Shown one piece after another: positions 1 through 62,534 of a stretch of 62,534 bases of DNA. Both the position numbers and the translations under genes were made by a program. Location of the stretch: assembly GCA_013333625.2 (NCBI GenBank), contig JABCOL020000001.1, positions 1 to 62,534 of the forward strand. Reading direction: 5' to 3'. Position 1 is the first letter of the stretch, and the number at the start of each line of letters is the position of its first letter. The notes beneath the pieces are model-generated. The model was not told the DNA's origin. It did not search any database and was given only the letters and a program-made list of their open reading frames with translations. This DNA is from Candidatus Saccharimonadota bacterium (GTDB taxonomy: Bacteria > Patescibacteriota > Saccharimonadia > Saccharimonadales > Saccharimonadaceae).

Positions 1-53
1 CCGGAATCGCGCTGTACGAGCTGGCGACGAGCGGCAAAACTGCCAAAAATGCC

Positions 54-125
54 TAAAATTTGCAAATTTTACGAAATAATTGCGAAAAGTATTGACTTCG
101 CAGTCCATATGTGATATATATATAT
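54..125 (+). promoter_or_regulatory. Cassette A promoter with upstream 18-bp palindrome
   Basis: TAAAATTTGCAAATTTTA 54-71; TTGACT 92-97, 17-bp spacer, TG-A-TATATA 112-120; same geometry in copies B and C. Confidence 0.7.
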
Positions 126-133
126 TAGCTTTT

Positions 134-183
134 CGCTCAAGTCATCACAAACAAAGGGCGAGAAGTGCCCTTTTACTTGAGCG
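134..183 (+). ncRNA. Structured 5' leader, copy A
   Basis: CGCTCAAGT 134-142 pairs ACTTGAGCG 175-183; AAAGGGC 153-159 pairs GCCCTTT 167-173; loop GAGAAGT; 10-nt 5' bulge. Confidence 0.7.
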
Positions 184-199
184 TGATTCTGGAGGAATC

Positions 200-616
200 A
201 TGAAGAGCTTTTTTGTTCACATCGTCGAGTTTCTTGCGCTGTTCGCCGCGGGTATCGCGGCCAGCCAGCTCATCAAGGGAGGACACCCCGCACTCTGGGT
301 GAGCATTCTCGTTATCTACGCGGGCATCATGTTGATGCGGCTCTGGTTTTCGAGAGTGGATCTCTCCATTAACAAGACACAGAAAGAGCTCCTGGAGGGG
401 CGTTTGACCACCGTGACGGCGCAGATGCGCCGGCTCGAGCTCGCACTCGTGGAGGCCTCCGTCGAGACCCTCTGGGTCTCGAGTGTTACTGAGGACGATG
501 ACGAAACCGTCTATGTAATCGAAACACCTAATCACGGGTGTTTCGTCATCATGACTCCAGCCGACAACGCCACCAAGAATGACAAGGACGCCCCCGCGGC
601 GCCCAACAAGGGCTAA
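200..616 (+). CDS. Hypothetical membrane protein, 138 aa, two N-terminal hydrophobic helices (cassette A cargo)
   Basis: GGAGG 191-195 before ATG 200; in frame with ORF 80..616; 10 of 15 Leu codons are CTC. Confidence 0.8.
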   Translation: MKSFFVHIVEFLALFAAGIAASQLIKGGHPALWVSILVIYAGIMLMRLWFSRVDLSINKTQKELLEGRLTTVTAQMRRLELALVEASVETLWVSSVTEDDDETVYVIETPNHGCFVIMTPADNATKNDKDAPAAPNKG

Positions 617-690
617 CCGCCCGCCTGAAAATAGCCCGCCTAGAGGCCACCAGCCTCGGCGCAAGGCCTTTCTGGCGGGCTATTTTCTTT
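617..690 (+). terminator. Cassette A 3' structure, probably also terminating convergent dnaE
   Basis: GAAAATAGCCCGCC 627-640 pairs GGCGGGCTATTTTC 674-687; inner hairpin GAGGC/GCCTC 643-657; T-rich tail. Confidence 0.75.
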
Positions 691-713
691 GGTCAAAATT
701 ATCTTACCCTAAT

Positions 714-3700
714 CTATTTCACTTTGACGCATTCGTCGCCCAGCAGTTCGGCCAGGCCAGCGCGCAAGTTGCGCTGGGCATCGACCCGAAACGGCAGGCG
801 GATGGCATTGGATTTATCTTCGCCCAGAATCATAATGATGTCGTTTTGGCCAGGATTTTGGCTGCACAGTTTCTTGAGCGAGACTAGCAAGTCGCGGTCG
901 CTTGGATTCTTGACTTTGACATAGACAGTTTCTAGCTTTTCCAGCGGCTTGGCGATAATCGCTGGCGCCGCTTTGGCACTGGCTGCAGCCGTCACAGCTG
1001 GCGCGCCGTTAGCGTTTTTGCGCGGATAGCGCTTGCCTTTGACGGTCGCGCGGCCTTTCGGCGCCGTCATTTTGCGGCCGTGGCTTTGGTATTCGTTGAG
1101 CTCTTTGTCGGTGACGATATTGACTTCGTCGGCAATGACTTTGGCTTCATCAGTCATGTTGCCGTCGCGGTCGCGGGCGTTAACAGTACCGCTAACTTTC
1201 AGCACGGCGTCTTGCTGCAGGCTGTCGCCTAACTGTTCGTACAATCTCGGGAAGACAATCAGCTCCATTTCGCTAGTTTTGTCTTCGATACCGACAAACG
1301 CCATTTTGGTGCCAGCCTTGGTGACGATAGTGCGAATCGTCGATACCAAGCCGCCGACCGACACTTTCTGCCCGTCGATTTGCGGCGTGCAGGCATGCAG
1401 CGGAATGGTCTGCTCCTCGAAAAAGGCATCGTAGTTATCTAATGGATGCGCGCTAATGTAAAGGCCCAGCAATTCGCGCTCCCACATCAGCTGTTCTTTA
1501 CTGGTGTATTTGACTGGCGAAGCCTTCAGTTCTACCGACGGCATCAATTTGTCGCCGCCGAGCGCCGCGAACATATCAACTTGCCCGCTGAGCGCTTCCT
1601 TTTGCAGCTTGCTGGCAAAAGCTAGAATCGTATCGAGATTAAATAGCAAATCGCTGCGGTCGCCTAGCGCGTCAAAAGCACCGGCTTTGACCAGCGATTC
1701 CCAAGCTTTGCGATTAACCTTGCTGGTACTGACACGTTTGGCAAAATCCTCGACTGATTTGAACGGGCCGGCCGCCTCGCGGGCGCGGATAATCTCTTCG
1801 ACTGCACCGACGCCGACGCCTTTGACCGCTGCCATGCCGAAACGGACTTGCTTGGCAGCGGGCACCACGCCGAACTCGACGTATGATTGATTGACGTCTG
1901 GTGCCAACACTTCCAAGCCCATATGCTTGCACTCGGTGATTTCAATCGCCAGGCGGTCGATATCGTCGTGATCGCTGGTCATTAGCGCCGCCATGAAAGC
2001 GTCCGGATAATGTGCTTTTAGATAGGCCGTCCAATAAGCAATTAAGCCGTAGCAAGCAGCGTGGCTTTTGTTGAAACAATAGTTAGCGAACTCCTCCAGC
2101 TGCGTCCAGAAGGTTTCCGCCATTTCGCGCGTGGCGCCGCCGACCTTGACCGCGCCCTCGACAAATTCCGGCTTAACTTTTTTCATTAGGTCGATTTTTT
2201 TCTTACCGACGGCTTTACGCAGCGTATCAGCTTGACCGCCAGTAAAACCGCACCATTCCTTAGAAATTTGCATAAATTGTTCTTGGTAAACCAGAATTCC
2301 GTAGGTGTTTTCCAGCGAATTGCGCATGCCCTCGTGCAAGTAGGTAATCGGCTCTTCGCCGTGCTTGCGGCGAATAAAGCTATCGATAAACTGCATCGGC
2401 CCCGGGCGGTACAAAGCCACCATAGCGATAATATCCTCGAAATGCGTCGGTTTGAGCGCCCGCAGATAGCGTTTCATGCCCGCCGATTCTAATTGGAACA
2501 CGCCAGTGGTGTCGCCGCGCTGAAATAGCTTGTATGTTGGCTTGTCGTCAAGCGGCAAGTGCGCCAGATCGATTTCCTCGCCGTAAACTTTTTTGATAAT
2601 ACGCATGGCATTATTGATAATCGTTAAGTTTGAAAGGCCTAAAAAGTCCATCTTCAGCAAGCCCAGCTCCTCAACTTCGCCCATCGGGAATTGCGTGGCC
2701 ACCACGCCTTTTTGCGCCATTTCTAGCGGAATATAATTGACCAGCGTATCCGGCGCAATCACCACGCCGCAGGCATGAACGCCGTGGCTGCGAATCGTTC
2801 CTTCGAGCTGTATAGCATAATCCAGAACTTCTTTGGCGGTAGGGTTATTCTCATACTCCTTGCGCAAATCGGCGTCTTCTTTGACGCTAACCGACAGCGG
2901 AATGTGCCGGCCCTGGTTCGGCGGCGGTACCAACTTAGCCAAGCGATCGCTCTCGGCGTACGGCACTTCCAGCACCCTGGCGACATCGCGCACCGCCATG
3001 CGGCCAAACATCTTACCAAAGGTAGCGATATTGCTGACGTGGTCTTCGCCGTATTTTTTAGCGCAATATTCAATCACTTCGTCGCGGCGAGTATCTTGGA
3101 TATCAACGTCGATATCCGGCATGGAAATACGATCTGGATTAAGAAAACGCTCAAACAGCAGACCGTACTTCAGCGGATCAAGGTCAGTAATGTTCAGTGC
3201 GTAGGCAATAATCGATCCGGCGGCGCTACCCCGGCCCGGGCCAAAGACAATTCCTTGAGATTTACCCCAGTTAATAAAATCCTGAACGATTAAGAAATAG
3301 CCCTCATAACCCATATTACCCATCACGCCCAGCTCCATCTCGGCGCGCTGGCGAACTTCGTCAGACAATTGCGGGATGATATCTTCAGGATCTAGCTTCT
3401 CAGCTTCCTCTTTCGAAGCGCCATTATAACGCTGCAATAGACCTTGATAAGTCAACCTCAGCAGATACGAGTGCTCGTTCTCGCCTTCAGGCAGCGGATA
3501 TTTAGGAATAAGAATACGGCCCAGCTCAATTTCAACATTACAGCGGTCAGCCACCTTTTTAGTGTTACGAATTACCTCGGGATATTCCTCTCCCCAGTGA
3601 GCAATGATGTCGCGCGGGTCGGTCAAGTGCAGCTCAAAATCCTTCAAGCTCATCCGCTTTTCATCGCTCAAGTACGAACCAGTACCGACACATAGCAAAA

Positions 3701-4415
3701 TTTCGTGCGCGTCTTGGTGATCATGCGTTAAGTAGTGGCCATCGCAAGTTACCACCATCTCGATGTCCAGTTCCTTCGATAATTTAATCAAGCCTTCGTT
3801 GATTTTTGCCTGGACATCCCAGTGTGTGTTTGACTTTGGATGGCCGTGGTCTTGTAATTCCAGATAGTAGCGGTCGCCCAGAATCGATTTGTACCATTTG
3901 GCTATATCGCGGGCGCGATCGTAATCGTCTTCTTTGAGAGCTACGCCAATTTCACCGCTAGCACAGCCGCTCATCACAATCAAACCTTCATTCAACTCCT
4001 CTAGTAAGTCGTGATCAATCCGCGGTTTGTAGTACATTCCCTCCAGATTGGCCTGCGTCGATAGCTTCATCAAATTATGAAAGCCGGTGTTGTTCATCGC
4101 TAGCACCGTCAAGTGAAAGCGCTGCTTGTCCTTGGCTGGGTCGCGATCAAAGCGCGAGCGCGCCGCTACGTATGTCTCGACACCAAGGATCGGCTTAATG
4201 CCAGCCTTTTTGGCAGTTTTATAATAGTCAAGGATGCCGCTCATCGTGCCGTGGTCGGTTACTGCCGCCGCTTCCATGCCGAACTCCTTGACCTTATCAA
4301 CCAAATCATTGATTTTAGTCAAGCCGTCTAGCACCGAATGAAAGGTATGATTATGCAGGTGCACGAAATCGCTCGGTTGCAGCGCCGGCTGGCCTTGTGT
4401 TGAATTACTACCCAT
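714..4415 (-). CDS. dnaE: DNA polymerase III alpha subunit
   Basis: PHP domain (HLHNH, TDHG), GRGSAAGS, PDIDVD catalytic motif, FNKSHA, C-terminal OB fold. Confidence 0.98.
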   Translation of the reverse strand: MGSNSTQGQPALQPSDFVHLHNHTFHSVLDGLTKINDLVDKVKEFGMEAAAVTDHGTMSGILDYYKTAKKAGIKPILGVETYVAARSRFDRDPAKDKQRFHLTVLAMNNTGFHNLMKLSTQANLEGMYYKPRIDHDLLEELNEGLIVMSGCASGEIGVALKEDDYDRARDIAKWYKSILGDRYYLELQDHGHPKSNTHWDVQAKINEGLIKLSKELDIEMVVTCDGHYLTHDHQDAHEILLCVGTGSYLSDEKRMSLKDFELHLTDPRDIIAHWGEEYPEVIRNTKKVADRCNVEIELGRILIPKYPLPEGENEHSYLLRLTYQGLLQRYNGASKEEAEKLDPEDIIPQLSDEVRQRAEMELGVMGNMGYEGYFLIVQDFINWGKSQGIVFGPGRGSAAGSIIAYALNITDLDPLKYGLLFERFLNPDRISMPDIDVDIQDTRRDEVIEYCAKKYGEDHVSNIATFGKMFGRMAVRDVARVLEVPYAESDRLAKLVPPPNQGRHIPLSVSVKEDADLRKEYENNPTAKEVLDYAIQLEGTIRSHGVHACGVVIAPDTLVNYIPLEMAQKGVVATQFPMGEVEELGLLKMDFLGLSNLTIINNAMRIIKKVYGEEIDLAHLPLDDKPTYKLFQRGDTTGVFQLESAGMKRYLRALKPTHFEDIIAMVALYRPGPMQFIDSFIRRKHGEEPITYLHEGMRNSLENTYGILVYQEQFMQISKEWCGFTGGQADTLRKAVGKKKIDLMKKVKPEFVEGAVKVGGATREMAETFWTQLEEFANYCFNKSHAACYGLIAYWTAYLKAHYPDAFMAALMTSDHDDIDRLAIEITECKHMGLEVLAPDVNQSYVEFGVVPAAKQVRFGMAAVKGVGVGAVEEIIRAREAAGPFKSVEDFAKRVSTSKVNRKAWESLVKAGAFDALGDRSDLLFNLDTILAFASKLQKEALSGQVDMFAALGGDKLMPSVELKASPVKYTSKEQLMWERELLGLYISAHPLDNYDAFFEEQTIPLHACTPQIDGQKVSVGGLVSTIRTIVTKAGTKMAFVGIEDKTSEMELIVFPRLYEQLGDSLQQDAVLKVSGTVNARDRDGNMTDEAKVIADEVNIVTDKELNEYQSHGRKMTAPKGRATVKGKRYPRKNANGAPAVTAAASAKAAPAIIAKPLEKLETVYVKVKNPSDRDLLVSLKKLCSQNPGQNDIIMILGEDKSNAIRLPFRVDAQRNLRAGLAELLGDECVKVK

Positions 4416-4526
4416 ATCTTATGCTTATTATAGCGCAGACTACGCGGTTTTTGAAGATGCGCCGCACCAGCCTGCCTGCACTCTTGGCGCAGTAATTTTA
4501 AGGAGTAAAGAAGCTATTTCGTAACG

Positions 4527-4859
4527 CTAGCGCCGGCTATTTTGCATAACGCTGAGTATTTGGTCGATAAAGCCAGCCACACTCGGGACAAGTTGGCCGG
4601 TGAGATTAAGCACCCAAACCAACAACACAATCAGCATAGTACCACCTAAAAGCGACCCAAAACCGAAAAATATACCGCGAAAAAAGTTAATCTTGTAAAT
4701 TTCGTAGCGATTGCGATTGAAGTCGTTGAACAGCTCCTCGAGCAGCGCCTGGCGCGAGCCTTTTTCGTTGTCATCGTGCAGACGCTGAGCCATGCGGGCG
4801 AAGATATTATTGTGCTTTTTAGCCATAGATTTAGTTTGCCACAACTCGCCAGTTTTCAC
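4527..4859 (-). CDS. Small membrane protein, DUF5665-like (start possibly 4826)
   Basis: NFFRGIFFGFGSLLGGT followed by a hydrophobic helix. Confidence 0.65.
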   Translation of the reverse strand: MKTGELWQTKSMAKKHNNIFARMAQRLHDDNEKGSRQALLEELFNDFNRNRYEIYKINFFRGIFFGFGSLLGGTMLIVLLVWVLNLTGQLVPSVAGFIDQILSVMQNSRR

Positions 4860-4920
4860 AATAAAAAAGCGCCCTGATTTACAGCAAAACAGAGCGCCTT
4901 GAGTATTTGATTAGCTACAA

Positions 4921-5238
4921 TTATTTGCGCTTGCTTGGGCGGCTAAATTCGTCCTTGGCGGCGTTTGCAGCACGGACGGTGCGGTCGCTATAGTCGTCAA
5001 CGGTTTTGCGGCCTTCTTCGACGGCAGCATTAGCTTTGTTGCGGACATCGCTATAAACCTTCTCGCCCTTGGCCTTGACCTCTTCGGCTTTTTCGCCAGC
5101 TTCGTTCTTTAGTTCGTTAGCCTTTTTCTTGAGATCAGCACGAGTTTCTTTGCCTGATTTTGGCGCTGTTAGCACTCCGGCAACCACCCCGGCAACTGCG
5201 CCAAAGAGCGCTCCCAAAACAAATTTACGTTTTGACAT
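4921..5238 (-). CDS. YtxH domain protein
   Basis: FVLGALFGAVAGVVAGVLTAPKSGKETR then charged helical tail; GGAGG RBS. Confidence 0.88.
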   Translation of the reverse strand: MSKRKFVLGALFGAVAGVVAGVLTAPKSGKETRADLKKKANELKNEAGEKAEEVKAKGEKVYSDVRNKANAAVEEGRKTVDDYSDRTVRAANAAKDEFSRPSKRK

Positions 5239-5240
5239 AA

Positions 5241-5501
5241 TTAGTCCTCCTTATTTTTATGTTTTTTGGTTTTGTACATCATCGATTTGATGATCTTGGC
5301 GATTGCTGCCGGCGCCACCATAGCAGCCGCGCTATTGGCGACCGACTCTACCTTGAGGGCAGTGCGTTCGGCTGCGCAAGCCACCCGTTTGATTTGGCGG
5401 GAGATCTGGATTAGCTTGATCGTCAAGATAATTGCTAGCAGCAAGAACAACGCCAAAGCTGCCGCCAAAATGATGACAAGTATTTGAGCCCATTCCATCA
5501 A
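5241..5501 (-). CDS. Small membrane protein (DUF948-like, typical YtxH neighbour)
   Basis: N-terminal TM helix plus amphipathic helix; adjacent to ytxH-like gene. Confidence 0.6.
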   Translation of the reverse strand: MMEWAQILVIILAAALALFLLLAIILTIKLIQISRQIKRVACAAERTALKVESVANSAAAMVAPAAIAKIIKSMMYKTKKHKNKED

Positions 5502-5588
5502 TATTTGCGCTCCTTTTTGTTTATTTTTATACTGCTTTTGCAGCTATACTCTCATTATACCACGTTCTGTCAGAAAAAGCTAGTGCTT

Positions 5589-6494
5589 TTAGCGATTTTC
5601 GCCATTAATTCGCGATTGTAAGAACTGCCGCAGCGCTGGACCGAGTTTTTGATGTTTCAATCCGAAATCAACCACGGTTTTGATGTATTCCAATTTATCG
5701 CCGGTATCATAATACGTGCCATTGGTGATTTCTACGCCGTAAAAGTCAAACCCGTCGTCGATCATCTCTTGCATAATTGGCTGGACAGTGAATTCGCCGC
5801 GGCCATCAAAGTCATCGCGAGCCCGCTCGAGATAGCCGAAGAACTCGCCCGGCAGCAAATAGCTGCTGACGCTCGCCAAGTCGGACGGTGCGTTAGCTTT
5901 ACCAGGTTTTTCAACGATATTGGTCATTTTGATGACGCCGTCTTTAATTTGCTGGCCATTGATAACGCCGTAACGATCAAATTCCGAATCGTCGGTAATT
6001 TTCTTACACGACAGAATTGCCCCGTCGAGCTGCTGCGATGCCTCAATCATTTGCCGGAAACGGCTTGGGCTAGCGGCAATGAAATCGTCTGCGAAGGTAT
6101 AAATCACCGGTTCATCATGGCGAATTAAATGCGAGGCGCAAGCCAGCGGCGTCGCATTACCATAAGGACCTTTCTGGCGGATATAGACGAAGTTGGCCAT
6201 CTCGGACAGACGCTGAACGATGTCGATTAGCGGCTGCTTTTTGGCGCCGCCAGCACGCAAGTTAGCTAATAACTCTTCGTTCGGCGTATCAAAGTGATCC
6301 TCGATCGCCCGCTTGTTGGCACTACCGATGATAATGATATCCTTAATGCCAGCCTCAACCAATTCCTCGACGACATACTGGATGATCGGCTTGTCGATCA
6401 GTGGCAGCATTTCTTTAGGCATGGCTTTGGTTTGCGGTAAAAATCGGGTACCGAAACCAGCGGCAGCGATGATAGCTTTGGTTGGTTTTTTCAT
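5589..6494 (-). CDS. galU: UTP--glucose-1-phosphate uridylyltransferase
   Basis: AAGFGTRFLPQTKAMPKEMLP signature; VEKP motif. Confidence 0.9.
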   Translation of the reverse strand: MKKPTKAIIAAAGFGTRFLPQTKAMPKEMLPLIDKPIIQYVVEELVEAGIKDIIIIGSANKRAIEDHFDTPNEELLANLRAGGAKKQPLIDIVQRLSEMANFVYIRQKGPYGNATPLACASHLIRHDEPVIYTFADDFIAASPSRFRQMIEASQQLDGAILSCKKITDDSEFDRYGVINGQQIKDGVIKMTNIVEKPGKANAPSDLASVSSYLLPGEFFGYLERARDDFDGRGEFTVQPIMQEMIDDGFDFYGVEITNGTYYDTGDKLEYIKTVVDFGLKHQKLGPALRQFLQSRINGENR

Positions 6495-6535
6495 AATCTA
6501 GCTCCTATTCTGTCCTCTTCCTGAAGTGTCGAACT

Positions 6536-8047
6536 TTATAATTTTTCGCGGATTAATTTCTGAGCGAGGCTCGGGTTGGCTTGGCCTTTGGAACGCTTCA
6601 TGACTTGACCGACTAAGTAGCCTATGGCTTTGTCTTTACCAGCTTTAATGTCGGCAATGGAAGCTGCCGAGGCCGGGTCGTTCAATACTTCGTCAACGAT
6701 GGCGGCGATGGCTGATTCGTCGGATACCTGCAACAAGTTCTTTTCCTTGGCGATATCCTCCGGCATAACGCCAGCGTACTTTTCATTGAATAAATCGAGA
6801 AAGATTTCCTTGGCACTGTTCGAACTAATCGTCCCCTTCTCAGCCAGCAGAGCCAAGTGCGTCAAGCGGCGCGGACCGACTAGTCCAGACTCAACTTTTT
6901 GATAGTCTAATTGTTCGTCTGGCGTAGAGGCAAATAAGTTAAAAATCCGTTTAGTTAGCCGATTGTAAGTCTGGCGATCAACATTCAAATCCTCCAGTAC
7001 TGACTGCTCGTTGCTATCAGTCAGAGAGTAAATGGCATCCAAAGTTTTAGCAGCTTCCTGATGAGCTAGCACCGTATCAATTACCGAATGATCCAACTTC
7101 AAACCTACCCAGCGTTCTCGATACTCGTTCGGCAACATCGGCACCTCAGCCTGAATCTGCGCAATTTCCTCATCGCTCAGCACCACTGGCGGAATGTCGG
7201 CATCAGGCATGTAGCGGTAATCCTGGGCGTCCTCTTTCGAGCGCTGTGAAGTGGTGACCTGCTGGTCGTCACTCCATCCGCGAGTTTCCTGGACCACCGG
7301 CTCGCCGCGCTCCAATAGATCAACTTGGCGCTTAAATTCGTATTCAGCGGCACGCTCGACGCTGCGGAACGAGTTGAGGTTTTTGACTTCTGCACGCTTA
7401 CCAAGCTCCGCTGCGCCCTTTTTAGCCACCGAAATATTGACATCAAACCGCATATTGCCATGGTACAAATCACCATGCGTGACGCCAGCATACACCATCA
7501 ATTTGTGCAGCTCCGAAGCGTACGCCTTAGCCTCCTCGGCAGAATGCATGTCTGGCTCAGAGACGATTTCAATCAACGGCGTACCAGCGCGGTTGAGGTC
7601 GACCAATGAATAGCCGTCGTGGTGCGTCAACTTGCCAGCGTCCTCTTCCATGTGCGCATGATGAATCCGCACTCGTTTGAGCGAACCGTCTTCTAGCGGC
7701 GCATCGACATGGCCAGCCAAGATGATTGGCTGGTACATCTGCGAGGTCTGATAGCCCTTTGGTAAGTCAGGGTAGAAATAATGTTTGCGATCAAACCGGC
7801 TAACGCGAGCAATCGGTGCATTCAACGCTTTACCGGCGCGCACCGCCAGCTCGACAGCGTGCTTATTCAGCACCGGCAGCATCCCCGGCAGACCAAAGTC
7901 AATCTCGTGCGTTTTTTCGTTCGGCTCGGCATTACGAGCATCATTATCAGCCGGGCTAAACAGCTTGGTCTTGGTCGCCAGCTGGACATGGCACTCGATG
8001 CCAATGGTCATTTCATATTGTTGTAAAATTTCGTCGGATACTGCCAT
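6536..8047 (-). CDS. gatB: Asp/Glu-tRNA amidotransferase subunit B
   Basis: IGIECHVQL, RKHYFYPDLPKGYQ, HMEEDAGK, YRYMPD motifs. Confidence 0.97.
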   Translation of the reverse strand: MAVSDEILQQYEMTIGIECHVQLATKTKLFSPADNDARNAEPNEKTHEIDFGLPGMLPVLNKHAVELAVRAGKALNAPIARVSRFDRKHYFYPDLPKGYQTSQMYQPIILAGHVDAPLEDGSLKRVRIHHAHMEEDAGKLTHHDGYSLVDLNRAGTPLIEIVSEPDMHSAEEAKAYASELHKLMVYAGVTHGDLYHGNMRFDVNISVAKKGAAELGKRAEVKNLNSFRSVERAAEYEFKRQVDLLERGEPVVQETRGWSDDQQVTTSQRSKEDAQDYRYMPDADIPPVVLSDEEIAQIQAEVPMLPNEYRERWVGLKLDHSVIDTVLAHQEAAKTLDAIYSLTDSNEQSVLEDLNVDRQTYNRLTKRIFNLFASTPDEQLDYQKVESGLVGPRRLTHLALLAEKGTISSNSAKEIFLDLFNEKYAGVMPEDIAKEKNLLQVSDESAIAAIVDEVLNDPASAASIADIKAGKDKAIGYLVGQVMKRSKGQANPSLAQKLIREKL

Positions 8048-8472
8048 TAGATTGCTCCTAAATCTTTCAATGCTTGTTTGTAAGCGGCCAGAGCGCGGCG
8101 CGCAATATCATAATTTATCTTGACATCAGCTTCGTGCGCGATATGGTTGCGAATTTTGTGCGCGCCCCAGATATGGTTGGCGTTCGACCAAACCTTACCA
8201 GCGGCCTTCATGCGCTCGCCCATAGTCTCGCCCTTGTAGCGGCTATCGCGCAAGGCTTTGTCAACAAGCTTATCAGCGTTGAGGATAGCTAGCTGCCAAC
8301 TGGGAGCGCTTTCTTTGTCGAGACTATTTTCGATCGCCAGCCAGCGGGCGCGGAATTTTTCAACTTTGAGCTTCGGCGAACGCTTGCTAGCAAAGGCAAT
8401 GAAAACTGTGCCGACAATCGCCAAGATTAGTACCGCGATCAAAATGAACCACGTTGCGAAATTATTATTCAT
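8047..8472 (-). CDS. Membrane-anchored hypothetical protein with HEPN-like Rx4H motif
   Basis: N-terminal TM; GETMGERMK...RNHIAH; overlaps gatA stop and gatB start. Confidence 0.7.
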   Translation of the reverse strand: MNNNFATWFILIAVLILAIVGTVFIAFASKRSPKLKVEKFRARWLAIENSLDKESAPSWQLAILNADKLVDKALRDSRYKGETMGERMKAAGKVWSNANHIWGAHKIRNHIAHEADVKINYDIARRALAAYKQALKDLGAI

Positions 8473-9871
8473 TTTCGCCCTCCATATCGCCTGCTAGCGC
8501 GATCAACTTAGCGTCGGACTTCATCGGGCCAACTAACTGCGCGCCGATCGGTAGGCCGCTAGAACTACTACCTGCTGGTATACTGATTGCTGGCAAACCT
8601 GCCAAGCTCGGTGGTACCGTCATGACATCCGCCAAGTACATCTTGACTGGATCGCTAGTGTTTTCGCCCAGACCAAACGCCGGCGTCGGCGCGGTTGGCA
8701 GCAGCAAAAAATCGTACTTCTCAAATAGCTTGTTGAATTCGTTAATCAAAACAGTGCGCGCCTTTTGAGCCTTCAGATAATAAGCATCAAAAAAGCCGCT
8801 GGATAGCACATAGCTGCCGATCATGATGCGGCGTTTATTCTCGGTCATGAACCCTTCGTTGCGGCTACGGCCGTAGAGTTCGGCTAGCGTTTTGACGCCT
8901 TCGGCGCGATAGCCGTAGCGTACGCCGTCGTAACGCGCCAGGTTGCTAGAAACTTCTGCCGGCACGACGATATAATAAATCGCCAAAGCGTATTTAAGGC
9001 TTGGCATATCAACATTTTCAACCGTGTGACCAGCTGCGCGTAATTTATTGGCAAAATCATTAACGTTAGCGCGAACTTCTGCGTCGACGCCATCGCTCAT
9101 CGCCTCGCTGATCAGGCCAATCTTCAAATGCTCGCCTGCTGATTTCTGCATTTCAAAGTAATCCGGCAGCGTCGTCATATCCTTGTCGTCGCGGCCAGCC
9201 ATCACACTAGTGACTAATGCCACATCGTCGGCATGCCGTGCGAAGCAACCCATCGTGTCGGTACTAGAAGCCATCGCCACCGCACCGTAGCGGCTACTCA
9301 AACCATAAGTCGGTTTGAAACCGTAAACACCGTTAAAACTGGCTGGCTGGCGAATCGAGCCGCCAGTATCGGTGCCAAGTGCAAACGGCACCACATCTAG
9401 CGCTGTCACGACCGCTGAACCGCCGCTAGAACCGCCGGCTACCTTGGTCTGATCAACGGCATTATGCGTCGTGCCAAAATATGAGTTCTCGGTCGAACCG
9501 CCGTGCGCAAAAGCATCGAGATTCGACTTACCAATACAAATCGCACCGGCCGCCTCGAGCTTCTCGACGACGGTCGCCTGGACTGGCGCTTGAAAATTCT
9601 CGAGCATTTTCGCCGCCGCAGTAGTTGGCGCACCGAACGCCAAGTAATTATCCTTGACCACGAACGGTACGCCCGCCAGGACGCCTGGATTCTCACCTTT
9701 TTTGATCCGCTCGTCGATCTCGTCAGCTCGCTGCAGAGCGCGCTCCGCCGTCAGGCTGAGCAACGCATGATATTTCTCGGTTTCTTGGGCTTTGGCGAGC
9801 GACCGCTCGACTTGTGCCCGCGCAGTGGTCTCGCCTTTTTTAATCCTATCTACTAATTCAATAATTTTCAT
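8465..9871 (-). CDS. gatA: Asp/Glu-tRNA amidotransferase subunit A
   Basis: Amidase signature GGSSGGS, GTDTGGSIRQPA, NLARYDG; start taken at MKIIE just after gatC. Confidence 0.97.
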   Translation of the reverse strand: MKIIELVDRIKKGETTARAQVERSLAKAQETEKYHALLSLTAERALQRADEIDERIKKGENPGVLAGVPFVVKDNYLAFGAPTTAAAKMLENFQAPVQATVVEKLEAAGAICIGKSNLDAFAHGGSTENSYFGTTHNAVDQTKVAGGSSGGSAVVTALDVVPFALGTDTGGSIRQPASFNGVYGFKPTYGLSSRYGAVAMASSTDTMGCFARHADDVALVTSVMAGRDDKDMTTLPDYFEMQKSAGEHLKIGLISEAMSDGVDAEVRANVNDFANKLRAAGHTVENVDMPSLKYALAIYYIVVPAEVSSNLARYDGVRYGYRAEGVKTLAELYGRSRNEGFMTENKRRIMIGSYVLSSGFFDAYYLKAQKARTVLINEFNKLFEKYDFLLLPTAPTPAFGLGENTSDPVKMYLADVMTVPPSLAGLPAISIPAGSSSSGLPIGAQLVGPMKSDAKLIALAGDMEGENE

Positions 9872-9873
9872 AA

Positions 9874-10164
9874 CTACAACACCTTTGGCACTTTCACGCA
9901 ATTGTCGCTTTGCTCGGCTGCTAAGGCCAGCAGCTGTTGCCGCGATACGCTGCTGTCAATGATTTCGTCGTCGCGCCAGACGTTTTGCAAGCCTGTCACC
10001 TGATACGTTGGCTCCACGCCGTCGGTATCCAACTCGTCCAGCTGATTAATATAATTGATAATTTCCTTGATATCGACGCAAAGCGATTTAATTTCCGCAT
10101 CAGGCATCTGCAAACTGCTTAATTGTGCCAAATGACGCACATCGTCGTTGGTAATTGTACTCAT
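9874..10164 (-). CDS. gatC: Asp/Glu-tRNA amidotransferase subunit C
   Basis: VRHLAQLS...LDTDGVEPT...VKVPKVL; position upstream of gatA. Confidence 0.93.
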   Translation of the reverse strand: MSTITNDDVRHLAQLSSLQMPDAEIKSLCVDIKEIINYINQLDELDTDGVEPTYQVTGLQNVWRDDEIIDSSVSRQQLLALAAEQSDNCVKVPKVL

Positions 10165-10263
10165 TATTCACTAATTATAACGCAGAAGCTAGAGAAGTGC
10201 CAAAGGATTTTGCATAAGTTACAGAAGCTCGGCCATCCCACTTATGCTACAATAAGATAAGTT

Positions 10264-12036
10264 ATGCCGCATCAAATCAAAAAGAAACTAGGAGTGACAT
10301 TATATAGAGGCGGAGCGGAGTTCCGTGTGTGGGCGCCGTTTGCCAAGCAAGTATTCATCAGCGGGACATTCACTGCGGGCGAAAAACAGCCTCTAACCAG
10401 CGAGGGCGACGGCTATTGGTTCGCACTAATTCGCAATGTTGAGCCGGGCCACCAATACAAATACATCATCGAGACGCCTGACGGCCGGCTGCTCGAGAAG
10501 AACGACCCGCGCGCTCGCGCGATTACCTCTAGCGATAAAGGTTTTTCGGTAGTCGTTGATAACAATTTCGACTGGCAAAATGATAAGGCATTCAAAATGC
10601 CTCCGCGCCAAGATCAAGTCATCTATGAACTGCATGTCGGCACCTTCAACCGCCCCGATGCTGCTACATCCGGCACCTTTGACAGTGCGATCGAAAAGTT
10701 GGACTACTTGCGAGACCTCGGCATTAACATTATCGAGCTAATGCCAATCACTAGCATGGCCTTTAGCAATGGCTGGGGCTACGCGCCAAACCATATTTTC
10801 AGCGTCGAAAGCATGCTGGGCGGGCGCCACGGCTTGATGAAGTTTGTGCGCGAGTGCCACACCCGCGGTATCGGCGTAGTGCTAGACGTTGTCTACAACC
10901 ATTTCTACGGCGATACCGACCTCTGGCAGTTTGACGGCTGGAACGAAAATAATCGCGGCGGGATTTACTTCTACAACGACGAGCGCGGCGATACGCCGTG
11001 GGGCGGGCGTCCTGATTTCGGCCGGCCGGAAGTTCGGCAATTCGTCCTTGACAATATTACAATGTGGTTGAGTGAATACCATATGGACGGCCTGCGCGTC
11101 GATAGCACTATTTACATGCGCAACACCGAAGGCCGCGATAACGACCCCGAGCACGATATTGCCGACACTTGGAGTTTATTGCAAGATATCACTGAACTAG
11201 CACACAAAATCAAACCAGATTCGCTGATAATCGCCGAAGACGCCGCTTGCAACTCAGCGATCACGGCGCCGCGCGCCAACAATGGCTGCGGCTTTGACGC
11301 GCAGTGGGAGCTAGGTTGGCCGCACGCTTTGCGCGATGCGTTGGGGTTAACTACCGGCGTAGCGCCAACTTTGCAAGGCATTCGCTATGAATTCGCGCAC
11401 TCGTATAACGGCAATGACTTTGAGCGAGTTATTTTTAGCGATTCGCACGATACTGCTGCCAATGGCTCGGTGCGGCTCAACGAAGCAGCCGACCCCACCG
11501 GCGGTACGACGCTATATGCCCGCGAGAAAGCTCTGCTGGCCGACGCCGTCACTTTGACATCCGCTGGCATACCAATGATTTTACAAGGCAGCGAGTTCTT
11601 ACAGGACGGCTCGTTCAACGATTGGGCGGCCCTAGAATGGCACAAAACTGAAAAGTATGCCGGCATCCTACTAGCTCACAAGCACTTACTAGCACTACGG
11701 CATAACGCTTACGATACAACGCGCGGCCTGCAAGGCAATTCAACCGCCCTTTTCCACGCCAACGACGACAACTGCGTTATCGGTTACCACCGCTGGGATA
11801 AGGGCGGCGCTGGCGACGACGTGCTGGTAATTGTCAATTTCAGCGACCAGCACTTCGACCATTACGATATCAATTTGCCGCTGCCAGGGCACTGGCATGT
11901 CCGCTTCAACAGCAGCTGGCACGGCTATAGCAAAGATTTTCGCGGCGTGCATTTATCATCGGTAACCACGCATAAAAACGGTACAGCCACCATCACGCTG
12001 CCGCCTTATGGAGTGTATATTTTGTCGCAAGAGTAA
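10264..12036 (+). CDS. GH13 alpha-amylase-family enzyme with N-terminal CBM48 (branching enzyme/TreZ-like)
   Basis: FRVWAP, IYELHVG, WGY, DVVYNH, DGLRVD nucleophile, IAED, SHD. Confidence 0.88.
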   Translation: MPHQIKKKLGVTLYRGGAEFRVWAPFAKQVFISGTFTAGEKQPLTSEGDGYWFALIRNVEPGHQYKYIIETPDGRLLEKNDPRARAITSSDKGFSVVVDNNFDWQNDKAFKMPPRQDQVIYELHVGTFNRPDAATSGTFDSAIEKLDYLRDLGINIIELMPITSMAFSNGWGYAPNHIFSVESMLGGRHGLMKFVRECHTRGIGVVLDVVYNHFYGDTDLWQFDGWNENNRGGIYFYNDERGDTPWGGRPDFGRPEVRQFVLDNITMWLSEYHMDGLRVDSTIYMRNTEGRDNDPEHDIADTWSLLQDITELAHKIKPDSLIIAEDAACNSAITAPRANNGCGFDAQWELGWPHALRDALGLTTGVAPTLQGIRYEFAHSYNGNDFERVIFSDSHDTAANGSVRLNEAADPTGGTTLYAREKALLADAVTLTSAGIPMILQGSEFLQDGSFNDWAALEWHKTEKYAGILLAHKHLLALRHNAYDTTRGLQGNSTALFHANDDNCVIGYHRWDKGGAGDDVLVIVNFSDQHFDHYDINLPLPGHWHVRFNSSWHGYSKDFRGVHLSSVTTHKNGTATITLPPYGVYILSQE

Positions 12037-12093
12037 CTACCTTATCTTATATATTATAACATATTTAATGGTATTATGTCAAAAAATCTTGAT

Positions 12094-13083
12094 TTAGCTA
12101 GATAAAAAGCGGATGGTAGATATATCGCCAGCCTCAACCGCAGCCCTGCCGCCAACTAGATAAGTGAATTTCGGGTCGGTATGGCCAAAATCTAGATTAG
12201 CAATGACTGGCATAGTCTGCTCAATATTTTTGCTGAGAATAATATCCCTAAGAGCCCGCTCTGTTGGCTGCGATTCCTGTTGGAAACGCCCGATCAGAAT
12301 AGCTTTGACCTGGCGAAAATACGGCTGCTGCACTACCGACTGGAAGTTGCGCTCAAATGTTTCTAAAATCGAATCGTAGCTATCGTCCTCGATACATAAG
12401 ATGATATCGCCAGCAATGCACGGAAAATACTCGGTGCCGTTCAGCAAATTTAGACTGCACATATTTCCGCCCAGCAAAATTCCTTCGGCTCTACCTTTTT
12501 GGATGATTACTGGACCAGCGTTTGGCAGAGTGGCGCGCGAGGATTTTTCGTCGTAATCCCAAGGATAATCGTAAAAGTTCGCCGACGGTGCAACTTCGTA
12601 CTCATCCGGCTGATCCGCAAACAAACAGCGCTTAAAATATTCCAGCGAATAGCTATTTTGCGGCAGCATACCAAAGCAATAAAAGTTCGGCGCAGCATAT
12701 GTGATTAAGCCAGTTTTAGCTAAAATAGCATGATTCAACACCGTGATATCCGAAAATCCGGCAAAAATCTTCGGGTTAGCGCCAATTAGTTTCCAGTCTA
12801 TTTTGTCGAGCAGCTGATTTGAATTAAAACCGCCAACGGCCGCCAAAATCGCTTTAACTTTCGAATCGGTAAATGCAGTGTGCAAATCGTCGACCTTCTC
12901 CTGGTCGCCCGGACAGCCGCGCTGAGACCGTGAAAAGGCATTTTCACTAAACGCCACTGTCAGACCGAGCGATTCCAGCGCCATCGTTGCCCGCTGCAAA
13001 ACAGCCTCGTCAATGTCGCTAGCCGAGCGCGCCAGTGCAACGATTCTAATTTCGTCGCCAGGCTGCAGTTTGTTTGGTGTCAT
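12094..13083 (-). CDS. Peptidase S66 (LD-carboxypeptidase/MccF family)
   Basis: Triad motifs GFSDIT, IEDD, FGHTDP; GGN motif. Confidence 0.9.
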   Translation of the reverse strand: MTPNKLQPGDEIRIVALARSASDIDEAVLQRATMALESLGLTVAFSENAFSRSQRGCPGDQEKVDDLHTAFTDSKVKAILAAVGGFNSNQLLDKIDWKLIGANPKIFAGFSDITVLNHAILAKTGLITYAAPNFYCFGMLPQNSYSLEYFKRCLFADQPDEYEVAPSANFYDYPWDYDEKSSRATLPNAGPVIIQKGRAEGILLGGNMCSLNLLNGTEYFPCIAGDIILCIEDDSYDSILETFERNFQSVVQQPYFRQVKAILIGRFQQESQPTERALRDIILSKNIEQTMPVIANLDFGHTDPKFTYLVGGRAAVEAGDISTIRFLSS

Positions 13084-13118
13084 TTTGATCCTTTCTGCTA
13101 AAGTTTTCGTTACTAGCC

Positions 13119-15092
13119 CTACATCTTCTCGCGAATCTCGGCGATTAGGTCGCGCAGGTCGGCGGCGCGTTCGAATTCTAAGTTGGCGCTAGCTAAATTC
13201 ATCTGCGCGGTCAGGTCTTTGACGAGATTTTTGTACTCATCGCGCGGGATTTTGCGCAGGTCGAGCTTTGGCTTGTCATCTTCTTTTTGCGGGATGATGG
13301 CGCGCAGGCCTTCGTCGATCGCTTTGCTGATACCGCGCGGCGTGATGTTATGCTCGCGGTTGTATTTTTCTTGAATCTGGCGGCGACGGCGCGTTTCGTC
13401 GATCGCCAAGCGCATGCTATCGGTCATATTGTCGCCGTACATAATCACCTTGCCGTCGACGTGGCGCGCTGCCCGGCCAATCGTCTGAATTAGGCTGCGT
13501 TCGCTGCGCAAAAACCCTTCCTTGTCGGCGTCCATAATCGCCACCAAACTAACTTCTGGCAAATCAATCCCCTCGCGCAACAAATTGATGCCGACCAGCA
13601 CGTCATAAACACCCATCCGCAAATCGCGCAAAATGTCGCCGCGCTCCAGTGTGTCGATTTCGCTGTGAATGTAAGCCGTCTTGATACCGATCTCCGTCAA
13701 GTAAGTCGATAAATCCTCTGCCATCCGCTTGGTCAAAGTAGTGACTAGTACGCGCTGCTTTTTGTCGACGCGATCGCGGATCTCGGCAATCAAATCGTCA
13801 ACTTGCCCGTCGGTCGGTCGGACGATAATCTCTGGATCGAGTAAGCCAGTCGGGCGAATTACCTGCTGCGCTGGCGCCGGGCTGCGCTGGAGTTCATAAT
13901 CGCCAGGCGTCGCCGAAACGTAAATAACTTGGTTGATGTGTTTATTAAATTCGTCAAAGCGCAGCGGGCGGTTGTCTAGAGCGCTCGGCAAGCGAAAACC
14001 GTACTCGACCAAGACTTCTTTGCGGGCGCGGTCGCCATTATACATGCCGCGCACTTGCGGCACGGTAACGTGGCTTTCGTCGATAATCATCAAAAAGTCG
14101 TCTGGAAAGTAATCTAGCAAAGTCGCTGGCTGCTCGCCCGGTTCGCGGTTGGTTAGATAACGGCTGTAGTTTTCGATACCTTTGACGAAACCAGTCTGCT
14201 CTAGCATCTCGAGGTCGTACTTGGTACGCTGGCTGAGCCGCTGCGCCTCCAACAATTTATTATTCTTCTCGAACCATTCGACGCGCTGCTCGTACTCGGT
14301 GCGAATGTTTTCGATGGCGCGCTTGATTTTTTCTTTCGGCGTAGCGTAGTGGCTGCTCGGAAAAATAGTGAAGAGTTCCGGCTCTTCTAGAATCTCGCCA
14401 GTCAGCGGGTCAATCCGCGTAATTCGATCGACGTCATCGCCGAAAAACTCCACTCGATAAGCTGTTTCACCACCCGCCGGAAAGACATCAACAACGTCGC
14501 CTTTGACGCGAAATGCACCGCGCGCAAAGTCGATATCGTTACGATGATACTGAATATCCATCAGTTGGCGCAAAAATTTGTCTTGCAAACGCCGCTCTCC
14601 GCGCTTAACGGTAATCGATAAATCATAATAATCCGCTGGCGATCCCAAACCATAAATGCAGCTGACGCTCGACACGATAACTACGTCGCGCCGCGTCAGC
14701 AAAGCGTCGGTAGCAGCATGGCGCAAGCGGTCGATTTCTTCGTTGATCGCCGAATCTTTCTCGATATAGGTATCGCTTGACGCGATGTAGGCTTCTGGCT
14801 GGTAATAATCAAAATAACTGACGAAGTAATGAACTTCGTTGTCGGGAAAAAACTGTTTGAATTCGCTGAACAGCTGGGCAGCGAGAGTTTTGTTGTGCGC
14901 CAAAATCAACGTCGGCACGTTCTTCTGAGCGATAATATTCGCCATTGTAAAAGTTTTACCGCTACCCGTCACGCCGAGCAGCACCTGCTCGCGCTGGCCG
15001 TCGTACAAACCATTCAGCAACTGGGCGATCGCTTGCGGCTGATCGCCAGTCGGTTGATACGCAGACTTTAGCCGAAATCGCTGACTATCCAT
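13119..15092 (-). CDS. uvrB: Excinuclease ABC subunit B
   Basis: [35 protein letters not shown]-terminal UVR. Confidence 0.98.
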
Positions 15093-15125
15093 CTGGTATA
15101 TTTTAACATTTTTAAGCTAATCTAG

Positions 15126-15734
15126 CTAACCTTGGCCGTAACGTTTGACACTAACCTGCGGGTCGCTGCTGTCGTGTTCAACATCGGCGTATTTCTTGTC
15201 AAGCGCCTCAATGACTCGCGCTACTAACCGCTCAGGGTTTGCATCGTAAATGACATCTTTAGCACCCGGCGCCCAAACGTTCTTAAGCAAAGTAATCGTG
15301 TAATCTGCCAGGCCGCCGCTACCCAGCAAGATACCGCAGACCTTACGACTTTCGAGCGCTGTCGATAGCTCGTGCAGGCTGCCCATTCGCCCGCCGACAG
15401 TAATCACCGCATCGGCACTGCGCACCAAATGAACATCGCGGCCGACATATTCCATACCGGTGAAGTTGATATAGTCGAATTCGGCAGTCGGCAAACGGTA
15501 AGTCGAAATATGTTCGCGAAATGAACTAGCCGGCGAGAATCCGACCGACACGCCTTTAGTCTGGCTAACACTTTTGACGCCGCGCGCCGCAAAGTGCGGC
15601 AAGCCGACGGTAGCGCCTGTCAGCAATGTCTTGCCCGAACGTGCGATTTCAGCGCCAATTGCAAAAGCTTTTTCGTGAGCGCTATCAACTGTCTCGCCCG
15701 ACGCCGCGCCCGATACGCAAATCTGGTATTTCAT
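15126..15734 (-). CDS. LOG/SLOG-family nucleotide-binding protein
   Basis: LLTGATVGLP and VRSADAVITVGGRMGSLHE motifs. Confidence 0.78.
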   Translation of the reverse strand: MKYQICVSGAASGETVDSAHEKAFAIGAEIARSGKTLLTGATVGLPHFAARGVKSVSQTKGVSVGFSPASSFREHISTYRLPTAEFDYINFTGMEYVGRDVHLVRSADAVITVGGRMGSLHELSTALESRKVCGILLGSGGLADYTITLLKNVWAPGAKDVIYDANPERLVARVIEALDKKYADVEHDSSDPQVSVKRYGQG

Positions 15735-16714
15735 TATTCTCCTCGTTTTGGTAATTGTTTCTCGGTGATCGGCATAGCGTGCAGTTTGACGCCTTTATGC
15801 AAGATACCATCTTTGGCGCCAATTTTAGTAACGACGCTAGTCGAATTGGCGCTAGCGAAAATAATCGAATCTTTTAAGCTTTTACCTTGCGCCCACTGGC
15901 TCAAAAAGCCGCTAGCAAAAGCATCGCCGGCGCCCGTGCGATCAACCACTGGCACGTCTTCATACATACCAGCGCGCACCAACGTCTTGCCGTCAGTCGC
16001 TACCACGCCATTTGGACCGTCGCTAACAATCACTGTCGGACAATAGTGCAGCGCCCGCAGAGCCAACTCTTCGATAGTCTCGCCAGCCACTAGTTTTTGC
16101 ATCTCTTCTTTGTTGGTACAAAGAACGTCAACCGTGTCCAGCAAACCTTTTAGCTTTTCCGGATCAGCTAGCTCCGGACCAGCCGGGTTGAGCATGACTT
16201 TGGCGCCAACGCGCTCAGCTTCGTCCAGAATCACCCGTAACACCGTCAGACTATTGTCGGCTAGCGATGTCGGATAAATCCAATCAGCTTGGCTGATAGC
16301 TTGCAAATTCAAGCGGCCAACGTCCTTGCCAAATGTCCGCCCGCGGTGGTTCAGAATCGTGCGTTCGCCATTGGTGGCGATCAAAATTACTGAATAGCCA
16401 GCTTGCATTCGATCATCAATCAAGACATCGCGCGTATCGACACCCTCGGTATCAAGCGCTGCGATCACCGCCTGGCTGGCCGAATCATTACCCAGCGCCC
16501 ACATATAGCGGCTGTCTAAGCCCTGGCGGGCAAACGTTGTCGCGACATTCGTAGCATTGCCGCCAGTACTGAAGATCACGTCTTCGACTTCCATTTTGAT
16601 ACCTAGCGGCAGCTCGGTAAAGACTTTCTTGCCGCGAGTATGCGGGTCAAACTCATTGCTGCGAAGGAATACGTCTTGCGTGCCTTTGCCGATTGCTAAA
16701 ATTTTAACTGCCAC
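15734..16714 (-). CDS. PfkB-family carbohydrate kinase
   Basis: GGNATNVA, NKEE, DRTGAGDAFASG signature. Confidence 0.92.
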   Translation of the reverse strand: MAVKILAIGKGTQDVFLRSNEFDPHTRGKKVFTELPLGIKMEVEDVIFSTGGNATNVATTFARQGLDSRYMWALGNDSASQAVIAALDTEGVDTRDVLIDDRMQAGYSVILIATNGERTILNHRGRTFGKDVGRLNLQAISQADWIYPTSLADNSLTVLRVILDEAERVGAKVMLNPAGPELADPEKLKGLLDTVDVLCTNKEEMQKLVAGETIEELALRALHYCPTVIVSDGPNGVVATDGKTLVRAGMYEDVPVVDRTGAGDAFASGFLSQWAQGKSLKDSIIFASANSTSVVTKIGAKDGILHKGVKLHAMPITEKQLPKRGE

Positions 16715-17628
16715 TAAAGCGTCGCCTTTCCAGCGCTCCCAAAAGCGCCAATTTTCTCTTCAACGACTTTTTGGACGGCATCGTAAACTTCGGGCATCAG
16801 CTTGAAAACAGCATACTCGTCAGGATTCTCACGCAAAACCTTCTCGAGCGTAGTACGAAAAGCATAGCGCAAATCGCTGTTGATGTTGATCTTGCTAACG
16901 CCAATTTTGGACGCATCCTCAAAGTAGTGCAGCGGCGTGCCGCTACCGCCATGCAAGCTAATCTGGCAATCAATCGCCGCCCGAATTTGGCGCAGCAAAT
17001 CTAGGTCGAGAATCTTCGGCACCGGATACAGCCCGTGCAAGTTCCCAACCTGCACCGCCATAGTATCGATACCCGTGGCATCTACAAAACTTTTAGCTTC
17101 CTCAGGCTTGGTATTCCATTTTTTAACTTCCTCGTAGTCGATTTCTTCTTTATGCAGGTTGGAATCGCCAAAGAAATAGCGCTCCTCGGCCTCGACCAGC
17201 GCGCCTGTAAACTTAGCATATTCGACAACTTCGCGAGTTTTCTCGATAATTTCCTCGAGCGAAGCATCGTGATTTGCCTGCGAAATATCGATATGAATGA
17301 ATTCAAAGCCAGCATCAATAGCCTGCTTGCAACCCTCGACTGTCGGCGCATGATCGAGGTTGATATACATCTCGACACCGTAGTTTTGGCTATAGTTATC
17401 GACCAAATCGCGAATATTTTCGTAGCCGCCCAGCGAGGCTGCTTCGTTAGCGCTGACTTCGACCATCACTGGCGCCTTGGTTTTTTGTGCTGCCTGGCAA
17501 ATCGCACGCAATGTTTCTTGATTGTCAATATTAAAAGCGCCCACCGCGAAACCCTCTAGCCGGCTGCGGCGCATTAGGTCGCGCGCCCGGCTGGTACGCT
17601 GGCGAATTTCATCAATTGATAAGCTCAT
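16714..17628 (-). CDS. fba: Class II fructose-bisphosphate aldolase
   Basis: NLDHA, GNLHG, LHGGSG, KININ. Confidence 0.9.
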   Translation of the reverse strand: MSLSIDEIRQRTSRARDLMRRSRLEGFAVGAFNIDNQETLRAICQAAQKTKAPVMVEVSANEAASLGGYENIRDLVDNYSQNYGVEMYINLDHAPTVEGCKQAIDAGFEFIHIDISQANHDASLEEIIEKTREVVEYAKFTGALVEAEERYFFGDSNLHKEEIDYEEVKKWNTKPEEAKSFVDATGIDTMAVQVGNLHGLYPVPKILDLDLLRQIRAAIDCQISLHGGSGTPLHYFEDASKIGVSKININSDLRYAFRTTLEKVLRENPDEYAVFKLMPEVYDAVQKVVEEKIGAFGSAGKATL

Positions 17629-17642
17629 ATTGTCTCCTTTCC

Positions 17643-18668
17643 TTAAAATCCTGCATGATATTGCGGTACGCGATCAACAAATTCACGCGTCTTCTGAGCG
17701 ATACTCGCTTCATCAAGTCCAAAGGCTTGCAGCAACTCGCCAGCCTCGCCGCTCTCGCCGAAACGATCATTCATGCCGATGCGCAATATCGGCGACGGCA
17801 GCTGTTCGCCTAGCAGTTCGGCAACAGCACCGCCCAAACCGCCAGCAATTTGCGCGTCCTCAACTGTAACTACCCGGCCAGTTTTGCGAACACTGGCCAG
17901 AATCGTCTCGTTATCGAGCGGCTTGACCGTCGGCGCATGTACCACTTCGACCGAGACGCTGCTACTTTGCAATTCGTTAGCTGCTCGCAGCGCGTACGCC
18001 GTCATGATGCCAGTACTGACAATCGTCGCATCGCTGCCCTGGCGCAACACATACGCCTGGCCAATCTCGAATGGCGAATCCAGTGTACTGAATGTCGGCG
18101 TAGCAGCGCGCGTTAACCGCAAGTAAGCCGGCTTATCGGTCCTGGCAAGTACTTTGGTGGCTTTCTCGGCCTCAATAGCATCACCCGGGCAAACGACAAT
18201 CATGTTCGGCAACACCCGCATCAACGCGATATCCTCAAACATTTGGTGGGTAGCACCATCCGGCCCAACCGTTGTACCGCTATGTCCGCCGACAATCTTA
18301 ACCGGCATATCGTTAAGTGCAATCGTCGCTTTGATCTGCTCCCAGCTGCGTCCCGGGTGAAACGCCGCGTAACTGGCTGCAAACGGAATTTTACCAGCGC
18401 GCGCTAGTCCGCTCGCCACTGTCGCTAGGTTTTGCTCGGCGATACCGACCTCGATATAACGCTCAGGAAAAGCCTTGGCAAAAGCATCCATTTTGACGCT
18501 CTCGACCAGATCGGCGCACAGACCGACTACTCGCTCATCAGCTTCGCCGGCCGCCTTCAAGCCGCGCCCAAAACCAGCGCGGGTGGCTTCTGCTTCTGGT
18601 TTTTCATTATAAATGTTGCCATTTAGAGGATAATTATACACGGCCTTCTCCTGAATATCGTTTTGCAT
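17643..18668 (-). CDS. Transketolase C-terminal subunit
   Basis: GIAEQN, VGPDGATHQ, GGLGGAVAE. Confidence 0.92.
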   Translation of the reverse strand: MQNDIQEKAVYNYPLNGNIYNEKPEAEATRAGFGRGLKAAGEADERVVGLCADLVESVKMDAFAKAFPERYIEVGIAEQNLATVASGLARAGKIPFAASYAAFHPGRSWEQIKATIALNDMPVKIVGGHSGTTVGPDGATHQMFEDIALMRVLPNMIVVCPGDAIEAEKATKVLARTDKPAYLRLTRAATPTFSTLDSPFEIGQAYVLRQGSDATIVSTGIMTAYALRAANELQSSSVSVEVVHAPTVKPLDNETILASVRKTGRVVTVEDAQIAGGLGGAVAELLGEQLPSPILRIGMNDRFGESGEAGELLQAFGLDEASIAQKTREFVDRVPQYHAGF

Positions 18669-19704
18669 CTTTTTTCTCGAGAATCACTAGCGATCGGAAC
18701 ATCGCCTTGGCGCTTTCTGAAACAGCGAGCGATTCTTTATTGTTGTATAAATACAACAAGTAGCTTCCTTTACCGTATGCTCGCGAGCAAATCACTGATA
18801 AATGCGGCTTACCGCTGCTGTCATTAGCCAAAACGCGAGCACACAAAAGTTGCACAGCGCCGCGGTCATTCGCGAAATCAGCAGATGACTGATACCACTC
18901 TATACCAGTCACCAAGTCACCGTTACTCTTCGCATTTCCGATCTTGTCTTCGATAACTTTTCGCGAATTAACTCTATCAGAACTACTGCTAAAATTTTCG
19001 CTACCAACCACAGATATAGTCATTAAAATACTGTTGCTATCCCGATACCAATGAATACCGTTATCGTTCTCAAATTCTTTCCAGCCCTCTGGCAATTTGC
19101 CGTTTTCGATGCGCCAAACTGGCGAACCCTGCGGCTGGTAATTATCATCAAGCGAGACACTTCGGACAGTTCTAGCGCTGTTCTTTTCCTTGCCTTTGTT
19201 ATCGCCGGCGTGATCAAACTGCGAGAAAAGCGGCTGCATCGCCCCAGACACTAGAAGTATCGTAACGATAATAGAAATAACAAGCGTAACCGAATTAATA
19301 ATAATACCAATAACGCCCGCTGCTTTCGAAGTACCGTAGCGGTTCGCCTTGATAACGCTAGCAATGCCGAGCGGCAAGCCAATCATACTCACCCAAAGCA
19401 AGCCAAGTATGATACTAACAGCACCCATCCAGTTGCCCGGCGACTGTGTTGGCGCAGGCTGCGAATACGGATAAGCGTAAGGGCTAGCCGGCGGATAAGT
19501 ATTGTTTGCCGGCGGAGCGGTGTACTGCGGAGCAGCATATTGCGGTGCTGGCGGCGAAACAGGCGGCACTGAGGCAGCTGGCTGAACTGGCGGCTCTGAC
19601 GGAGCAGATGCGGCCGAAGTCTTCGGCGGTTTCGGCGGCTTTGGTGGAGTTGGCGGTTTCGACGCCTTGGACGGCATCGAATTGTTAGACGATTGATTAC
19701 TCAT
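18634..19704 (-). CDS. Membrane protein: Pro-rich N-terminus, DUF4190-like TM pair, C-terminal soluble domain
   Basis: PPKPPKPPK and PQYAAPQY repeats, two hydrophobic helices; GGAGG before ATG 19704. Confidence 0.7.
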   Translation of the reverse strand: MSNQSSNNSMPSKASKPPTPPKPPKPPKTSAASAPSEPPVQPAASVPPVSPPAPQYAAPQYTAPPANNTYPPASPYAYPYSQPAPTQSPGNWMGAVSIILGLLWVSMIGLPLGIASVIKANRYGTSKAAGVIGIIINSVTLVISIIVTILLVSGAMQPLFSQFDHAGDNKGKEKNSARTVRSVSLDDNYQPQGSPVWRIENGKLPEGWKEFENDNGIHWYRDSNSILMTISVVGSENFSSSSDRVNSRKVIEDKIGNAKSNGDLVTGIEWYQSSADFANDRGAVQLLCARVLANDSSGKPHLSVICSRAYGKGSYLLYLYNNKESLAVSESAKAMFRSLVILEKKDAKRYSGEGRV

Positions 19705-20566
19705 AATATCCTCCTGCATCTTGTTGTGATTCTGAATGCGCCAAATCAGCCAGCGCCGTAGCCGCCTGATCGCTTGATGGCGCTACGCCGTGCCACTTGT
19801 AATCGTATTCCATAAAGCCAACACCGCGGCCTGGAATCGTATGCGCGATAATGCAGCACGGCCGATTCTCGATCGCCTTGGCTAAGTTTACTGCGTCGAT
19901 GATGCCTTCAATATTATTGCCGTCGATTTCTTGGACGTGCCAGCCAAAACTTTCCCACTTGCCGCGTAAATCTTCCAGCGGCATGACATCTTCGGTCGGG
20001 CCATCAATCTGAATGTTGTTGCGGTCAATGAAGAGGATTAACTGGCGTAGTTTATACTTACCGGCAAACATCGCCGACTCCCAGATATTACCTTCATCAA
20101 GTTCGCCGTCACCGGCAATCGCGTACACCCAGCGGTGGCGCTGCTTATCCAGATACTGCAACGCATACGCGTAACCCGCCGCTTGCCCGATACCGCTGCC
20201 TAGCGGCCCGGAAGTATTCTCGAGCCCTGGCAACTTGACGCGCTCTGGGTGGCCCTGCAGGCGCGAACCGAGTTTGCGCAAAGTCGACAGCTCCTCGACT
20301 GGGAAGTATCCTGCCTCGGCCATAGCCGCGTATTGTACTGGCACTGTGTGGCCATTACTCAACATGAAGATATCGCGCTCTGGCCATTCAGGGTTCTGCG
20401 GATCGATATTCATAATATTGAAATATAGTGCCGTGACGATATCCGCCAGCCCCAGCGCACCGCCTGGGTGCCCGCTCTTGGCTAGCTCTAGCATATGAAC
20501 TACGTCGCGCCGCACGTCGTTGGCTTTTATTTTGAGCTGTGGAATAGATAATTTTTCGCGAGCCAC
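19697..20566 (-). CDS. Transketolase N-terminal subunit
   Basis: SGHPGG, LSNGH, LQGHP, TPP motif GDGELDEG...DRN. Confidence 0.93.
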   Translation of the reverse strand: MAREKLSIPQLKIKANDVRRDVVHMLELAKSGHPGGALGLADIVTALYFNIMNIDPQNPEWPERDIFMLSNGHTVPVQYAAMAEAGYFPVEELSTLRKLGSRLQGHPERVKLPGLENTSGPLGSGIGQAAGYAYALQYLDKQRHRWVYAIAGDGELDEGNIWESAMFAGKYKLRQLILFIDRNNIQIDGPTEDVMPLEDLRGKWESFGWHVQEIDGNNIEGIIDAVNLAKAIENRPCCIIAHTIPGRGVGFMEYDYKWHGVAPSSDQAATALADLAHSESQQDAGGYYE

Positions 20567-21211
20567 CTAAATTACTCCTTGCTTATTAACTTCTGCTACT
20601 AATTTCTGATAAGCTTCTGCCGGATCTGGCGCCGAATGGATAGCACTGCCGCAGTTGACGATATTAACGCCGCCTTGCGCCAGGCTAAAAACATTTTCAA
20701 GCGTCGCGCCACCATCCCAGCCGACTTCAACGCTAGGATGAATACTGCGAATCAAGCGAACCTTTTCCAGCTGCATCAAGCTAGCCTTGCCGCCGTAGTG
20801 GCCCAAATCACCGCTAAACACCAGTACATGATCAACTGCGCTGATGACGTCTTTGACGGTATTTGGCACCGTCGGGCGCAACAATCCCACGCCAGTCTGA
20901 ATACCCGAAGCTTTGAGCTGCTGGATAGACGGCTGCAAATCCTCATCAACTTCGGCATGAAAAATCACCAGCGACGGCCGCATTTGCACCAAAGCATCAA
21001 CATACAAACTCGGCCGCGCCACCATAGCATGTATATCAACCTGCCAGTCTTGCGGCCACCACATCTCGCTCAGCTCGACGGTTTTGGTCGGTGCAAATTC
21101 GCCATCAGCCAAATCTAGATGAACACGCTTAGCGAACGGTGATAAACGCTCAATCGTTAGTTTGTAATCTTCTGCATTTTCGCAGAGCACTGTCGGGACA
21201 ATCTCGGCCAT
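20567..21211 (-). CDS. rpe: Ribulose-phosphate 3-epimerase
   Basis: HLDLADGEF, DIHAM, WDGG; start overlaps rpiB stop. Confidence 0.85.
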   Translation of the reverse strand: MAEIVPTVLCENAEDYKLTIERLSPFAKRVHLDLADGEFAPTKTVELSEMWWPQDWQVDIHAMVARPSLYVDALVQMRPSLVIFHAEVDEDLQPSIQQLKASGIQTGVGLLRPTVPNTVKDVISAVDHVLVFSGDLGHYGGKASLMQLEKVRLIRSIHPSVEVGWDGGATLENVFSLAQGGVNIVNCGSAIHSAPDPAEAYQKLVAEVNKQGVI

Positions 21212-21672
21212 CAGAAAGCATCCAATTCTGCGTTGCGGCGAACAAACCGCGCCGCGCCGGCAAATGGCGTAGCGATCCACTCGTCAATAATTTCTTTCCA
21301 GAGTTCTAAGTCGTCGCCCGGAGCGTCCAGTACTCGCGCCGGCAAGCATAGGACGTTACAGTCGTTATCGTTACGGCACTCATGAGCTTCGAACTTATCC
21401 CAAATCACCGCCGCCCGAATACCGCGAAAACGGTTAGCTGCCATTGCCATACCCTGGCCGCCAGTGCAAACCAGAATCGCCCGCGGACCAGTAGAATCGT
21501 CCTCACCCAACACCTTGGTCACGGCCATTTGAGCAAACTGCGGGAAGTCGTCCTGCGGATCGAGTATCTTGTCGCCGACATCCTCCCACTCGATGCCGCG
21601 CTTGGTCAGATAAGCTTCAATCTTCTCCTTCAGATAAAACCCACCATGATCCGCTCCTAGAAAAATCTTCAT
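21211..21672 (-). CDS. rpiB: Ribose-5-phosphate isomerase B
   Basis: GADHGG, CTGGQG, ANRFRGIRAA, NDCNVLCL. Confidence 0.9.
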   Translation of the reverse strand: MKIFLGADHGGFYLKEKIEAYLTKRGIEWEDVGDKILDPQDDFPQFAQMAVTKVLGEDDSTGPRAILVCTGGQGMAMAANRFRGIRAAVIWDKFEAHECRNDNDCNVLCLPARVLDAPGDDLELWKEIIDEWIATPFAGAARFVRRNAELDAF

Positions 21673-21752
21673 ACTACAAGTATAAGCATAATACGCGCCC
21701 CTGGCAAGCCCTGTTAGAGTAGGATTTTGTTAATCCTATCATAAGAGTAAGC

Positions 21753-22748
21753 TTACTGCACATTCCGCGCATACCGTCCAGTTTCAGCCGCCAACTCGAC
21801 CAAGCGGTTGGCGCTGGCCCACTCGCCATCGTACCAGGCCGACACTTGCGCCAGCCGCTCGCCGACAACGGCAGTTAGCCCTGCATCAACTGTCGAGCTG
21901 TAGCTATTGCCGCGAAAATCTTCGGCTACCAGCTCTTTATCGGTAACTGCCAAAATACCGTTGCATAGCGGTTCGCGGGCAGCATGCGTTAAAATCTCGT
22001 TTATTTTCTTGGCCGCGATTGATTCGCGCAGCAGTAGCGAAACCGTTGATAGACCAACGTTACCGTACTGGCGGCTGCTAACTGCAAGCCCGCTTACCGC
22101 GCTCGCAACATTTGGCAAAACTGCCTGCAATCGCTGGCCGTAATCAGCCGCCATCGCCACCAAGTCGCTGTCACCCAGACGCTCAGTCTTTAATAGCGAA
22201 CCAGCAAAATGATAACTGCCAGCCGCCGTAATCGTTGCCGCCTCGACGCCAACCGCTTGATCAAGCGCTGCAATGACCAGTGCTACCGAGCTAATCGCCG
22301 CATCACCGCTGCAGACAATATCCGTCGAGGCGTTAACCAATCCGTCATTGACGCCCATGACGATCGTCGCAAAATCAGCGCACTGCGACAACGACGCCAC
22401 GCGCCGAGCACCAGCCGTCCGATGGCGGCGCAGCTCAGCAGCATCAGTCTGACATCCAGCATCAATCAAAACATCAACACCGAGATCACCCCACGGTAAT
22501 TTGGTTGTCCGCTTGTCGCTTATGATAGGAATAATCCGGTCGCCTACATATAGCGACGCGTCGCCAGTGCCAATCGCCTTGGCATAATGGCCATAAATCG
22601 AGTCGTGCTTCAGCAGATAAGCGCACTGCTCGGCGCTCAGATGCGTACGAATAGCCGCTATTTCGATATCTGAACGGCTCTGCGCAATTTTGAAAACACT
22701 GCGGCCAACCCGGCAAAAACCGTTAATCGCTACATTTATCTTCACCAT
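21753..22748 (-). CDS. GAPDH homologue with degenerate catalytic residues
   Basis: INGFCRVGR, YLLKHDSIYG, LPWGDLGVD, VMGVN, WYDGEW; the ASCTTNCL motif is replaced by GDAAISSV. Confidence 0.85.
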   Translation of the reverse strand: MVKINVAINGFCRVGRSVFKIAQSRSDIEIAAIRTHLSAEQCAYLLKHDSIYGHYAKAIGTGDASLYVGDRIIPIISDKRTTKLPWGDLGVDVLIDAGCQTDAAELRRHRTAGARRVASLSQCADFATIVMGVNDGLVNASTDIVCSGDAAISSVALVIAALDQAVGVEAATITAAGSYHFAGSLLKTERLGDSDLVAMAADYGQRLQAVLPNVASAVSGLAVSSRQYGNVGLSTVSLLLRESIAAKKINEILTHAAREPLCNGILAVTDKELVAEDFRGNSYSSTVDAGLTAVVGERLAQVSAWYDGEWASANRLVELAAETGRYARNVQ

Positions 22749-22828
22749 GCCCACTCCTTGATTAAGCCATCTTTGCTAATATTTTAGCAAAAGCGCAATA
22801 GCTTTGGCAAATTTGCTATAATAAGGCT

Positions 22829-24355
22829 ATGAACGAGGTCGAGCTGGTTAGTCTGGCTAGAAGCCATTACAGTGAAGAGCAGGTCGCATTGTTAGAAAAA
22901 GCAATCCATTATGCTACCGATAAACACGACGGGCAACTGCGTAAAAGCGGCGAGCCGTACATCACTCACCCGCTGCAAGTCGCTGCTATGCTAATCGACT
23001 GGGGCATGGATATTGATTCGGTGATTGCTGGCGTACTGCACGACACGGTCGAGGATACTGATGCTACGCTAGAGGAAATCACCGAGCTATTCGGCCGAGA
23101 TATTGCTTTTCTGGTTGACGGTGTCACCAAGGTTAGCCAAGCCCGCGCCGGCATGAAAAACCTCGAATCGTATTTGCCGAGCACTACCGATAACTTGACA
23201 AAGCTGCTCATCGCTGTCGGCCAAGACGTGCGAGTGATCATCATCAAGCTGGCCGACCGCCTGCATAATATGCAAACTTTGCAATTCAAAAGCTCGGAAA
23301 AGCAGAAGAAAATCGCTCGCGAGACACTGGACGTTTTCGCACCGTTAGCCGATCGGTTAAATATGGGGCGACTGCGCGTACAGCTCGAGGAATTGAGCTT
23401 CAAATATTTAATGCCCGAGGAATACAACCAAACTGTCGCCCTCAAGGATAGCCGCTTAAAGAAATCTCAACGCAAGCTAGATGCCGTTCGCCGCGCTGTC
23501 GATTCGCGCCTCAGCGACGAGAAAATCCAGCACCAAATCGACGGCCGCGTCAAGAGCACCTACAGCCTGTATAAGAAGATGAAGCGCGTCCCCAATATCG
23601 ACGATATCTACGATTTGATCGCGCTGAGAATTATCGTTGACGATATCGACACTTGCTATCTGGTACTCAACGAACTGCACAATATGTACGAGCCGATGGT
23701 TGGGCGAATCAAAGATTACATATCGAAGCCTAAGCCCAACGGCTACCAATCACTGCACACTACGGTGGTTACTAAAAACGGCCAAGCGGTCGAATTCCAG
23801 ATCCGCACCCGCGAGATGCACGATTACGCTGAACGCGGACTGGCAGCCAGTTTTCATTATAATGAGCAAAAGCTAACTGACGCTTATATCAAGGGCAAAA
23901 TGACCAGCCTGCCGACAGATTTGCACTGGATTAAGCATTTGCAGTCGGCAGCATCGATGATTCGCGAAGGTAAAGATTTCGACGTTGATAATTTGAAGGT
24001 CGATTTGTTCGGCGATCGGATTTTTATTTATTCGCCAAAGGGTGATATTTACGACCTGCCAGACGGCGCTTTCCCGTTAGATTTTGCCTACCGCGTGCAC
24101 TCTGATCTAGCCGCTAAATCAAGCGGATTTCTAGTAAACGGCAAGATGGAACCATTCAGCTACAAATTGCAGCACGGTGATACCGTCGAGATTCTCACTA
24201 ACAAGCGCGCTCGCCCAAAGCCCGGCTGGAACGAATATGTCATCACTGGACACGCCCGTATGAAGCTCAAGGCCCAGCTCAAAAAAACCTCGCTACTAGG
24301 CCGCGCTGGCAGCCTATTGCAGCGCACAGCACCGTTTCGTCGCAACAAAAAATAG
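22829..24355 (+). CDS. RelA/SpoT homologue (HD + synthetase + TGS, no ACT)
   Basis: RKSGEPYITHP, LHDTVED, KLADRLHN, YQSLHT, EFQIRT, DFAYRVHS. Confidence 0.93.
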   Translation: MNEVELVSLARSHYSEEQVALLEKAIHYATDKHDGQLRKSGEPYITHPLQVAAMLIDWGMDIDSVIAGVLHDTVEDTDATLEEITELFGRDIAFLVDGVTKVSQARAGMKNLESYLPSTTDNLTKLLIAVGQDVRVIIIKLADRLHNMQTLQFKSSEKQKKIARETLDVFAPLADRLNMGRLRVQLEELSFKYLMPEEYNQTVALKDSRLKKSQRKLDAVRRAVDSRLSDEKIQHQIDGRVKSTYSLYKKMKRVPNIDDIYDLIALRIIVDDIDTCYLVLNELHNMYEPMVGRIKDYISKPKPNGYQSLHTTVVTKNGQAVEFQIRTREMHDYAERGLAASFHYNEQKLTDAYIKGKMTSLPTDLHWIKHLQSAASMIREGKDFDVDNLKVDLFGDRIFIYSPKGDIYDLPDGAFPLDFAYRVHSDLAAKSSGFLVNGKMEPFSYKLQHGDTVEILTNKRARPKPGWNEYVITGHARMKLKAQLKKTSLLGRAGSLLQRTAPFRRNKK

Positions 24356-24367
24356 CGGCCAAAACGA

Positions 24368-24394
24368 AAATAGCCAGACAAATTCTGGCTATTT
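24368..24394. terminator. Bidirectional intrinsic terminator
   Basis: AAATAGCCAGA/TCTGGCTATTT inverted repeat between convergent genes. Confidence 0.75.
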
Positions 24395-24426
24395 CGCTAG
24401 GTTTTGCAACTAAAAGTTTATTCTAT

Positions 24427-25041
24427 TTATGCCTGCGGCGGCTGCTGAGGCGGCTGCGGCTGTCCGCCTTCAGCTACCGGCGGTTGCGGCTGGGCAACCG
24501 TTGCAGCTGGTTGTTGCGGTTGAGCGTATGGCTGCGGTTGTTGAGCATAGGCTACCGGCTGCTGCGGTTGTCCGTAAGCTGGCTGCGGTGCGTAATACCC
24601 AGGCTGCGGCGGCTGGCCGTAGACAGGTTGCTGCTGCACAACCGGACCAACATAGCGACTTGAACCAAACGCCAAAATCGGGTTCATGATCGCCGGGAAG
24701 AAGATCATCAAAACGCCAAAACCAGTCGTTTTGCCGAACGATTTTGCTAAATCTAGCGGCAACACGATCGAAATGTATATATGGGCAAACGGCAAGAACA
24801 TCAGTACGACTTGCCACTCTGGCCGGCCGACAATCTGCATCATTACTACCATGTTGTATATTGGCACTAATGACGCCCAGCCTGGCTTGCCAGCCTTGGT
24901 AAAGATTCGCCACATGGCGATAATCATTAGTATGGAAACTGCCATTACAATTAAGATGACAAACAGCCAAATTACAACTGCAACCGCACCGACATCGCTG
25001 CTAGCCGCATAAGTCGAAGTTGAATAATCATAATAATCCAT
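24427..25041 (-). CDS. DUF5684-like membrane protein with Gln/Pro-rich tail
   Basis: WRIFTKAGKPGWASLVPIYN, LAKSFGK; QQPVYGQPPQP repeats. Confidence 0.85.
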   Translation of the reverse strand: MDYYDYSTSTYAASSDVGAVAVVIWLFVILIVMAVSILMIIAMWRIFTKAGKPGWASLVPIYNMVVMMQIVGRPEWQVVLMFLPFAHIYISIVLPLDLAKSFGKTTGFGVLMIFFPAIMNPILAFGSSRYVGPVVQQQPVYGQPPQPGYYAPQPAYGQPQQPVAYAQQPQPYAQPQQPAATVAQPQPPVAEGGQPQPPQQPPQA

Positions 25042-25062
25042 AATTTACTCCGTTTAAGTTTA

Positions 25063-25587
25063 TTACTGATTATTATAGCGGTCAATGCACTGTTTGACAA
25101 TCGCCTTAGCTTCCTCGACATCGCCCCAGCCCTTGACGATAGTACTGCCTGGCTTCTTGAGGTCTTTGTAATGAGTGAAGTGATGTTCAAGCTGCTTAAC
25201 CAGCTGCGGAATGTCGTCGAGCGAGCTAATACGATCGTCGTCGCGATTATCAGCCGGCACCACGACTACTTTGTCGTCGACTTCGCCGTCATCTTCGAAG
25301 CGCAGCACGCCAATAATCCGCGCCTCCAACCACACGCCAGTCGTTAGCGGCTCTGGGCAAATAATCAACGTATCCAGCTCGTCCCCATCCTCGTCAAGCG
25401 TCTGCGGAATAAAGCCGTAATTACACGGCTTAGCAAAGATTTTCGGCTCGACGCGGTCCAGCATAAAGGCCGCCCGCTGCCGATCCCATTCGACTTTCAG
25501 GCGCGACCCTTCGGGGATTTCTACCACCGTATTGACCAGTCCGCCATCGACATCTCCCGGGTCAAGAACTTTATTAAAATCTGCCAT
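25063..25587 (-). CDS. ppa: Soluble inorganic pyrophosphatase (family I)
   Basis: VEIPEGS, NYGFIPQTLDEDGDELD, DDKVV, FTHYKDL. Confidence 0.95.
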   Translation of the reverse strand: MADFNKVLDPGDVDGGLVNTVVEIPEGSRLKVEWDRQRAAFMLDRVEPKIFAKPCNYGFIPQTLDEDGDELDTLIICPEPLTTGVWLEARIIGVLRFEDDGEVDDKVVVVPADNRDDDRISSLDDIPQLVKQLEHHFTHYKDLKKPGSTIVKGWGDVEEAKAIVKQCIDRYNNQ

Positions 25588-25659
25588 ATTGCTCCTTTGC
25601 TTACAGTTACTACCTATATAGTATCAGTTTTTTACGCTATAGAGTATACTAATAGAGAT

Positions 25660-26664
25660 ATGAGTAAGAAAAAGAGTCCGACGCTATTGACAGCAGAAGA
25701 CTATATGTCGGATTTAGCAGTTAAAATTGATAACGCCAAGCAGCGCGTCAATATGGTAGCGACCACCTTTCGCGCCGACGACAAGCGCACCGAAGCCGTA
25801 ATCGCTGCCGTCGAGCGCGCAGCGGCTGAACGCGGCGTGCCAGCCTCGGTTTGTGCTGATTCATTCACTTATCTCGAACCGAAGGAATTCATTCTGCGTT
25901 CGCCGCGCCGCCAGCCATCGCGCGCCGTTCACGCCATGAAATTAGAACGGCGGCTAAAAAAAGCAGGCGTGGCTTTTCGCTGGCTCGGTCAAAAGGCCAA
26001 TATGCTAATGACTGGCCGCACTCATAGCAAGTGGTCGATTGTTGACGACATAGTCTACGCTTGCGGCGGCGTCAATATGGACCACGAGAGCCTAGCTAAC
26101 GTTGATTACATGTTCCGATTTGATAATAAAGTATTAGCGGATAAACTATCTAACGAGCAATACCTTATCGCTCGCGCCGACAAGCGCGGCGGCTCGATTC
26201 GCAATTCAATGTTTGGCCTCGACGAACACTCGACTGTCCTGGTTGATCAGGGCTTGCCAACTAATTCTCTCATTTACAAGCGCGCCTGCGACCTAGCCGA
26301 ACAAGCTGAAAACATCGTACTAGTATCGCAGTATTGCCCGACCGGCAAACTCAACCGCATTCTCAAGCGCAAAAATGCCAAATTGTATTTCAATAATTGG
26401 CGTACCGCCTCGCCGATCAATAAACTTCTCATCAAACTCGGCACCTTAACCAGCCGGCAGCAAACCCTATATCAGCATCCGCAATATCTGCACGCCAAAT
26501 TCATTGTTTTCACGATGCCTGACGGCTCGAAAATAGCACTATCAGGGTCGCATAATTTCATGCGCGGCTCTGGCATCATGGGCACGCGCGAAATCGCCCT
26601 CGAGACTAGCGATCCGGCCATCATTAAACAACTCGAAGCTTTCCGCAAGAAATACGTCGAATAA
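25660..26664 (+). CDS. Phospholipase D superfamily protein
   Basis: HSKWSIVD...GGVN and HAKFIVFT...GSHN; start at MSKKK. Confidence 0.82.
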   Translation: MSKKKSPTLLTAEDYMSDLAVKIDNAKQRVNMVATTFRADDKRTEAVIAAVERAAAERGVPASVCADSFTYLEPKEFILRSPRRQPSRAVHAMKLERRLKKAGVAFRWLGQKANMLMTGRTHSKWSIVDDIVYACGGVNMDHESLANVDYMFRFDNKVLADKLSNEQYLIARADKRGGSIRNSMFGLDEHSTVLVDQGLPTNSLIYKRACDLAEQAENIVLVSQYCPTGKLNRILKRKNAKLYFNNWRTASPINKLLIKLGTLTSRQQTLYQHPQYLHAKFIVFTMPDGSKIALSGSHNFMRGSGIMGTREIALETSDPAIIKQLEAFRKKYVE

Positions 26665-26685
26665 TACCAATATCCGACGTCGAAA

Positions 26686-27621
26686 CTATTCCGCCTTCAC
26701 ACCTTCTAAATACTCGCGGATACTTAGTGCCGCCGTTGCCCCCTCGCCGACAGCACTAGCCACCTGCATGGTAGCGCCGCTGCGGACATCGCCGCTAGCA
26801 AATACGCCCGGCAAAGCCGTCGCCAAATGGTCGTCAGTTTTGATGAAGCCGTACTCATCAAGCTCAACGCCGCTATCCGCCAAAAACTGCGTATTCGGCT
26901 TCAAGCCGATGAAAACGAACACGCCGTCAGCCTCGAAAGTCGTTTCTGCGCCGTCTTCAAGCGCCCGCACCGCCGCCACCGCGCCGTCCTCGCCGACGAT
27001 TTCTTGCGCTACTGTTTGCAAATGTACGGTAATTTTGCCATTATCAATGTATTTCTGCAAATCGTCCTGTAGAGTCTTGCTGGCCTTTACGGAACTTCGC
27101 ACCAGCAAATCAATATGCTCGGCAAAACGCGTCAAAAACATCGCTTCCTGCACACCAGAATTGCCGCCACCAACAACGACTAACCTTTTACCTTTATAAA
27201 AAGCACCATCGCAAGTCGCACAATAATGCACGCCGCGGCCATAAAATTCTGCCTCGCCAGGAATACCAAGTTTCTTATAACCGCTGCCTGTAGCAATCAG
27301 TACAGCGCGAGCTTTAACCTCTTGACCGTCAACTGTCAAAATATTAACGCTATCCTGATGGCGCAGCGCCGAAACGTCGCCGTAATCAATCTTGGCGCCA
27401 AAGCGTTCAGCTTGCTTGCGCAAATTATCTGCTAATTCCATACCTGGAACGCCATCGGGAAAACCAGGATAGTTGTCGATTTTATCGGTAATTGCTGCTA
27501 GACCGCCAACAACGCCCTTCTCGTAAAGAGTAGTGTCAATACCTTCGCGCGTAGTATAAATCGCTGCCGCTAGAGCACTCGGGCCAGCGCCAATCATCAC
27601 CACAGGCTTAATATCTTCCAT
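26686..27621 (-). CDS. trxB: Thioredoxin reductase
   Basis: GAGPS, CATCDG redox motif, GGGNSG, GVFASGD. Confidence 0.95.
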   Translation of the reverse strand: MEDIKPVVMIGAGPSALAAAIYTTREGIDTTLYEKGVVGGLAAITDKIDNYPGFPDGVPGMELADNLRKQAERFGAKIDYGDVSALRHQDSVNILTVDGQEVKARAVLIATGSGYKKLGIPGEAEFYGRGVHYCATCDGAFYKGKRLVVVGGGNSGVQEAMFLTRFAEHIDLLVRSSVKASKTLQDDLQKYIDNGKITVHLQTVAQEIVGEDGAVAAVRALEDGAETTFEADGVFVFIGLKPNTQFLADSGVELDEYGFIKTDDHLATALPGVFASGDVRSGATMQVASAVGEGATAALSIREYLEGVKAE

Positions 27622-27639
27622 GCAGATTTCCTCCTTGTC

Positions 27640-28329
27640 TTACTGCGCTCGTTGAGCTTCTTGGTATGCATTCATTAATTTCGTCATATCTGGTTGGCTA
27701 ATCGTTTCTGGCGCTGGAATCGCCATAACGACGAATTTCAATGGCATGTTCGGCGCGATAATTTGCTTGCCGTTAGAGTCTTTGCTGCCAGCCTCGCCGT
27801 AAGCTTTGTCCGCGGGAATAGACAGCAGCCGCACGCCGCCGACTTTCATTCCTTTCAAGCCTTCTTTCCAGCCGTTAATTATACCAGCCGTACTCAACCC
27901 GCTTACTGGCAACGGCGTTTTCAGCTTATTATTATCAATGCTCTGATCAAAGATATCACCATTTGCATCCCAGCCAATATAATAAGCCGCAAAATTAGTT
28001 TTATCGTCTACCAATGCGCCATCGCCCTCTGTTAGGTCTTCGGTTGCTAGCGATTTGACGCTATCGATTTCGAACTTTGCAACTTGGCTAGAATACTGTT
28101 TGAACGTCTCATAATATTTAGCTGACAGCTTGTCGGCTTGCGCTTGTTTTTTTTGTTCGTAAGCAGTTTGCTCTTTTTTATACTCGCTTAGAACTTTTTG
28201 GTAGTCCGCCTGAGCTTGCTTGTTTGACTGCATTGATAAAATCATCACTGCGAATGATCCTAGCGTACCTAGAACGGTCGCGACTACAATAATCAAAATG
28301 CCAGCACGTTGCTTCTTTGACGTTGCCAT
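27640..28329 (-). CDS. Membrane-anchored FKBP-type peptidyl-prolyl isomerase
   Basis: IINGWKEGLKGMKVGGVRLLSIPADKAYG; N-terminal TM. Confidence 0.9.
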   Translation of the reverse strand: MATSKKQRAGILIIVVATVLGTLGSFAVMILSMQSNKQAQADYQKVLSEYKKEQTAYEQKKQAQADKLSAKYYETFKQYSSQVAKFEIDSVKSLATEDLTEGDGALVDDKTNFAAYYIGWDANGDIFDQSIDNNKLKTPLPVSGLSTAGIINGWKEGLKGMKVGGVRLLSIPADKAYGEAGSKDSNGKQIIAPNMPLKFVVMAIPAPETISQPDMTKLMNAYQEAQRAQ

Positions 28330-28376
28330 TATTTCCCCTCTCTAGTTTATCTTTTCATTATAGCATAAAATCTCGA

Positions 28377-30803
28377 TTATTGCCATAGTTTACGCACAAT
28401 TGCCGCCAGCAGCGACGCAATAATCGCCGCGGTTGCCGCTAAGCCGAATTCAGCTGGCGACAACGGCGCGATTTTGAATAAATTGCGCAGAAATGGCAAA
28501 CTATAGACTACCGCCAAGGCGACAGAAGCCGCGACCACCACAATAGCCAAGGCATTCTTGCCACGCTGTTTAACAGCCAAGCGAATGATTTTGCGGCCGG
28601 ATAGCGCCAAAATCATACCAATATTAGCTAGAATTATCGTTAAGTAAGTTACCGCTCGCGCTTGATCGCTAGAAGCACCGCTGCCCAGCATTCCGCCATG
28701 AATTAGAACGGCCATCAGCGCCAGCAACCCGCCAATTACTAAACTTTCTAGCACTACCGCTCGACTAAATAATGGCTGCGAAATTCGCCGCGGCGACCGG
28801 TGCATCGTGTCTTCATCCTCTGGCTCGCCTTCAAATACTAACGTACAAGCAGGATCAATAATAAATTCAAAAAATACGATGTGAATTGGCAGTAAAATCA
28901 ATTCCCAACCAAGCAATACCGGCGCAATTGACAACGCAGCAATCGGGATATGCACAATCATGATATACATCACCGCTTTTTGCAAATTAGCAAAAATCCT
29001 TCGGCCGATACGCACACCTTGAACAATTGAGGCGAAGTTATCATCCAGCAACACGATCGACGACGCTTCGCGCGCAACGTCGGTACCGCGCTGGCCCATA
29101 GCGATACCGATATGCGCGCTCTTGAGGGCCGGACCGTCATTAACGCCGTCGCCAGTCATCGCCACCACTTCGCCGTTTTGCTTAAGAGCGGAAATAATCG
29201 CCAGCTTAACATTTGGCGCGACGCGGCTGTAGATTTCTGTAGTTTTGACGAGCTCGCGCTGCTGTTTTTCGTTCATCGACAAAAATTCTTGACCGGTTAC
29301 CACCTGCTCAGTATTCAAACCAATCTCGCGGCCGATACGCCGCGCCGTCTCGGCGTGGTCGCCAGTTAGCATAATCACTTTGATGCCAGCTCGGTGTGCC
29401 AAGGCGACAGCATCCTTAGCCTCGGTACGAATTGGATCAGACAACCCCACTAGACCTAGCAGCTCGTATTGATAGCCGTCGCGAGAAGGCGCGATACTTT
29501 TCGCTGCTGCTTTGGCAATTGCTAATACACGCAGGCCGTCATCGGCTGCATCATCAGCAATCTCTTGCAGTCGTCTTTGCTGCTCACTGGGCAAGCGGCA
29601 TAGTCGAAAAACCTCCTCCGGAGCGCCTTTCAGCGCCATAACCTCAGGCTTGCCGTCCCGCCCCCAAATTTGCGCTACCGAAAACGAATGGCTATCTAGC
29701 GGATATTCTTTGACAATATCCATACCGTTATAAATCGCCGACAGATCATCGGTCGCCGCCAAGAACGCCTCTTCCATCGGATCGGACGGATTTTTTTGCG
29801 ACGCCAGAATACCATAGGCAATAATCTCGTTGCGCTGAGCGTCGCTAGGCTCTTCGCCGCTAGCCGCAATCACCTGATTTATCGCCATGCGGTTCTCGGT
29901 CAATGTCCCAGTTTTGTCCGTGCAAAGCACCGTTGCGCCGCCAAGTGTCTCGATAGTCTGATTCTTGCGCGCTAGCACGTTGCTCTTGGCCAAGCGCCAA
30001 GCTCCCAGCGCCATAAACACCGACAAGACTACCGGAAATTCCTCGGGTAAAATCGCAATTGACAACGTCAGTCCCGCCAAAAATCCATGCAAAAAGTCGC
30101 CGCGTAACAACCAAAACAGCAACGTCAATAACATTGCCAAGAGCACTGCCGCCACCGCTATATAGCGCACGACTCGACTAACTTCCTTTTGTAATAATGT
30201 CTTTTCTGGCTTAATTTCGTGCAGCGACACGCCAATGCGCCCCATTTCGGTCTGTTCGCCGACAGCGGTCACTTCGACGAGTCCGTGTCCAGATGTTATT
30301 ACCGTACCAGAGAAGACTTGGTTGCCAGCGGTCTTCTCGACTGGCAGCGATTCGCCAGTCAAAATACTTTCGTTAGCAGCGACGTTTGACGATTCAATGA
30401 GCTTACCATCAGCAGCCACTCGGCTACCTTCGCCGACAACCAAAATATCGCCAACTACCACCTCTACGCTAGGAATGGTAACATATTCGCCAGCGCGCAC
30501 CACCTGGCATTGCGGCGCAGATAACGATCGCAGTGCTTCTAACGCCCGCTCAGTTTTAGAATCTTGATACAATTCTAGAGTCACCACGCCAACTACCGAC
30601 AGCGCCAGAACAACTGTTTCGTGCCAATCACCCAAGAAAAAGTAGACCACTACCACTGCCAGCAACAAGAAAATCATCGGCTCGCTAATAATTGTTAATA
30701 TCAGCCTAACAATGCTTTTATTTTCGCGGTCAGGCAATCGATTCTCACCATATTTCTGGCGTTGAATAACTACTTGATCGCGTGATAACCCCTGCCTGCC
30801 CAT
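28377..30803 (-). CDS. P-type cation-transporting ATPase (type II-like)
   Basis: TGES, PEEFP, DKTGT, KGAPE, TGDGVND. Confidence 0.95.
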   Translation of the reverse strand: MGRQGLSRDQVVIQRQKYGENRLPDRENKSIVRLILTIISEPMIFLLLAVVVVYFFLGDWHETVVLALSVVGVVTLELYQDSKTERALEALRSLSAPQCQVVRAGEYVTIPSVEVVVGDILVVGEGSRVAADGKLIESSNVAANESILTGESLPVEKTAGNQVFSGTVITSGHGLVEVTAVGEQTEMGRIGVSLHEIKPEKTLLQKEVSRVVRYIAVAAVLLAMLLTLLFWLLRGDFLHGFLAGLTLSIAILPEEFPVVLSVFMALGAWRLAKSNVLARKNQTIETLGGATVLCTDKTGTLTENRMAINQVIAASGEEPSDAQRNEIIAYGILASQKNPSDPMEEAFLAATDDLSAIYNGMDIVKEYPLDSHSFSVAQIWGRDGKPEVMALKGAPEEVFRLCRLPSEQQRRLQEIADDAADDGLRVLAIAKAAAKSIAPSRDGYQYELLGLVGLSDPIRTEAKDAVALAHRAGIKVIMLTGDHAETARRIGREIGLNTEQVVTGQEFLSMNEKQQRELVKTTEIYSRVAPNVKLAIISALKQNGEVVAMTGDGVNDGPALKSAHIGIAMGQRGTDVAREASSIVLLDDNFASIVQGVRIGRRIFANLQKAVMYIMIVHIPIAALSIAPVLLGWELILLPIHIVFFEFIIDPACTLVFEGEPEDEDTMHRSPRRISQPLFSRAVVLESLVIGGLLALMAVLIHGGMLGSGASSDQARAVTYLTIILANIGMILALSGRKIIRLAVKQRGKNALAIVVVAASVALAVVYSLPFLRNLFKIAPLSPAEFGLAATAAIIASLLAAIVRKLWQ

Positions 30804-30944
30804 ATTAAATCAGTATAGCAAAAGCGGGTTAATTTCGATAGCATTCGACGTACCAGCAATCGCGACCATGACCCGCTGAAGGAGTTGTGAAAATGACATC
30901 ATATGCCTCTAGAATACTAATAGATTTTTTGCCATAATCAAGAT

Positions 30945-32360
30945 ATGAATCCGCTGATTCGCTTCATGCGCCACTCGCTAACAAGCATCTTGACAGCAAC
31001 CGACGATGCTGATCAAGTTGATATCGAGAAAATCGACGAGACACTGACGCCGAATATGCGAGCCTTGCGGCTGGTTATGAACATGTCAGACCATTTGCTA
31101 TCAATGGGCACGCCAGCGAATAGCGTCGTACATATGGCGCTCGGGGTAACCGACACATATTGCAAGCGAAAAGTACATATCGATGTCAGCTTTAATCAAA
31201 TTACGCTCTCGCAAGACCGCGGCATCGATCGCGAACCGTTGACACTGATCCGCACTATCTCGCCGCGCGCTACCGATTACCGGCTAATGCGCAAATTACA
31301 AAACCTAGCCAGCCAAATTGCCAACCATAAAGTCACTCTAGATGATGCCGAAAATGAACTCGATGCCATCATTGCCAACAATAAGCGCTATCCTGGCATT
31401 ATCAGTTATATTGCTGGCGGCGGCCTGAGTGCTGGCTCGGTTGCGCTCTACACGACGTCTATACCGATTATCCTGGCTGCCTTTATCATAGGTTTTTTAA
31501 TTACTCTTCTGATAAAGCTACTAGGGCGCGCTGCGCTGCCGCCATTTTTCATTCAGATTATTGCCGCGTTATCAGTCACGTTAATTTCTACTGGTATATT
31601 GTGGCTAGTTAATCATAAGTACTGGGAATTCTTTGCTTTGATTGATCCGACGATACTGACCGTTGGCGGTATCGTCTTGCTAGTAGCCGGCATGATGATT
31701 GTCGGCGCCTTTCAGGACGCAATTGACGAATATTACGTCACAGCTAGCGCTCGGCTATTGAAAGTGGTGATGTTGACGCTTGGCATTGTACTGGGTGTAA
31801 GTATGGGCCTGTACGCCGCCAGACAGTTTGGCTTGGCATTCGTCGCAACCCCCGACAGCCTATCCTTTACAAGCACCACCTATCAGTATATCGGCGCCGT
31901 CATCATCTCGGCATCATTTGCATTAAGTAATAATTCGCGGCCAGTTGGATTATTAATCACTGGCGCCAGCGGACTATTGGGGTATTATGTGCTGTTAGCT
32001 GTATCAGAATTAGGCTTGATAATTATCCCTGCTAACGCCGTCGCTGGATTTACTGTTGGCTTTACAGCTACTATTGTTTCACGTTTGACCAGGATTCCTA
32101 GCCAAGCGATTATCGATGCTGGTATCGTGCCGCTGGTTCCCGGACTAACCTTGTATAACGGACTAATGGCGCTAGTCGCTAATCCGGCCGCTGCAGACGG
32201 TACTCTGTTATTGATGCGCGCGGTACTGATTGCGTTAGCTATTGCTGCTGGCGCCTCGTTCGGCGTACTTATCGGCCGCCCAACACGGCGCAGTCTGGTA
32301 ACATTGCGCAACAACCTGCCAGAACGCCCGCTGCGCTCTAATCAAAAACAACTAAAATAA
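30945..32360 (+). CDS. Threonine/serine exporter (ThrE family)
   Basis: Soluble N-domain then about 10 TM helices; GIVPLVPG motif. Confidence 0.85.
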   Translation: MNPLIRFMRHSLTSILTATDDADQVDIEKIDETLTPNMRALRLVMNMSDHLLSMGTPANSVVHMALGVTDTYCKRKVHIDVSFNQITLSQDRGIDREPLTLIRTISPRATDYRLMRKLQNLASQIANHKVTLDDAENELDAIIANNKRYPGIISYIAGGGLSAGSVALYTTSIPIILAAFIIGFLITLLIKLLGRAALPPFFIQIIAALSVTLISTGILWLVNHKYWEFFALIDPTILTVGGIVLLVAGMMIVGAFQDAIDEYYVTASARLLKVVMLTLGIVLGVSMGLYAARQFGLAFVATPDSLSFTSTTYQYIGAVIISASFALSNNSRPVGLLITGASGLLGYYVLLAVSELGLIIIPANAVAGFTVGFTATIVSRLTRIPSQAIIDAGIVPLVPGLTLYNGLMALVANPAAADGTLLLMRAVLIALAIAAGASFGVLIGRPTRRSLVTLRNNLPERPLRSNQKQLK

Positions 32361-32361
32361 G

Positions 32362-34932
32362 CTACACTCGCTCGGCGTCAATTTTAGTAAGCGCTGCCGT
32401 CGCAATATCGTCCATAATTGGCTTAATTTTAGCGTCAGTTAGGGTTTGCTGATAGCTAGTGAATGTTAACCGGAAGGTCGTAGTCTTGATAGCTGCGTTG
32501 TCTTTCGGTTGATATATACCAAGCGTCTGTATCTGGCAATGTAGATTTTCTGGCTCATCCAGGCATTGCCGAACCGCTCGCAGCAACTCATCATGCGAAA
32601 TTTCCACGCTTGAGCGCAACGAGATGTCTTGACTGATTGATGGGAAACGGCTCAGCGGCCGATAATTATGTTCGCGACTTTCAGTCAGACAGGCTTGCAA
32701 TTTTTCAATGTCAAGCAAGAACGCTGCCGTATAATCTGGCAGTTTGAAATTACGCCGTACTGCCTGAGATAATTCACCGACGATACCTAGCTTGTCACCG
32801 TTTTCCGCGACAATCCAAGCACTGCGCTGGCCGTCAAACGGCGCTGGCACGTCCGCGTCAGACTCTACTATTTTCACAAAATCAGCCTCAACGTTAATAT
32901 CCGCCAACAGCCTATCCACTAGCTTCCTCGCTTTATAAAATGGCGCGCCGGCTCGCGGCTTTTTGCTAGCGTAAACACCGTCGACAAACGTCTGCTCGCT
33001 TGGCAGATTCTCGTCAGTAAGCGGCAATTCTTTATCGTGAATTTTGCCGATTTCAAACAACATGAACTCGTCGTGGCCGGCTTTGATGTTGGCGTGAACT
33101 TTATCCAGCAAACTCGGCAGTACGCTGGTGCGATAATACTGCAAATCAGGGCTTAAAGCGTTGCTTAGCCGATAGGCGCGGCTCGGGTCTTGCTCGGCGT
33201 TTTTCAGGACGCGCTCGTGGACGAAACTATAGGTCAAGGCTTCGTTGGCACCGGCGCGCGACAAACTCTGGCGAATCGCTTGCTTGAGCTGGCGGCGCGG
33301 ATTCCTCGGCGCCGGCTTGATACTGCGCATTGGCAATTGGCGCGGTAGTTTATCAAAGCCATATAGCCGGCCGACTTCTTCGACGATATCTTCAGGTAGT
33401 TCAAGGTCGGTGCGCCAGAATGGCGCGATTACTTCAAATTGATAAGGCGTATTTGGCTCGGGTTCCTCATGCGCCTTAATTTCAACATTCCTCAAGATAC
33501 GGCAGATTTCTTGCGGCGAAAATTCTGTGCCCAAACGTTCATTCACAAAATTACTTTCCAACACTAAGACGCCAGTCACTGCACCCCAATCGAAAATCGA
33601 GATGGTTTCCTTGCCAGCAGAGCCAAATGTAACTCGCGAATCGCGCTGCATGACCATCAGGCGATCGTTGCGCTCATCAAACACTTCGCTCGCCTGTACC
33701 CCGCCAACCATACTCATCAGCTGCTTCAATACGGCAGCATTTTGGAGCGGCGACTGGCCCTTATTAAACCGCGTCAATGCGTCGGTAAAAATACCGTGGC
33801 GCATGGCCGTGCGGCGTAGTGCATACATATCAAAGTTAGCGCACTCCAAAACGATGTTTTTCGTGCCATCCGAAACTTCAGTGTCAGCACCGCCCATAAT
33901 TCCCGCCAGACCTATCACACCCTCGCCATCAGCTATGACGATGTCATCACTCGTCAACTCATATTCTTTGCCATTGAGCAAACTGACCTTCTCGCCATCA
34001 CGAGCCATCCGCGCCTCAAGTTTATGTCCACGTAATTTATCATAATTATAGGCGTGCGTTGGCTGCGCCGTCATCAGCATTATGTAATTCGTGGCATCGA
34101 CAATGTTATTAATCGGCTTGCCGCCCATCGCCACCAACTGGCACTGCAACCATAGCGGACTTGGCTGCACCTCAATATCTTTGATGGCTACCGCTGAAAA
34201 CACCGGCACTACTTCAGTCGCCTCATTGAAGATCTCGAGCTCAAGACCGTCGCCGCTGGTAAATTCTTGAATCACATTGTACCACTCGGGACTAGTAAAC
34301 TTCTGATGAAAAATCCCAGCAATCTCGCGCGCCACGCCAAGTTGCCCAAAACAATCCGGCCGGTGAGTAAACATCTTATTTTCAATGTCCAGCACGTAAT
34401 CATCCAGCCCAAACGTTTCCGCGAAACTCGCACCCGCCGTAAGCTCAACGCCCACCGGCACGTCGTGTTCATAAATCTCAACAATTCCCTCGTGATCCAT
34501 ACCAATCGCCAGCTCGTCCGCCGCCGCCAACATACCTTGACTGAGCACGCCGCGCAGTGACCGCGCGTCCAACACAAACGGCTCGTCGTCGTCAAAACTC
34601 GCTGGCACCGTGCTTTTTGGCGGCAACCAAATCGCCCACATGTCGGCGTGAACATTCGGCGCACCGCAAACCACCTGCACCAGACCGTTCTCATCACGCG
34701 GCACATCCGCCACCGCACCGCCATCATCAATCTTGGTTACACTCAGCCGATCAGCATCGGGATGCTTGGCACATTCAACCACCCGAACGATCCGCGCGCC
34801 ACCATATTTAGCTTTCAGGTCGATCACTGCTTCGACGCCACCGAGTTGCTGATTGACCCGCGCCACCAACTTATCCACCGGCGGTAATTCAAAATTAATC
34901 AATTGTTTGATAATGTTTAGGCTGACTTTCAT
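32362..34932 (-). CDS. pheT: Phenylalanine--tRNA ligase beta subunit
   Basis: HPDADRL, VVCGAPN, HRPDC, RTDLELPEDIVEEVGRLYG, C-terminal FDX-ACB. Confidence 0.96.
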   Translation of the reverse strand: MKVSLNIIKQLINFELPPVDKLVARVNQQLGGVEAVIDLKAKYGGARIVRVVECAKHPDADRLSVTKIDDGGAVADVPRDENGLVQVVCGAPNVHADMWAIWLPPKSTVPASFDDDEPFVLDARSLRGVLSQGMLAAADELAIGMDHEGIVEIYEHDVPVGVELTAGASFAETFGLDDYVLDIENKMFTHRPDCFGQLGVAREIAGIFHQKFTSPEWYNVIQEFTSGDGLELEIFNEATEVVPVFSAVAIKDIEVQPSPLWLQCQLVAMGGKPINNIVDATNYIMLMTAQPTHAYNYDKLRGHKLEARMARDGEKVSLLNGKEYELTSDDIVIADGEGVIGLAGIMGGADTEVSDGTKNIVLECANFDMYALRRTAMRHGIFTDALTRFNKGQSPLQNAAVLKQLMSMVGGVQASEVFDERNDRLMVMQRDSRVTFGSAGKETISIFDWGAVTGVLVLESNFVNERLGTEFSPQEICRILRNVEIKAHEEPEPNTPYQFEVIAPFWRTDLELPEDIVEEVGRLYGFDKLPRQLPMRSIKPAPRNPRRQLKQAIRQSLSRAGANEALTYSFVHERVLKNAEQDPSRAYRLSNALSPDLQYYRTSVLPSLLDKVHANIKAGHDEFMLFEIGKIHDKELPLTDENLPSEQTFVDGVYASKKPRAGAPFYKARKLVDRLLADINVEADFVKIVESDADVPAPFDGQRSAWIVAENGDKLGIVGELSQAVRRNFKLPDYTAAFLLDIEKLQACLTESREHNYRPLSRFPSISQDISLRSSVEISHDELLRAVRQCLDEPENLHCQIQTLGIYQPKDNAAIKTTTFRLTFTSYQQTLTDAKIKPIMDDIATAALTKIDAERV

Positions 34933-35039
34933 ATTACATATAGTATAACACTATCATACGCGAGCTAAAATTGCCCGTGAAAACCGTTCGCTGCCGCATC
35001 AAAGAGCATCAGCTCTAACTCTCTGCTATAATTAATATA

Positions 35040-35990
35040 ATGAAGCGCATCACTATGGTTAAGCACCATCCATGCACGCAGTTGGCTCATTTATACGAGC
35101 ATATGTTTCTGGCGACAGCGGCCGAATTCATGTACCAGCAAGGCCAGTACCAGCTAATTGACTACACGCTAGATGGACACACTTACCCTGGCGGCATTAT
35201 CATTATTAAGAGTATTTGGCACTCGGTCGATGCCACGCGGTTAGCTAACAAGATATTATCCTTGCCGACTGATTTCGGCGAAATGGACAACGAGCCGGTT
35301 TCGCTAGCTCTGTACCGTTTGCTGGCCGAGGAGCCAAACCAGCTATACGTTGCCGACAGCGGCCGAATGATGCACGAGTTAAGACAGCTTGACTCTAGGC
35401 CATGGCAAAACATCGATAATATCAAGCGGCTGAATAGCAGCACTAGCCAAATCAGCGGTATAATTTACTCGACTAACCAGCCGTCAGCAATTCCGCGCAA
35501 ACTTTACATGTCCTTTCAGCTAACTCAGCAATTCCGCCAGCAACGACCCGAAACGTTGCCGCTATTTTATGAATACATGCACTTTTTGAACTTATCAATC
35601 AGCCAAAAGCTTAGTTTACAATTTGGCGCCTACACCGACGACAATCATATCAAATATCACGCCGAAGACATGTCTGTCACTAATACGCTGCATCTCAGTG
35701 TACAATCGGGGCCAATCCAATTTGCTGACATTATCCGCTGCGTCCAGGCCGTCGCCCGGGATTTGCGCTCGCCCGATCTGAATCAACGCTTTGCCGATTA
35801 TTTGCATAGCATATCTTATACCGATGAGCCTTCGATAGCGCCCGACATCGACCGAATGCTGCTTGATTTGGGCATTTTGCTCGGTAGTGACGGCTGGCAC
35901 GCAATTGCTACGCCAGACAACGTAAACGACGTGGCGCAAGCAACACAAATCATCGCTAAGTATGGCAGTCAGAGCGAAGTGATTGAGTAA
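35040..35990 (+). CDS. Hypothetical protein with N-terminal HxxEH (M16-like) motif
   Basis: LAHLYEHMF near N-terminus; TATAAT 7 nt before ATG. Confidence 0.7.
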   Translation: MKRITMVKHHPCTQLAHLYEHMFLATAAEFMYQQGQYQLIDYTLDGHTYPGGIIIIKSIWHSVDATRLANKILSLPTDFGEMDNEPVSLALYRLLAEEPNQLYVADSGRMMHELRQLDSRPWQNIDNIKRLNSSTSQISGIIYSTNQPSAIPRKLYMSFQLTQQFRQQRPETLPLFYEYMHFLNLSISQKLSLQFGAYTDDNHIKYHAEDMSVTNTLHLSVQSGPIQFADIIRCVQAVARDLRSPDLNQRFADYLHSISYTDEPSIAPDIDRMLLDLGILLGSDGWHAIATPDNVNDVAQATQIIAKYGSQSEVIE

Positions 35991-36481
35991 TCAAAAATTT
36001 TTACTAGAATGTTTTTATCTCGGGCTCGATCAATAGTAAATGTCGTGCCTCGGCTATTGTTCACTCGAAAAGCCACTAGTTCATCCGCCAAGTCAACAAT
36101 CTGACAGTTGCGCGCATGAAATGATTCGGCATTGACTTCAGTGAACTCAGTGACATCGTGCACAACACCAGGCCTACTCTGGCAAATCTTTTGTAAAAGA
36201 TTTGCCGTATCAACCGCATCGTCGTAGCGGCATTTACCAGCTGCCGCTCGATCGTACAATGCCTGGCAATACAACTCTAATTTCACCGGTAGAAATATAC
36301 TAAACCGCGACGCGTCCAAGCCGTTCTCATACGCCAGCCGAGCCGCCTCGTGATCGACACCAGTAGCACCGCCCGATACAATACCGCTGCCCTCAGCAAT
36401 CTTCTGACCAACAAATCGCTCAATATCGCGGCAAATCGCGTCGTTCATTTCGCGGGTGCCAACAACCGCAAGCCAATTCAT
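35969..36481 (-). CDS. SLOG (DprA/Smf-like) protein
   Basis: AVVGTR, IVSGGATGVD, FHARN...SRGT. Confidence 0.8.
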   Translation of the reverse strand: MNWLAVVGTREMNDAICRDIERFVGQKIAEGSGIVSGGATGVDHEAARLAYENGLDASRFSIFLPVKLELYCQALYDRAAAGKCRYDDAVDTANLLQKICQSRPGVVHDVTEFTEVNAESFHARNCQIVDLADELVAFRVNNSRGTTFTIDRARDKNILVKIFDYSITSL

Positions 36482-36562
36482 AGTATACGCCTCCTATTTG
36501 CCCCACTGTGAAGCACTATCTGCGCCCATATTTTTACCTTTTTTCATCCTATTATTCAGAGA

Positions 36563-37015
36563 CTATTCGCCAGCCTGGCCACCTCTTTCTTCGACCCTTC
36601 TATTCAAATTATTGATCATTTCTAGGGATTCTGGAGGAATAGGAGCAGCAAGCGCGCCTGCCTCTCCAGCTTCTACGCGTTTTTCTAGATCGTATAGCAT
36701 ATTTTTGGCCGTCTGATTATTTTTTTCCTTAGCTCCTACGATAGCATTTGGGTCTACGGAATTTGCTTGATTTGCTAGATTTCTGAGCATAACACGGCTT
36801 GCCGTCCCGCCAATGCCTCGTGCGGCTTTTACCGAAGGATTACCATTTTCATTTTTCTCCAAACCACGATTCACTATTCCTGCTATATCCAACCCTGGCA
36901 CCCCAGCTAGCTTAGCAGTCAGTGGTGTCGGCATAGGATCAATTGCTGGCTGCGATGACGCGCCACGAGGATGTTCAGATGGAGTCGCTGTTAACAGGTA
37001 TGGAAGTTCACTCAT
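36563..37015 (-). CDS. Hypothetical protein
   Basis: 150-aa ORF with GAAAGG upstream; no recognised motif. Confidence 0.6.
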   Translation of the reverse strand: MSELPYLLTATPSEHPRGASSQPAIDPMPTPLTAKLAGVPGLDIAGIVNRGLEKNENGNPSVKAARGIGGTASRVMLRNLANQANSVDPNAIVGAKEKNNQTAKNMLYDLEKRVEAGEAGALAAPIPPESLEMINNLNRRVEERGGQAGE

Positions 37016-37113
37016 ATTATTCTAATTTCCTTTCATATTGAATCATTCATCTTTTATAATGCCACAAAATTGTCTTAATTACAAAAATACGCCGTCGAGG
37101 CGCCTAAAAAGTA

Positions 37114-37638
37114 TCATTTGCTTTTCTTGCCTTTAGCCGATTTGCCTTTCTCTAATTTCGCAATCTCAATAGCATACACGCCAAGTTTTTCTTTGCGCGG
37201 CGGGTAGATTTTCTGAAGAAGCTGAAGCGCTTCCGCTCTATCTTTGGCTTGCGGTACAATTTGCCGCCAGTCCTCAGCTGCCAGCATCTTAGCAAAATTA
37301 TCGTAGATACGAATCGACTTAATCCGTACCGCGCCAGACTCATGACCAGTTTCTAGCTGCAATAGCTCGCCAGCCCGCAAGCGCTTGATACTACCATAAC
37401 CAACGCGAACCTCCAGGGTTTTACGACCCGACATGATGGCGTCGTAATATGGCTTTTTAATCCTCATTTTTCGAGCGGGCGCAGCATGATGATGCTTAAT
37501 ATTACGAGCAAGCATGGCTTGGCCGCTAGACTGTGTTTTTCGGCGGCACCCCTTATGCAGCCGCGGTTTGGCGATTTTGCTGCCAGAAACGGCACTCCTA
37601 GACGGTCTCGTGGATATCTTTACTTTACGTGCAGTCAC
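37114..37638 (-). CDS. ASCH (PUA-like) domain protein with basic N-terminal extension
   Basis: MRIKKPYYDAIMSGRKTLEVR ASCH signature. Confidence 0.85.
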   Translation of the reverse strand: MTARKVKISTRPSRSAVSGSKIAKPRLHKGCRRKTQSSGQAMLARNIKHHHAAPARKMRIKKPYYDAIMSGRKTLEVRVGYGSIKRLRAGELLQLETGHESGAVRIKSIRIYDNFAKMLAAEDWRQIVPQAKDRAEALQLLQKIYPPRKEKLGVYAIEIAKLEKGKSAKGKKSK

Positions 37639-37714
37639 AATAGACCATTATAACAGACCTCTACCTAACTAAGCCGAAAATGAAAAACGTCTGATAGTAC
37701 GCAACTACTAAATA

Positions 37715-38677
37715 CTATTTCTCATACACCCGCAGGTACATGCCGTACAATTCTTTCTTGTATTTCTTGACGACTTTGTCTTCTGGCGATATTAATTCGT
37801 GGCCAGCGCCGATATAAGCTGGCGTCGTTTCGTAAGTAAATTCGGCACCGCTGGCCTTAGCCATGCCTTCGGCGATATTCATTGCCATGGTTTTATCGAT
37901 CAAATCGTCCTCGCTACCAATTATCAAGCCGAGATGCTTCAAACCTTCAGCCTTCAAATCATTGCGATAATTCTGCTTGATAATGACATAATTTGCCAGC
38001 GCCCGGTACGACAAGTTGCCGTCAAAGAATTGATCTGGTAGCAAATGATTGCCATAAACATTACGCAGCAGCGCCATTTGCCACTTCGGTGCTTTAGAAG
38101 CGTCCGGTTCATAGTACGGCGAGAGTAGTAATACCCTAGAGAATAATCCATTGCCATACTGCGCCAGCCACGTTGCCAGCGTGCCTCCGCCAGAATGGCC
38201 GATCACACCTAGCTCGTCGCCCAGACCGCTGACTAGCCCAGCGCTGTCACCCATGAACTTCACCAATTCGCTGGCGCGAACTTTCCCGTGGAGCTTATTG
38301 TCTTTCATACCGTGGTGCGGCACTCGCGGTACGTACACATTGTAGCCCGCCTGGTAAAACCAGTCTGCCAGCTCAACCATTCCTGAAGGTTCAGCGCTAA
38401 CGCCGTGAAGAATCATTACCGCGCGAGCAGTTTTCTTGCCGCGAGTTTTCAATATCGGCCGGCAATCCGGACGCACCTGGCTGTTAGCGGTATCATCGGC
38501 AATGACTTTTTGGATATCCGCCACCGACTGGTTATAATCGCGCCGCTTGATGTCGGCTTTTTGCAACTCAGCGCTGCGACTTGGCCAGAGAAAGGCCCAC
38601 GCGGCAAACACTGCTACAAACGCCACCACCACACACACTGCTATTAGTATTATTTTTTTGCTGCTTAATGCTGCCAT
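37715..38677 (-). CDS. Membrane-anchored alpha/beta hydrolase (esterase/lipase)
   Basis: N-terminal TM, ILHG, GHSGG nucleophile elbow. Confidence 0.85.
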   Translation of the reverse strand: MAALSSKKIILIAVCVVVAFVAVFAAWAFLWPSRSAELQKADIKRRDYNQSVADIQKVIADDTANSQVRPDCRPILKTRGKKTARAVMILHGVSAEPSGMVELADWFYQAGYNVYVPRVPHHGMKDNKLHGKVRASELVKFMGDSAGLVSGLGDELGVIGHSGGGTLATWLAQYGNGLFSRVLLLSPYYEPDASKAPKWQMALLRNVYGNHLLPDQFFDGNLSYRALANYVIIKQNYRNDLKAEGLKHLGLIIGSEDDLIDKTMAMNIAEGMAKASGAEFTYETTPAYIGAGHELISPEDKVVKKYKKELYGMYLRVYEK

Positions 38678-38692
38678 CTTTTATACCTTTCG

Positions 38693-39751
38693 TTAGTTAT
38701 TTTTAGTCCATGATTCAAGTTGCTGGAGGAGAATCTTATCACTTTGCGTTTTCGCCGCTTCGTTAGCTTGGTAATCGCCGCCAGTGCGCATACCGTTTAT
38801 AACGGGCGGACCAAAGAACACATGCCCAGCGTCTGGATATATCTCTAGGCGGACTTGACTTTGCTGCGGATAATTCTGCTTGATAGTCTGCGCCATTGAC
38901 GATGACGGCCACACGCTATCTTTACCGCCGGCAAACATCAGTAAATTAGCCTTGACCGGTTTTAGTGAAATAGTTGCTTCAGATTTATTATTTGTTCGCT
39001 GGATAATACTATCGTACATTGGCGCAAATTCCAGCGGGCGACCAACCAGCATATCAATTAAAAAGCTAGCCCAAGTTTCAGGAGATGAATCGTCCAATTT
39101 CAAAAACGGCAATTCTTTATTCTTGTATGTCCAAGACGACTTCTGGTTTGAATAATCATTCGACAAACCTTGCCACGTATAAGCCGACGGCGCATACAAC
39201 ACCAAATTGTCAACATCTTTCGGATAGTACGACGCCAGCAGCAACCCCAGTTCAGCACCTTTGGATTGCCCGACTACCGTCAAAGGTTTCGATTGGCGGG
39301 CGTGCGAAGCGACATATGATTTTATAGGTTCAAAAACTTCTATAGGAACATGCACCAGCTCTTTTTGCAAGTTATTTTTGCCAAAGAAATACATTGCAAA
39401 AACCTCGTAGCCGTTCGTAGACAGCAGAGCTGCCAAGTTTGGATTCACCGACCCCTCGCTACCGCCGAACAGCACGATGGCTCCTTTGTGTTTGATTTGC
39501 TGCGGCTTGAAATGATAACCGCTGGCGTGCTGCTCTTTAATCTCTGATATATCGACGCCAGGTATAGAGCTCTTGGCGATATCGTCGCGGTTCAACCCTT
39601 TGGCGTAGCTGTACTGATCGCGCGTACTTTGCTTCACCTCCTCCAAACGCGCTGTTTCTGTGCCGTTTACCAAACGCAAAATCATTATCGCAGCTGCGGC
39701 TACAACAATAAGTCCTAGCAGACAAACCGCAACTTTTTTCAGTATTTTCAT
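38693..39751 (-). CDS. Membrane-anchored alpha/beta hydrolase (acyl-CoA thioesterase/BAAT C-terminal-like)
   Basis: GGSEG, GQSKGAE, GGKDSVWPS, YPDAGH; N-terminal TM. Confidence 0.85.
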   Translation of the reverse strand: MKILKKVAVCLLGLIVVAAAAIMILRLVNGTETARLEEVKQSTRDQYSYAKGLNRDDIAKSSIPGVDISEIKEQHASGYHFKPQQIKHKGAIVLFGGSEGSVNPNLAALLSTNGYEVFAMYFFGKNNLQKELVHVPIEVFEPIKSYVASHARQSKPLTVVGQSKGAELGLLLASYYPKDVDNLVLYAPSAYTWQGLSNDYSNQKSSWTYKNKELPFLKLDDSSPETWASFLIDMLVGRPLEFAPMYDSIIQRTNNKSEATISLKPVKANLLMFAGGKDSVWPSSSMAQTIKQNYPQQSQVRLEIYPDAGHVFFGPPVINGMRTGGDYQANEAAKTQSDKILLQQLESWTKNN

Positions 39752-39813
39752 AAAATCCCTCCAACTTATCGTCGTCTAATACTACTAGTATAACATTAAT
39801 ATATCTTCTGCAT

Positions 39814-40305
39814 TTGAAAAAGGATTATTCCCTGAATTATAATACGGTTGTGGGTTACGATAATTGCACGAACGCTAATCTTCATCAAATTGCCGCTGTC
39901 ATCTGCGCTAACAATCTCTCTGCTTATCAGCGCATACGCTATCCTGCTATTCCAGATGGCGAGCTGGTGCGTTTTGTCGGCGAAGATTTTTCTAATGTGG
40001 ATTTTGATATGTTTGTCATGGGATTTTTTGTATTTGAGAATTGCACGCTTGATGGCGCAAAGCATATTTACGGGCAGCCGATTTATTTCAAGGATTCGTC
40101 GGTTCGGAATGTGGATTTTTGCGGTGTTAAGGCGATTATTGAAGCCAAACATTGCGATTTTCACGGCATGAAATATGATGATGAGACTGAGTTCGTTTAC
40201 GGTAGCGGCAAATTAGCGGTGCGATCGCGCTTTGTGGATTGTCAGTTTGATGATGAAGCGCGGGAGTTTTTGGCGCGGCAGGGAGTGGAGATTATAGATA
40301 ACTAG
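39814..40305 (+). CDS. Hypothetical protein with pentapeptide-like beta repeats (start uncertain)
   Basis: EDFSNVDF, FENCTLDG, VRNVDFCG, FVDCQFD segments. Confidence 0.6.
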   Translation: MKKDYSLNYNTVVGYDNCTNANLHQIAAVICANNLSAYQRIRYPAIPDGELVRFVGEDFSNVDFDMFVMGFFVFENCTLDGAKHIYGQPIYFKDSSVRNVDFCGVKAIIEAKHCDFHGMKYDDETEFVYGSGKLAVRSRFVDCQFDDEAREFLARQGVEIIDN

Positions 40306-40338
40306 GATATAATGATAAGTTGAAAGACGAAAAAAACC

Positions 40339-40905
40339 ATGACAACCAAACTTCTAGAGATCGAGCACAAAAGACGCTTAACTAGCAACATCGAAGATTT
40401 TATTAAAAAGCTGGAAAAGTTCGGTTTTGAACTGCAGAGTAATCTCCGCGAAATTGATACGTATTATTCTCGTTCTGATGTAGATTTTATGCAGACGGTT
40501 GAATGTTTGCGGATTCGCCAGCGCGATGGTTTTGCTGAGGTGACATATAAGCCTGCGACGACTGCTGCGACACATACAGAGAATGATGTGATCATTAAGC
40601 CCGAGACAAACCTGCCAATTCAACCCGGAGACGCGGCAATCGCCAAACAACTGCTCGCCAACCTAGGCATGGTGCGGCTAGTCGAGGTCAACAAATACCG
40701 TCGCTCGTTCCAGTCCTCTGATTTTCCGCAGGCAACGGTGGCCATAGACGAAATCAAAGATGCTGGCACGTTCGTGGAAGTTGAGGTTTTGTCAGATGAT
40801 GAGACCAGTGCGCTGGCGATGATTAGTGAAATTGAAACCAAACTCGGACTTGAGTCGACAGAAGTTGTCACGCGGCCTTATCGGGATATTTGTATGGGAC
40901 TGTAG
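40339..40905 (+). CDS. CYTH domain protein (class IV adenylate cyclase-like)
   Basis: EIEHK (ExExK), DTYY, LRIR, VTYK, FVEVE. Confidence 0.88.
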   Translation: MTTKLLEIEHKRRLTSNIEDFIKKLEKFGFELQSNLREIDTYYSRSDVDFMQTVECLRIRQRDGFAEVTYKPATTAATHTENDVIIKPETNLPIQPGDAAIAKQLLANLGMVRLVEVNKYRRSFQSSDFPQATVAIDEIKDAGTFVEVEVLSDDETSALAMISEIETKLGLESTEVVTRPYRDICMGL

Positions 40906-41052
40906 CGTCACCTGCCTAGCTGACCAACAAGAAATGATACGTGGACGTTGATTATTTTTATTTCAGTATAGGCAAAAACGAGAGTAAATATACAGTTTGT
41001 TGGTTTAATCTATGTTCTAATAAAAATCTTCTTTGTCAAAAGACGCTAATGG

Positions 41053-41086
41053 TTGACATATTCTATTCTATTCTATTCTATATCAT
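41053..41086 (+). promoter_or_regulatory. Promoter with (TATTC)4 tract in the spacer
   Basis: TTGACA 41053-41058, (TATTC)4 41059-41078, TATCAT 41081-41086. Confidence 0.55.
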
Positions 41087-41134
41087 ACACTCTAGGCTGA
41101 GATGCAGCCATCCTTGAGTAGACAGGAGATGATC

Positions 41135-41344
41135 ATGCCGAACCGGCGCGATCTGAACGACATCGCCAGCTACCTCGTCCCTAACCCTGGCGACGAAGCG
41201 TGGGTTGTCGACCCCAACCAGCCTGAGCACATGCACCACGGCCAGACCTCTGGCGAACCGCACTCCGACGGGTACTACATGTACAACGAGGGCACGCCGA
41301 GCTGGCTGAAGTACCACTCCGACGACAAGGAGGACGAGGAGTGA
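41135..41344 (+). CDS. Small acidic His-rich hypothetical protein, 69 aa (divergent cassette D cargo)
   Basis: AGGAG before ATG 41135; only 8 of 69 codons end in A/T, inside an AT-rich neighbourhood. Confidence 0.75.
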   Translation: MPNRRDLNDIASYLVPNPGDEAWVVDPNQPEHMHHGQTSGEPHSDGYYMYNEGTPSWLKYHSDDKEDEE

Positions 41345-41360
41345 GATAGTCCTCGAGGAT

Positions 41361-41386
41361 GCCCCTCTCCACATCCAGAGAGGGGC
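41361..41386 (+). terminator. GC-rich 3' hairpin after ORF D
   Basis: GCCCCTCTC 41361-41369 pairs GAGAGGGGC 41378-41386; weak U-tract. Confidence 0.55.
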
Positions 41387-41414
41387 CATTCCCTGAATTA
41401 TATATAATATAGTC

Positions 41415-41708
41415 ATGAACTACGATAGATATCTAGAATTACAAACCCGTCTTGAATGGTTTTATGATTTTCATCCAGAGTTTTTTGATGATATTCTGCC
41501 TGAGCAGAAGAAGTTACTACAGGATACATTCCTATACGACACACCTGATGAGAGCTATCCGGAATCATTACAAGATTTTTATGATAAGAACATTGATAAT
41601 CGACCAACGCTTCAGGATGATATGTTTTTGGCAGTGGATGCCTTATATAAAGCAGCAGGGGCTAGTAGTCTGTTTGACGATAATGGATATCGTTCCCTTG
41701 CTGAATAG
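41415..41708 (+). CDS. Hypothetical acidic protein
   Basis: 97-aa ORF; TATAAT 6 nt before ATG; AT-rich codons. Confidence 0.7.
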   Translation: MNYDRYLELQTRLEWFYDFHPEFFDDILPEQKKLLQDTFLYDTPDESYPESLQDFYDKNIDNRPTLQDDMFLAVDALYKAAGASSLFDDNGYRSLAE

Positions 41709-41778
41709 ATTTTACTCTATGAAATCTGTATAGGTTATAAAACTGTATACTTTTCTTGATATAATTTAAGATTATTGT

Positions 41779-41957
41779 ATGAATAATTATCTAGCAAAGA
41801 ATTGAAACAGATACCCGACGAATATCAATTTGCACAACTCATCAAGCCATATATCAATGAACCAGTACGCTTAAGTTTGCCAAGCGACTACACTTTTGTA
41901 TCAGACCCAAAGAATTATTATCGTCATTGTTTGGCAATAGTCAGTCATAAAGAATAG
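41779..41957 (+). pseudogene. Possible frameshifted gene fragment
   Basis: ATG 41779 stops after 8 codons; a 1-nt shift continues about 52 codons (ELKQIPDEY...HKE*). Confidence 0.3.
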
Positions 41958-41979
41958 TTGTCTAACCTGTAGCTTAGAA

Positions 41980-43020
41980 TTAAAACTGCCTCAAAAAATC
42001 CAACTTACCGCTCTCAAAATGCCGCACATCCTCGATGCCGTATTTCATCATCACCAGCCGGTCGATGCCGCAGCCAAAAGCAAAGCCCGTGTATTCGTTC
42101 GGATCGATGTCAGCAGCTTTCAGCACGTTCGGATGAATCATGCCGCAGCCCAGCAACTCAATCCAGCCTTCGCCCGAACAGACTTTACAATCCGGATTTT
42201 TACCTTCGCAGAATGGGCAGCTCAGCGCGAATTCAAAGCTCGGTTCGGTGAACGGGAAATAAAATGGATTGACGCGCACATCCAGTTTCTTACCATAATA
42301 TTCCTGCAAAAATTCTTGCAGCGTCGCGATCAGATTGCCGACATTAACTCCCTTGGCGACATACACACCCTCGACTTGATAGAACGTGTGCTCGTGCCGC
42401 GCGTCCAAATCTTCGTTACGAAACACTCGGTCAGGTACGATGGCGGCGATCGCCTCGCCCTTTTCCAAATTGCCATGATATTTTTTCAGCACGCGGTTTT
42501 GCATGGTCGAGGTGTGCGCCGGCGCAATTAAACGGTCGCCGTTAGCGTCAGTCTCTTCGGTCATGAACGTGTCATAATCATCACGTGCTGGGTGACCCTT
42601 CGGGAAGTTCAAGCTCTCGAACATATGGAATTGATCGTCGATTTCACGCGACTCTTCCGTCACAAAGCTCATACGATTAAAAATGTCAGAAATGCGATCA
42701 ATCTCGGCACTCAGCGGGTGGATCGTACCCTGCTCGCTCGGCAGCAAATCAGGTTGCGGCGCATTGATATCCATCGGTGCCGTCACGTCGATTGGCGGCA
42801 AATCGACTTTATCGAGCTCCTGGCGGCGAACTTCTATGACCACCTCCAACGATTTTTTCAGCTCGTTGACGCGCTTGCCGAAAGCGCCGCGCTCATCGCT
42901 TGGCAAAGTCTTGATGTGGTCGTATAGCGCTTTGATTTCTGGAGCGCGCAATACTTCTTGCGGGTGGTTAGACTGAGCCGCCCGCGCTGATAAAACTTGT
43001 AAAACTTTCTCGAAATCCAT
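41980..43020 (-). CDS. pheS: Phenylalanine--tRNA ligase alpha subunit
   Basis: HPARD, HTSTMQ, FYQVEG, YFPFTEPS, GFAFGCGIDR. Confidence 0.97.
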   Translation of the reverse strand: MDFEKVLQVLSARAAQSNHPQEVLRAPEIKALYDHIKTLPSDERGAFGKRVNELKKSLEVVIEVRRQELDKVDLPPIDVTAPMDINAPQPDLLPSEQGTIHPLSAEIDRISDIFNRMSFVTEESREIDDQFHMFESLNFPKGHPARDDYDTFMTEETDANGDRLIAPAHTSTMQNRVLKKYHGNLEKGEAIAAIVPDRVFRNEDLDARHEHTFYQVEGVYVAKGVNVGNLIATLQEFLQEYYGKKLDVRVNPFYFPFTEPSFEFALSCPFCEGKNPDCKVCSGEGWIELLGCGMIHPNVLKAADIDPNEYTGFAFGCGIDRLVMMKYGIEDVRHFESGKLDFLRQF

Positions 43021-43027
43021 CGCTAAC

Positions 43028-43282
43028 CTACTTATTCACCTGATATACGAATAACACAAATACGCCAACTGCCATCAACACAATAAACACCCAAGCTGGC
43101 GCTAGAGTTGTCGTAGCCTTGGTGCCTTTCAAATATTCTGAGTTCTCGATTAGCTCGCCGCTAACACCCGGAACTGGCTCGCCTTCTTGCTTTGCCTTCT
43201 GCGCTGCTTTTTCACGCAAGTCGGCAGCGATGCGCTGTTGCAGTTCGCTGCGGCTTTCTGTCTGTTCAAAATAACGTCCCAT
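43028..43282 (-). CDS. Small protein with C-terminal TM helix
   Basis: 84-aa ORF; TATAAT 6 nt upstream; hydrophobic C-terminus. Confidence 0.7.
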   Translation of the reverse strand: MGRYFEQTESRSELQQRIAADLREKAAQKAKQEGEPVPGVSGELIENSEYLKGTKATTTLAPAWVFIVLMAVGVFVLFVYQVNK

Positions 43283-43364
43283 ATCATCATTATAACAGAT
43301 GTATACAACCCAAAATATTTTTGTGTTATACTATGTCTATATTTCAGTAAAGGAGGGAATATTC

Positions 43365-44306
43365 ATGGCTACTAAAAAAGCCGCTTCTACCAAGAAGAAG
43401 ACGACCGCCAAGAAAACGGCCGCCAGCAAGACGACTGTTCGTACAGTATCTGCCGAAAAAGTAGAAGCACCAAAGAAGGAAACTGCCGCTGCCAAACCTA
43501 CGACAACCAAACGCAGCAGCGTCAAGCTTCCATCAAATATCATAAATATAATCTTTGCCGAACTAATCGGTACGTTCGTATTGACGCTGGTTGCTTTGAC
43601 CACATTCAAAGACGGCGGCGTTGGCGCGCTAGCTGTCGGCTTCACGCTAGTAATGCTAGTGATGAGCATCGGCGCTGTCTCGGGCTCGCACGTCAACCCA
43701 GCCGTAACGTTTGGTTTGTGGACAATGCGCAAGCTCAAGACAATTCTGTTGCCGTTCTACTGGGGCGCTCAGTTCATCGGCGCTATGCTGGCTGTAATCG
43801 TCACCAACTGGGTTACTGGTGGCTCGATCAACTTCGGCTTTAGCGGATTTAGCAGCATGAACTGGTCGATATTCGGCATTGAGCTGGTCGGCACCGCTAT
43901 CTTCCTATTCGGACTAGCAGCAGTTCTATCGCGCGAAGAATCTTGCAATACTGGCAAGGCGCTCGGCGTTGGCTTGGCACTGGCAGTCGGTATTTTGACA
44001 TCTGGCTATTTGTTATCGACCGCCAAGACGCAGGCAATCGCCGATTACCAAAGCAAAGCAGCATCTTCAGCTTCTAATAAAGTCGAGATTCCTCACGTCG
44101 CTTACGTCAAGGGCGCTAGCCTTAACCCGGCTGTTGCACTAGCAATGACTGATTCGACCGAAAAGGAGCTCACTACTGGTTCAGCTGGCTCTAACGAAGT
44201 TGTCAATTCGCGCTTCTCGCTTGAGTCGCTAGTTGGCGCTTTAGCAGGCGCAGCTGTCGGCGCCAACCTCTACGTGTTGGTTGCTGGCCGGCAAAAGAAA
44301 GACTAA
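43365..44306 (+). CDS. MIP/aquaporin-family channel with Lys/Ala/Thr-rich N-terminus
   Basis: AELIGTF, SGSHVNPAVT, GASLNPA; AAGGAGG before ATG 43365. Confidence 0.88.
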   Translation: MATKKAASTKKKTTAKKTAASKTTVRTVSAEKVEAPKKETAAAKPTTTKRSSVKLPSNIINIIFAELIGTFVLTLVALTTFKDGGVGALAVGFTLVMLVMSIGAVSGSHVNPAVTFGLWTMRKLKTILLPFYWGAQFIGAMLAVIVTNWVTGGSINFGFSGFSSMNWSIFGIELVGTAIFLFGLAAVLSREESCNTGKALGVGLALAVGILTSGYLLSTAKTQAIADYQSKAASSASNKVEIPHVAYVKGASLNPAVALAMTDSTEKELTTGSAGSNEVVNSRFSLESLVGALAGAAVGANLYVLVAGRQKKD

Positions 44307-44323
44307 GCCTAACTTTCTCAACA

Positions 44324-44353
44324 AAAATATCCCGTCTATCGGCGGGATATTTT
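44324..44353. terminator. Bidirectional intrinsic terminator
   Basis: AAAATATCCCGTC-TATC-GGCGGGATATTTT between convergent genes. Confidence 0.8.
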
Positions 44354-44368
44354 GATAGTCAAAAATCT

Positions 44369-45445
44369 TTACTTCTTATCAATAGATGACGGACGATCAA
44401 GCGCCAATACTTCGACGGAAGAATCGCTACCAGCAATCTTCACCACGTCTTTATCAACTTTACCGAGCTCTTTATGAGCGTTGTTATAATGATTGACCGT
44501 CGTGCCGAGACTATTGCCTAGCTTCTGCATGTACTCTTCAAATTTGGCGATATGCTGTCCGAGCTTGCCGACACGAACTTGAATATCCTTAGCCTGCTCC
44601 TCAATCTGCAAACTGCGCAAGCCTTGCAATACCGTTTGCAAATACGCCATAAAACTAGTCGGACTAGTAATAATCACGTGCTTCTCGCGAAAAGCATACT
44701 CAATCAGATCGCGCGAGCTGCCGCCCTGGCCAACGTTATTGATCAGTAAATCATAATACAACGACTCGCTGGGAATAAACATAAATGCGAAATCCATAGT
44801 ATGCTCGCTCGGACGAATATATTTGCTGGTTTCGTCGATGCGCCCTTTCAGATCAGCTTTGACTTTTTGCATTAGCTGCTCGCGCTCTTTGCCGCTAGCT
44901 TCAATCATTCGGTTGTAATTTTCGAGGCTAAATTTGCTATCAACTGGTAGAATCTGACCCTTATCAAGAAAAATCACCGCATCAACCATTTCACCGTCGC
45001 GAAACTTATACTGAGTCTGATACTGCCCTGGCGCCAAAATATTTTCGAGAACACTCGACAAATAGTATTCGCCAAAAACACCGCGCTGCTTGGGGTTTTG
45101 TAGAACATTTTGCAAGGTTTTGAGGTCAGTCGCCACATCAACGACACGCTTGTTGGTCTCGTCGAGCTTGGTCAAGCGCTGCGTGACATCAGCCACCAAT
45201 TTTGAACTTTCACTAAGCTGCTTTTGTACCGATTGCTGAGTTGACAGCTGCGAGCGCTCGAGCTTGTCGCTCATTGTTTGCTGCAAATTAGCGATAGAAC
45301 GCGACAATTCAACAACATCGCCCTTAATCAGCTCTACCGCCGAGTTATTTTGCACTCGCTTCAGCTGCTGCATCAACACAAAAATAACCACGCTAGCCGC
45401 TGCGACGACTATCGCTAAAATTATAAGCAAAACCATTATTTCCAT
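44369..45445 (-). CDS. rmuC: DNA recombination protein RmuC
   Basis: N-terminal TM, coiled coil, RGVFGE, VDSKFS, FAFMFIPSE. Confidence 0.92.
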   Translation of the reverse strand: MEIMVLLIILAIVVAAASVVIFVLMQQLKRVQNNSAVELIKGDVVELSRSIANLQQTMSDKLERSQLSTQQSVQKQLSESSKLVADVTQRLTKLDETNKRVVDVATDLKTLQNVLQNPKQRGVFGEYYLSSVLENILAPGQYQTQYKFRDGEMVDAVIFLDKGQILPVDSKFSLENYNRMIEASGKEREQLMQKVKADLKGRIDETSKYIRPSEHTMDFAFMFIPSESLYYDLLINNVGQGGSSRDLIEYAFREKHVIITSPTSFMAYLQTVLQGLRSLQIEEQAKDIQVRVGKLGQHIAKFEEYMQKLGNSLGTTVNHYNNAHKELGKVDKDVVKIAGSDSSVEVLALDRPSSIDKK

Positions 45446-45481
45446 ATAACTAGCATACCGCAAATAACGGTTCTGCGCCAG

Positions 45482-45988
45482 CTACCCGGCGATAATCAGC
45501 CGAGCCGCTACAATCAGCACAATCGATACAACCAAGTAGAGTATAAACGACCGCAATCGCGCCAGCCAAGTAAACATCGCATATGTCAACGCACCAATCA
45601 CCGTCATCGCCGCCATCGCCCAATACCACGGCAATAGCGCTAAATACGATTGCAGACCCCATAGAGCCGCTATCGAAGCAATAACGATAAATAACGGCCG
45701 GTAAATTCGCGCCTGCGACAACAGTATCAACCCGCCGATTGACACCAAAGTTACCGAAAAAATTGCTACATACAGCGGCGCATTCTGGCATAAATCATTA
45801 TCGCCGCGGCACATCACCGCCGACGCGACCCGGCCAACCAAAATATACAACACCGTTAGTATTGCACCGGCGAACGCTCCATAGATAGCAGCTCGAATGA
45901 TGTCCTTTTTGTCCATCGGAATAAACGGCTCCAGCTTCACCGCTGCAGTCTCGTTTGCGTTGTTCATAGGTTTCTCCACATTAGTCAT
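45482..45988 (-). CDS. Hypothetical integral membrane protein
   Basis: About 5 hydrophobic helices; co-oriented in gene run. Confidence 0.72.
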   Translation of the reverse strand: MTNVEKPMNNANETAAVKLEPFIPMDKKDIIRAAIYGAFAGAILTVLYILVGRVASAVMCRGDNDLCQNAPLYVAIFSVTLVSIGGLILLSQARIYRPLFIVIASIAALWGLQSYLALLPWYWAMAAMTVIGALTYAMFTWLARLRSFILYLVVSIVLIVAARLIIAG

Positions 45989-45997
45989 CTTACTGAG

Positions 45998-46498
45998 TTA
46001 TTTTACTACATTCTTGCGTTTTTTGCTAGATGCAAGCTTAGCATTAGGCCGATCCACGTACCACAACGCCCCCAAGCAAGCCACCGCCATGCCGCCGACA
46101 ACATCAAGCGGCGTATGCACCAGCGCTAATATTCTGCCAACGCCGACTAGCAGCGCCATAGTTAGCATAATTATAGTAATCGAGCGGCGACGCAGTGCAT
46201 ACCAGACCGCCAGCACCAAAAACATCGCAAAAAGCGCGTGATCCGACGGAAATCCCGGATTATTCAGATAAGCCGCCCCTGGGTTAACGCCAAGCAGCTC
46301 AAACGGACGCAACTGTTCAGGCTGATATATTAGCCCAAGGATTTTAGCAGCCACATAAGACGTCAGCCCGGCCATCAGCACGCGAGAATATATTTCATAG
46401 CGGCGCCTAGCTTCAACCTTAAAAAATAACTCATACAAAGCCAGCAATACTAATGGAATCAGCAGCCAGTCGGCGATTATCTTAACCAGCCAAGCCAC
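45998..46498 (-). CDS. PAP2-family phosphatase
   Basis: RP, FPSDH, GRILALVHTPLDV motifs. Confidence 0.88.
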   Translation of the reverse strand: MAWLVKIIADWLLIPLVLLALYELFFKVEARRRYEIYSRVLMAGLTSYVAAKILGLIYQPEQLRPFELLGVNPGAAYLNNPGFPSDHALFAMFLVLAVWYALRRRSITIIMLTMALLVGVGRILALVHTPLDVVGGMAVACLGALWYVDRPNAKLASSKKRKNVVK

Positions 46499-46499
46499 C

Positions 46500-47813
46500 T
46501 TATCGTTGCAGCTCCTCGACTAGTTGCTGGCGGGGAATGGGCTTATTCTCACCGGTTGCCATATCCTTCACTGTCGCGAAACGGCCGCGTACTTCTTCCT
46601 CGCCAATCAAGACTACCAACGGTATACCAAGACGATCAGCATAGCGCAGCTTCTTTTTTAACGGCACCGATTCGGTATTGAGGATTGTCGCCACGCCAGC
46701 TCGCCGCAGCTCGGCAACTATTTGCAGCGCCTCGCCGAATTGTGCATCATCAAAGGCCGCCACCATACAGCGTGCCAACGTCTGGCGATGGCTAGACACG
46801 CCGCCTGCCTCGCGCAGTTTGTAGAATAAGCGCGATAAACCAATCGACACGCCAACTCCCGGCAGACGCGTCCGCGTATAGTTCTCGGCCAAGTTATCGT
46901 AGCGTCCGCCCGAGCAAACACTACCAACTTCTGGATAATCATCAAGCGTCGTTTCGTAGACTACGCCAGTATAATAATCCAGTCCGCGCGCAATCCGTAG
47001 GTCTAACTGAATACGCTGCTCTGGCAAGCCCATGTTTCGCAGCATCGCCAGCAACTCGCGTAATTTTGCCGTGCCAAGCGCGAAATCATCAGAATTGATC
47101 TCGTTTTTCATTGACTCTAGCTGCGATAAAATCTCGTCGTTGCTGCCGCTAATCTCTGTGAAGGCAACAACTTGCAAGACTTGCTTTTCGCTAAGGCCCA
47201 GCTCGCGTAATTCCGCCATAAAATCTTGGCGCGATATTTTCTCGATTTTATCGACTACTCGCAGTACATCCGCCGACACATCGGCCAAACCAATTCCAGC
47301 GAAAAAGCCGTTCAACACCAAGCGATTATTGATGTGAATCGTGAACTCGCCGAAAGCAAACTGCTCAAAAATATCGTTAATTACCGCTGGAAACTCCGCA
47401 TCAGCCGCCACGCTTTCCGAACCAATCACATCAATGTCGCACTGGTAGAATTCGCGGAAACGCCCGGCTTGAGCTCGCTCGGCGCGGTGCACTTTGCCAA
47501 TCTGGTAACGCCGGAACGGAAAAACCAGCTGGCCTTCATGTTCGGCGACATAGCGCGCCAGCGGCACCGTTAGATCAAAACGCAAGCTCAAATCATTCCT
47601 GCCGCGTTCGAACCGATAGATTTGTTTCTCGGTTTCGCCGCCGCCTTTCGCCAACAACACCTCACTCAGCTCAATATCTGGCGTGTCCAGCGGCGCGTAG
47701 CCATAGCGCTCATAAGTTTCGCGAATAATGTCGCGCAAACGATTAAACTCTATTTGGTCGCCTGGCAGGTATTCGCTGAAACCGCTCGGAATACGGGGAG
47801 TAGTTGTCTTCAT
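46500..47813 (-). CDS. hisS: Histidine--tRNA ligase
   Basis: LRFDLTVPLAR, GRFREFYQCD, RGLDYYTG, GGRYD. Confidence 0.97.
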   Translation of the reverse strand: MKTTTPRIPSGFSEYLPGDQIEFNRLRDIIRETYERYGYAPLDTPDIELSEVLLAKGGGETEKQIYRFERGRNDLSLRFDLTVPLARYVAEHEGQLVFPFRRYQIGKVHRAERAQAGRFREFYQCDIDVIGSESVAADAEFPAVINDIFEQFAFGEFTIHINNRLVLNGFFAGIGLADVSADVLRVVDKIEKISRQDFMAELRELGLSEKQVLQVVAFTEISGSNDEILSQLESMKNEINSDDFALGTAKLRELLAMLRNMGLPEQRIQLDLRIARGLDYYTGVVYETTLDDYPEVGSVCSGGRYDNLAENYTRTRLPGVGVSIGLSRLFYKLREAGGVSSHRQTLARCMVAAFDDAQFGEALQIVAELRRAGVATILNTESVPLKKKLRYADRLGIPLVVLIGEEEVRGRFATVKDMATGENKPIPRQQLVEELQR

Positions 47814-47825
47814 ATCATTATTTCT

Positions 47826-47900
47826 TGGCTGGGGTGGAGGGATTCGAACCCCCGCATGCTGGGACCAGAACCCAGTGCCTTACCACTTGGCGACACCCCA
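47826..47900 (-). tRNA. tRNA-Gln (anticodon CTG), CCA encoded
   Basis: TGGGGTG/CACCCCA acceptor stem, CTGGG-TTCTGGT-CCCAG anticodon arm, GTTCGAATC T-loop. Confidence 0.95.
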
Positions 47901-47933
47901 TCGCGCCTACCTTAATATATCACTAGAGCGACG

Positions 47934-48392
47934 TTATTTCAAATTTAGCCGCCGCAGTTTAGCAGTCAAATACGCCGCAGCTGCTAGCCACACGCCAGCC
48001 AGCGGCAGACTAGCCACCCCCGGCAGCGCCGCTACCGCGCCAAACAAACTAACTTTTCCCTGTCCGCCGCTCATCAGTACAGCCGCGCTAATCGCCAGCC
48101 AAACGCCAGGCGCTAGCAATGTGCACGCACCTGATATTCGCCTCTCCAACTTGCTCAACCGCGGCATAGACAACAAAAATGGCAAAGAAATAAATTCTAG
48201 CAGAACTATAGCAATCGCAGCGATAATGCCGTAGCCAATCCCCAGCGACTCTAGAGTTTTTGGAAATTTCTCGAACCTAAACAATTGCGCCAACATTATA
48301 ATAATAGTCCAGAAACCTACTGCCAGCGCCGCATATTGCGCGCGCTTCTTGAAAATTGTTGGCGGAAAAATACTAGCTATAAACTGTTTCAT
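47934..48392 (-). CDS. Hypothetical membrane protein
   Basis: Four hydrophobic segments; start uncertain (48392 or 48416). Confidence 0.65.
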   Translation of the reverse strand: MKQFIASIFPPTIFKKRAQYAALAVGFWTIIIMLAQLFRFEKFPKTLESLGIGYGIIAAIAIVLLEFISLPFLLSMPRLSKLERRISGACTLLAPGVWLAISAAVLMSGGQGKVSLFGAVAALPGVASLPLAGVWLAAAAYLTAKLRRLNLK

Positions 48393-48481
48393 ATTATTAG
48401 CATAGCATTTTTCCACACGATTTTTTATTTTTTGTCCAAAAAATGCTTGCTATTAAGCACAAAAACGTATATTGTATAAAT

Positions 48482-48585
48482 AGCGAAGTTACAAAAACAA
48501 ACACAAAAATGTATCGATCGCTCTCCGATAAATCCACCACAACAATGAAATACTCCTCTGCCTTGGCGAGGAGTATTTTGTTTCC
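48482..48585 (+). ncRNA. Candidate orphan small RNA
   Basis: TTGCTA 48447-48452, 17 bp, TATTGT 48470-48475; AGCGA/TCGCT stem with A/C-rich loop; terminator 48548-48578. Confidence 0.4.
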
Positions 48586-48633
48586 TAGTTTAGTTGACGC
48601 TAGCTGGGCCTGCCCAGCACTGGCAAAATCGCT

Positions 48634-49290
48634 TTATTCCCCAGCCTTTTTGCTGTGCGCTGCCCGCCATTTAGCGATTTTGCCATGATGTCCGCTAAGT
48701 AGCACTTCTGGCACGCGCAAACCTTGCCATTCCTCGGGCCGGGTGTATTGCGGGTATTCTAGCGTTTCGCCGTCGCTGAAGCTCTCAATCGCTGCGCTGT
48801 TTTCGCCGCCGAGTACGCCAGGGATTAACCGCACAATCGAATCAATAATCGTCATCGCTGGCAATTCGCCGCCAGTTAGCACATAATCGCCAATACTAAG
48901 CTCTTGATCAACCAGCGCCATAATTCGCTCGTCGTAGCCCTCGTAGCGCCCGCAGATTACAATATAACCATCTTCGCTTTCGCTGTATTGCTGCGCCAAC
49001 GCCTGCCGCCAACGCTGGCCGCGCGGTGTCATGATTAAGACTTTAGCGCCAGGGTCAATCTGTTTAGCCTGCTGCACCGCATTCCATAGCGGCTCGACCA
49101 TCAGCAGCATACCATCGCCGCCGCCGTACGGCGTATCGTCGACCGTCCGGCGCGGGCCTAATCCAAACTGACGCAGATCAATCGTCGAGAGCTCAACATA
49201 GCCGTCTTTTTGCGCTTTCCACATCATCGAACTGCCGAACACGCCAGCGAACATTTCTGGGAATAAGGTAATCACCTGAATTTTTCTCAT
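48634..49290 (-). CDS. trmD: tRNA (guanine-N1)-methyltransferase
   Basis: VDDTPYGGGDGM, CGRYEGYDER, SIGDYVLTGGE, YPQYTRP. Confidence 0.97.
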   Translation of the reverse strand: MRKIQVITLFPEMFAGVFGSSMMWKAQKDGYVELSTIDLRQFGLGPRRTVDDTPYGGGDGMLLMVEPLWNAVQQAKQIDPGAKVLIMTPRGQRWRQALAQQYSESEDGYIVICGRYEGYDERIMALVDQELSIGDYVLTGGELPAMTIIDSIVRLIPGVLGGENSAAIESFSDGETLEYPQYTRPEEWQGLRVPEVLLSGHHGKIAKWRAAHSKKAGE

Positions 49291-49344
49291 CTGTTATAGT
49301 GTAGCAAGTCTTGACACGGATGTCTATCTGTGATATATATCAAC

Positions 49345-49393
49345 TTTTGCTCAAGGTAGTCTAGGGCGGAAGTCGCCCTTGCTTTGAGCAAAG
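49345..49393 (+). ncRNA. Structured 5' leader, copy B
   Basis: TTTTGCTCAAGGTA 49345-49358 pairs TGCTTTGAGCAAAG 49380-49393; AGGGCG/CGCCCT with loop GAAGT; 4-nt bulge. Confidence 0.72.
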
Positions 49394-49406
49394 AGAGGAG
49401 ACGGTC

Positions 49407-49577
49407 ATGAAGACCGTTACCGCCGCCGTCGCCCCTGACCCCGAGCCCACCGCTATCGAGCGTGCGCGTTTGCGCGCGCTTGATAACTACATCAAGGCCA
49501 AGCAGAAGGGGCGAATGTTCCGCGCGGCCTTTTGGGCCGGGGCCTTCTCAGGCCTGGGCGGCCTGAGAAGCAACTGA
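49407..49577 (+). CDS. 56-aa basic peptide MKTVTAAVAPDPEPTAIERARLRALDNYIKAKQKGRMFRAAFWAGAFSGLGGLRSN (cassette B cargo; absent from ORF track)
   Basis: Manual translation; GAGGAG 6 nt before ATG; fills the space between the conserved 5' and 3' elements. Confidence 0.78.
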   Translation: MKTVTAAVAPDPEPTAIERARLRALDNYIKAKQKGRMFRAAFWAGAFSGLGGLRSN

Positions 49578-49700
49578 GCCCACCGAAAATAGCTCGCTGA
49601 AAACTACTGTTCAATCCGGTTCGAGACGCACATTCCTGCGTTTCCTGGGTTGAATACCCAGTTTCCAGCTTGAGCACGTTTTCGGCGGGCTATTTTCATG
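49578..49700 (+). ncRNA. Cassette B extended 3' structure
   Basis: GAAAATAGCTCGCTGAAAAC 49585-49604 pairs GTTTTCGGCGGGCTATTTTC 49678-49697; inner helices TTCAATCCGG/CTGGGTTGAA and GAGACGCA/TGCGTTTC; non-Watson-Crick positions in these helices are G.U. Confidence 0.75.
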
Positions 49701-49876
49701 TCTTGCAATAATTTGCTACAATCTAGATTTTATTGCATAATAGTATTTGACTTATATTACGTTATATTTTATCTATATATTTGTGCTTTTACAAAAATAG
49801 TTGTATAGCCTCAATTGACACGTTTGGCTTTTCGTGTAATAAATTATGCCTGGCCTTCTCGAAATTTCGCCCCAAC

Positions 49877-49903
49877 AAAAAAACCGCCTAAAAAGACGGC
49901 TTT
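49877..49903 (-). terminator. Intrinsic terminator of rpsP-khpA
   Basis: Minus strand AGCCGTCT-TTTT-AGGCGGTT followed by a U-tract. Confidence 0.75.
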
Positions 49904-50006
49904 CTTGCACAAATAAGTCTCTCAAACCATTTGTAGGTTTGCTCGCAGTAGAGCTTTTGTACTTTGTTTTCGTTAGTTCAGGGTTCTCGCATGAACTTAC
50001 TTATGA

Positions 50007-50414
50007 TTATATATCAAGGTCGTCTAGTTCTGCAAGCTCTTGGCGCGACTTTTTTGCGAAATCGCTTTCGGTTTCTGCGTTTTCTGGGTCATTTTCCACA
50101 GAATCACTAGTAGTGTTTTCCACATCATTATCCACTACAGCCGAATCGGCGTCCTCGCGCTCGTCATTATTGACGATTTTCAGGTTGTAATGAGCGGTAT
50201 TTTTAGCACCCAACGCCCGCAGCAGCGTGCGCAGGCCTTGCGCGGTCGAGCCGCGGCGGCCAATCACCCGGCCCAAGTCTTCTGGATTGACAGTTAGCGT
50301 CAGCAAAACACCCTTCTCGTCGACAATCCGGTCAACAACCACATCATCTGGATGTCCTACTAGTGATTTTACGATATATTCGACAAATTCCTGGTCAATG
50401 GTCGACATGCCCAC
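50007..50414 (-). CDS. khpA: KH-domain RNA-binding protein with acidic tail
   Basis: VEYIVKSLVGHP, DLGRVIGRRG (GxxG); directly downstream of rpsP. Confidence 0.88.
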   Translation of the reverse strand: MGMSTIDQEFVEYIVKSLVGHPDDVVVDRIVDEKGVLLTLTVNPEDLGRVIGRRGSTAQGLRTLLRALGAKNTAHYNLKIVNNDEREDADSAVVDNDVENTTSDSVENDPENAETESDFAKKSRQELAELDDLDI

Positions 50415-50538
50415 GGTATCTCCTCCTTTGCGGTCACACGGTTACTATCGTACTTTTATTGTAACATGCTTTTGCTATGAAATCGAAAAACGCGCTCCAG
50501 CCATACAGTTAGAGCGCGCTAGTTCGTGATTAAAAGCG

Positions 50539-50901
50539 TTAGGCTTCAGCTGGAGCTTCTGCCTCTTCGGCAGCTGGCTCTTCTTTTGGCTGATTCTTGC
50601 GCAACTTTTCAGCATTCTTGACCGCTTTAGTCTTGCCGCCCTGGAACTCTTTAACCCATTTCGGCAGCTTGACACCAGCTTCTTTTAGCAACTTCGCAAC
50701 GCGCGGCGTCGGTTGAGCGCCGTTATCAAGGTATTTTTGAGCAGCCTCGACATTGATATTAGCGTCTTTGGTGTGCGGGTTGTAGCTGCCGACATAAGCG
50801 ACCACGCGGCCGCTCGATGGATGGCGCTGTGCTTCCTGGACGGCGACGCGGTATACCGGATAAGCCTTGCGGCCCAAACGTTGCAAACGAATTGCGAGCA
50901 T
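50539..50901 (-). CDS. rpsP: 30S ribosomal protein S16
   Basis: MLAIRLQRLGRK...YRVAV...GSYNP...GAQPT. Confidence 0.97.
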   Translation of the reverse strand: MLAIRLQRLGRKAYPVYRVAVQEAQRHPSSGRVVAYVGSYNPHTKDANINVEAAQKYLDNGAQPTPRVAKLLKEAGVKLPKWVKEFQGGKTKAVKNAEKLRKNQPKEEPAAEEAEAPAEA

Positions 50902-51170
50902 AAAATTAAAACTTCCTTTACTTCACGTTAGTACTATTGTTACTTCTGTCATATTCTAGCGTGTTACAGGTAAAATGTCAACAAAGCGCCTAAGCCGCCG
51001 CTTAGACGCCTTTTCGTTCAAGTCTAGCCTATTAACCAATTCAGGCAGAAAACACCGCTAGAGGGCGCAAAAACGGCCAAAACGGCTCAAAAACACTTAA
51101 AATTTGCAATTTTTGCGAAATAATTGCGAAAATCGTTGACATGGTGATTCATATGTGATATATATATATC

Positions 51171-51233
51171 AGCTTTTCGCTCAGAGTTACCGAAAAAGGA
51201 GCGAAAAGTCGCTCTTTTTGCTCTGTGGAAGCT
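51171..51233 (+). ncRNA. Structured 5' leader, copy C
   Basis: AGCTT/AAGCT, CAGAG/CTCTG and AAAAGGAGCGA/TCGCTCTTTTT helices; loop AAAG. Confidence 0.7.
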
Positions 51234-51248
51234 GGAAAGGAGAACGCG

Positions 51249-51497
51249 ATGGATGTCATCGTCGTCTCACTGCCTCTCATAGGAAGGTTCGCCTTTATCC
51301 CCGACAGAGATGTGCAGCTGGCTCTCAGCAACATGTCTGCGGAAGAGAAGCGAGTCGTTCTCGCTAACATGGAGAGACAGACAGCCTCTCTCCTGGCGCT
51401 CCAGTGTGCCGCCATCTTCGCCCCCGACATGTCGATCTCCAAGAGCATCGACTCTGGGTTGTACATCGCCAGTCAGATGGTGAAGATCAACTCCTAG
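51249..51497 (+). CDS. Hypothetical 82-aa protein (cassette C cargo)
   Basis: AAGGAG 6 nt before ATG 51249; codons biased to CTC/ATC/AAG/CAG. Confidence 0.78.
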   Translation: MDVIVVSLPLIGRFAFIPDRDVQLALSNMSAEEKRVVLANMERQTASLLALQCAAIFAPDMSISKSIDSGLYIASQMVKINS

Positions 51498-51500
51498 TGT

Positions 51501-51570
51501 CGAGCCCGCCGAAAATAGCTCGCTAGAGGTTTAAAACCTCAGCGCGGCCCTCTGGCGGGCTATTTTCTTT
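51501..51570 (+). terminator. Cassette C 3' structure, probably also terminating convergent rnc
   Basis: GAAAATAGCTCGCTAGAGG 51511-51529 pairs CCTCTGGCGGGCTATTTTC 51549-51567; alternative inner hairpin GAGGTT/AACCTC. Confidence 0.75.
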
Positions 51571-51576
51571 GGTTTT

Positions 51577-52287
51577 TTATTGCCGCTTTCTATACTCTTC
51601 CAGCGCTGCCCGGGCGGCTTGCTGCTGGGCGGTTTGTTTGCTAGGGCCGATGCCTTTACCCATCAGTTTGTCGCCGACATAAGCGCCGAGCGTGAAGACC
51701 TTGTCGTGGTCTGGGCCGTCTTCGGCGATGACTTTGTAGACTGGCGTAGCGCCGTCGACGCGCTGGCTGATTTCTTGCAGATGGCTTTTGGGGTCGCGCC
51801 AAGAGCCGCTCTCTAAAATCCCGTCAAGCTTACTGATTGTGTGCTTCTCGATAAAGGCCGCCGCGGCATCATAACCGCGCTCCAAATAAATCGAACCGAT
51901 CACTGCTTCGTAAGCATTGGCTAGAATCTGATGGCGCGCCCGCTCGGAACCATGCTTCTCGCCGCGGCTCATCCGCACCAATGGCTCATAACCAAGCTCT
52001 TCGCCAGATTTAGCGTTGCTAGTGGTGTTAACTAGCGCCGCCCGCCAGCTAGTCAGGATTCCTTCCGGCTCGCTATAATGTTTATATAAATAATCCGTCA
52101 CCACCAGCTCTAGCACGGCGTCGCCCAGAAATTCTAAACGCTCATTGTGCTCGCTCACCGATTTTTTGTGCTCGTTGACATAGCTGCGATGCGTCAAAGC
52201 AGTAATCAGAAGCTGAATGTCTTTATATTCAAAACCTAATTTCTGCTTCGCCCAATCTTGGTACGGCCCGGTTGGCATACCGCTCAT
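51577..52287 (-). CDS. rnc: Ribonuclease III
   Basis: ALTHRS, NERLEFLGDAVL, dsRBD DPKSHLQE. Confidence 0.97.
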   Translation of the reverse strand: MSGMPTGPYQDWAKQKLGFEYKDIQLLITALTHRSYVNEHKKSVSEHNERLEFLGDAVLELVVTDYLYKHYSEPEGILTSWRAALVNTTSNAKSGEELGYEPLVRMSRGEKHGSERARHQILANAYEAVIGSIYLERGYDAAAAFIEKHTISKLDGILESGSWRDPKSHLQEISQRVDGATPVYKVIAEDGPDHDKVFTLGAYVGDKLMGKGIGPSKQTAQQQAARAALEEYRKRQ

Positions 52288-52314
52288 CTTTCCTCCTTTT
52301 CGTATTTTGTAAGT

Positions 52315-52824
52315 TTATAAGTTTTCTTGGCGGATCCGCGTTTTAGCTTTCAGCATTAGCTTGGCGATGTCTTCGTATTCGATCAGCTCGAGCGCCTCGT
52401 TGAACGGGAACCATTTGATACCTTTCATCCAATCCTCTTTCTGGATTTCATCGCCGCTGGTACGAATGCGCACCAAATAAATTTGCGTCGTCATCAAAAC
52501 GAGCTTATCGAGGCGGCGATATCGGAAATGAATCTTGCCCAGCCAGCCTAGCATATCGACGTCGTGCAGGCCAGCTTCCTCGCCAATTTCGCGGCGAGCA
52601 GTCTGCACGGCTGTCTCGCCCTCCTCGATATGGCCTTTGGGAATTGTCCAACGGTCTTTGGCATCCTGAATCAGTAAAATCTCGATACCCGACTCGCCGT
52701 GGCGGAAAATCACGCCGCCGCTAGTCGGCTCGCGGACGATTTCTTGGATAGACGCCGAACGCGACTTTGTTAAATATTTGCGTATATGATCAAACTTGCT
52801 TTTGTTGGCCTTCGGCTTTGGCAT
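52315..52824 (-). CDS. NUDIX hydrolase
   Basis: Nudix box GHIEEGETAVQTARREIGEEAG; start at MPKPK. Confidence 0.9.
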   Translation of the reverse strand: MPKPKANKSKFDHIRKYLTKSRSASIQEIVREPTSGGVIFRHGESGIEILLIQDAKDRWTIPKGHIEEGETAVQTARREIGEEAGLHDVDMLGWLGKIHFRYRRLDKLVLMTTQIYLVRIRTSGDEIQKEDWMKGIKWFPFNEALELIEYEDIAKLMLKAKTRIRQENL

Positions 52825-53266
52825 TATCTGACCCTTCCTCGACAAATTTGCGATAAGCAGTACCCAGTACGCCGTTAACAAACTTGCTCGAATTATCAGA
52901 ACCAAACGCTTTGGCTAGCTCAATCGCTTCGTTGATGGCGACGCGCGGCGGCACAGTATCTTGATGGTGCAGTAATTCGTACAGGCCAATCCGCAAGATT
53001 GCCCTGTCGATCCGTGCTATCTGCGTAATCGGCCACTCGGGCGCAATCGGTTGCAGCCGCCGATCAAGCTCCTCCTGCTGGCTAACAACACCGCTAGCCA
53101 GTCCTTCTACGAAAGCGATGTCGTCAATCGCCGAACGGTAACGCTCGACATCGCGCTTCAAGATATCATCTAACGCGGCACTGTTGTCGCCAGACTGCCG
53201 GCGCAATTCCAATTCGTATAGCGCTTGCAGCGCAACAATCCGACCAAGGTGTCTATTCGATGCCAT
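52790..53266 (-). CDS. nusB: Transcription antitermination factor NusB
   Basis: ALQALYE, IDRAILRIG, AINEAIELAKAFG...FVNGVL. Confidence 0.95.
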   Translation of the reverse strand: MASNRHLGRIVALQALYELELRRQSGDNSAALDDILKRDVERYRSAIDDIAFVEGLASGVVSQQEELDRRLQPIAPEWPITQIARIDRAILRIGLYELLHHQDTVPPRVAINEAIELAKAFGSDNSSKFVNGVLGTAYRKFVEEGSDNAKAEGQQKQV

Positions 53267-53312
53267 TCGCGTTTGTTTCCTTTTATTATCTCACCGTTTT
53301 TGTTTGAAACGG

Positions 53313-53459
53313 TTATTTCTGCTTGGTTGATGATTTTTTCTTGCCAATCAACACTTTTACTGGCGAATGGCCATTAACGCGCTTGGCTAACTTCTCGACA
53401 AGATGGCTGCGACGCATGCCGGTCTTGCGAGGACTTGATTGTTTCTTTGGCTGTGCCAT
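53313..53459 (-). CDS. rpmF: 50S ribosomal protein L32, short Cys-free form (48 aa; absent from ORF track)
   Basis: Manual translation MAQPKKQSSPRKTGMRRSHLVEKLAKRV...; AAGGAG RBS; upstream of nusB and rnc. Confidence 0.85.
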   Translation of the reverse strand: MAQPKKQSSPRKTGMRRSHLVEKLAKRVNGHSPVKVLIGKKKSSTKQK

Positions 53460-53561
53460 GAAATGTTCTCCTTCTCGGTTTGTATAAACTTAGTAGTATT
53501 ATACGCTAAAGCGAGGCTTTTCTCAAGTATTTGACATTGTAGTGTTATCGTATTTTAATTA

Positions 53562-53590
53562 TTGACTTTTTATATCGGTTATGCTATAAT
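53562..53590 (+). promoter_or_regulatory. Near-consensus sigma70 promoter, leaderless geometry
   Basis: TTGACT 53562-53567, 17 bp, TG-C-TATAAT ending 53590; ATG 6 nt later. Confidence 0.8.
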
Positions 53591-53596
53591 AGAAGT

Positions 53597-54061
53597 ATGA
53601 GTCATGAACAAAACGTTGGTAAATCCGAGAAATTAATTACTACTGCCGCTGCCATAGGTTTGAGCGCAGCAGCGTTAACAGGCTGCGGCGTCGGCGACTA
53701 CGGAGCCAGTAGTGCCGAAACCTCCAACCCAGCAGCTGTAGCCGAGCAGAAAGCTGTCGAGCTGGTCGACGAATATAGCGAACACCCCGAGAAATTCGAT
53801 GAATCGGCGATTGTCCGCGTAGAGGTTCCAGAAGGTAGTAGCGTTAATGGAGCGGCTACCGCCTATGTTGATCAATACGGACAAGAGCAAGGCTGGACGG
53901 GCCCGCAGCGCGATTTAGGACACGGCATTGTCAATGAGGCTGCCGCCGAAATCAGCGGCGTACCACACCCAGGCGCAGAAGTAATCATGTATCATGTCGA
54001 TCTGAACGGTGACGGCACCGTCGATGTTACGCCCGTTGGCGTCGAAAATCCAACAAAGTAA
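53597..54061 (+). CDS. Putative lipoprotein, acidic, with DxNxDG motif
   Basis: Ala-rich h-region, lipobox LTGC; DLNGDGTVD near C-terminus. Confidence 0.7.
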   Translation: MSHEQNVGKSEKLITTAAAIGLSAAALTGCGVGDYGASSAETSNPAAVAEQKAVELVDEYSEHPEKFDESAIVRVEVPEGSSVNGAATAYVDQYGQEQGWTGPQRDLGHGIVNEAAAEISGVPHPGAEVIMYHVDLNGDGTVDVTPVGVENPTK

Positions 54062-54115
54062 TAGCATATAGGTTCAGAAACGCTACTTGCCATTTGTAAG
54101 CTTGCAAGGACGGAA

Positions 54116-56545
54116 TCACGCCACGATATTGACGAGCTTGCCTTTGACGTAAATAATCTTCTTCGGCTCAGCTGGCACGAACTTCTGGACGTTGGCGTCG
54201 GCTAGAGCTAGATCCTTGATCTGTTCTTCGCTAGCATCAGCAGCGACCTCGAGTTTCGCGCGCAGTTTGCCATTGACTTGCACGATAATAAGCAAGCTGT
54301 CGCTGGCAATTTTAGCGTTATCCCAGACAGGCCAAGCGGCAAAATCGAGCTGCGAAGTCTCGCCTAGCTGCTGCCACAATTCGGCAGCCATATGCGGCGC
54401 GAATGGCTGCACTAGCTGCACTAGCGTTTTGAGATGCGGGCGCCAATCTTCGCTGTAGCCCGCCACTTTCAATTTGTACAAATCATTCACGCATTCCATC
54501 AGCGCAGCAATCGCCGTATTGAAGCTAAGCCGATGAATGTCATCGGTGACTTTTTTGGTAGTAGAATTAATAATGGTATCAAGCTTCTGAGCATCAGACG
54601 TGCCAGTTTTGTCGCTGTCATCAAATTCTTGCACTAGCGTCCACAAGCGATTAAGAAAACGATAAACACCAGCAATGCCGCGGCTGTTCCAACTAGAGTT
54701 TTCGTTGATCGGCCCCAAGAAAAGCTCAAACGTACGCAGGGCGTCAGCGCCATAGCCAGCGTTGATGACTTCGAGCGGATCAACGACATTGCCGAGACTT
54801 TTGCTCATTTTGCGGCCGTCCTCGGCTTGAATCAAACCATGGTAAGCCAGCTTTTTTACTGGTTCGGCAAAATCTGTCAGCCCAAGCTCGCGAAAGACAT
54901 GCGTCCAAAAGCGCACATACAGCAAATGGGCCGTCGCGTGATCGCCGCCAACATACATATCGAGCGGCGCCCAGTAATTTGCCTTGTCTGGCGCCCAGGC
55001 CTGCTGCGTATTATGCGGATCGGTATACCGCAGCAGATACCAGCTACTGCAAGCGTAACCGTCCATCGTGTCGGTCTCGCGCCGAGCTGGAGAGCCGCAA
55101 ACTGGACAAGTCGTCTGCACCCAGTCTTCTTGCGCCGCCAAGACTGATTTGCCATCGCCGCGCGGCTGGAAATCATCGACGTCTGGCAGTAATACTGGCA
55201 AATCACTTTCCGGGACTGGCACTGCGCCGTGCTCCGGACAATAAATAATTGGAATCGGCGCACCCCAATAGCGCTGGCGGCTGATCAGCCAATCGCGCAT
55301 TTTGTAAGTAATTTGCGACTTGCCTTTACCCTCTTGCTCGAGCCAAGCGACAATTTGCTCGCGGGCATCCTCGCTGCGCGTACCATCAAAAGCACCAGAA
55401 TTCACCAAAACCCCTTCACCGTGATAGCAAGCGTCAGTGTCAATGTCATCCTCAGGTCTCTCTATCACCTCAACGACTGGCAGCTCGAATTTTTCAGCAA
55501 AAGCAAAGTCGCGGTCGTCATGCGCTGGCACGCCCATCACCGCACCAGTGCCATAGCCCCCCAGAACATAATCAGCAATCCAAATTGGAATCTTTTGGCC
55601 AGTCGCCGGGTTGATAGCATAGCTGCCGCTAAAAACACCTGTTTTTTCTTTGGTGTCGTTGCTGCGTTCAATCTCTGATTTCTTGACGGCATCATTAATA
55701 TAGTTCTCGACTAATTCGTGCGTTTCATCGGTCAGCAGCGTGCGTGCCAATGGATGCTCGGGCGCTAACACCAGAAAGGTTGCGCCAAAGATCGTATCAG
55801 GACGCGTTGAGAAAACGGTTATCGTATCATCGCTGCCATCAACTTGAAAAGTAATCTCAGCGCCTTCGCTTTTGCCAATCCAGTTGGTCTGCGCAATTTT
55901 GATTTTGTCTGGCCAATCCATCTCTGGCAGCTCGGCAAGTAGCTGATCGGCATAAGCAGTAATCCGGAAGAACCATTGTTTCATCGACTTTTTGACAACG
56001 ACCGAGTCGCAGCGCCAACATTTGCCGTCAATCACCTGTTCGTTGGCGAGAACCGTCTTGTCTTTTGGACACCACCATTGCAGCGATTCTTTTTGATAGG
56101 CTAAATCCTTTTCAAACAGCTTAGTAAATATCCACTGCGTCCACTTGTAATATTCTGGGTCGCTGGTATTGATTTCGCGCGACCAATCGATGCTAGCACC
56201 GACACTGCGCAATTGTTTTTTGAAATTAGCAATATTGTCAGCGGTAGTTTCTCGAGGTTTGCGGCCAGTTTTGATAGCGTAATTCTCGGCCGGCAAGCCA
56301 AAGCTATCCCAGCCAATCGGATACATTACGTTGTAACCGAGCGCCCGGCGAAAACGCGCCACCGCGTCGACAATAGAGTGCTCCATAAAGTGACCGGTAT
56401 GCATGCCGGCGCCGCTTGGATACGGAAACATGCCCGTCACATAGTATTTTGGCTTGGCGCTTGACTCGTTCGTATGATAGCGCTGGTCATCCGCCCAGAT
56501 TTGCTGCCATTTCGGCTCAATTTCAGAAGGGTTATAGTGTCTCAT
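54116..56545 (-). CDS. leuS: Leucine--tRNA ligase
   Basis: MFPYPSG..HTGH, GWDSFGLPAEN, STRPDT, KMSKS, VQVNGKLR. Confidence 0.97.
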   Translation of the reverse strand: MRHYNPSEIEPKWQQIWADDQRYHTNESSAKPKYYVTGMFPYPSGAGMHTGHFMEHSIVDAVARFRRALGYNVMYPIGWDSFGLPAENYAIKTGRKPRETTADNIANFKKQLRSVGASIDWSREINTSDPEYYKWTQWIFTKLFEKDLAYQKESLQWWCPKDKTVLANEQVIDGKCWRCDSVVVKKSMKQWFFRITAYADQLLAELPEMDWPDKIKIAQTNWIGKSEGAEITFQVDGSDDTITVFSTRPDTIFGATFLVLAPEHPLARTLLTDETHELVENYINDAVKKSEIERSNDTKEKTGVFSGSYAINPATGQKIPIWIADYVLGGYGTGAVMGVPAHDDRDFAFAEKFELPVVEVIERPEDDIDTDACYHGEGVLVNSGAFDGTRSEDAREQIVAWLEQEGKGKSQITYKMRDWLISRQRYWGAPIPIIYCPEHGAVPVPESDLPVLLPDVDDFQPRGDGKSVLAAQEDWVQTTCPVCGSPARRETDTMDGYACSSWYLLRYTDPHNTQQAWAPDKANYWAPLDMYVGGDHATAHLLYVRFWTHVFRELGLTDFAEPVKKLAYHGLIQAEDGRKMSKSLGNVVDPLEVINAGYGADALRTFELFLGPINENSSWNSRGIAGVYRFLNRLWTLVQEFDDSDKTGTSDAQKLDTIINSTTKKVTDDIHRLSFNTAIAALMECVNDLYKLKVAGYSEDWRPHLKTLVQLVQPFAPHMAAELWQQLGETSQLDFAAWPVWDNAKIASDSLLIIVQVNGKLRAKLEVAADASEEQIKDLALADANVQKFVPAEPKKIIYVKGKLVNIVA

Positions 56546-56587
56546 CAACTATCAGTATAACAGATAAAACACAGCTGGTTCTAGTAA

Positions 56588-57949
56588 TTAATCGTCGTAA
56601 TCGCCATATTCTAAGTCATTATCAGTATCAACGGTTGGCGCAGATAAATAACTACCGCCGGCTACCGACTGAAAAGATTGGCTGATTGTCCTTGCCCACT
56701 CTTCAGCGCTTATGGCGTCGCTTGGAACAGCGACCTGCGAACCTTTGCTAAAATCAATAATTGTCTTGGCGCTAACATTGTAGTTTTTGTCGGAACGGCT
56801 ATCGGTCTTAAGGTTAGCGGCCTTAACGTCAACGCCGCGCAGTTCATGCGACCATTGCGACACCCAAACGGTCATGGTAGCGTCAGCTTTTGATTTGGCT
56901 TTTTTGGCAGACTTGTAAGTATCAGACGACGAAGACGAAACGTTCGGCGCGCAAGATTCAACGCTTTTAGCGAAAGAGGTTTCTCGAAAATCCTTCCAGA
57001 AAGCCTCTGCTTTGTCGTCATCAACTGATACGTCGTAGCCAAAATTACCATTTTGCGATTTAACTTCTTTGTCGATAATTATAAATGGATGTTTTTTGTA
57101 AACGCTGGAAATTTGATGCTTAGCTTTGTCGTCTTTGGAGTATTTTTTGTAAGCATCAATCACACACTGCAGCTGATCGGCTGATTTTTTATCCTGTTTG
57201 CGAAAATCAGCTAGCGAATATTTTGCCCATTTGCCGTCAATCTTTTTCAGATGTTTTTCAGCCTGAGCTGGCAGCTTTTGATGTAATATAGACAACGTCT
57301 CCTTGATGCTTGATACGATATTATCCTTGAAATAGACCGTGCCGTTGTCAGTTACCAAACCGCTAGCCTTGAGAGACAGCTCCTTGCCATTCACCTCTAG
57401 AACTAACTCGGCATTTGCGTCAAATTTCGGCGTATTTTCAGCGCCTGTATCAAATGTAAATCTCTTGAACTTAATTTTCACGCCGTCGGCTTCATAGGAA
57501 AAGTTTGAGTTCACGGTAGTTTTAGTCGAGACTTTGGTAGCCAGCGGCAATTTACTAACCGCATCAAGCAAGACGTTTTCTGGCTTCTGATAAAACGCAT
57601 AGGCAGTAGCGCCAGCAATCGCCAGCAGCACAACTAATACTGCAGCGCAAATAGCAATAATCAAGCCTGCTTTAGACTTTCGCTGGCCCATCGCCATCTG
57701 CGGCGGCAACGCCGGCTGAGCTATAGGTTGAGCCATGGTCTGGTTGGCGATAACCGGAGCGGCGGCTGGCTGTTCTGCTACAGCATTGGATTTTGCAGCG
57801 GATTGTTCGGCGGGCGCTGGCGCTGATGCTGTCGTGCTTGTTGAAACTTTAGCTTTTTTACTAGTCTCGGTTTTGGTCTTGGTTTTGGGCTTGTCAGAAA
57901 CCCTCTTTTTAGTGGTTTTCGGCTTCTTTGGCGCACCGTCTTGTTTCAT
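56588..57949 (-). CDS. Single-pass membrane protein with Lys/Thr- and Ala/Pro/Gln-rich N-terminus
   Basis: Low-complexity N-terminus, one TM, about 330-aa domain after it. Confidence 0.75.
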   Translation of the reverse strand: MKQDGAPKKPKTTKKRVSDKPKTKTKTETSKKAKVSTSTTASAPAPAEQSAAKSNAVAEQPAAAPVIANQTMAQPIAQPALPPQMAMGQRKSKAGLIIAICAAVLVVLLAIAGATAYAFYQKPENVLLDAVSKLPLATKVSTKTTVNSNFSYEADGVKIKFKRFTFDTGAENTPKFDANAELVLEVNGKELSLKASGLVTDNGTVYFKDNIVSSIKETLSILHQKLPAQAEKHLKKIDGKWAKYSLADFRKQDKKSADQLQCVIDAYKKYSKDDKAKHQISSVYKKHPFIIIDKEVKSQNGNFGYDVSVDDDKAEAFWKDFRETSFAKSVESCAPNVSSSSSDTYKSAKKAKSKADATMTVWVSQWSHELRGVDVKAANLKTDSRSDKNYNVSAKTIIDFSKGSQVAVPSDAISAEEWARTISQSFQSVAGGSYLSAPTVDTDNDLEYGDYDD

Positions 57950-57997
57950 TGCTAGCTTACTCCTTTACTCCTTAAATTAAACCTATTATACACACGA

Positions 57998-59272
57998 TTA
58001 AAATTGCTGGAAATATTTGTCTTTGATAGCTAGCCATTTATCGCTTTGGCGGACTAATTCAGCGTCCTCGGTCATGTCGCAGAGCACCTTAACACATTCT
58101 TCGAGGAATATTTCGTTCTGCGAACCTTTGACCAGCACTACCGTCCCCGGCTCGATTATCGAACGGACGAACTCGCCTGCTTCGATAGCGTTGCGCGCCA
58201 CATGAACTTGGCAGCCTGTCGAACGGGCCGCTGGTGCTAAGTATTGCGTCGCCGCCACGCCGACGACTACCACCCACGACAAAAGATTCGGATCGCACAT
58301 GCGACCGAGCTTCTCGTGCTCGGCCTGGCTGCTGCCGCCAAGCTCTAGCATATCGCCAAAAACAGCCACACGACTCGGTACATCCGTGAACTCGTATAGA
58401 GTTCGCAGCGCCGCCTGAGCCGCTGCCGGGCTAGAATTATAAGTGTCGTCTATAATAGTCACGCCGCCAATGCCGCGCAGCAGATTCATCCGCCCTGGCA
58501 CTGGCTTGAGGAGCGACAGTCCGCGTATAATGTCTTCCACTGGCAGCCCGAGCATCATTGCCGCGCCAACTGCACCCATGATCGGGCGCAAGCTATGCTC
58601 GCCCACTACTTTAATAGTAGCGGGGAAACGAATATCGTTAGGAGCAATAACCGTGCCGCTGTAACCGTTTTCATCAAGCTGTTGCTGCTCAAAACGAAAC
58701 TCTGCTAGCCCAGTCGTGCCGTAAGTACTAAAGTTTGCCGACTCCAAGAAATCTGCGAATCGCCCGTCGATATCATCGCGATTAATCAGCGTATACTCAG
58801 AAAATTTAGCGACAAATAGCTCTTCTTGAGCCACGTGTTCAATTGAACCAAAAAATTCCATATGTTCAGGTGTTATCGCCGTAACCAGTGCAATATTCGG
58901 CCGCAAGTAAGTGCCGAAATCCATCATCTCGCCTGGATGGTCAACGCCTAACTCTTGGATGATGACATCGACATCCGCCGGACTATAGACGCGGCGATGC
59001 GCTGCCCTAAAAACACCTAGCCACGCCAACGGGCTATGCAGTTTCTCTGGCAAGTTAATGCCGAGAATCGCCAATGGCGCCGACACTTCTGAATTATGAT
59101 TACCCTCGTGCATGCGGACGCGAAAACGCTGCGATAACAACCTGCCGAGAGCACGCTTGGTGCTAGTTTTGCCAACACTGCCAGCAACAACTATCAATCT
59201 GACATGCGGATGCAGCTCAAAGTACTTAACGACATACTTTTGAAGCTTCTTCTTGATATACTTTTTGAACAT
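57998..59272 (-). CDS. murF: Mur ligase, MurF-like
   Basis: AGSVGKTS, GNHNSE, IDDTYNSSP, GDMLELG, VLVKGS. Confidence 0.85.
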   Translation of the reverse strand: MFKKYIKKKLQKYVVKYFELHPHVRLIVVAGSVGKTSTKRALGRLLSQRFRVRMHEGNHNSEVSAPLAILGINLPEKLHSPLAWLGVFRAAHRRVYSPADVDVIIQELGVDHPGEMMDFGTYLRPNIALVTAITPEHMEFFGSIEHVAQEELFVAKFSEYTLINRDDIDGRFADFLESANFSTYGTTGLAEFRFEQQQLDENGYSGTVIAPNDIRFPATIKVVGEHSLRPIMGAVGAAMMLGLPVEDIIRGLSLLKPVPGRMNLLRGIGGVTIIDDTYNSSPAAAQAALRTLYEFTDVPSRVAVFGDMLELGGSSQAEHEKLGRMCDPNLLSWVVVVGVAATQYLAPAARSTGCQVHVARNAIEAGEFVRSIIEPGTVVLVKGSQNEIFLEECVKVLCDMTEDAELVRQSDKWLAIKDKYFQQF

Positions 59273-59317
59273 AATTCTATCATACCGTATACGGTTAAGA
59301 AATTGAAATGTGCGCCG

Positions 59318-59935
59318 TCATTCTAGCAGTCCAAAACCGCGAATCGGTCCATCGCGGCTGAGATCCGACTGTTGAATGTTAATCACGCCGCCCTCGTTAC
59401 CGCCAATAGTCGTCACCTTGCCGTTGTCGTATTTGAGCACAAAGTTTACATGCTCGCCATGACGACTGGCGTTATCGTACATAATAGCGTCGCCAGGCTG
59501 CAACTGGTAGCCGCTATTTGCGGCGCGGAACTTACCAGCGTTACGATAATACGTCTCGAGACTGCGCACACCTGGGATACGCCAACCGCCACTATGCGGA
59601 TTAGTTAGCGGCGCGCCAGCTTGGCGGCTGACCCAACTAACAAAATTTGCGCACCAATCCTGCTTCTCGCCCTGGCTATAAAACGGGCCAGGCTGCGGAT
59701 TATCGTATTGTTGGCGAAGTATATTTACAGCGCGAGCACGCAGCGGCGACAGCTTATCTACCTGAATATCAGGGAATTTTTCACGAGCTGGTTGCAATTT
59801 AACGGCAGTATAGCCACCCGATGAACGAAACGTAAAGTAGGTCGCTATGCACACCAAGACAATTACCGCTACCAAGACTACACCGAAAATTATCGGCCCG
59901 CGCCAAGATACTTGCTTTCGCTGAATACTTCTCAT
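59318..59935 (-). CDS. Membrane-anchored CHAP-domain peptidoglycan hydrolase
   Basis: N-terminal TM; WCANFVSW, PGD, HVNFV, IGGN. Confidence 0.85.
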   Translation of the reverse strand: MRSIQRKQVSWRGPIIFGVVLVAVIVLVCIATYFTFRSSGGYTAVKLQPAREKFPDIQVDKLSPLRARAVNILRQQYDNPQPGPFYSQGEKQDWCANFVSWVSRQAGAPLTNPHSGGWRIPGVRSLETYYRNAGKFRAANSGYQLQPGDAIMYDNASRHGEHVNFVLKYDNGKVTTIGGNEGGVINIQQSDLSRDGPIRGFGLLE

Positions 59936-59968
59936 TAAAAATTATTATACCTGCTTTCTAGCCTAAAG

Positions 59969-59998
59969 AAAAACACTCTCCGGCGGGGAGAGTATTTT
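59969..59998 (-). terminator. Terminator downstream of tRNA-Phe
   Basis: ACTCTCC/GGAGAGT stem flanked by A/T tracts. Confidence 0.65.
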
Positions 59999-60000
59999 AC

Positions 60001-60076
60001 TGGTGGCTCCTACTAGACTCGAACTAGTGACACAAGGCTCTTCAGGCCTCTGCTCTACCAACTGAGCTAAAGAGCC
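60001..60076 (-). tRNA. tRNA-Phe (anticodon GAA), CCA encoded
   Basis: TAGCTCAGTTGGTAGAGC D-arm, CTGAAGA anticodon loop, GTTCGAGTC T-loop, ACCA end. Confidence 0.95.
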
Positions 60077-60163
60077 ACAAATTTACCTTATGATTGTACT
60101 AAAAATCTGGCGAGCTGGCAAGGAAAAAGCCAAGGCTCCTTGGAATTTATCCGCGCGCCGTTA

Positions 60164-60649
60164 TTATTTATTATGGCGGTGATACTGATGAGTCAGCGCG
60201 TGACCCTTGCCGCGGCGCAATAAATATAAATTAACAGGGTACGACACTAGGAACGCGGCAGTCATGCATAGCAGCCGGCTTGTCCAATACATCGGATGAG
60301 TGAGGTCTTTGTTCATGGCGCCTGGCACGATCAGCATGATGACATTGTCAACGATGGTCATCGACAGAATTGATAACGTATCGGCAGCGAAAACCAATTT
60401 GAAGGCTTTGATGAACGATAGCTTAGCGCTTATCAGCGGGATAGTTGATACAGTATAGCCAGACGTAAATGCCAAAACCGATGCCAAAATTACCGTGGCG
60501 TGCGGTGTAAATCCAGCGTGCGTGCCGATGGTGACGCCTAGCATTTCGCCGATCATGCAGCCCGCCAAACAGTGCAAGGTCGCTGCTAATGCCATGCGTT
60601 TGGTTGAAGTTTTTGTGTTGCAGTGAGAATGAGATTCGTGGTGCATCAT
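60164..60649 (-). CDS. DUF4396-like membrane protein with His-rich termini
   Basis: ATLHCLAGCMIGE, YPVNLYLLRRGKGH; N-terminal HHESHSHC. Confidence 0.85.
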   Translation of the reverse strand: MMHHESHSHCNTKTSTKRMALAATLHCLAGCMIGEMLGVTIGTHAGFTPHATVILASVLAFTSGYTVSTIPLISAKLSFIKAFKLVFAADTLSILSMTIVDNVIMLIVPGAMNKDLTHPMYWTSRLLCMTAAFLVSYPVNLYLLRRGKGHALTHQYHRHNK

Positions 60650-60933
60650 TTCGTCCTTATATTATTTAACTCGTAGAGATTAAGTAGCTCTTCGACGGCT
60701 TCATTTTGCTGGATTTCATCGCCCGAGGCTATTTTGTCAGCAATGTGCGTGCGCAAGTGCCGCTCCAAAATGAGCTTATTGAGCGATGCCAGCGACTTTT
60801 GCAGCGCTAGGCTTTGCGTTAAAATATCCATGCAATATGCGTCGTCGGCAATTTGCTTCTCTAGTCCACGCATTTGCCCTAAAATAATTTTTGTGCGGTG
60901 CAGAGCTCGCCGCTTGATATCTGCTGTATCCAT
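60646..60933 (-). CDS. CsoR/RcnR-family metal-sensing repressor
   Basis: GQMRGLEKQI...YCMDILTQ...ILERHLRTH. Confidence 0.9.
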   Translation of the reverse strand: MDTADIKRRALHRTKIILGQMRGLEKQIADDAYCMDILTQSLALQKSLASLNKLILERHLRTHIADKIASGDEIQQNEAVEELLNLYELNNIRTK

Positions 60934-60939
60934 AAAGTC

Positions 60940-60969
60940 ATTATATACCCCCTGGGGGTATTATGTCAA
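60940..60969 (-). promoter_or_regulatory. Promoter with CsoR/RcnR-type operator
   Basis: ATACCCCC-T-GGGGGTAT 60945-60961 between TTGACA (60969-60964) and TATAAT (60945-60940). Confidence 0.88.
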
Positions 60970-61027
60970 CCTACTTAGCACATATTCAAAGCTTGACTAA
61001 TTATAAGTATTTACTAACGTGAACAGC

Positions 61028-61699
61028 CTATTTTAGCTGAGTAGCCTTAGAATACTTCAGCGTAGTAACCAAGAAAATAATGGCTGGCGGAATGATAAAT
61101 ATCATATACGCTAGTACTGTGATCAAGGATTTTTCGGCAGGCAGCATCCACAGCGGCATGCTACCAACTGCAGGGCTGGGGTCGTTGTCCTTTGCGATAC
61201 CAAATAAACCATGCATGAATAGCATACCTACATTCAGCATCAGCATGATTGAACTTACAATTCGCCATAGCCGCAGCCTCGCTAACGGTGAATGAGCCGT
61301 CCCGAGAGTCAAGCAAAACGGTACCAAGAAAAGATTAACTATTACAGGTCCAAAAAACGGCTCGTCTTGCATGCGAGCAATAAACATCAAAAAAGCCCCG
61401 ACGAAGAAAACAATCAGGGTAATTGTTGTACTGCGCGCTAGATGAAAAACAATATTATTACTACTATTAACAAACTCTCGATGCTGCTGAATAATACCTT
61501 TAGGAGCGTCGTTGGGGTTTGTAACCGCCTCCGCCTCAGGTTCTACTGCTAACTGTTGGTTTGCCATTTGCGGTGATTGACTAGGTAACGGCTGTGCTGT
61601 TGGTGTCACTTGCGGCGACTGGTCGGGCATTGGCTGCATCGTTGGCATTGTTTGCGAAACTGGCGGCCGCAGATTCGCGTTTTGCTGGTCATTGTTCAT
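61028..61699 (-). CDS. Membrane protein (about 4 TM) with Gln/Pro-rich N-terminus
   Basis: Start MNNDQQ 6 nt after TATAAT; PTMQPMPDQSPQ low-complexity region. Confidence 0.72.
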   Translation of the reverse strand: MNNDQQNANLRPPVSQTMPTMQPMPDQSPQVTPTAQPLPSQSPQMANQQLAVEPEAEAVTNPNDAPKGIIQQHREFVNSSNNIVFHLARSTTITLIVFFVGAFLMFIARMQDEPFFGPVIVNLFLVPFCLTLGTAHSPLARLRLWRIVSSIMLMLNVGMLFMHGLFGIAKDNDPSPAVGSMPLWMLPAEKSLITVLAYMIFIIPPAIIFLVTTLKYSKATQLK

Positions 61700-61754
61700 A
61701 TGGTTATTATACCGCTTTGGTGCTAAAATATCATTATATAAACAGGAGGAATTT

Positions 61755-62498
61755 ATGGAAATAGCAATAGTAATTTTAGTCATCTTGGCTATTTATGTAC
61801 TGAGCGGCATAAAAGTAGTCAATCAATATCAGCGCGGCGTGGTGCTGACGCTCGGTAAATTTACTGGCGTGCGCGAGCCGGGTTTGCGCGTAGTGATACC
61901 GATTTTTCAAACGATGATGATGGTCGATGTGCGCTCAACACCGATTGACGTACCGAAACAAGAAGTCATCACCAAAGACAACGTCACTGTCGGCGTTGAC
62001 GCGGTAGTTTATTTCCGAGTAATTAACGCCCCAAAAGCGGTACTGGAGACGACCAACTACATTTATGCCACCAGCCAATTTGCCCAGGCTGCCCTGCGCG
62101 ACGTAACTGGTAATGTCGATATGGACGACCTGCTCGCCAAGCGCGAGGAGATCTCGCAGCAAATCAAGGAAATTGTCGATGCCGAAACCGACAAATGGGG
62201 TATCGATGTTGAGAATGTCAAAATCCAGAACATTGAACTGCCGGGCGACATGAAGCGCGCCATGGCCAAGCAAGCCGAAGCCGAGCGCGAACGCCGCGCT
62301 AACATCATCAACGCCGACGGCGAAAAAGCTGCCGCTGAAACGCTGGCGCAGGCGGCGGAGATCCTGGCGAAAACCCAAGGCGCGATTAACCTGCGCACCC
62401 TGAACACACTGGAGCGCATCTCGACCGAACCATCACAAAAGACGATGATGCTCTTCCCAATTGAACTGATTGACGCGATTCGCGGGAATAAAAAGTAA
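61755..62498 (+). CDS. SPFH/stomatin (slipin) family protein
   Basis: YQRGVVLTLGK, QEVITKDNV, AMAKQAEAERERRA; GGAGG RBS. Confidence 0.93.
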   Translation: MEIAIVILVILAIYVLSGIKVVNQYQRGVVLTLGKFTGVREPGLRVVIPIFQTMMMVDVRSTPIDVPKQEVITKDNVTVGVDAVVYFRVINAPKAVLETTNYIYATSQFAQAALRDVTGNVDMDDLLAKREEISQQIKEIVDAETDKWGIDVENVKIQNIELPGDMKRAMAKQAEAERERRANIINADGEKAAAETLAQAAEILAKTQGAINLRTLNTLERISTEPSQKTMMLFPIELIDAIRGNKK

Positions 62499-62507
62499 GG
62501 AATAACC

Positions 62508-62534
62508 ATGAGCGAACAAAACCGTACCGAAGAA
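62508..62534 (+). CDS. Start of a CDS truncated by the window end (MSEQNRTEE...)
   Basis: AAGGA RBS then ATG 62508. Confidence 0.45.

Follow-up and report, generated by a model that had tools for sequence, protein, structure and literature searches.

Introduction

The upstream-homology-box (UHB) families of Borrelia (ospE/ospF/elp, 'erp') are plasmid-borne lipoprotein genes with a common signal peptide, and replacement-type flexible islands, such as the O-antigen and capsule loci, are large clusters of many genes that sit between housekeeping genes. ERIC, Correia and BOX are palindromic intergenic repeats or MITEs that act as terminators or RNA-stability elements. Here, we compared these systems, together with integron cassettes and type I toxin-antitoxin (TA) loci, with three dispersed cassettes (A, B and C) found in a 62,534-nucleotide stretch of Saccharibacteria DNA (contig JABCOL020000001.1; "the window" hereafter). 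Each cassette consists of a small gene, the cargo, inside a conserved wrapper. The three appear to belong to a set of about eight fixed monocistronic slots that are peculiar to one oral Saccharibacteria genus.

The slots have in common with the Borrelia UHB families a conserved promoter/leader block on diverse, mosaic genes for small putative envelope proteins, several loci, and diversity that appears to be made by recombination. However, the slots are chromosomal and syntenic, their cargos lack a common signal peptide, and they carry conserved 5' and 3' RNA elements. Replacement-type islands are similar in their fixed chromosomal position, conserved flanks, unrelated content in close relatives and alleles predating the species, whereas a slot exchanges one small gene between regulatory RNA elements of about 100 nt, and does so at about eight loci. 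As in integron cassettes with attC sites, unrelated small ORFs are interchangeable, each precedes an imperfect inverted repeat whose centre varies, and codon usage departs from that of the host chromosome; in contrast to them, the slots have no IntI, attI, array or attC core motifs, possess their own promoter and 5' UTR, remain at fixed, syntenic positions and have stems whose G.U pairs fit RNA. The type I TA loci (par/Fst, hok/sok and TxpA/RatA) are likewise multi-copy genes for small membrane peptides, whose structured leader masks the ribosome-binding site and whose terminator is bidirectional, but the slots show no evident antisense RNA gene, and many of their cargos are far larger, unrelated and swapped between strains. 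Finally, ERIC, Correia and BOX resemble the 3' element of the slots, an imperfect palindrome of 60-120 nt with conserved terminal inverted repeats, present in several copies and located in the 3' UTR between convergent genes; unlike them, the slot element has only about eight copies, nearly all paired with a 5' element and a cargo ORF, lacks target duplication and occupies sites that are syntenic across species.

Our preferred reading, to which we assign a probability of roughly 0.55, is that the cassettes are co-regulated, fixed expression slots for hypervariable small membrane proteins that are exchanged by homologous recombination.

Three cassettes with one architecture

The initial annotation of the window had described three loci with the same ordered parts, namely a promoter, a 5' hairpin, a strong Shine-Dalgarno sequence, a small ORF and a 3' stem-loop, and all of these parts were recovered in place (Table 1). 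The promoter common to the three cassettes is TTGAC-N17-TATATA with a TG extension. In cassette A, the motif ATTGCGAAAA adjoining the -35 box recurs in slots 0-3 of relatives, and the -10 box continues into a (TA)n tract that ends at 126 and varies in length among orthologues. The A/T-rich block upstream may be an UP element or a factor site. The cassette B promoter lies 20 nt from the start codon (49290) of the divergent trmD gene, for which a candidate promoter was found on the minus strand.

Table 1 Features of the three cassettes in the window
Cassette	Feature	Position	Strand	Details
A	Limits of the cassette	~44-690		Conserved A/T-rich block 5' of promoter begins at ~44
A	A/T-rich upstream block	44-91	+	AAAATTTGCAAATTTTACGAAATAATTGCGAAAAGTA; 84% identical to 51088-51135 upstream of cassette C
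A	Promoter	92-120	+	-35 TTGACT 92-97; 17-nt spacer, TG 112-113; -10 TATATA 115-120
A	5' UTR bulged hairpin	134-183	+	MFE fold; 83.9 bits with model R1; outer stem CGCUCAAGU/ACUUGAGCG, inner stem AAAGGGCG/UGCCCUUU, loop AGAAG
A	Second hairpin over Shine-Dalgarno and start codon	183-202	+	GGAGG 191-195, AUG 200-202; MFE -6.7 kcal/mol, z -4.1
A	Cargo A ORF, 138 aa	200-616	+	GC3 0.754
A	Mini-hairpin GGGC-UAACC-GCCC	610-625	+	Stop codon (614-616) in loop; GCCCGCC box 619-625
A	3' stem-loop	627-690	+	Arms GAAAAUAGCCCGCC (627-640) and GGCGGGCUAUUUUC (674-687), then UUU; fold -50.9 kcal/mol, z -5.7
B	Promoter	49311-49339	+	TTGACA 49311-49316, N17 with TG, TATATA 49334-49339
B	Candidate trmD promoter	49326-49298	-	
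B	5' UTR hairpin	49349-49389	+	Outer stem GCUCAAGG/CUUUGAGC, inner stem GGGCG/CGCCC, loop GAAGU; 58.3 bits
B	Cargo B ORF, 56 aa	49407-49577	+	GC3 0.804
B	3' module, long form	49578-49700	+	Box GCCCACC 49578-49584; 19-bp outer stem (49585-49603 with 49679-49697), ~75-nt branched inner part; fold -64.3 kcal/mol, z -7.2
C	Upstream block and promoter	51088-51164	+	TTGACA 51136-51141, TG, TATATA 51159-51164; repeats D1, D2
C	5' UTR hairpin	51178-51228	+	Outer stem CUCAGAG/CUCUGUG, inner stem GAGCG/CGCUC, loop AAAAGU; 63.4 bits
C	Cargo C ORF, 82 aa	51249-51497	+	GC3 0.756
C	3' module	51504-51570	+	Box GCCCGCC 51504-51510; arms 51511-51524 and 51554-51567, then UUU
A, B, C	3' inverted repeat GAAAATAGCYCGC...GGCGGGCTATTTTC	627-687; 49585-49697; 51511-51567		GCCCGCC or GCCCACC on the 5' side

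The 13-mer of the 3' arm, allowing at most one mismatch, has seven matches in the window against 0.33 expected, and seven was reached in none of 100 shuffles, which excludes a chance origin of the shared repeat. Six of these matches are the arms of the three 3' elements, and the seventh (23308) lies inside a RelA/SpoT gene. In a repeat search of the window, the promoter block (D2) and the 3' arm (D7) each came out as a family of three copies. Furthermore, a covariance model of the 5' UTR had exactly three matches in the window, which are the three cassettes (E-values from 2.5e-17 to 3.6e-11). The cargos, by comparison, fall into three separate BLAST families at E<1e-4, as expected from the reported dissimilarity of the ORFs.

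The cassettes lie 1.4-49 kb apart, each with its own promoter, and their neighbours (dnaE, trmD, a KhpA-like KH gene, rpsP and rnc) are all on the minus strand. The convergent rnc gene ends at 51577, just past the 3' module of cassette C. The minus-strand housekeeping surroundings and the absence of a transposase or integrase nearby had also been pointed out, and both held in a Pfam scan (E<=1e-5), in which none of the 63 window ORFs matched an integrase, a transposase or a reverse transcriptase. The same scan found a DprA-like fragment and RmuC encoded in the window.

Covariation in the 5' and 3' RNA elements

The two RNA elements were examined in the copies collected from relatives. For the 5' hairpin, 94.2% of the cells in 36 distinct sequences are paired, compared with less than 50% when the partner strand is slid, and changes on both sides of a pair occur in 36 cells versus 2-10 in the slid controls. 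Within the window, both stems of the cassette C hairpin differ from those of A and B through paired changes. A further hairpin that pairs at least two bases of the Shine-Dalgarno sequence is present in 27 of the 36 family leaders (mean z -2.6). Of 86 distinct 3' elements, 67 contain a mini-hairpin, whereas 200 shuffles averaged 0.94 and never exceeded 4. Neither the Shine-Dalgarno hairpin nor the mini-hairpin is present in copies B and C. The stop codon lies within the mini-hairpin loop in 40 elements, and this placement around the stop codon accounts for the ending KG, EG or RG in 46 of 92 unrelated cargos.

The stem of the 3' element shows paired changes between clades (AU/CG, GC/AU and GC/AU), and the long forms (alignment of 30) show covariation at three stem pairs. 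G.U pairs, which can form in the sense RNA only, are frequent in this stem. The arms GAAAATAGCYCGC...GGCGGGCTATTTTC occur in all 87 distinct 3' elements among those listed, a conservation that is partly due to ascertainment, as most loci were gathered via the exact 3' arm. Between these conserved inverted repeats, the length of the centre varies from 23 to 94 nt. The box and the arms also change in concert between clades in a three-way manner (GCCCGCC to GCCCACC, GCYCGC to GCTCAC and GGCGGGC to GGTGGGC). With the stem AGCCCGCC/GGCGGGCU followed by AUUUUCUUU and folds of -35 to -64 kcal/mol, the element has the features of a predicted intrinsic terminator, and a scan with a terminator consensus flagged the 3' arm in A and C. 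In cassette A, this predicted terminator would be common to the convergent dnaE gene, whose stop is at 714. Promoter strength, transcript ends and translation gating are likewise predictions.

Thus, the proposal of a dispersed family with a conserved promoter and conserved 5' and 3' RNA structures around unrelated cargo is borne out by covariation in both elements. Neither element matches an Rfam family: the window contained only two tRNAs at the gathering threshold, and loci of four relatives with six cassettes gave, at E<=1, only a chance ryfA fragment off the elements. No account of these elements was found in the titles and abstracts that were searched. We dropped a pairing between 'CTTGAGC' of the long 3' form and the 5' hairpin, since RNAalifold pairs CTTGAGC locally with TTCAA; matched variation between 5' and 3' versions was not seen.

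Fixed slots in one genus

Of 101 genomes of one genus, 66 carry the 5' element; of 150 other genomes of the order, none does. For the 3' element, 185,579 species were searched, and all 80 listed of the 114 stretches found are titled Saccharibacteria; no viral contig contained its short or long form. The search for further copies that had been suggested as a check yielded many with diverse cargo in relatives and no match in Rfam. With the 5' profile, nearly all 3' elements proved to have a 5' element 250-700 nt upstream (44 cassettes from loci L003-L043 and the window), and in a distant clade found by the 5' model alone, a matching 3' element was present at 10 of 10 loci. The cargos of this distant clade are hydrophobic peptides of 25-30 aa with charged tails.

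Relatives have about eight (eight to ten) syntenic slots per genome of about 0.9 Mb, and the flanks of the cassettes form eight syntenic groups across nine genomes. All copies belong to these eight groups, and no target-site duplication was found, the flanks (GCCCGCC.. versus TTTGG..) not being duplicated. A prophage location received no support from the housekeeping neighbours of the window cassettes or from the viral contigs. A diversity-generating retroelement was not supported either: RVT_1 was found in one of five cassette-bearing genomes, and the cargos are mutually unrelated (20 families).

The inverted repeats with their variable centre, as in attC sites, and the concerted three-way change of box and arm motifs are what would be seen if the GCCCRCC boxes and the repeat were the sites of a dedicated recombinase, as in an integron- or MITE-like cassette system. 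Tyrosine recombinases are indeed encoded in all five genomes, one of them syntenic and about 6.5 kb from slot 2. However, no recombinase gene stands beside any window cassette, the cassettes are dispersed rather than arrayed and have their own promoters, and neither RYYYAAC/GTTRRRY cores nor target-site duplications are visible. In addition, the G.U pairs of the stem fit an RNA structure and not folded DNA, and breakpoints also occur inside the coding sequence, giving mosaic alleles as homologous recombination does. We consider such a site-specific system very unlikely. The initial annotation had offered a gene-capture element as an alternative, of which the exchange of cargo stands; the slots are fixed and syntenic, though, and the exchange resembles homologous recombination, not transposition.

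Probable cargo exchange between conserved wrappers

Between genomes, the flanks are 90-97% and the wrappers 85-100% identical, while identity in the cargo coding sequence falls to 62-80%, or the cargo is replaced altogether. The identity breakpoints coincide with the wrapper edges (205/604 and 51219/51503 in the window). At slot 2, the coding sequence of one pair of genomes (G017 and G019) is 99.6% identical in flanks of 85-90% identity; the reverse pattern was observed between G019 and G006, with an upstream flank of 99.2% and a coding sequence of 72% identity. When the window was compared with the relative G001, excluding the dnaE rows (a frame/truncation problem) and the '160aa' rows (a gene absent from the locus), dS was 0.07-0.17 for neighbouring genes, 1.04 for cargo A and 0.92 for cargo B. 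The dS of the cargo is 5-10 times that of the neighbouring genes for A and B, and about twice for C. The cargo B protein has only 36% amino acid identity to its G001 allele, in contrast to 96-99% for the neighbouring genes.

Mosaic structure points in the same direction. The alleles of cargo A are mosaic, in the slot-0 family, 29 sequences combine 8 x 10 x 11 block haplotypes in 21 ways and violate the four-gamete test, and promoter types are swapped among slots. A silent donor reservoir of the pilS type was rejected, as the cargo-A family was found in expression slots only (five genomes). Local hypermutation, for example by head-on transcription, could also raise dS; the GC skew of the plus strand is -0.083. 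The median dN/dS of the cargo is 0.47 (147 pairs), and this overall value below 1 shows no gene-wide positive selection.

Such a dN/dS indicates relaxed constraint, as in an ordinary family of paralogous orphan genes, in which the wrappers were inherited by duplication and small, weakly constrained genes evolve fast without common regulation or exchange. Some cargos of slots 0 and 1 and part of slot 6 are distant paralogues, and the slots are syntenic and old, both of which agree with this explanation. We nevertheless judge it improbable, because the wrappers are better conserved than the coding sequence and contain compensatory changes, the excess of dS in cargos A and B is accompanied by whole-cargo replacement with breakpoints at the wrapper edges, and near-identical cassettes occur inside diverged flanks. 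Moreover, the 3' module, with its 85-nt branched insert and mini-hairpin, goes far beyond the needs of a terminator.

We therefore prefer exchangeable expression slots, in which each unit brings together an extended -10 promoter close to the consensus, a short leader that would start with AGCUUUU, the bulged 5' hairpin and a strong Shine-Dalgarno sequence. In many copies, the second hairpin would occlude the ribosome-binding site and start codon; the 3' module consists of the mini-hairpin, which surrounds the stop codon, and a predicted intrinsic terminator with a long stem. The wrappers may thereby give common strong transcription, RNA stability and gated translation, so that the slots would form a regulon, and they may double as homology arms, in which case alleles acquired from relatives would displace the resident cargo, or recombine with it, through ordinary homologous recombination. 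The product would be a small, usually membrane-embedded protein that is highly polymorphic in the population. We infer that these proteins reside in the cell envelope, where frequency-dependent selection by the bacterial host, phages or the human host may maintain their diversity. The earlier suggestion of a co-regulated regulon of small effectors or toxins comes closest to this model.

At about 0.9 Mb, Saccharibacteria genomes have hardly any spare DNA, yet this lineage keeps elaborate slots that, among near-identical strains, vary only in a small membrane protein. Such variability is the signature of genes at a conflict interface, be it with the bacterial host, phages or human immunity, and it makes the cargos candidates for the still unknown host-range and attachment determinants of these epibionts. 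Both RNA elements are undescribed, covarying structured motifs that could join RNA family libraries. If the short wrappers suffice for replacement, they would also provide a ready landing pad and expression cassette for genetics in these poorly tractable bacteria.

Cargo proteins

The 92 distinct cargo proteins belong to 20 families, and 71 of them have a predicted membrane helix. Cargo sizes range from 25 to 190 aa; by length bins, 64 of the 92 have at least 60 aa, and cargos of 51-65 aa occur in slots 4 and 5. The dN/dS, the GC3 periodicity and the membrane helices all count in support of the cargos being real genes. None of 38 cargos passed the Pfam cut-off, and the PHROGs matches were weak and limited to 3 of 19 cargos, leading to a signal-peptide motif or to families of unknown function. 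PADLOC gave nothing above its cut-offs; a single coiled-coil cargo produced LmuB and Cas1 rows, which were discarded as low-complexity matches.

Cargo A is predicted to contain two membrane helices, a long helix, a three-strand beta meander and an acidic tail, although its AlphaFold2 model is of low confidence (pLDDT 63.9, pTM 0.24). It has 40 homologues (99-45% identity), whose only name is 'hypothetical protein'. Cargo B has seven homologues in 5.8 billion proteins. Cargo C, which lacks a predicted membrane helix, has six, for which the single name given is 'hypothetical protein' (TM7 phylum sp. oral taxon 346). In the protein atlas, the scores of cargo A (<=0.81) were within the range of shuffled proteins, and cargo C gave nothing.

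The prevalence of membrane helices and the short hydrophobic, charge-tailed peptides of the distant clade raise the question of whether the cargos are toxins of a type I TA-like system, that is, toxic membrane peptides with stable, silent mRNAs restrained by an undetected antisense or trans RNA. The several copies per genome, the hiding of the Shine-Dalgarno sequence and AUG by a structured 5' UTR in 27 of 36 copies, and a terminator that appears bidirectional are consistent with such a system. On the other hand, this occlusion is missing in copies B and C, a conserved antisense promoter was not seen, and the convergent genes end only 27 nt (A) and 10 nt (C) past the terminators, leaving no space for a 3' antitoxin gene at these two loci. 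Nor do cargos of 80-190 aa that contain coiled coils and beta domains resemble known type I toxins, and the PADLOC matches were confined to the coiled-coil-type rows of a single cargo. Overall, these data make a TA-like function unlikely.

Codon usage of the cargo

The unusual codons of the cargo, to which the initial annotation had drawn attention, proved to be a real anomaly: GC3 is 0.75-0.80 for the cargos but 0.557 ± 0.043 (maximum 0.636) for 35 long window ORFs. The RSCU of the cargo correlates only with r 0.31 with that of housekeeping genes. The cargo is rich in CTC, CCC, TCC, AAG, GAG and CAG, and AGA/AGG make up 31% of its Arg codons and GGA/GGG 40% of its Gly codons. CCC, TCC, AGR and GGR, which are common in the cargo, are avoided in tuf and fus, and this avoidance speaks against translational selection as the sole cause of the codon dialect. 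GC-biased gene conversion was rejected as the sole cause because NCG codons fall and AGR codons rise, and strand bias or membrane-protein composition because GC3 is ordinary (0.31-0.64) in the window's remaining small and membrane ORFs. The dialect is unexplained by the slot model and is a puzzle in its own right.

CTC, CCC, TCC, AAG, GAG and CAG are common in high-GC Actinobacteria, where AGA/AGG and GGA/GGG are rare. The initial annotation had taken the codons, which it called host-like, and the single RNA wrapper around unrelated cargos to suggest that the transcripts may be tagged for export and translated by the ribosomes of the actinobacterial host. A dialect that differs from the housekeeping genes and is not shared by other small or membrane ORFs of the window accords with this proposal. 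However, AGA/AGG and GGA/GGG are frequent in the cargo, the preference for C-ending codons is partly common to the organism's own tuf and fus, and the leaders show ordinary features of self-translation control. An export machinery or signal is neither known nor was it found, and nothing else in favour of export or host translation emerged: most cargos have a predicted membrane helix, the homologues of the window cargos all lie on small or Saccharibacteria-sized contigs, and the listed stretches with the element bear Saccharibacteria titles only. Export to the host is thus extremely improbable. A broader version, in which the structures at both ends of the RNA act as an address label that directs the transcript to a special fate, such as localised or conditional translation at host contact, packaging or even transfer, with a foreign codon dialect since the message is read under other conditions or by other machinery, is still a long shot.

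Three window cassettes share one wrapper

Direct reading of cassettes A, B and C (35-690, 49311-49700 and 51078-51570) showed that all of the ordered parts described in the initial annotation are present at each locus: a wrapper consisting of a promoter, a 5' hairpin and a 3' box with a stem-loop encloses a small ORF, here called the cargo. A repeat search of the window returned the promoter and the 3' arm each as a three-copy family, together with a block of 96 nt that precedes both A and C (84% identical); a 13-mer occurred seven times in the window (at most one mismatch) versus 0.33 expected, a count reached in none of 100 shuffles. Three further claims of that annotation also held: the cargo ORFs are unrelated, falling into separate BLAST families; the housekeeping neighbours (dnaE, trmD, a KhpA-like KH gene, rpsP and rnc) are all on the minus strand; and no mobile-element gene lies nearby, with 0 of the 63 window ORFs matching integrases, transposases or reverse transcriptases at E≤1e-5.

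Features of the cassettes and of related loci
Feature	Position	Strand	Remarks
Promoter: TTGAC(T/A), 17-nt spacer with TGA at its end, TATATA	A 92-120; B 49311-49339; C 51136-51164	+	Read directly
Bulged leader hairpin	A 134-183; B 49349-49389; C 51178-51228	+	Downstream of promoter
Shine-Dalgarno sequence, then ORF		+	138 aa (A), 56 aa (B), 82 aa (C); after leader hairpin
Box 3' of ORF		+	GCCCGCC in A and C, GCCCACC in B; precedes inverted repeat
3' inverted repeat GAAAATAGCYCGC ... GGCGGGCTATTTTC	A 627-687; B 49585-49697; C 51511-51567	+	Read directly
Slot (fixed syntenic site)			A, slot 0; C, slot 3; B, slot 5 (flank clustering)
Tyrosine-recombinase-like frame	G017:C1:455246-455737; G019:C2:148976-149467; G009:C2:7153-7644		Near slot 2 in three relatives' genomes
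37-aa hydrophobic ORF, then degenerate ...GGCGGGCTACTTTC	KH-trmD gap; L177 (G022) 715-1500, L175 (G020) 2140-2840	opposite	Loci from relatives
107-136-aa tail-anchored protein, start MEFET.../MDSEL...	KH-trmD gap; L177 (G022) 715-1500, L175 (G020) 2140-2840	opposite	Loci from relatives

Transcription of the three cassettes is probably head-on to replication, since the minus strand holds the bulk of the genes; the plus-strand GC skew is -0.06 to -0.12 over 1-60000 and positive in the final 2.5 kb of the window. The -10 region continues into a (TA)n tract, the two together spanning 115-126, 49334-49341 and 51159-51170. This simple-sequence repeat varies in length among orthologous slots (about 4 to 7 units) and might move the start of the transcript with respect to the 5' hairpin or alter how strong the promoter is. 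Cassette B lies on the opposite strand within what is the rpsP-KH-(rimM)-trmD operon of other genomes (48634-50901), and the start codon of trmD is just 20 nt away. The -35 region of the cassette is overlapped on the other strand by TAGACA-17-TACACT with TG, a candidate promoter for trmD; an ORF resembling rimM was not found between KH and trmD. The 300 nt after cassette B (49698-50006) are AT-rich and contain several promoter-like sites on both strands without a convincing ORF; they may be the remnant of a second small gene found there in other genus members.

The 5' and 3' elements form one family in relatives

The family census was made on relatives' genomes. The exact 3' arm was found in 10 of 41 relatives, comprising 9 of the 25 same-genus genomes (2-10 matches each) and one other genome (a single match), and the reversed control pattern gave 0 matches. 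In nearly all loci, a profile built from the three window 5' regions detected a same-strand 5' element that precedes the 3' arm by 250-700 nt; since these loci had been gathered by the 3' arm, the 5' element is independent evidence. The paired search yielded 44 cassettes, and the only two partnerless 5' matches sit at locus ends. For a distant clade, whose loci were gathered by the 5' model alone, the 3' counterpart was present in 10 of 10. Judged from these sequence comparisons, the two elements belong together as one family.

Within the window, R1, a covariance model of the 5' leader, matched the three cassettes only. It matched 66 of 101 genomes of the genus, mostly 6-10 times in genomes of 0.8-0.9 Mb and 1-5 times, more weakly, in those of 1.0-1.1 Mb, and 0 of 150 genomes from other genera of the same order. 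The two-armed 3' pattern was found in 114 stretches (one genome per species, 185,579 species); all 80 of the matches listed bore Saccharibacteria titles, among them 'Candidatus Nanosynbacter sp. TM7-075' and 'Candidatus Saccharimonas sp.', and no viral contig had the 3' element in its short or long form.

Both elements are structured in the sense RNA

The 5' hairpin was examined in 40 leaders (36 distinct), with the 3' partner slid by 1-3 columns as the control. The results showed that 94.2% of cells were paired versus 32-49% in the controls, and that 36 versus 2-10 cells had changed on both sides; none of 500 shuffles matched the observed pairing or covariation score. The outer stem varies as CUCAAG/CUUGAG, CUCAAAG/CUUUGAG, CUCGAG/CUCGAG and CUCAGAG/CUCUGUG, and G.U is present at two pairs. 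A second hairpin pairs at least two Shine-Dalgarno bases in 27 of the 36 leaders, often with the AUG (mean z -2.6), and shows paired changes, among them GAUUC/GAAUC, GGUCC/GGAACC and GAUCC/GGAUC; window copies B and C are without it.

The 3' stem (14-19 bp) has paired changes between clades at three positions and G.U pairs in 26/30 and 19/30 at two positions, where pairing is possible in the sense RNA only. G.U pairs, found in both elements, show that it is the cassette's own transcript that is constrained, rather than folded DNA or RNA of the convergent gene. A mini-hairpin (GGGY-N3-10-RCCC) precedes the stem in 67 of 86 distinct elements, as compared with a mean of 0.94 and at most 4 in shuffles; the stop codon lies inside its loop in 40 of the 67, which accounts for the KG, EG or RG end of 46 of 92 unrelated cargos. 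In the fold of copy C, the GCCCGCC box has alternative partners, GGGC or the 3' arm, and in the distant clade the box, 5' arm and 3' arm are altered together to GCCCACC, GCTCAC and GGTGGGC. Such joint changes fit alternative RNA pairings; three copies of a protein site would fit as well. The long 3' form contains an additional branched insert of about 85 nt, kept in both clades, and the short forms look like deletion derivatives. Neither element had an Rfam match.

Cargo is exchanged within fixed slots

Flank clustering placed the cassettes of nine genomes into eight syntenic groups. Identity between members of a slot is mostly 90-97% for the flanks, mostly 85-100% for promoter plus leader and 90-100% for the 3' module, but only 62-80% for the coding sequences, which in many pairs are unrelated. 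In slot 0, six genomes encode a protein of 138-143 aa and two an unrelated one of 60-63 aa; in slot 3, three genomes have cargo C and another three have coiled-coil proteins unrelated to it. In BLAST comparisons with other-cargo genomes, slot 0 homology ends at window position 205, just past ATGAAG, and returns at 604 (..AAGGGCTAA); in slot 3 it ends at 51219, past the 5' hairpin, and returns at 51503, past the stop codon. At slot 2, G017 and G019 are 99.6% identical in the coding sequence and 100% in the leader, yet their flanks are 85-90% identical, and G019 and G006 have upstream flanks of 99.2% and coding sequences of 72%; at slot 5, the values for G009 and G001 are 99.8% and 71%. Promoter types are also swapped among slots.

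Between the window and the nearest relative compared, trmD, KH, rpsP and rnc have 96-99% protein identity (dS 0.07-0.17), and cargos A, B and C have 44% (dS 1.04), 36% (dS 0.92) and 87% (dS 0.25), respectively; by these values, the alleles of at least A and B are much older than their carrier genomes. The slot 0 alleles (n=29) are mosaics of discrete blocks, with 8, 10 and 11 haplotypes in 21 combinations and all four gametes for some block pairs. In five genomes the cargo-A family was confined to slots, with no silent donor store. Overall, these observations indicate that cargo is replaced and reshuffled through homologous recombination with population alleles, anchored in the conserved wrappers. 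That the cargos are simply an ordinary fast-evolving paralogous family would agree with their divergence; set beside the breakpoints and the near-identical slot 2 coding sequences, we consider it unlikely. A reverse transcriptase occurs in 1/5 genomes, and tyrosine recombinases in 5/5, none adjoining a cassette. A site-specific cassette system, in which a dedicated recombinase would exchange the cargo, we regard as quite improbable. A 215-aa tyrosine-recombinase-like open frame lies about 6.5 kb from slot 2 with conserved synteny in three genomes.

Cargo proteins and their codon dialect

The cargos of 119 cassettes reduce to 92 distinct proteins (25-190 aa), which single-linkage clustering groups into 20 families; in 71 of the 92, one or more 19-mers are hydrophobic (Kyte-Doolittle mean ≥1.6). 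They include N-terminal anchors with an Ala/Arg-rich helix, two- or three-helix bundles and tail-anchored coiled coils; a low-confidence model of the slot 0 protein predicts two membrane helices, a long helix, a three-strand meander and an acidic tail. None of 38 cargos examined reached a Pfam cut-off. Among 5.8 billion proteins, cargos A, C and B had 40, 6 and 7 homologues, the only named one being a hypothetical protein of 'TM7 phylum sp. oral taxon 346' (cargo C search). The median dN/dS of 0.47 over 147 homologous pairs, with a single pair above 1, marks them as real proteins under constraint, without gene-wide positive selection.

In the distant clade of the genus (L165-L170 and L172), the same wrappers surround 25-30-aa hydrophobic peptides with acidic tails, e.g. 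ORFs of 26 and 30 aa, which are reminiscent of type I toxins or small membrane regulators. Type I toxin-antitoxin loci are among the closest known systems; weighing this likeness together with the size range and exchange of the cargos, we doubt that the cassettes are loci of that type.

Cargo GC3 is 0.726±0.093 (n=92; at least 0.64 in 73), the maximum for 35 long window ORFs is 0.636, and 16 other small, hypothetical or membrane window ORFs have 0.31-0.64. The codon shift is other than a plain GC rise. As fractions within each amino acid, cargo versus housekeeping, CTC (0.42 vs 0.05), CCC (0.44 vs 0.09), TCC (0.23 vs 0.03), AAG (0.87 vs 0.39), AGA+AGG (0.31 vs 0.06) and GGA+GGG (0.40 vs 0.13) are raised, and CCG (0.22 vs 0.58) and TCG (0.12 vs 0.29) lowered. 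RSCU correlations are r=0.31 for cargo with housekeeping, 0.48 for cargo with tuf and fus of the nearest relative, and 0.75 for housekeeping with tuf and fus, which share the C-ending preference of the cargos but avoid CCC, TCC, AGR and GGR. Dinucleotide odds also differ (cargo first: CG 1.05 vs 1.38; TC 1.30 vs 0.83). This dialect could stem from a gene pool of the cassettes' own that is kept apart and recombines, like that of integron cassettes, from selection acting on the mRNAs, or from the export of tagged cassette mRNAs for translation by host ribosomes proposed in the initial annotation; host-directed mRNAs as the explanation of the cassettes appear very improbable to us.

A probable reading: shared signals around conflict-diversified envelope genes

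We favour, with a probability of about 0.55, the reading that the wrappers are shared expression signals of a small regulon, the slots targets of allelic replacement and the cargos conflict-diversified envelope proteins. The wrapper would supply strong transcription and a stabilising or regulatory 5' hairpin, would gate initiation in many copies, and would end in a protective terminator; from such common signals we infer a regulon. Conserved wrappers would make each slot a target of allelic replacement, and from the membrane helices we infer interface proteins of the envelope whose diversity may be kept by conflict with the bacterial host, phages or the human host. The closest known systems also include integron cassettes, Borrelia upstream-homology-box families, replacement-type genomic islands and palindromic intergenic repeats. 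The cassettes were checked for the features that define integrons, MITEs, DGR targets, prophage morons and every Rfam family and matched none of these, and no earlier description of their elements was found in literature abstracts. We would file them with a known kind, polymorphic envelope genes exchanged via conserved flanks; what is unusual here is the nature of the flanks, a pair of structured RNA elements that recurs at about eight loci of a minimal genome.

The slots have a long history. Where members of the genus lack an R1 match, the gap between KH and trmD is still occupied by the opposite-strand small genes listed in the table, which makes this slot older than recognisable wrappers. 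Elsewhere in the window, a 170-aa ORF (35972-36481) matches positions 47-98 only of the 212-position DprA (DNA_processg_A) profile and could be a competence gene that has been truncated or has diverged.

What the first reader, a model, noticed from the sequence alone, without database searches (positions are those of the whole stretch)
134..183. Conserved 5' leader RNA: stem, 5' bulge, stem, AAG(U) loop, with compensatory changes
A: CGCTCAAGT/ACTTGAGCG, 10-nt bulge, AAAGGGC/GCCCTTT, loop GAGAAGT. B (49345-49393): TTTGCTCAAGGTA/TGCTTTGAGCAAA, 4-nt bulge, AGGGCG/CGCCCT, loop GAAGT. C (51171-51233): CAGAG/CTCTG, bulge, AAAAGGAGCGA/TCGCTCTTTTT, loop AAAG followed by T. Sequence drifts while pairing and AAGT persist, as expected of a protein-recognised RNA tag or 5' stabiliser. 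It lies just after the predicted start site and has no U-tract, so it is not a terminator.
Basis: seen in the sequence. Interest (0 to 1): 0.8.

Follow-up and report, generated by a model that had tools for sequence, protein, structure and literature searches.

The report
Folded mini-mRNA cassettes in parasitic bacteria
The hairpin is the shared front end of a family of small, tightly folded messenger RNAs that tiny parasitic mouth bacteria keep at fixed chromosome slots with swappable, foreign-looking genes, possibly to hand to the bacterium they live on.

Summary
The conserved AAGU 'loop' pairs with the RNA's own 5' end (RCUUUU...), forming a 5'-terminal hairpin, H1, that excludes the reported fold. 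H1, not the reported fold, is shared by all leader classes. The leader heads a dispersed Saccharibacteria unit: promoter, leader, SD hairpin, small ORF, structured 3' end. There are three in the window, and the promoter pattern occurs in 78 of 105 genomes of the genus (up to 13 each). Units sit in fixed slots whose cargo is swapped between unrelated ORFs (79 families, no Pfam match over cut-off among 93 tested). Cargo evolves fast (dN/dS 0.40), uses actinophage-like codons and is itself folded (z -2.4). Sister classes close their ends with a covarying panhandle, carry Rfam's orphan RAGATH-10 motif, and often end in a hammerhead. No reverse transcriptase, phage copy or antisense promoter was found. 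Best reading: protected, tagged mRNAs built to persist as free RNA, most likely for delivery into the actinobacterial host (0.4). The main rival is stabilised in-cis expression slots (0.3). No RNA data could be examined.

The parts
92..120 (+). Unit A promoter: -35 TTGACT 92-97, extended -10 TG-A-TATATA 115-120, then a TA run; predicted start A127
   Evidence: spacing; not mapped experimentally
128..166 (+). Unit A helix H1 (128-138 with 156-166, 11 bp), the 5'-terminal hairpin that forms first
134..183 (+).
184..200 (+). Unit A hairpin holding the Shine-Dalgarno sequence
   Evidence: better than null in 49 of 69 leaders
200..616 (+). Unit A cargo ORF, 138 aa, two hydrophobic helices, coiled coil, short beta region; no family match
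   Evidence: model pLDDT 58.7, low
608..687 (+). Unit A 3' module: AAGGGC over the stop codon, GCCCGC, long hairpin 627-687 followed by a T tract; converges on dnaE
   Evidence: (z -5.4)
49311..49339 (+). Unit B promoter, overlapping the divergent trmD promoter; TA run short (A only 3 nt after the -10)
49343..49393 (+). Unit B leader: H1 49343-49352 with 49364-49373; P1/P2 49345-49393
49407..49577 (+). Unit B cargo ORF, 56 aa, basic, strongly folded (z -3.2)
49577..49700 (+). Unit B long 3' hairpin with inner conserved YTTGAGC and two alternative outer pairings
   Evidence: (z -9.0)
51136..51164 (+). Unit C promoter in the rpsP-rnc slot; predicted start A51171
51172..51233 (+). Unit C leader: H1 51172-51182 with 51199-51209 intact (11 bp); P1 3' strand partly decayed
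51249..51497 (+). Unit C cargo ORF, 82 aa; replaced by unrelated ORFs at this slot in close relatives
51502..51572 (+). Unit C 3' hairpin (51511-51567) followed by a T tract; converges on rnc
   Evidence: z -4.0

Best explanation
The hairpin is the 5' module of a standardised, end-protected, whole-length-folded monocistronic mRNA that Saccharibacteria keep in many copies at fixed slots with swappable cargo. SHOWN by sequence comparison: the unit layout, the two exclusive leader folds, cargo swapping, folded ORFs, foreign codon signature, and in sister classes a closed 5'-3' panhandle and a 3' hammerhead. INFERRED: H1 forms during transcription at about +2 and caps the 5' end against 5' nucleases; it is the common handling tag, with 5'-ARCUUUU as the constant sequence. 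In this class it then refolds to P1/P2 (about 8 kcal/mol lower), freeing the 5' U-run, which makes a timed or partner-controlled switch. The SD hairpin damps translation in the producer. SPECULATIVE: such RNAs are made to persist as free RNA and are passed into the attached actinobacterial host, where the cargo proteins are translated as effectors. The shared signal lies in the RNA, not in the proteins.
For: H1 of 10 bp or more in 78 of 124 leaders vs 0.9% null; H1 of 7 bp or more in 100/113, 33/43 and 31/39 of three class groups vs about 0.2 null; compensatory indel in 68 of 69. Same rpsP-rnc slot and promoter with three unrelated cargos in 13 of 14 near-identical genomes (window included), the 14th keeping only the promoter; 17 of 23 multi-unit slots hold more than one family. 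ORFs fold better than synonymous shuffles: z<-2 in 45/89 vs 5/72 TM7 windows and 6/29 phage genes, sense stronger than antisense. Codon use r=0.80 with Actinomyces phage xhp1 vs 0.23 with window genes and 0.47 with ribosomal proteins; CTC/CCC/TCC excess persists in unpaired codons and is not being lost (gain 11, loss 14). Cargo relatives in actinophages and Gram-positive phages and Actinomycetota clusters (score 0.96). No common C-terminal charge signal in the proteins. Panhandle of 9 bp or more in 54/67 class II units vs 7.8% swapped; hammerhead in 28/67. A preprint reports RNA passing between a patescibacterium and its host, and codon use complementary to the host (10.64898/2026.06.21.733656).
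Against: No expression, start-site or transfer data. TM7 could translate these RNAs itself: normal anti-SD and a full tRNA set in G404. The AAG/GAG/CAG excess sits mostly in paired codons (partly circular) and recent synonymous changes run against it (loss 26, gain 4; GC>AT 135 vs AT>GC 62), which fits drift towards TM7 composition. 35 of 89 cargo ORFs do not score host-like. xhp1 is only a proxy for an unknown host. The preprint concerns another class (Microgenomatia) and the opposite direction. 27 of 105 genomes of the genus lack the pattern. A long-range pairing for the window's class is weak (own duplex better than control in 94 of 129, mean -11.2 vs -8.9; not so for B and C). Unit A's own ORF is not unusually folded (z -0.8).
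Confidence: 0.4

Rival explanations
1. In-cis expression slots (moron- or PeSL-like). The units give the epibiont strong, very stable mRNAs for its own fast-evolving membrane, host-contact or anti-phage proteins. The leader is only a 5' stabiliser, the shared ends let recombination swap cargo, and the codon signature is inherited from donor phages or hosts.
For: Own promoter and terminator; slot swapping; 34 of 79 families with a membrane-like segment; phage relatives of cargo lack the chassis; TM7 can decode them; AT-ward recent changes; natural competence in Saccharibacteria (PMC10633639 passages).
Against: Does not explain selection for folding along the ORF, a closed panhandle, hammerheads, two conserved exclusive leader folds, or a foreign signature kept at dS near 1.
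Confidence: 0.3
2. Chromosomal DNA copies of satellite- or virus-like RNA segments that are amplified or packaged in trans (by an RNA phage or an unrecognised polymerase), with H1 and the 3' modules as replication or packaging signals.
For: Genome-scale folding, some on the antisense strand too (z -1.65); panhandles, hammerheads, 3' pseudoknot; divergence far above flanks (dS about 1 vs 0.07-0.17); one slot breaks exactly behind the TA run (L338).
Against: No reverse transcriptase in 5 of 5 genomes; no levivirus replicase in 5 of 5, but that control was silent; no minus-strand hammerhead; no unit among viral-contig hits; promoters are slot-specific DNA.
Confidence: 0.15
3. Type I toxin-antitoxin-like toxin mRNAs: metastable 5' hairpin, SD sequestration and long-range pairing delay translation of toxic membrane proteins.
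For: Same folding logic as aapA3 (PMC6733600 abstract); multi-copy; many small membrane proteins.
Against: Antisense sigma70-like promoter in 3 of 126 units, equal to shuffles; 79 unrelated families of about 40-250 aa; cargo lost or swapped freely.
Confidence: 0.07
4. DNA-level recombination or transposon ends (attC-, IS200/REP- or MITE-like), the hairpins acting on single-stranded DNA.
For: Dispersed copies, filled and empty sites; class II terminal complementarity resembles inverted repeats.
Against: Wobble pairs confined to the sense strand; hammerhead and SD hairpin are RNA features; one tyrosine recombinase in 4 of 5 genomes, three in the fifth, none tested for linkage; cargo swaps also occur inside the chassis.
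Confidence: 0.05

Closest known systems
RAGATH-10 RNA (Rfam RF03147)
   Same: It is the SD-containing junction in the 5' UTR of class II sister units: over gathering in 8 of 20 loci tested; 5 of 6 inspected genome hits lie in a full unit.
   Different: Absent from the window's class. Rfam lists it as an orphan sRNA; here it is one piece of a larger mRNA unit. The source paper's supplement could not be read.
PeSL cassettes of T4-type phages (PMC2839356, abstract seen)
   Same: Repeated promoter and stem-loop modules flank small unknown ORFs and let recombination shuffle them.
   Different: PeSLs are promoter-terminator junctions in clustered phage regions. Here units are dispersed in a bacterial chromosome, the conserved part is transcribed leader and trailer structure, and the ORF itself is folded.
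Type I toxin mRNAs aapA/hok (PMC6733600, abstract seen; hok recalled)
   Same: Metastable 5' hairpin, SD hairpin, long-range pairing, multi-copy, small membrane proteins.
   Different: No antisense promoter, no conserved toxin, swappable cargo of up to about 250 aa.
Type III hammerhead ribozyme (RF00008)
   Same: Complete core with compensated stems behind the class II panhandle.
   Different: Scores 28-29 bits, under the gathering score of 48.5; absent from the window's class (0 of 148); activity untested.
Structured RNA genomes: leviviruses, satellites, obelisks (recalled)
   Same: Folding along coding sequence, closed ends, ribozymes, small unknown ORFs.
   Different: Encoded in chromosomal DNA behind sigma70-type promoters; no replicase or RT found; no minus-strand ribozyme.
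Integron gene cassettes and phage morons (recalled)
   Same: Exchangeable single small genes of phage-like origin.
   Different: Each has its own promoter (unlike attC cassettes); no prophage context in the loci read; shared RNA chassis.

Membership tests
Any Rfam 15 family (window units) | Covariance-model match | tested here: not met
   only 2 tRNAs at gathering; 2 chance-level hits in 48800-52000
RAGATH-10 | RF03147 score over 41.2 bits in the window's class I leader | tested here: not met
RAGATH-10 | RF03147 score over 41.2 bits in class II sister units | tested here: met
   8 of 20 loci, 61-93 bits; 4 of 101 family genomes over cut-off
Type I toxin-antitoxin | Cis antisense RNA with own promoter | tested here: not met
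   3 of 126 vs 3% shuffled, consensus scan only
Type I toxin-antitoxin | Metastable 5' structure and SD sequestration | tested here: met
   (computed, not probed)
Type I toxin-antitoxin | Toxic conserved peptide under about 60 aa | tested here: inconclusive
   79 families, median 89 aa; toxicity not testable
PeSL cassette | Located in a T4-type phage genome | tested here: not met
   bacterial core-gene flanks; viral scans gave chance hits only
PeSL cassette | Shared regulatory module mediates ORF exchange | tested here: inconclusive
   exchange shown; the recombination route is not
Retroelement or RNA replicon | Encoded RT or RdRp | tested here: not met
   0 of 5 genomes for PF00078; 0 of 5 for PF03431 with a silent control; other RdRp families not searched
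Hammerhead type III | CUGANGA/GAAA core, NUH site, three stems | tested here: met
   28 of 67 class II units; 0 of 148 class I entries
Hammerhead type III | Self-cleavage | not testable with these tools
   needs in vitro transcription
Integron cassette | attC with RYYYAAC/GTTRRRY ends and a linked IntI | tested here: inconclusive
   by eye GGCTAAC at A's stop but no GTTRRRY end in A-C (consensus recalled); recombinase hits not classified
Intrinsic terminator (for the 5' hairpin) | U tract behind the stem on the sense strand | tested here: not met

The most novel reading that the evidence does not exclude
Epibiotic Saccharibacteria use mRNA, not protein, as effectors. They keep a shuffled library of 4-13 small genes in a standard RNA chassis (5' H1 tag, folded ORF, closed or ribozyme-cut 3' end) that is exported through the cell-cell conduit and translated by the host's ribosomes.
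Probability: 0.3. Interest if true: 0.97.

Novelty: categorically new. Interest (0 to 1): 0.82.

Why it matters
How Patescibacteria manipulate their hosts is open: the role of their type IV secretion system is described as unknown (PMC11665869 passage), and no effectors are named in the passages seen. These units give a defined, countable gene set, findable by an RNA signature, in cultivable and transformable bacteria (cargo relatives in Nanosynbacter HMT-352 and oral taxon 488). If the RNAs reach the host, this is cell-to-cell mRNA delivery between bacteria and a natural design for stable exported mRNA. Even if they act in cis, the units give a context to an orphan Rfam motif and to unexplained bacterial hammerheads, and show a chromosomal gene-shuffling system built on RNA structure.

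Tried and rejected
(401 genomes) used a wrong promoter spacer and is uninformative; it was repeated correctly. One protein scan of viral contigs returned no locus. The promoter pattern also hits ordinary promoters (rplC and others), so pattern tallies outside the genus overcount; units were counted only after reading. Missing tRNAs as proof of host translation: rejected, the set is full. Missing anti-SD: rejected. A capsid or replicase among cargo: no Pfam over cut-off in 57 + 36 proteins; three clear PHROG hits, one of them a coiled-coil match. Atlas search of unit A's protein gave only leads under 0.9. Its structure model is low confidence (pLDDT 58.7), so no fold search was run. Published TM7x and Southlakia tables (first parts only) give ratios or annotation without a way to map the units. 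A 5'-3' panhandle for class I is suggestive only. Pistol, twister and hairpin-ribozyme readings of class I were compared by eye with recalled consensus sequences and dropped; Rfam gave no such hit. No paper describing the system was found in six searches aimed at it; the library lacks most subscription journals.

Full report
Observation. The window is Saccharibacteria DNA: all 80 named records from the genome scan for the units' 3' hairpin are Saccharibacteria (114 stretches in all). The three hairpins are present as described and fold well. Each lies between a promoter TTGAC-N-TG.TATATA and a small ORF that ends in a long hairpin; these motifs exceed chance in the window. Relatedness inflates such counts. 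No Rfam family matches the window units.

A second fold. The 'loop' GAGAAGU is complementary to the RNA's first bases. Helix H1 (128-138 with 156-166 in A) reaches 10 bp or more in 78 of 124 distinct leaders against 0.9% of shuffles. Among 69 leaders parsed by a pattern that fixes the GCTC, GGGC and RRGY blocks, so that those pairs are partly built in, the free parts still covary. A 4-U run goes with a 6-nt partner in 21, a 5-nt run with a 7-nt partner in 47, with one exception, and UUUUC always faces G. Wobble pairs are on the sense strand. Other leader classes behind the same promoter keep H1 and lack P1/P2. So H1 is the family trait, and AAGU is conserved because it pairs. A third hairpin holds the SD sequence (49 of 69 better than null). 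Spacing suggests a start at the A before RCUUUU, but the TA run varies: that A lies 3 (17), 5 (76), 7 (92) or 8 (23) nt behind the -10, of 215. This could be phase variation or assembly noise.

The unit and its range. The promoter-start pattern occurs in 78 of 105 genomes of the nearest genome's genus, up to 13 times, with zero reversed-control hits. It occurs in 24 of 201 family genomes and 14 of 251 order genomes. Reading the fetched loci shows real units in about seven further genera of the family and one in another family (L581); the rest are ordinary promoters such as rplC. Five genomes reached through named or Nanosynbacter-like loci hold 4-5 each. Class I (the window) ends in a long hairpin with inner YTTGAGC. 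Class II closes its ends: the 5' TGAYAA strand has a perfect complement of 9 bp or more 300-1000 nt away in 54 of 67 units against 7.8% when swapped. Class II UTRs match the orphan Rfam motif RAGATH-10 (8 of 20 loci over gathering; 9 of 101 family genomes at E<=0.001, 4 over cut-off). Of 6 of those 9 inspected, 5 sit in full units and 4 show a hammerhead. A complete type III hammerhead core lies 7-8 nt behind the panhandle in 28 of 67, with compensated stems, and in none of 148 class I entries. Class III ends in an H-type pseudoknot with one compensated variant (6 cases).

Slots and cargo. At rpsP-rnc, 13 close relatives plus the window share flanks and promoter, yet carry three unrelated ORFs (4, 3 and 6 times) or, once, foreign AT-rich DNA starting right behind the TA run. 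Of the other 17 loci, 14 have an empty 57-111 bp gap, 1 has another unit and 2 are unclear. By upstream flank, 17 of 23 multi-unit slots hold more than one family, and 15 families occur at more than one slot (single linkage may merge slots). The 235 proteins form 79 families, median 89 aa, 34 membrane-like (a few automatic ORF calls are wrong). None of 93 tested passes a Pfam cut-off; two match phage families strongly, one with Gordonia, Mycobacterium, Lactococcus and Bacillus phage relatives. Another cargo family occurs in three viral contigs, two of them 68-71% GC, without the chassis, and L581's cargo resembles Actinomycetota clusters. The ORFs are real but fast: pooled dN/dS 0.40 over 36 pairs. 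At the same slots, window vs G001 cargo is 44, 39 and 85% identical while flanking proteins are 96-98%.

RNA-level selection. The first 135 coding bases fold better than synonymous shuffles (mean z -2.43, 45 of 89 under -2; TM7 -0.45, 5 of 72; phage xhp1 -1.08, 6 of 29; 12 shuffles each), more on the sense strand. The window's own ORFs give -0.8, -3.2 and -2.0. Codon use resembles Actinomyces phage xhp1 (r 0.80) more than TM7 genes (0.23) or ribosomal proteins (0.47); 54 of 89 cargo ORFs against 1 of 51 TM7 genes score phage-like. Part of this is structure: AAG/GAG/CAG excess is concentrated in paired codons and is being lost in recent changes (26 vs 4). The CTC/CCC/TCC excess persists in unpaired codons and is near balance (14 vs 11). 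TM7 has a normal anti-SD and all tRNAs, so nothing bars translation in cis.

Helpers and rivals. No RT or levivirus replicase in 5 genomes (the second control was silent). No unit in viral contigs by four exact patterns. No antisense promoter excess and no common C-terminal protein signal.

Mechanism. Shown: a standard chassis, two exclusive leader folds, swapped cargo, folded ORFs, protected ends. Inferred from established knowledge of 5' nucleases (recalled): a hairpin at about +2 shields the 5' end, and refolding frees a constant 5' U-run that a partner could read. What needs explaining is why dozens of unrelated proteins share an RNA signal, fold along their length and keep a signature unlike their genome. 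Export of the mRNA to the actinobacterial host explains all three (0.4). A preprint reports RNA uptake from host to parasite through tubular contacts in another patescibacterial class (10.64898/2026.06.21.733656; abstract and sections 5, 7, 10 read), which makes a conduit plausible but does not show the reverse direction. Stabilised in-cis slots (0.3) and an RNA-replicon origin (0.15) remain open.

Known systems. It shuffles like PeSL cassettes (PMC2839356, abstract) and folds like type I toxin mRNAs (PMC6733600, abstract) but fails defining tests of both. RAGATH-10 and hammerheads are known parts of the sister class only. That RAGATH-10 comes from PMC5737381 is recalled: the main text has no such word (passages) and its supplement, which may describe gene context or TM7, could not be read. 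Also seen: PMC11665869 and PMC10633639 (passages; first part of Table S2), PMC10768705 (listing and the first part of a supplement), 10.1101/2025.01.22.634366 (listing only). Searches found no description of the system.

Verdict. A real, undescribed family of structured mRNA cassettes of which the reported hairpin is one of two leader states. The architecture is well supported; the function is a hypothesis. Interest 0.82.

Noticed in passing
window, 36 core genes: TM7 coding DNA strongly avoids GGAG and CTCC (observed/expected 0.29 and 0.15) and CCC/GGG/TCC/GGA on the coding strand, although all tRNAs are present in G404; cause unknown.
   Followed up: partly
window 49290-49330 (minus strand): trmD appears leaderless: a promoter-like TAGACA-17-TACACT ends 8 nt before its ATG and overlaps unit B's promoter.
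   Followed up: no
window 49846-49905: Another TTGAC promoter-like site followed by a terminator-like hairpin between unit B and the KH gene, with no clear cargo; possibly an empty or decayed slot or a small RNA.
   Followed up: no
window 115-126, 49334-49341, 51159-51170: The TA run between -10 and the leader varies in steps of two across relatives; possible phase variation of the start site.
   Followed up: partly
L338 (G426:C2): rpsP-rnc slot keeps the promoter but is followed by AT-rich foreign DNA from the TA run on.
   Followed up: no
L436, L437, L438, L440: A further leader and trailer class in Nanosynbacter-like genomes with its own conserved 3' structure; L438 joins a class I leader to this trailer.
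   Followed up: no
L135 (G001:C16) and L314, L477, L493: Class I and class II units in tandem at one slot; the class II RNA folds as one closed rod.
   Followed up: partly
L367 9373-15300 (G001:C3): A block of non-ribosomal genes follows rpsH within the ribosomal-protein cluster.
   Followed up: no
L055: Nanosynbacter-type cargo with an early stop relative to L044/L080; L061 and L085 automatic ORF calls were out of frame.
   Followed up: no
L406-L408 (genus g226): Promoter-start pattern followed by a very short 5' hairpin and a low-GC3 115-aa ORF with terminator; unclear whether a minimal member or unrelated.
   Followed up: no

Follow-up and report, generated by a model that had tools for sequence, protein, structure and literature searches.

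Dispersed cassettes with foreign codon usage and conserved RNA structure in a Saccharibacteria genome: candidate messages for the actinobacterial host

Introduction

The Saccharibacteria obtained in culture grow on Actinobacteria, according to the available parts of PMC10633639 and PMC7651992. Control of the host by Patescibacteria and the cargo of their essential type IV secretion system (T4SS), which has no relaxase, are named as open questions in the accessible sections of PMC11665869 and PMC12857230. The system is described as essential, relaxase-free and without a known substrate in the parts available of PMC10633639 and PMC12102498.

The DNA analysed here (the window, a stretch of 62,534 nucleotides with about 50% GC) contains dnaE, trmD, rpsP, rnc, and other housekeeping genes, with names read from the translations; the T4SS locus lies outside it, and the nearest relative among the compared genomes is G001. 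Between these genes stand four short ORFs (A, B, C, and D) with a codon usage different from that of their neighbours, which raises the question of whose ribosomes are supposed to read them. An earlier note on this DNA had interpreted them as cargo with “Actinobacteria-like” codons, transcribed by the epibiont but tuned to, or recently taken from, a high-GC host or its phages. As described below, this interpretation is partly supported.

Such cassettes were not found in the literature searched, where the results were taxon-heavy and subscription journals were outside the scope, and no description of them appears in the available parts of 10.1101/2023.05.02.539146, PMC10633639, PMC11665869, PMC12102498, PMC12857230, PMC13293708, PMC5737381, PMC7651992, 10.1101/2022.03.25.485537, and 10.64898/2026.06.21.733656. 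The same literature returned nothing relevant for hammerhead or other ribozymes in combination with Saccharibacteria or Patescibacteria.

Genomes and ORF Sets

From 92 loci of related genomes together with the window 116 promoter matches were obtained, leading to 99 ORF calls, which were reduced to 86 by a filter of E ≤ 0.07 and removal of duplicates; the doubtful L031 and L040 were then dropped. The final cargo set comprises 69 ORFs of this clade (the window and seven genomes, without G006) and 15 ORFs of a sister clade. Four loci (L031, L078, L085, and L067) have the promoter and the leader start without a convincing ORF, being possibly non-coding or decayed cassettes. Contamination or chimeric assembly as the source of the cassettes was rejected, because the same cassette sites are occupied in several genomes.

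Codon Usage of the Four ORFs

The counts given in the earlier note proved to be exact: over the four ORFs 15/16 Lys codons are AAG and 10/10 Gln codons are CAG, TTA and CTA account for 0/31 Leu codons, and CTC for 10/15 of those in ORF A. The neighbours differ as claimed, with 42% AAG, 55% CAG, and 27% TTA+CTA in the 53 native window genes, where GC3 is 0.30–0.64 versus 0.75–0.88 in the four cargo ORFs. The probability of such counts by chance is 2e-5 (Lys), 2e-3 (Gln), and 5e-5 (Leu) under native frequencies and 1e-4, 1e-3, and 1e-4, respectively, under ribosomal-protein frequencies, values which are overstated because the codons were chosen after being seen; the bias is replicated in the wider 69-ORF clade set (AAG 86%, CAG 89%, and TTA 1%).

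When the 332 Met-start window ORFs of at least 28 aa were ranked by cargo-versus-native likelihood, D, C, B, and A were four of the top five, and the remaining one was an antisense ORF inside A. The cargo model was trained on cargo of related genomes without the window, but the training set contains orthologues of A, C, and D, so the model is not fully independent of the window. The per-codon score was +0.26 to +0.44 for the window cargo, -0.37 to -0.15 for native genes, and -0.41 to +0.02 for 17 ribosomal-protein and tuf genes, which were taken from the relative G017 (the only long ribosomal-protein gene of the window is rpsP); CAI on the ribosomal reference was 0.53 for the window cargo versus 0.73. 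A profile within the range of highly expressed genes, which according to the earlier note would speak against its reading, was thus not observed, the cargo lying outside both the native and the ribosomal-protein/tuf ranges, and the explanation of the cargo as highly expressed native genes was rejected on this codon usage.

Several observations were made beside the cassettes. The monocistronic gene at 53562-54061 of the window has a near-consensus promoter and native codons (GC3 0.50), so a strong promoter alone does not give the cargo profile. In G001 a 172-aa ORF located after rpsH (L093:11070-11740) has cargo-like codons (AAG 8/8, CAG 6/6, GC3 0.85), a folded coding sequence (z -3.3), its own promoter-like site without the shared promoter, and a short leader hairpin whose loop is similar, and this ORF is absent from the same site in G009 and G017. 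The stretches L141:900-1400, L095:19400-19870, and L142:1100-1540, rich in purine and pyrimidine runs, follow a probable tRNA, look cargo-like in several frames, and are possibly non-coding RNA.

Architecture of the Cassettes

Cassettes A, C, and D have the same order of parts: a promoter-like site, a conserved transcript start, a two-helix hairpin, a Shine-Dalgarno sequence (SD), and the ORF, after which the 3′ end forms a long, branched hairpin with a U tract (Table 1). The earlier treatment of the four ORFs as one cassette class therefore holds for A, C, and D and fails for B, which has the same codon profile but other flanks and no shared promoter or leader upstream, the matches of leader model R2 in the window being A, C, and D only. 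Tandem TATTC repeats lie at 41059-41084, between the -35 hexamer and the leader of B.

Table 1: Coordinates of cassette features in the window.
Feature	Positions	Strand	Description
Cassette A promoter-like site	92..120	+	-35 hexamer at 92-97, spacing of 17 nt, AT run preceded by TG, with TATATA at 115-120
Cassette A 5′ leader	127..199	+	Conserved start, two-helix hairpin 134-183, SD 191-195; fold z -3.6
Cargo A	200..616	+	138 aa; mosaic alleles
Cassette A 3′ branched hairpin and U tract	617..690	+	Convergent with dnaE; fold z -5.0
ORF B upstream region	41053..41134	+	-35 hexamer 41053-41058, hairpin 41095-41109, SD 41124-41128
ORF B	41135..41344	+	69 aa (71 aa if started at 41129); codon profile as in the other cargo
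ORF B 3′ hairpin	41345..41395	+	Fold z -2.8
Cassette C promoter-like site	49311..49339	+	Divergent from trmD
Cassette C 5′ leader hairpin and SD	49342..49406	+	Fold and R2 match
Cargo C	49407..49577	+	56 aa, basic; same-site alleles share 36-57% identity
Cassette C 3′ multi-branched hairpin	49578..49697	+	Two alternative left arms; fold z -8.4
Cassette D promoter-like site	51136..51164	+	Divergent from rpsP
Cassette D 5′ leader hairpin and SD	51171..51248	+	Fold and R2 match
Cargo D	51249..51497	+	82 aa; other cargo at this site in G012 and G019
Cassette D 3′ hairpin and U tract	51498..51570	+	Convergent with rnc; fold z -3.8

The promoter-like site of cassette A is common to C and D (families D1/D2) and to about 80 cassettes in relatives. 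In all three cassettes 17 nt separate the -35 hexamer from an AT run preceded by TG. The -10 hexamers of A, C, and D end in A, where the consensus has T, and C and D were missed by a consensus promoter scan of 40900-53700 because the scan demanded T as the last base of this hexamer. Between copies the run of AT dinucleotides in the -10 region (112-126, 49331-49341, and 51156-51170) differs in length, a variation that could allow slipped-strand tuning.

Across genomes the promoter and leader of A match 19 of the 25 genomes of the same genus, eight of them with 9–14 matches, and 0/16 genomes of other families. The leader hairpin, aligned over 42 leaders, has 96% of cells paired with 46 two-sided changes; none of 500 shuffles was as high and slid controls reached 25–50%, in a covariation test which is inflated by the relatedness of the leaders. 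Leader model R2, with which leader A scores 68 bits, replaced model R1, whose consensus structure was poor. The leader model matches only 6/101 genomes of the family, including four complete cassettes in another genus, and this leader class is consequently not universal. The window leader and 3′ hairpin match no Rfam family, and the Rfam scan over the window returned only two tRNAs plus two chance matches. The 3′ hairpin is near-invariant in 5 orthologues of cassette A and conserved in 8 alleles of cassette C.

Housekeeping genes flank the cassettes, which occur alone or two together and have a promoter-like site each. The D site is empty in Southlakia ML1, since its rpsP-rnc gap is only 80 bp in the available part of PMC10633639 (Table S1). 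A 31-kb viral contig of IMG/VR (L143:1-130) ends exactly in a C-type leader with the -35 region replaced, which looks as if a prophage may integrate in the AT run of the cassette promoter.

Folding of the Messages

According to the comparison with shuffles that keep both the protein and the codon usage, 53 of 62 cargo coding sequences (12 shuffles each, ORFs over 450 nt excluded) are folded at z ≤ -2, the mean being -4.0; the first 30 cargo sequences had given a mean z of -3.8. In the sister clade the mean z is -3.0 without GC3 enrichment. Control coding sequences gave -0.7 and -1.3 (ribosomal), -0.8 and -0.7 (native), -0.6 (mycobacteriophage Theia), -1.2 (Schaalia phage xhp1), and -0.7 (actinobacterial), part of the runs (the sister clade, Theia, and some controls) being made at an 80-nt span limit. 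Within the window the folding is seen in C (z -2.1 to -3.9) and D (-1.7 to -2.9), whereas ORF A, at -0.9 to -1.9, and ORF B, at -0.2 to -1.3, show it weakly; the whole predicted transcripts reach -5.6 (A), -11.6 (C), -5.2 (D), and -4.1 (B) versus dinucleotide shuffles. Some compensatory pairs are found within coding sequences, in small alignments. A 120-nt folding scan of the window found the cassette ends, yet it is not discriminating, because many other sites were also picked (41/521 windows at z ≤ -2.5). The SD of cassette A is partly sequestered. Altogether the folding of the coding sequence and the conserved RNA ends, which the earlier note had missed, are more constant features than the codon profile.

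The enriched cargo codons come as reverse-complement pairs. Folding as the sole cause of the codon bias is nevertheless not sufficient, because the bias holds at unpaired third positions, where AAG makes 27/49 in cargo versus 19/138 in native genes and A-ending Leu codons make 12/121 versus 64/128. In addition, 32 clade cargo proteins end in Gly, often Lys-Gly (window 610-625 and many related loci), probably because the last codons pair with bases after the stop codon and form a small hairpin.

Which Organism the Codons Resemble

The codon usage of the clade cargo is closest to that of two actinophages (Schaalia phage xhp1, JS distance 0.029, and mycobacteriophage Theia, 0.030), followed by low-GC actinobacterial genes (0.036), high-GC actinobacterial genes (0.062), ribosomal genes (0.080), and native genes (0.082). 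These host-side references are proxies (two phages and Acidimicrobiia) and not an Actinomycetaceae chromosome, and they may differ from the host of this organism. The designation “Actinobacteria-like” is justified by the dominance of AAG, CAG, and GAG and by the rarity of TTA and CTA, but not by 32% AGA+AGG, 19% CTT, 32% TTT, and a synonymous GC3 of 0.71 instead of about 0.9; the two actinophage and the high-GC actinobacterial references have 6–14% AGR and 2–6% CTT, and in AGR, CTT, and TTT the cargo differs from every high-GC reference. Similarly, the proposed tuning to a high-GC host agrees with 64/69 clade ORFs, which fit an actinobacterial or actinophage reference best, but does not extend to the sister clade, where 8/15 ORFs fit native usage best. 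The sister-clade cargo (15 ORFs) has GC3 0.46–0.77 and mostly native or low-GC usage, while sharing the AGR, GGR, and TGT excess; the cargo in genus g157 has GC3 0.53–0.62.

Proline codons are the other peculiarity. CCC and CCT make up 64% of cargo Pro codons (14/18 in the window) versus 13–18% in the own genes of these bacteria, and Pro(GGG) is absent among the 45 tRNAs of G009. The Pro(GGG) gene of G015 has a 94% match in G013, while an orthologue is absent from G001, G009, G017, and G019, that is, 4/4 clade genomes, in which only paralogue matches of 81–86% were found; this argument rests on relatives that are 91–96% complete, and Pro(UGG) may read CCY. The presence of Pro(GGG) in G013 and G015 indicates that it was lost or gained within the genus. 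In G009 Arg is decoded by a GCG anticodon.

The strong SD was rejected as a sign of host translation: the anti-SD in the epibiont 16S tail is intact and the SDs of native ribosomal genes are equally strong, so the epibiont could itself translate the cassette messages. In 5/5 genus genomes (16S 3′ ends of L097-L101) the base directly before the anti-SD core is U, where C is canonical. The base after the SD core is G in 11/11 cargo leaders versus 3/15 native starts, and this G would match the C of an actinobacterial 16S tail, where the epibiont tail has U. It may be taken as a weak sign toward the host ribosome, coming from about 4 independent families.

Evolution and Homologues of the Cargo

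Same-site alleles of A and C are 36–57% identical to the window proteins, with dS 0.66–1.04 and dN 0.39–0.70, and keep the codon bias; alleles of D differ less (dS 0.22–0.25, dN 0.08–0.09), and the flanking dnaE, rnc, and trmD have dS 0.10–0.56 and dN 0.003–0.04. The dN/dS values below 1 indicate that the cargo ORFs encode real proteins. They are under weak purifying selection and are exchanged or reshuffled between fixed flanks: unrelated cargo between retained flanks occurs at the dnaE site in G009/G012 and at the rpsP-rnc site in G012/G019. ORF B has matches in 11/61 genomes of the genus, being 93–100% identical in 8/11, and is thus patchy and conserved, not hypervariable.

Homologues of cargo A form a continuous series of 45–100% identity over 40 proteins, with 19 representatives among 1.84 billion proteins, and cargo D has 99% identity with a protein whose name refers to TM7 oral taxon 346. 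Together with the L2 protein of a relative, which bears the name Ca. Saccharimonas/Nanosynbacter, this points to an oral Saccharibacteria epibiont. No match was found for A in INPHARED or IMG/VR or for D in IMG/VR, and B gave one marginal match of 21 residues in IMG/VR (E 5e-4). None of the window cargo has a Pfam or PHROG match at E ≤ 0.001, which was the only such check for C, and of the 69 cargo proteins scanned 4 have a PHROG match (one marginal), none of them from the window. Sister cargo matches PHROG 301 and PHROG 2169, and one sister cargo family is 35–37% identical to mycobacteriophage “secreted” proteins. The suggestion that the cargo was recently taken from the host or its phages is not supported by the alleles of A and C, which keep the bias at the above dS, or by the 19 representatives of A; nor did near-identical donor copies appear in the phage searches (INPHARED and IMG/VR for A, IMG/VR for B and D, and PHROGs for all), most cargo homologues being unnamed metagenome records among which donors may lie. 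On these alignments one recent transfer would not explain the cassettes.

The cargo proteins are 42–247 aa long and unrelated across sites, and 52 of the 84 have a membrane-like segment. For cargo A two N-terminal membrane helices, a long helix, and a small beta domain are predicted; its structure model is of low confidence (pLDDT 59, pTM 0.23), and its Atlas matches, which score 0.78–0.81, are within chance.

Sister Cassettes and Ribozyme-Like Ends

A second cassette class, which uses the same promoter, has longer leaders, a helix that encloses the ORF by pairing the two UTRs, and, at the 3′ end, a motif like the type III hammerhead with visible core motifs. RAGATH-10 (RF03147) is above the gathering score in 6/20 related loci, and hammerhead III (RF00008) has full-model matches in 8/20 loci at 29–42 bits, the gathering score being 48.5; the hammerhead-like motifs located 3′ of the sister cargo are therefore described as candidate ribozymes. 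In the window there is no RAGATH-10 match, and the hammerhead core has 3 matches versus 2.7 expected.

Across the order hammerhead III matches occur in 38/121 genomes, 1 of them over the cut-off, compared to 1/14 control genomes; the tally includes the unpublished G058, on which nothing else rests. Among 18 of the 20 returned loci, taken without G058 and a G001 duplicate, the upstream ORF has AAG>AAA in 13 and z ≤ -2 in 8, these ORFs being called mechanically and without backgrounds of their own genomes, and 2 of the 18 loci keep the closing helix. The order-wide extension of the cassette features to hammerhead-ended units is accordingly tentative.

One such unit in another family (G040, L152:598-1414) has two ORFs, of which the second is a free RNA polymerase alpha-CTD, while the C-terminal part of the first may be a degenerate alpha-CTD, though it gives no Pfam match. 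Among the best 80 genome matches listed for the alpha-CTD cargo 76 are titled Actinomycetota, with 57–69% identity. The PDB search of this cargo gave top bit scores of 57–62 to entries whose organisms are taken from the entry codes; as an origin test it was discarded, since it does not separate actinobacterial from other Gram-positive RpoA. Among the other hammerhead-ended ORFs L167:1005-1436, which has no Pfam match, presumably resembles an Acidimicrobiia hypothetical family, and L168 and L160 are likewise taken to resemble a TetR regulator and a phage/CPR hypothetical family. One 3′ ribozyme-like motif per unit was seen, whereas retrozymes and viroid-like RNAs have ribozymes at both ends in terminal repeats.

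Proposed Function and Alternatives

The reading put first here, held with slightly less than an even degree of belief, is that the cassette mRNAs are exported to the actinobacterial host and translated there, the folding giving a compact, nuclease-resistant product. The wider form of this proposal, in which folded, end-protected, host-coded transcripts throughout the order, either terminator- or hammerhead-ended, are delivered as mRNA effectors that include membrane proteins and mimics of host transcription (the free alpha-CTD), is entertained with the same reserve. The RNA carries the conserved features in its ends and its body, the codons ignore the maker and lean to the host side, the cargo turns over, and many products look membrane-bound; taken together, this is explained most simply by an epibiont-made message that the host would read. 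Against it stand the intact anti-SD of the epibiont, the departures from high-GC codon usage, the mostly native or low-GC usage of sister-clade cargo and the GC3 of the g157 cargo, the modest folding of A and B, the empty D site of Southlakia ML1, and the limited spread of the leader class. The cassettes would be transcribed together from epibiont promoters, the 5′ hairpin may serve as a recognition tag, and the RNA would cross into the host, for which the relaxase-less T4SS is a candidate route; host ribosomes would then make small, mostly membrane proteins that modulate the host, and an arms race could drive the cargo turnover through natural competence. Probably, membrane-like proteins would be easier to deliver as a message than as a protein.

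It is possible, though rather unlikely, that the mRNAs persist for long and are read by the epibiont's own ribosomes, for instance after storage in a host-free phase or at a slow rate, so that RNA stability is what was selected, the codon shift is mostly a by-product of folding and released translational selection, and the products work on the surface of the epibiont or leave it in protein form. Folding is common to both clades, with the sister-clade cargo folded in the absence of GC3 enrichment, the enriched codons form reverse-complement pairs, and the epibiont anti-SD is intact, all of which would agree with self-translation, but the bias that remains at unpaired positions, the frequent choice of Pro codons that lack a matching tRNA gene, and the actinobacterial-type alpha-CTD cargo of a related unit argue against it. 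An improbable alternative regards the sites as gene-capture slots, where natural competence repeatedly inserts small genes of an unsampled actinophage or host pool between conserved flanks and the codons are a moron-like signature of the donor. The best codon fit to actinophages, the PHROG and mycobacteriophage matches of sister cargo, the swapping of cargo at fixed sites, and the viral contig ending in a C-type leader would be expected from capture, unlike the outcome of the phage searches with the window cargo (none for A and D, one marginal for B, with C checked in PHROGs), the continuous homologue series of A, and the fact that phage genes are not folded like cargo coding sequences.

The folded coding sequences, the closing helix, and the hammerhead-like motifs of the sister cassettes, together with the spread of hammerhead III matches in the order, would also suit a domesticated small RNA replicon of retrozyme or viroid type, with the cassettes as integrated remnants or templates of its folded genomes with ribozymes; this is very improbable in view of the single ribozyme per unit, the lack of tandem terminal repeats, the DNA promoter outside the RNA, and the window cassettes without a ribozyme. 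Least probable of all are type I toxin-antitoxin-like or addiction loci, in which stable folded mRNAs for small membrane peptides would be silenced by structure or antisense RNA. The folded transcripts, the partly sequestered SD in A, the many small hydrophobic products, and the alternative pairing in the 3′ hairpin resemble such loci, but the size range of the cargo and its unrelatedness across sites, the absence of a match to a toxin-antitoxin family, and the foreign codons, which it leaves unexplained, speak against this origin.

The export reading gives the cassettes particular interest as a defined candidate T4SS cargo that is recognisable by its tag and belongs to a group with natural competence and workable genetics. 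If true, the passing of mRNA effectors from one bacterium to another would be a new kind of parasitism and might be turned into a means of bringing RNA into actinobacteria. Should the messages remain in the epibiont, the cassettes still contribute an RNA leader motif not yet catalogued, and RAGATH-10 and many hammerhead-like motifs obtain a genomic context. The combination of foreign codons and a folded coding sequence is also a simple signature for finding interaction genes in these genomes.

Comparison with Known Systems

Phage early and moron genes are numerous small genes, often for membrane proteins, each with a strong promoter and SD. The cassettes are like them in their small, often membrane-type genes, own promoter and SD, and few PHROG matches, but differ in being single, dispersed between housekeeping genes, and folded in the coding sequence, without a phage context or close homologue. 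The type I toxin-antitoxin mRNAs such as hok/sok combine a stable folded message with a small membrane product, whereas the cassette cargo is unrelated, larger, and swappable, has foreign codons, and comes with no identified antitoxin. Integron gene cassettes are promoterless attC ORFs collected in an array by an integrase, in contrast to the present units with their own promoter-like sites and dispersed positions.

Self-cleaving ribozymes of bacteria are known near particular genes, as stated in the available part of PMC5737381. RAGATH-10 directly precedes the SD in sister cassettes that use the same promoter, while the leader and 3′ hairpin of the window are different and match no Rfam family; a link of RAGATH-10 to Saccharibacteria, codon usage, or host delivery was not found in the literature searched, the source paper of the RAGATH motifs being outside its scope. 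With the type III hammerhead the sister cassettes share the core motifs 3′ of the cargo, at scores below the gathering score, and the motif is absent from the window.

For Saccharibacteria a role of the T4SS in altering the host has been proposed in the accessible parts of 10.1101/2022.03.25.485537 and PMC10633639. The putative protein effectors of this system are encoded inside the T4SS locus and are proposed to be delivered as proteins, whereas the conserved features of the cassettes are in the RNA. A codon complementarity between parasite and host and the uptake of host RNA for nutrition are described for Patescibacteria in the available part of 10.64898/2026.06.21.733656. Common to that system, as far as this part presents it, and to the cassettes are RNA crossing the interface and differing codon usages, but the uptake runs from host to parasite and serves nutrition, while the cassettes would run in the opposite way and for information. 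In summary, the cassettes form a genuine class that none of the families tested here accommodates, and the function judged most likely for them would be of a new kind.

Follow-up and report, generated by a model that had tools for sequence, protein, structure and literature searches.

Phage morons are autonomous units of promoter, ORF and terminator set between conserved genes of a phage or prophage, atypical in composition and variable in presence. Integron cassettes are promoterless ORFs held in a tandem array, with an attC site that has RYYYAAC...GTTRRRY ends. Among type I toxins, AapA1/IsoA1, TxpA/RatA and Fst/RNAII combine a transmembrane helix with a Shine-Dalgarno (SD) sequence that is often sequestered by 5'-3' pairing, as set out in the portion of the published account consulted here (PMC8167048). 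The cassette analysed below, from a Saccharibacteria genome, resembles each of these in part. No description of such cassettes was found in the literature searched (subscription journals and preprint supplements lay outside its scope, and the consulted part of PMC10746230 held nothing relevant), and the cassette system is undescribed in the searchable literature. The stretch of DNA analysed as a whole, called the window here, is 62,534 nt long; in it trmD (-), the cassette (+), khpA (-) and rpsP (-) follow one another, and the features that bear on the argument are these:

44..693, + strand: sister cassette A, a 138-aa membrane protein (ORF 200-616) in the same wrapper, convergent with dnaE
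48634..49290, - strand: trmD, flanking gene and control for divergence
49298..49326, - strand: promoter-like site for trmD, divergent and overlapping the cassette -35
49311..49339, + strand: cassette promoter as read from the sequence, with -35 TTGACA (49311-49316), TG (49331-49332) and -10-like TATATA (49334-49339)
49342..49392, + strand: 5' leader, a long stem (49347-49391) around an inner hairpin (49363-49379)
49393..49400, + strand: Shine-Dalgarno sequence GAGAGGAG, partly exposed
49400..49418, + strand: short hairpin whose loop holds the AUG, retained by most alleles and present in compensatory form at 2 of 35 loci
49407..49577, + strand: 56-aa ORF with an ATG start, present in the window; GC3 0.80, host-type codons, over-folded
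49578..49697, + strand: 3' trailer RNA, a GCCC spacer and then a terminator-like closing stem with a three-way junction
50007..50414, - strand: khpA, flanking gene
51088..51573, + strand: sister cassette C, 82 aa (ORF 51249-51497) in the same wrapper, convergent with rnc

Comparison of orthologous loci confirms the 56-aa ORF as a real, conserved gene within a shared wrapper, as a sequence-only reading of the trmD-khpA interval had proposed. The slots were gathered by DNA similarity and by the promoter-leader pattern in metagenomes (24 loci), a collection independent of the 56-aa ORF itself. The frame is open, over 50-65 codons, at 48 of the 49 complete loci next to trmD, a count that leaves out L060 and L065, cut by contig ends, and in which some loci may be the same strains (36 distinct CDS, 35 distinct peptides); the one exception, L059, is a deletion in which the frame reads into the trailer. 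Length changes among alleles preserve the frame in the same 48 loci, the SD is present in every allele, and the two other + strand frames at this position are open in merely 2 and 4 of the 36 distinct alleles. The ORF exactly fills its wrapper, as had been claimed, and its TGA directly abuts GCCCACC at 49578; in 60 of the 62 cassettes collected the stop lies no more than 25 nt from the first trailer arm. A protein identical to the 56-aa peptide is present in a public protein collection on 20 contigs, so gene callers do call this ORF elsewhere. L059 and the proteins P0020, P0021 and P0024 appear to be deletion alleles, two of them reading into the trailer, and may be real variants or assembly errors; the database cluster of the 56-aa peptide (P0001) also lists an unrelated 337-aa eel protein, which looks like a database artefact.

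The earlier reading had suggested comparing the interval across strains for empty sites or swapped cargo, and both were found: in more distant genomes, the trmD slot is empty in G037 and holds unrelated cargo in G005 (84 aa) and G014 (42 aa), the slot contents of L041-L047 being left out of this survey. In the consulted part of the supplement of PMC10633639, trmD and khpA are consecutive loci in a table for Southlakia epibionticum. The rimM gene said to be common in this interval is indeed absent from it; PF01782 was found in none of five related genomes, one of them with an empty slot, which speaks against the cassette as a specific replacement of rimM.

The cassette promoter has a perfect TTGACA and a TG before its -10, and was omitted by a consensus promoter scan because the -10 TATATA lacks the final T that the scan requires. 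Its predicted back-to-back arrangement with the trmD promoter was upheld, since the - strand promoter-like site (49326-49298) overlaps the cassette -35. A (TA)n run after the -10 (49333-49341 and orthologs) is of strain-variable length and could shift the start site. The fold of the leader and its 5' end are the same in other cassettes, and one of the 20 pairs in the leader stem is changed on both sides; the SD downstream has a mean unpaired probability of 0.46 (range 0.07-0.79, 29 alleles). At the other end, 49585-49604 pairs with 49678-49697 to form the closing stem of the trailer, which encloses a three-way junction and has the ends GAAAATAG and CTATTTTC. In the trailer alignment 98% of cells are paired and 6 of 33 pairs are changed on both sides, a covariation better than in 500 of 500 shuffles and in all slid controls, though of moderate support because the structure comes from that very alignment, whose sequences are related to one another. 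The changes in these pairs tolerate G-U, which argues that the trailer acts as + strand RNA. Pairing of leader with trailer amounts to 0.9 bp, and a search of the window with Rfam at gathering score returned merely two tRNAs, together with one sub-threshold match outside the cassette.

Two structures lie beyond the trailer. The region 49700-49850 has a GC content of 0.18-0.24 and several promoter-like sites on both strands, and its repeat resembles an element upstream of cassettes A and C; it may consist of relics of emptied cassettes or be an antisense promoter. Just after khpA (approximately 49905-50005, - strand), a conserved, structured-looking motif precedes the khpA terminator in 11 of 13 loci checked, including genomes with an empty slot; it has no Rfam match, and could be a 3' regulatory RNA or a ligand of KhpA.

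Parts of the wrapper recur within the window at 44-693 and 51088-51573 (whole-window repeat search, families D1, D3 and D11), and there are nine DNA matches to it in the nearest genome (G001). Searches with promoter-plus-leader patterns, blind to GC content, collected 53 distinct CDS in 14 unrelated families; with both wrapper ends required, there are 62 cassettes at seven slots in 12 families. In all, seven or more chromosomal slots carry unrelated cargo in this wrapper. Each of the 12 cargo families keeps to one slot, and five of the seven slots hold two unrelated families. Movement of whole transcripts between slots was considered and rejected, all 12 families being single-slot while merely promoters and trailers are shuffled between slots; the exception is a distant homolog of the 56-aa gene in G020. 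Most of the other cargo families carry transmembrane segments. A covariance model of the trailer detects it in 86 of 105 genomes of the genus and 3 of 141 in the order, and the exact wrapper pattern occurs in 4 of 151 order genomes, three of these being chance matches; by these models the wrapper is not order-wide. Phased TTGC(G/A)AA repeats precede the -35 of cassettes A and C (44-86 and 51088-51130) and are a candidate site for a co-induction regulator.

Like morons, the cassettes appear at the sequence level to have their own promoter and terminator between conserved genes, and they are variably present and atypical in composition. Unlike morons they sit in chromosomal housekeeping slots, share one covarying RNA wrapper across unrelated cargo, and carry GC-rich, host-type cargo where morons are AT-rich. 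There is neither phage context nor a phage homolog: the flanks are trmD/khpA, dnaE and rnc, and two viral pattern matches are due to chance, inside other genes. With integron cassettes they have in common a single ORF with an imperfect inverted repeat of 54-123 nt behind it, and swappable cargo. However, each has its own promoter, the units are single and dispersed rather than arrayed (20 regions scanned), each family is fixed to one slot, the trailer ends do not match the attC consensus, and the G-U-tolerant covariation indicates RNA.

The 56-aa peptide has a Pro/Thr-rich disordered N-terminus followed by a basic helical hairpin (helices 16-34 and 37-55), also the shape of its AlphaFold model (pLDDT 70), for which the PDB holds no significant fold match. 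Its conserved core, R..L.AL...A...G.P.RAAFWxG, comprises 33 ungapped residues in which A, G and W are kept in a helical pattern (A in 36/36, G in 36/36 and W in 35/36 alleles) and the remaining positions vary freely. All alleles are basic, with charges of +2 to +11. The hydrophobic Gly-rich end reported earlier is allele-specific, other alleles ending in RRRWYSH or DSLKG. The family is present in 27 of 105 genus genomes, 26 of them close relatives and the last that of the G020 homolog, which is at another site far from trmD.

Mean amino acid identity among alleles is 45% (351 pairs), whereas the adjoining trmD is 97-99% identical. Over 351 pairs, pN is 0.38 for the 56-aa gene and 0.010 for trmD, and pS is 0.47 and 0.20, respectively; leader and trailer differ by 0.11 and 0.06 in the same comparison of alleles. 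Positive selection is not formally shown by these values, since pS (0.47) exceeds pN (0.38). Alleles have been reassorted between strains, as indicated by identical peptides in strains whose trmD differs by 4.8%, near the 5.6% of other pairs, and by failure of the four-gamete test at 95 of 276 site pairs of the gene. This extreme polymorphism fits an effector in an arms race, and to that extent the earlier proposal of a small effector is supported. The membrane activity proposed with it gains no such support: no allele has a transmembrane stretch (maximum 19-residue Kyte-Doolittle mean at most 1.13, 35 loci scored), which makes a classic membrane toxin unlikely, even though helix 1 is amphipathic.

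The same observation bears on a self-acting type I toxin, or a moron-like anti-phage gene, silenced by folding of its mRNA and by antisense RNA. With type I toxins the cassette shares a peptide below 60 aa (50-65 aa in 48 loci), a heavily folded mRNA and a two-way terminator stem; transcription from a - strand promoter-like site at 49794-49766 could run into the trailer, and the hypervariability would also fit phage pressure. It differs from them in lacking a transmembrane helix, in having no long-distance 5'-3' lock (leader-trailer pairing of about 1 bp), in an SD that is partly open and not consistently hidden, and in its many unrelated cargo families; opposite the other slots are housekeeping genes, with no dedicated antisense gene or antitoxin. 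The peptide has no PHROG match, and host-type codons would go unexplained, so that we consider such a role improbable. Among the features tested, the cassettes thus lack some that define each of the three classes, morons, type I toxins and integron cassettes.

The strongest signals, both missed by the first reading, are the codons of host type and the over-folding of the coding RNA. The three cassettes of the window have a GC3 of 0.75-0.80, while no real long gene there exceeds 0.64. Three codon models were compared, built from own genes, own highly expressed genes and Actinomyces phage xhp1; with the actinomycete chromosome G258 and Schaalia turicensis (G259), this phage serves as a proxy for a host, and the proxies may not represent the true host. 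The xhp1 model is best for 49 of 53 cargo CDS, 12 of 14 families and 29 of 29 alleles of the 56-aa gene, and is favoured by none of 44 window genes, 491 G037 genes or 30 highly expressed genes. In a blind ranking, ORF 49407-49577 came first among 58 SD-led ORFs of the window. Codon preferences of the cargo correlate at 0.82 with G258 (whose gene calls include some wrong-frame ORFs), at 0.57-0.67 with S. turicensis and at 0.03-0.20 with own genes. At its contig ends the G258 assembly, titled Xylanimonas cellulosilytica (2.5 Mb), carries the xhp1 integrase three times at 92% identity; it is probably a Schaalia-like genome under a wrong title.

The cargo uses CCC, TCC, CTC, AAG, GAG and CAG, which own genes including tuf avoid or use far less. 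An optimum for high expression was rejected as the cause: own tuf, at a GC3 of 0.70, lacks TCC and uses GAA, AAA, CAA and CCG. The signature resembles that of a host without being identical to it, because AGA and AGG are far commoner in the cargo (0.13-0.23 each) than in the proxy chromosomes (0.02-0.04; 0.03 and 0.11, respectively, in xhp1) and because a model built from other cargo beats the G258 model for 18 of 29 alleles of the 56-aa gene. Among distant members of the genus, one of eight wrapped ORFs is host-like against G258 and three look decayed; the G020 homolog is not host-like by this measure (GC3 0.54, LLR -0.14). Elsewhere in the window, 41054-41400 (+) is a fourth host-like orphan unit, whose acidic, His/Trp-rich ORF of 69 aa (41135-41344) has a homolog in G037, eight unnamed homologs and no Pfam match; it has a TTGACA, an (ATTCT)n run and a hairpin of its own, in a wrapper different from that of cassettes A-C. 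At 53597-54061 (+), a 154-aa lipoprotein-like orphan runs against its neighbours' direction, with no Pfam match and a GC3 of 0.50.

Such codons could have been brought in by capture from an unsampled high-GC donor, a host phage or mobile element, with the genes placed behind parasite promoters, translated by the parasite and drifting to own usage. The dinucleotide signature of non-B cargo, nearer to G258 (86) than to own genes (209-240), agrees with this, as does the less GC-rich and sometimes decayed cargo of distant lineages. No donor turned up, however, in protein sets of 5.8 billion and 1.84 billion or in 50,697 phages. The 56-aa peptide has seven close homologs, all of the same family; a profile search gave 17 matches, of which 16 are family-sized and one is repetitive and chance-like, and there was no match in PHROGs, phage DNA, Pfam or the ESM Atlas. 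For the other cargo the best PHROG match (one of 36 proteins) has an E-value of 4.6e-5, and none is above the Pfam cut-off. Also against capture, alleles differ at synonymous sites more than twice as much as trmD does, and even so their invariant third positions number 18 GC to 1 AT (51 to 45 in trmD); over-folding, too, persists across very different alleles. The frequency spectrum of synonymous change gave no direction as to whether GC3 is maintained or decaying. On this balance we consider capture doubtful.

Stand-alone host-like genes also occur in two other Saccharibacteria families, 23 in 400 kb of G040 and 10 in 267 kb of G052, a few of these calls probably being spurious frames. Their leaders are rich in C (0.32-0.37; own genes 0.19-0.21, G258 0.34), and most of the genes are not over-folded. 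In G052 (L251:2940-4402) they include purE-purC, with a best PurC homolog at 55%, and in G040 pyrF, a Bmp-family lipoprotein and an RNA polymerase alpha-CTD fusion (L245:13061-14038, L238:10242-11354 and L237:10503-11111). Host-like purE-purC beside own-like purB in G052, with own-like purD elsewhere, would again suit foreign capture. A role for such genes as auxiliary metabolic cargo boosting host nucleotides was dropped: pyrF is host-like in 0 of 29 other genomes, and purB and purD of G052 are own-like. OMP decarboxylase is above the Pfam cut-off in 85 of 201 order genomes and dihydroorotate dehydrogenase in 73 of 201, often adjacent (L266-L295), and pyrimidine synthesis genes are more numerous in this group than usually assumed.

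For the predicted cassette transcript the folding energy is -185.9 kcal/mol (z -9.85), a stability reached by none of 100 shuffles. Tested against synonymous shuffles, its coding part is the more stably folded in all 29 alleles (mean z -3.5); the same holds for 13 of 13 other cargo families (mean z -3.1), compared with +0.15 for 12 own genes. The z of the whole transcript, the covariation of the trailer and a pN close to pS would be expected if the folded RNA were the functional molecule and the ORF incidental, with GC-biased gene conversion inflating GC. Against this stand the frame that survives length changes in 48 of 49 loci, the helical pattern of the conserved residues and the SD kept in every allele; moreover, biased conversion would not favour C over G. 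We regard an RNA with an incidental ORF as very improbable, the least likely of the readings considered here.

Folding as the sole cause of the codon signature was not reproduced in a crude simulation: when own usage was selected in silico to equal folding, all 16 runs remained non-host-like, with LLRs of -0.31 to -0.02 against +0.24 to +0.44 for the native genes. Selection for folding alone did raise GC3, to 0.55-0.75, and this favours a close rival of the reading that we rank first, namely that the parasite translates the mRNA itself, and that the peptide either acts where the two cells meet or leaves the parasite as a protein effector. Gene conversion would then have spread the wrappers as nothing more than common modules of promoter, stability and terminator function, and the odd codons would stem from folding together with an old foreign origin. 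The shuffling of promoters and trailers and the basic charge of the peptide are in keeping with this; the full set of tRNAs (47 genes) and the CCTCC anti-SD of G037 suggest that the parasite is equipped to translate cassette mRNAs, and own housekeeping genes use SD sites. Export of protein by the type IV secretion system has been proposed, in the part of PMC10633639 consulted. Synthesis in the parasite leaves CCC, TCC, CTC, AAG and GAG unexplained, given that own genes avoid them even when highly expressed, and the negative folding-only simulation counts against it as well. It is a serious possibility, a close second to the reading that follows.

In that reading, which we put first but hold tentatively, the product of the 56-aa gene would be an effector aimed at the host, and the structured mRNA would be handed over, to be translated in the host cell. 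What the sequences show is frame conservation, polymorphism, the shared wrapper, RNA covariation, the codon signature and over-folding, with no donor found. A Saccharibacteria epibiont would carry a set of stand-alone genes at fixed slots, each with an AT-rich promoter of the parasite that yields a short mRNA, folded throughout and bounded by the conserved 5' and 3' RNA domains. Most likely it would be this mRNA, and not the protein, that crosses into the actinobacterial host, perhaps via the essential relaxase-less type IV secretion system, and host ribosomes would translate it; this would explain host-type codons behind a parasite-type promoter. The product, a basic helical hairpin, would combine a fixed core with a diversifying surface; this, together with the exchange of alleles among strains, is the pattern of an effector whose host target is variable. 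Because folding of the RNA is what selection acts on, RNA is a likelier candidate cargo than DNA or protein; transmembrane cargo may favour host translation, since synthesis within the target cell would be simpler than injection. Extended to the whole set, delivery of folded host-codon mRNAs into actinobacterial hosts, with the 5' and 3' domains as export or stability signals and the relaxase-less channel as the route, is a serious possibility too, marginally less likely. Transcription, translation, the host target, transfer and its channel are what we infer; every step beyond sequence analysis is of this kind, and the mechanism is unproven.

Type IV effectors and the T-DNA genes of Agrobacterium are comparable in that parasite genes are apparently tuned for the host cell, are polymorphic, and belong to an organism with an essential type IV secretion system. 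The cassettes differ from T-DNA in that the promoter is parasite-type and the coding region alone host-type, and in that no relaxase or border repeats are known for them. A VirB4/TraG-like ATPase (PF19044 above cut-off) is present in five of five related genomes. In the consulted parts of three publications (PMC10633639, PMC11665869, PMC12102498), the secretion system of this lineage is described as essential, without a relaxase and with no known substrate, and the consulted part of another reports that hosts mount an Esx defence (PMC13622651). Against hand-over of mRNA stands the translation apparatus of G037, whose full tRNA set led us to reject obligate host translation from missing tRNAs. 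The less host-like cargo of distant members, the excess of AGA/AGG, the limited range of the wrapper and the host-like genes without over-folding likewise count against it, and no precedent for mRNA transfer between bacteria was found in the literature searched.

Host manipulation by Patescibacteria and the cargo of their type IV secretion are stated as open questions in the parts of PMC11665869 and PMC12102498 consulted. The cassettes offer a concrete list of candidate substrates, findable by codon score and RNA model, in a group that is genetically tractable. If protein alone acts, this would still be a hypervariable effector-like locus, likely bearing on host range. If mRNA moves, direct delivery of mRNA from bacterium to bacterium would be a new mode of bacterial parasitism, and possibly an RNA-delivery tool for actinobacteria.
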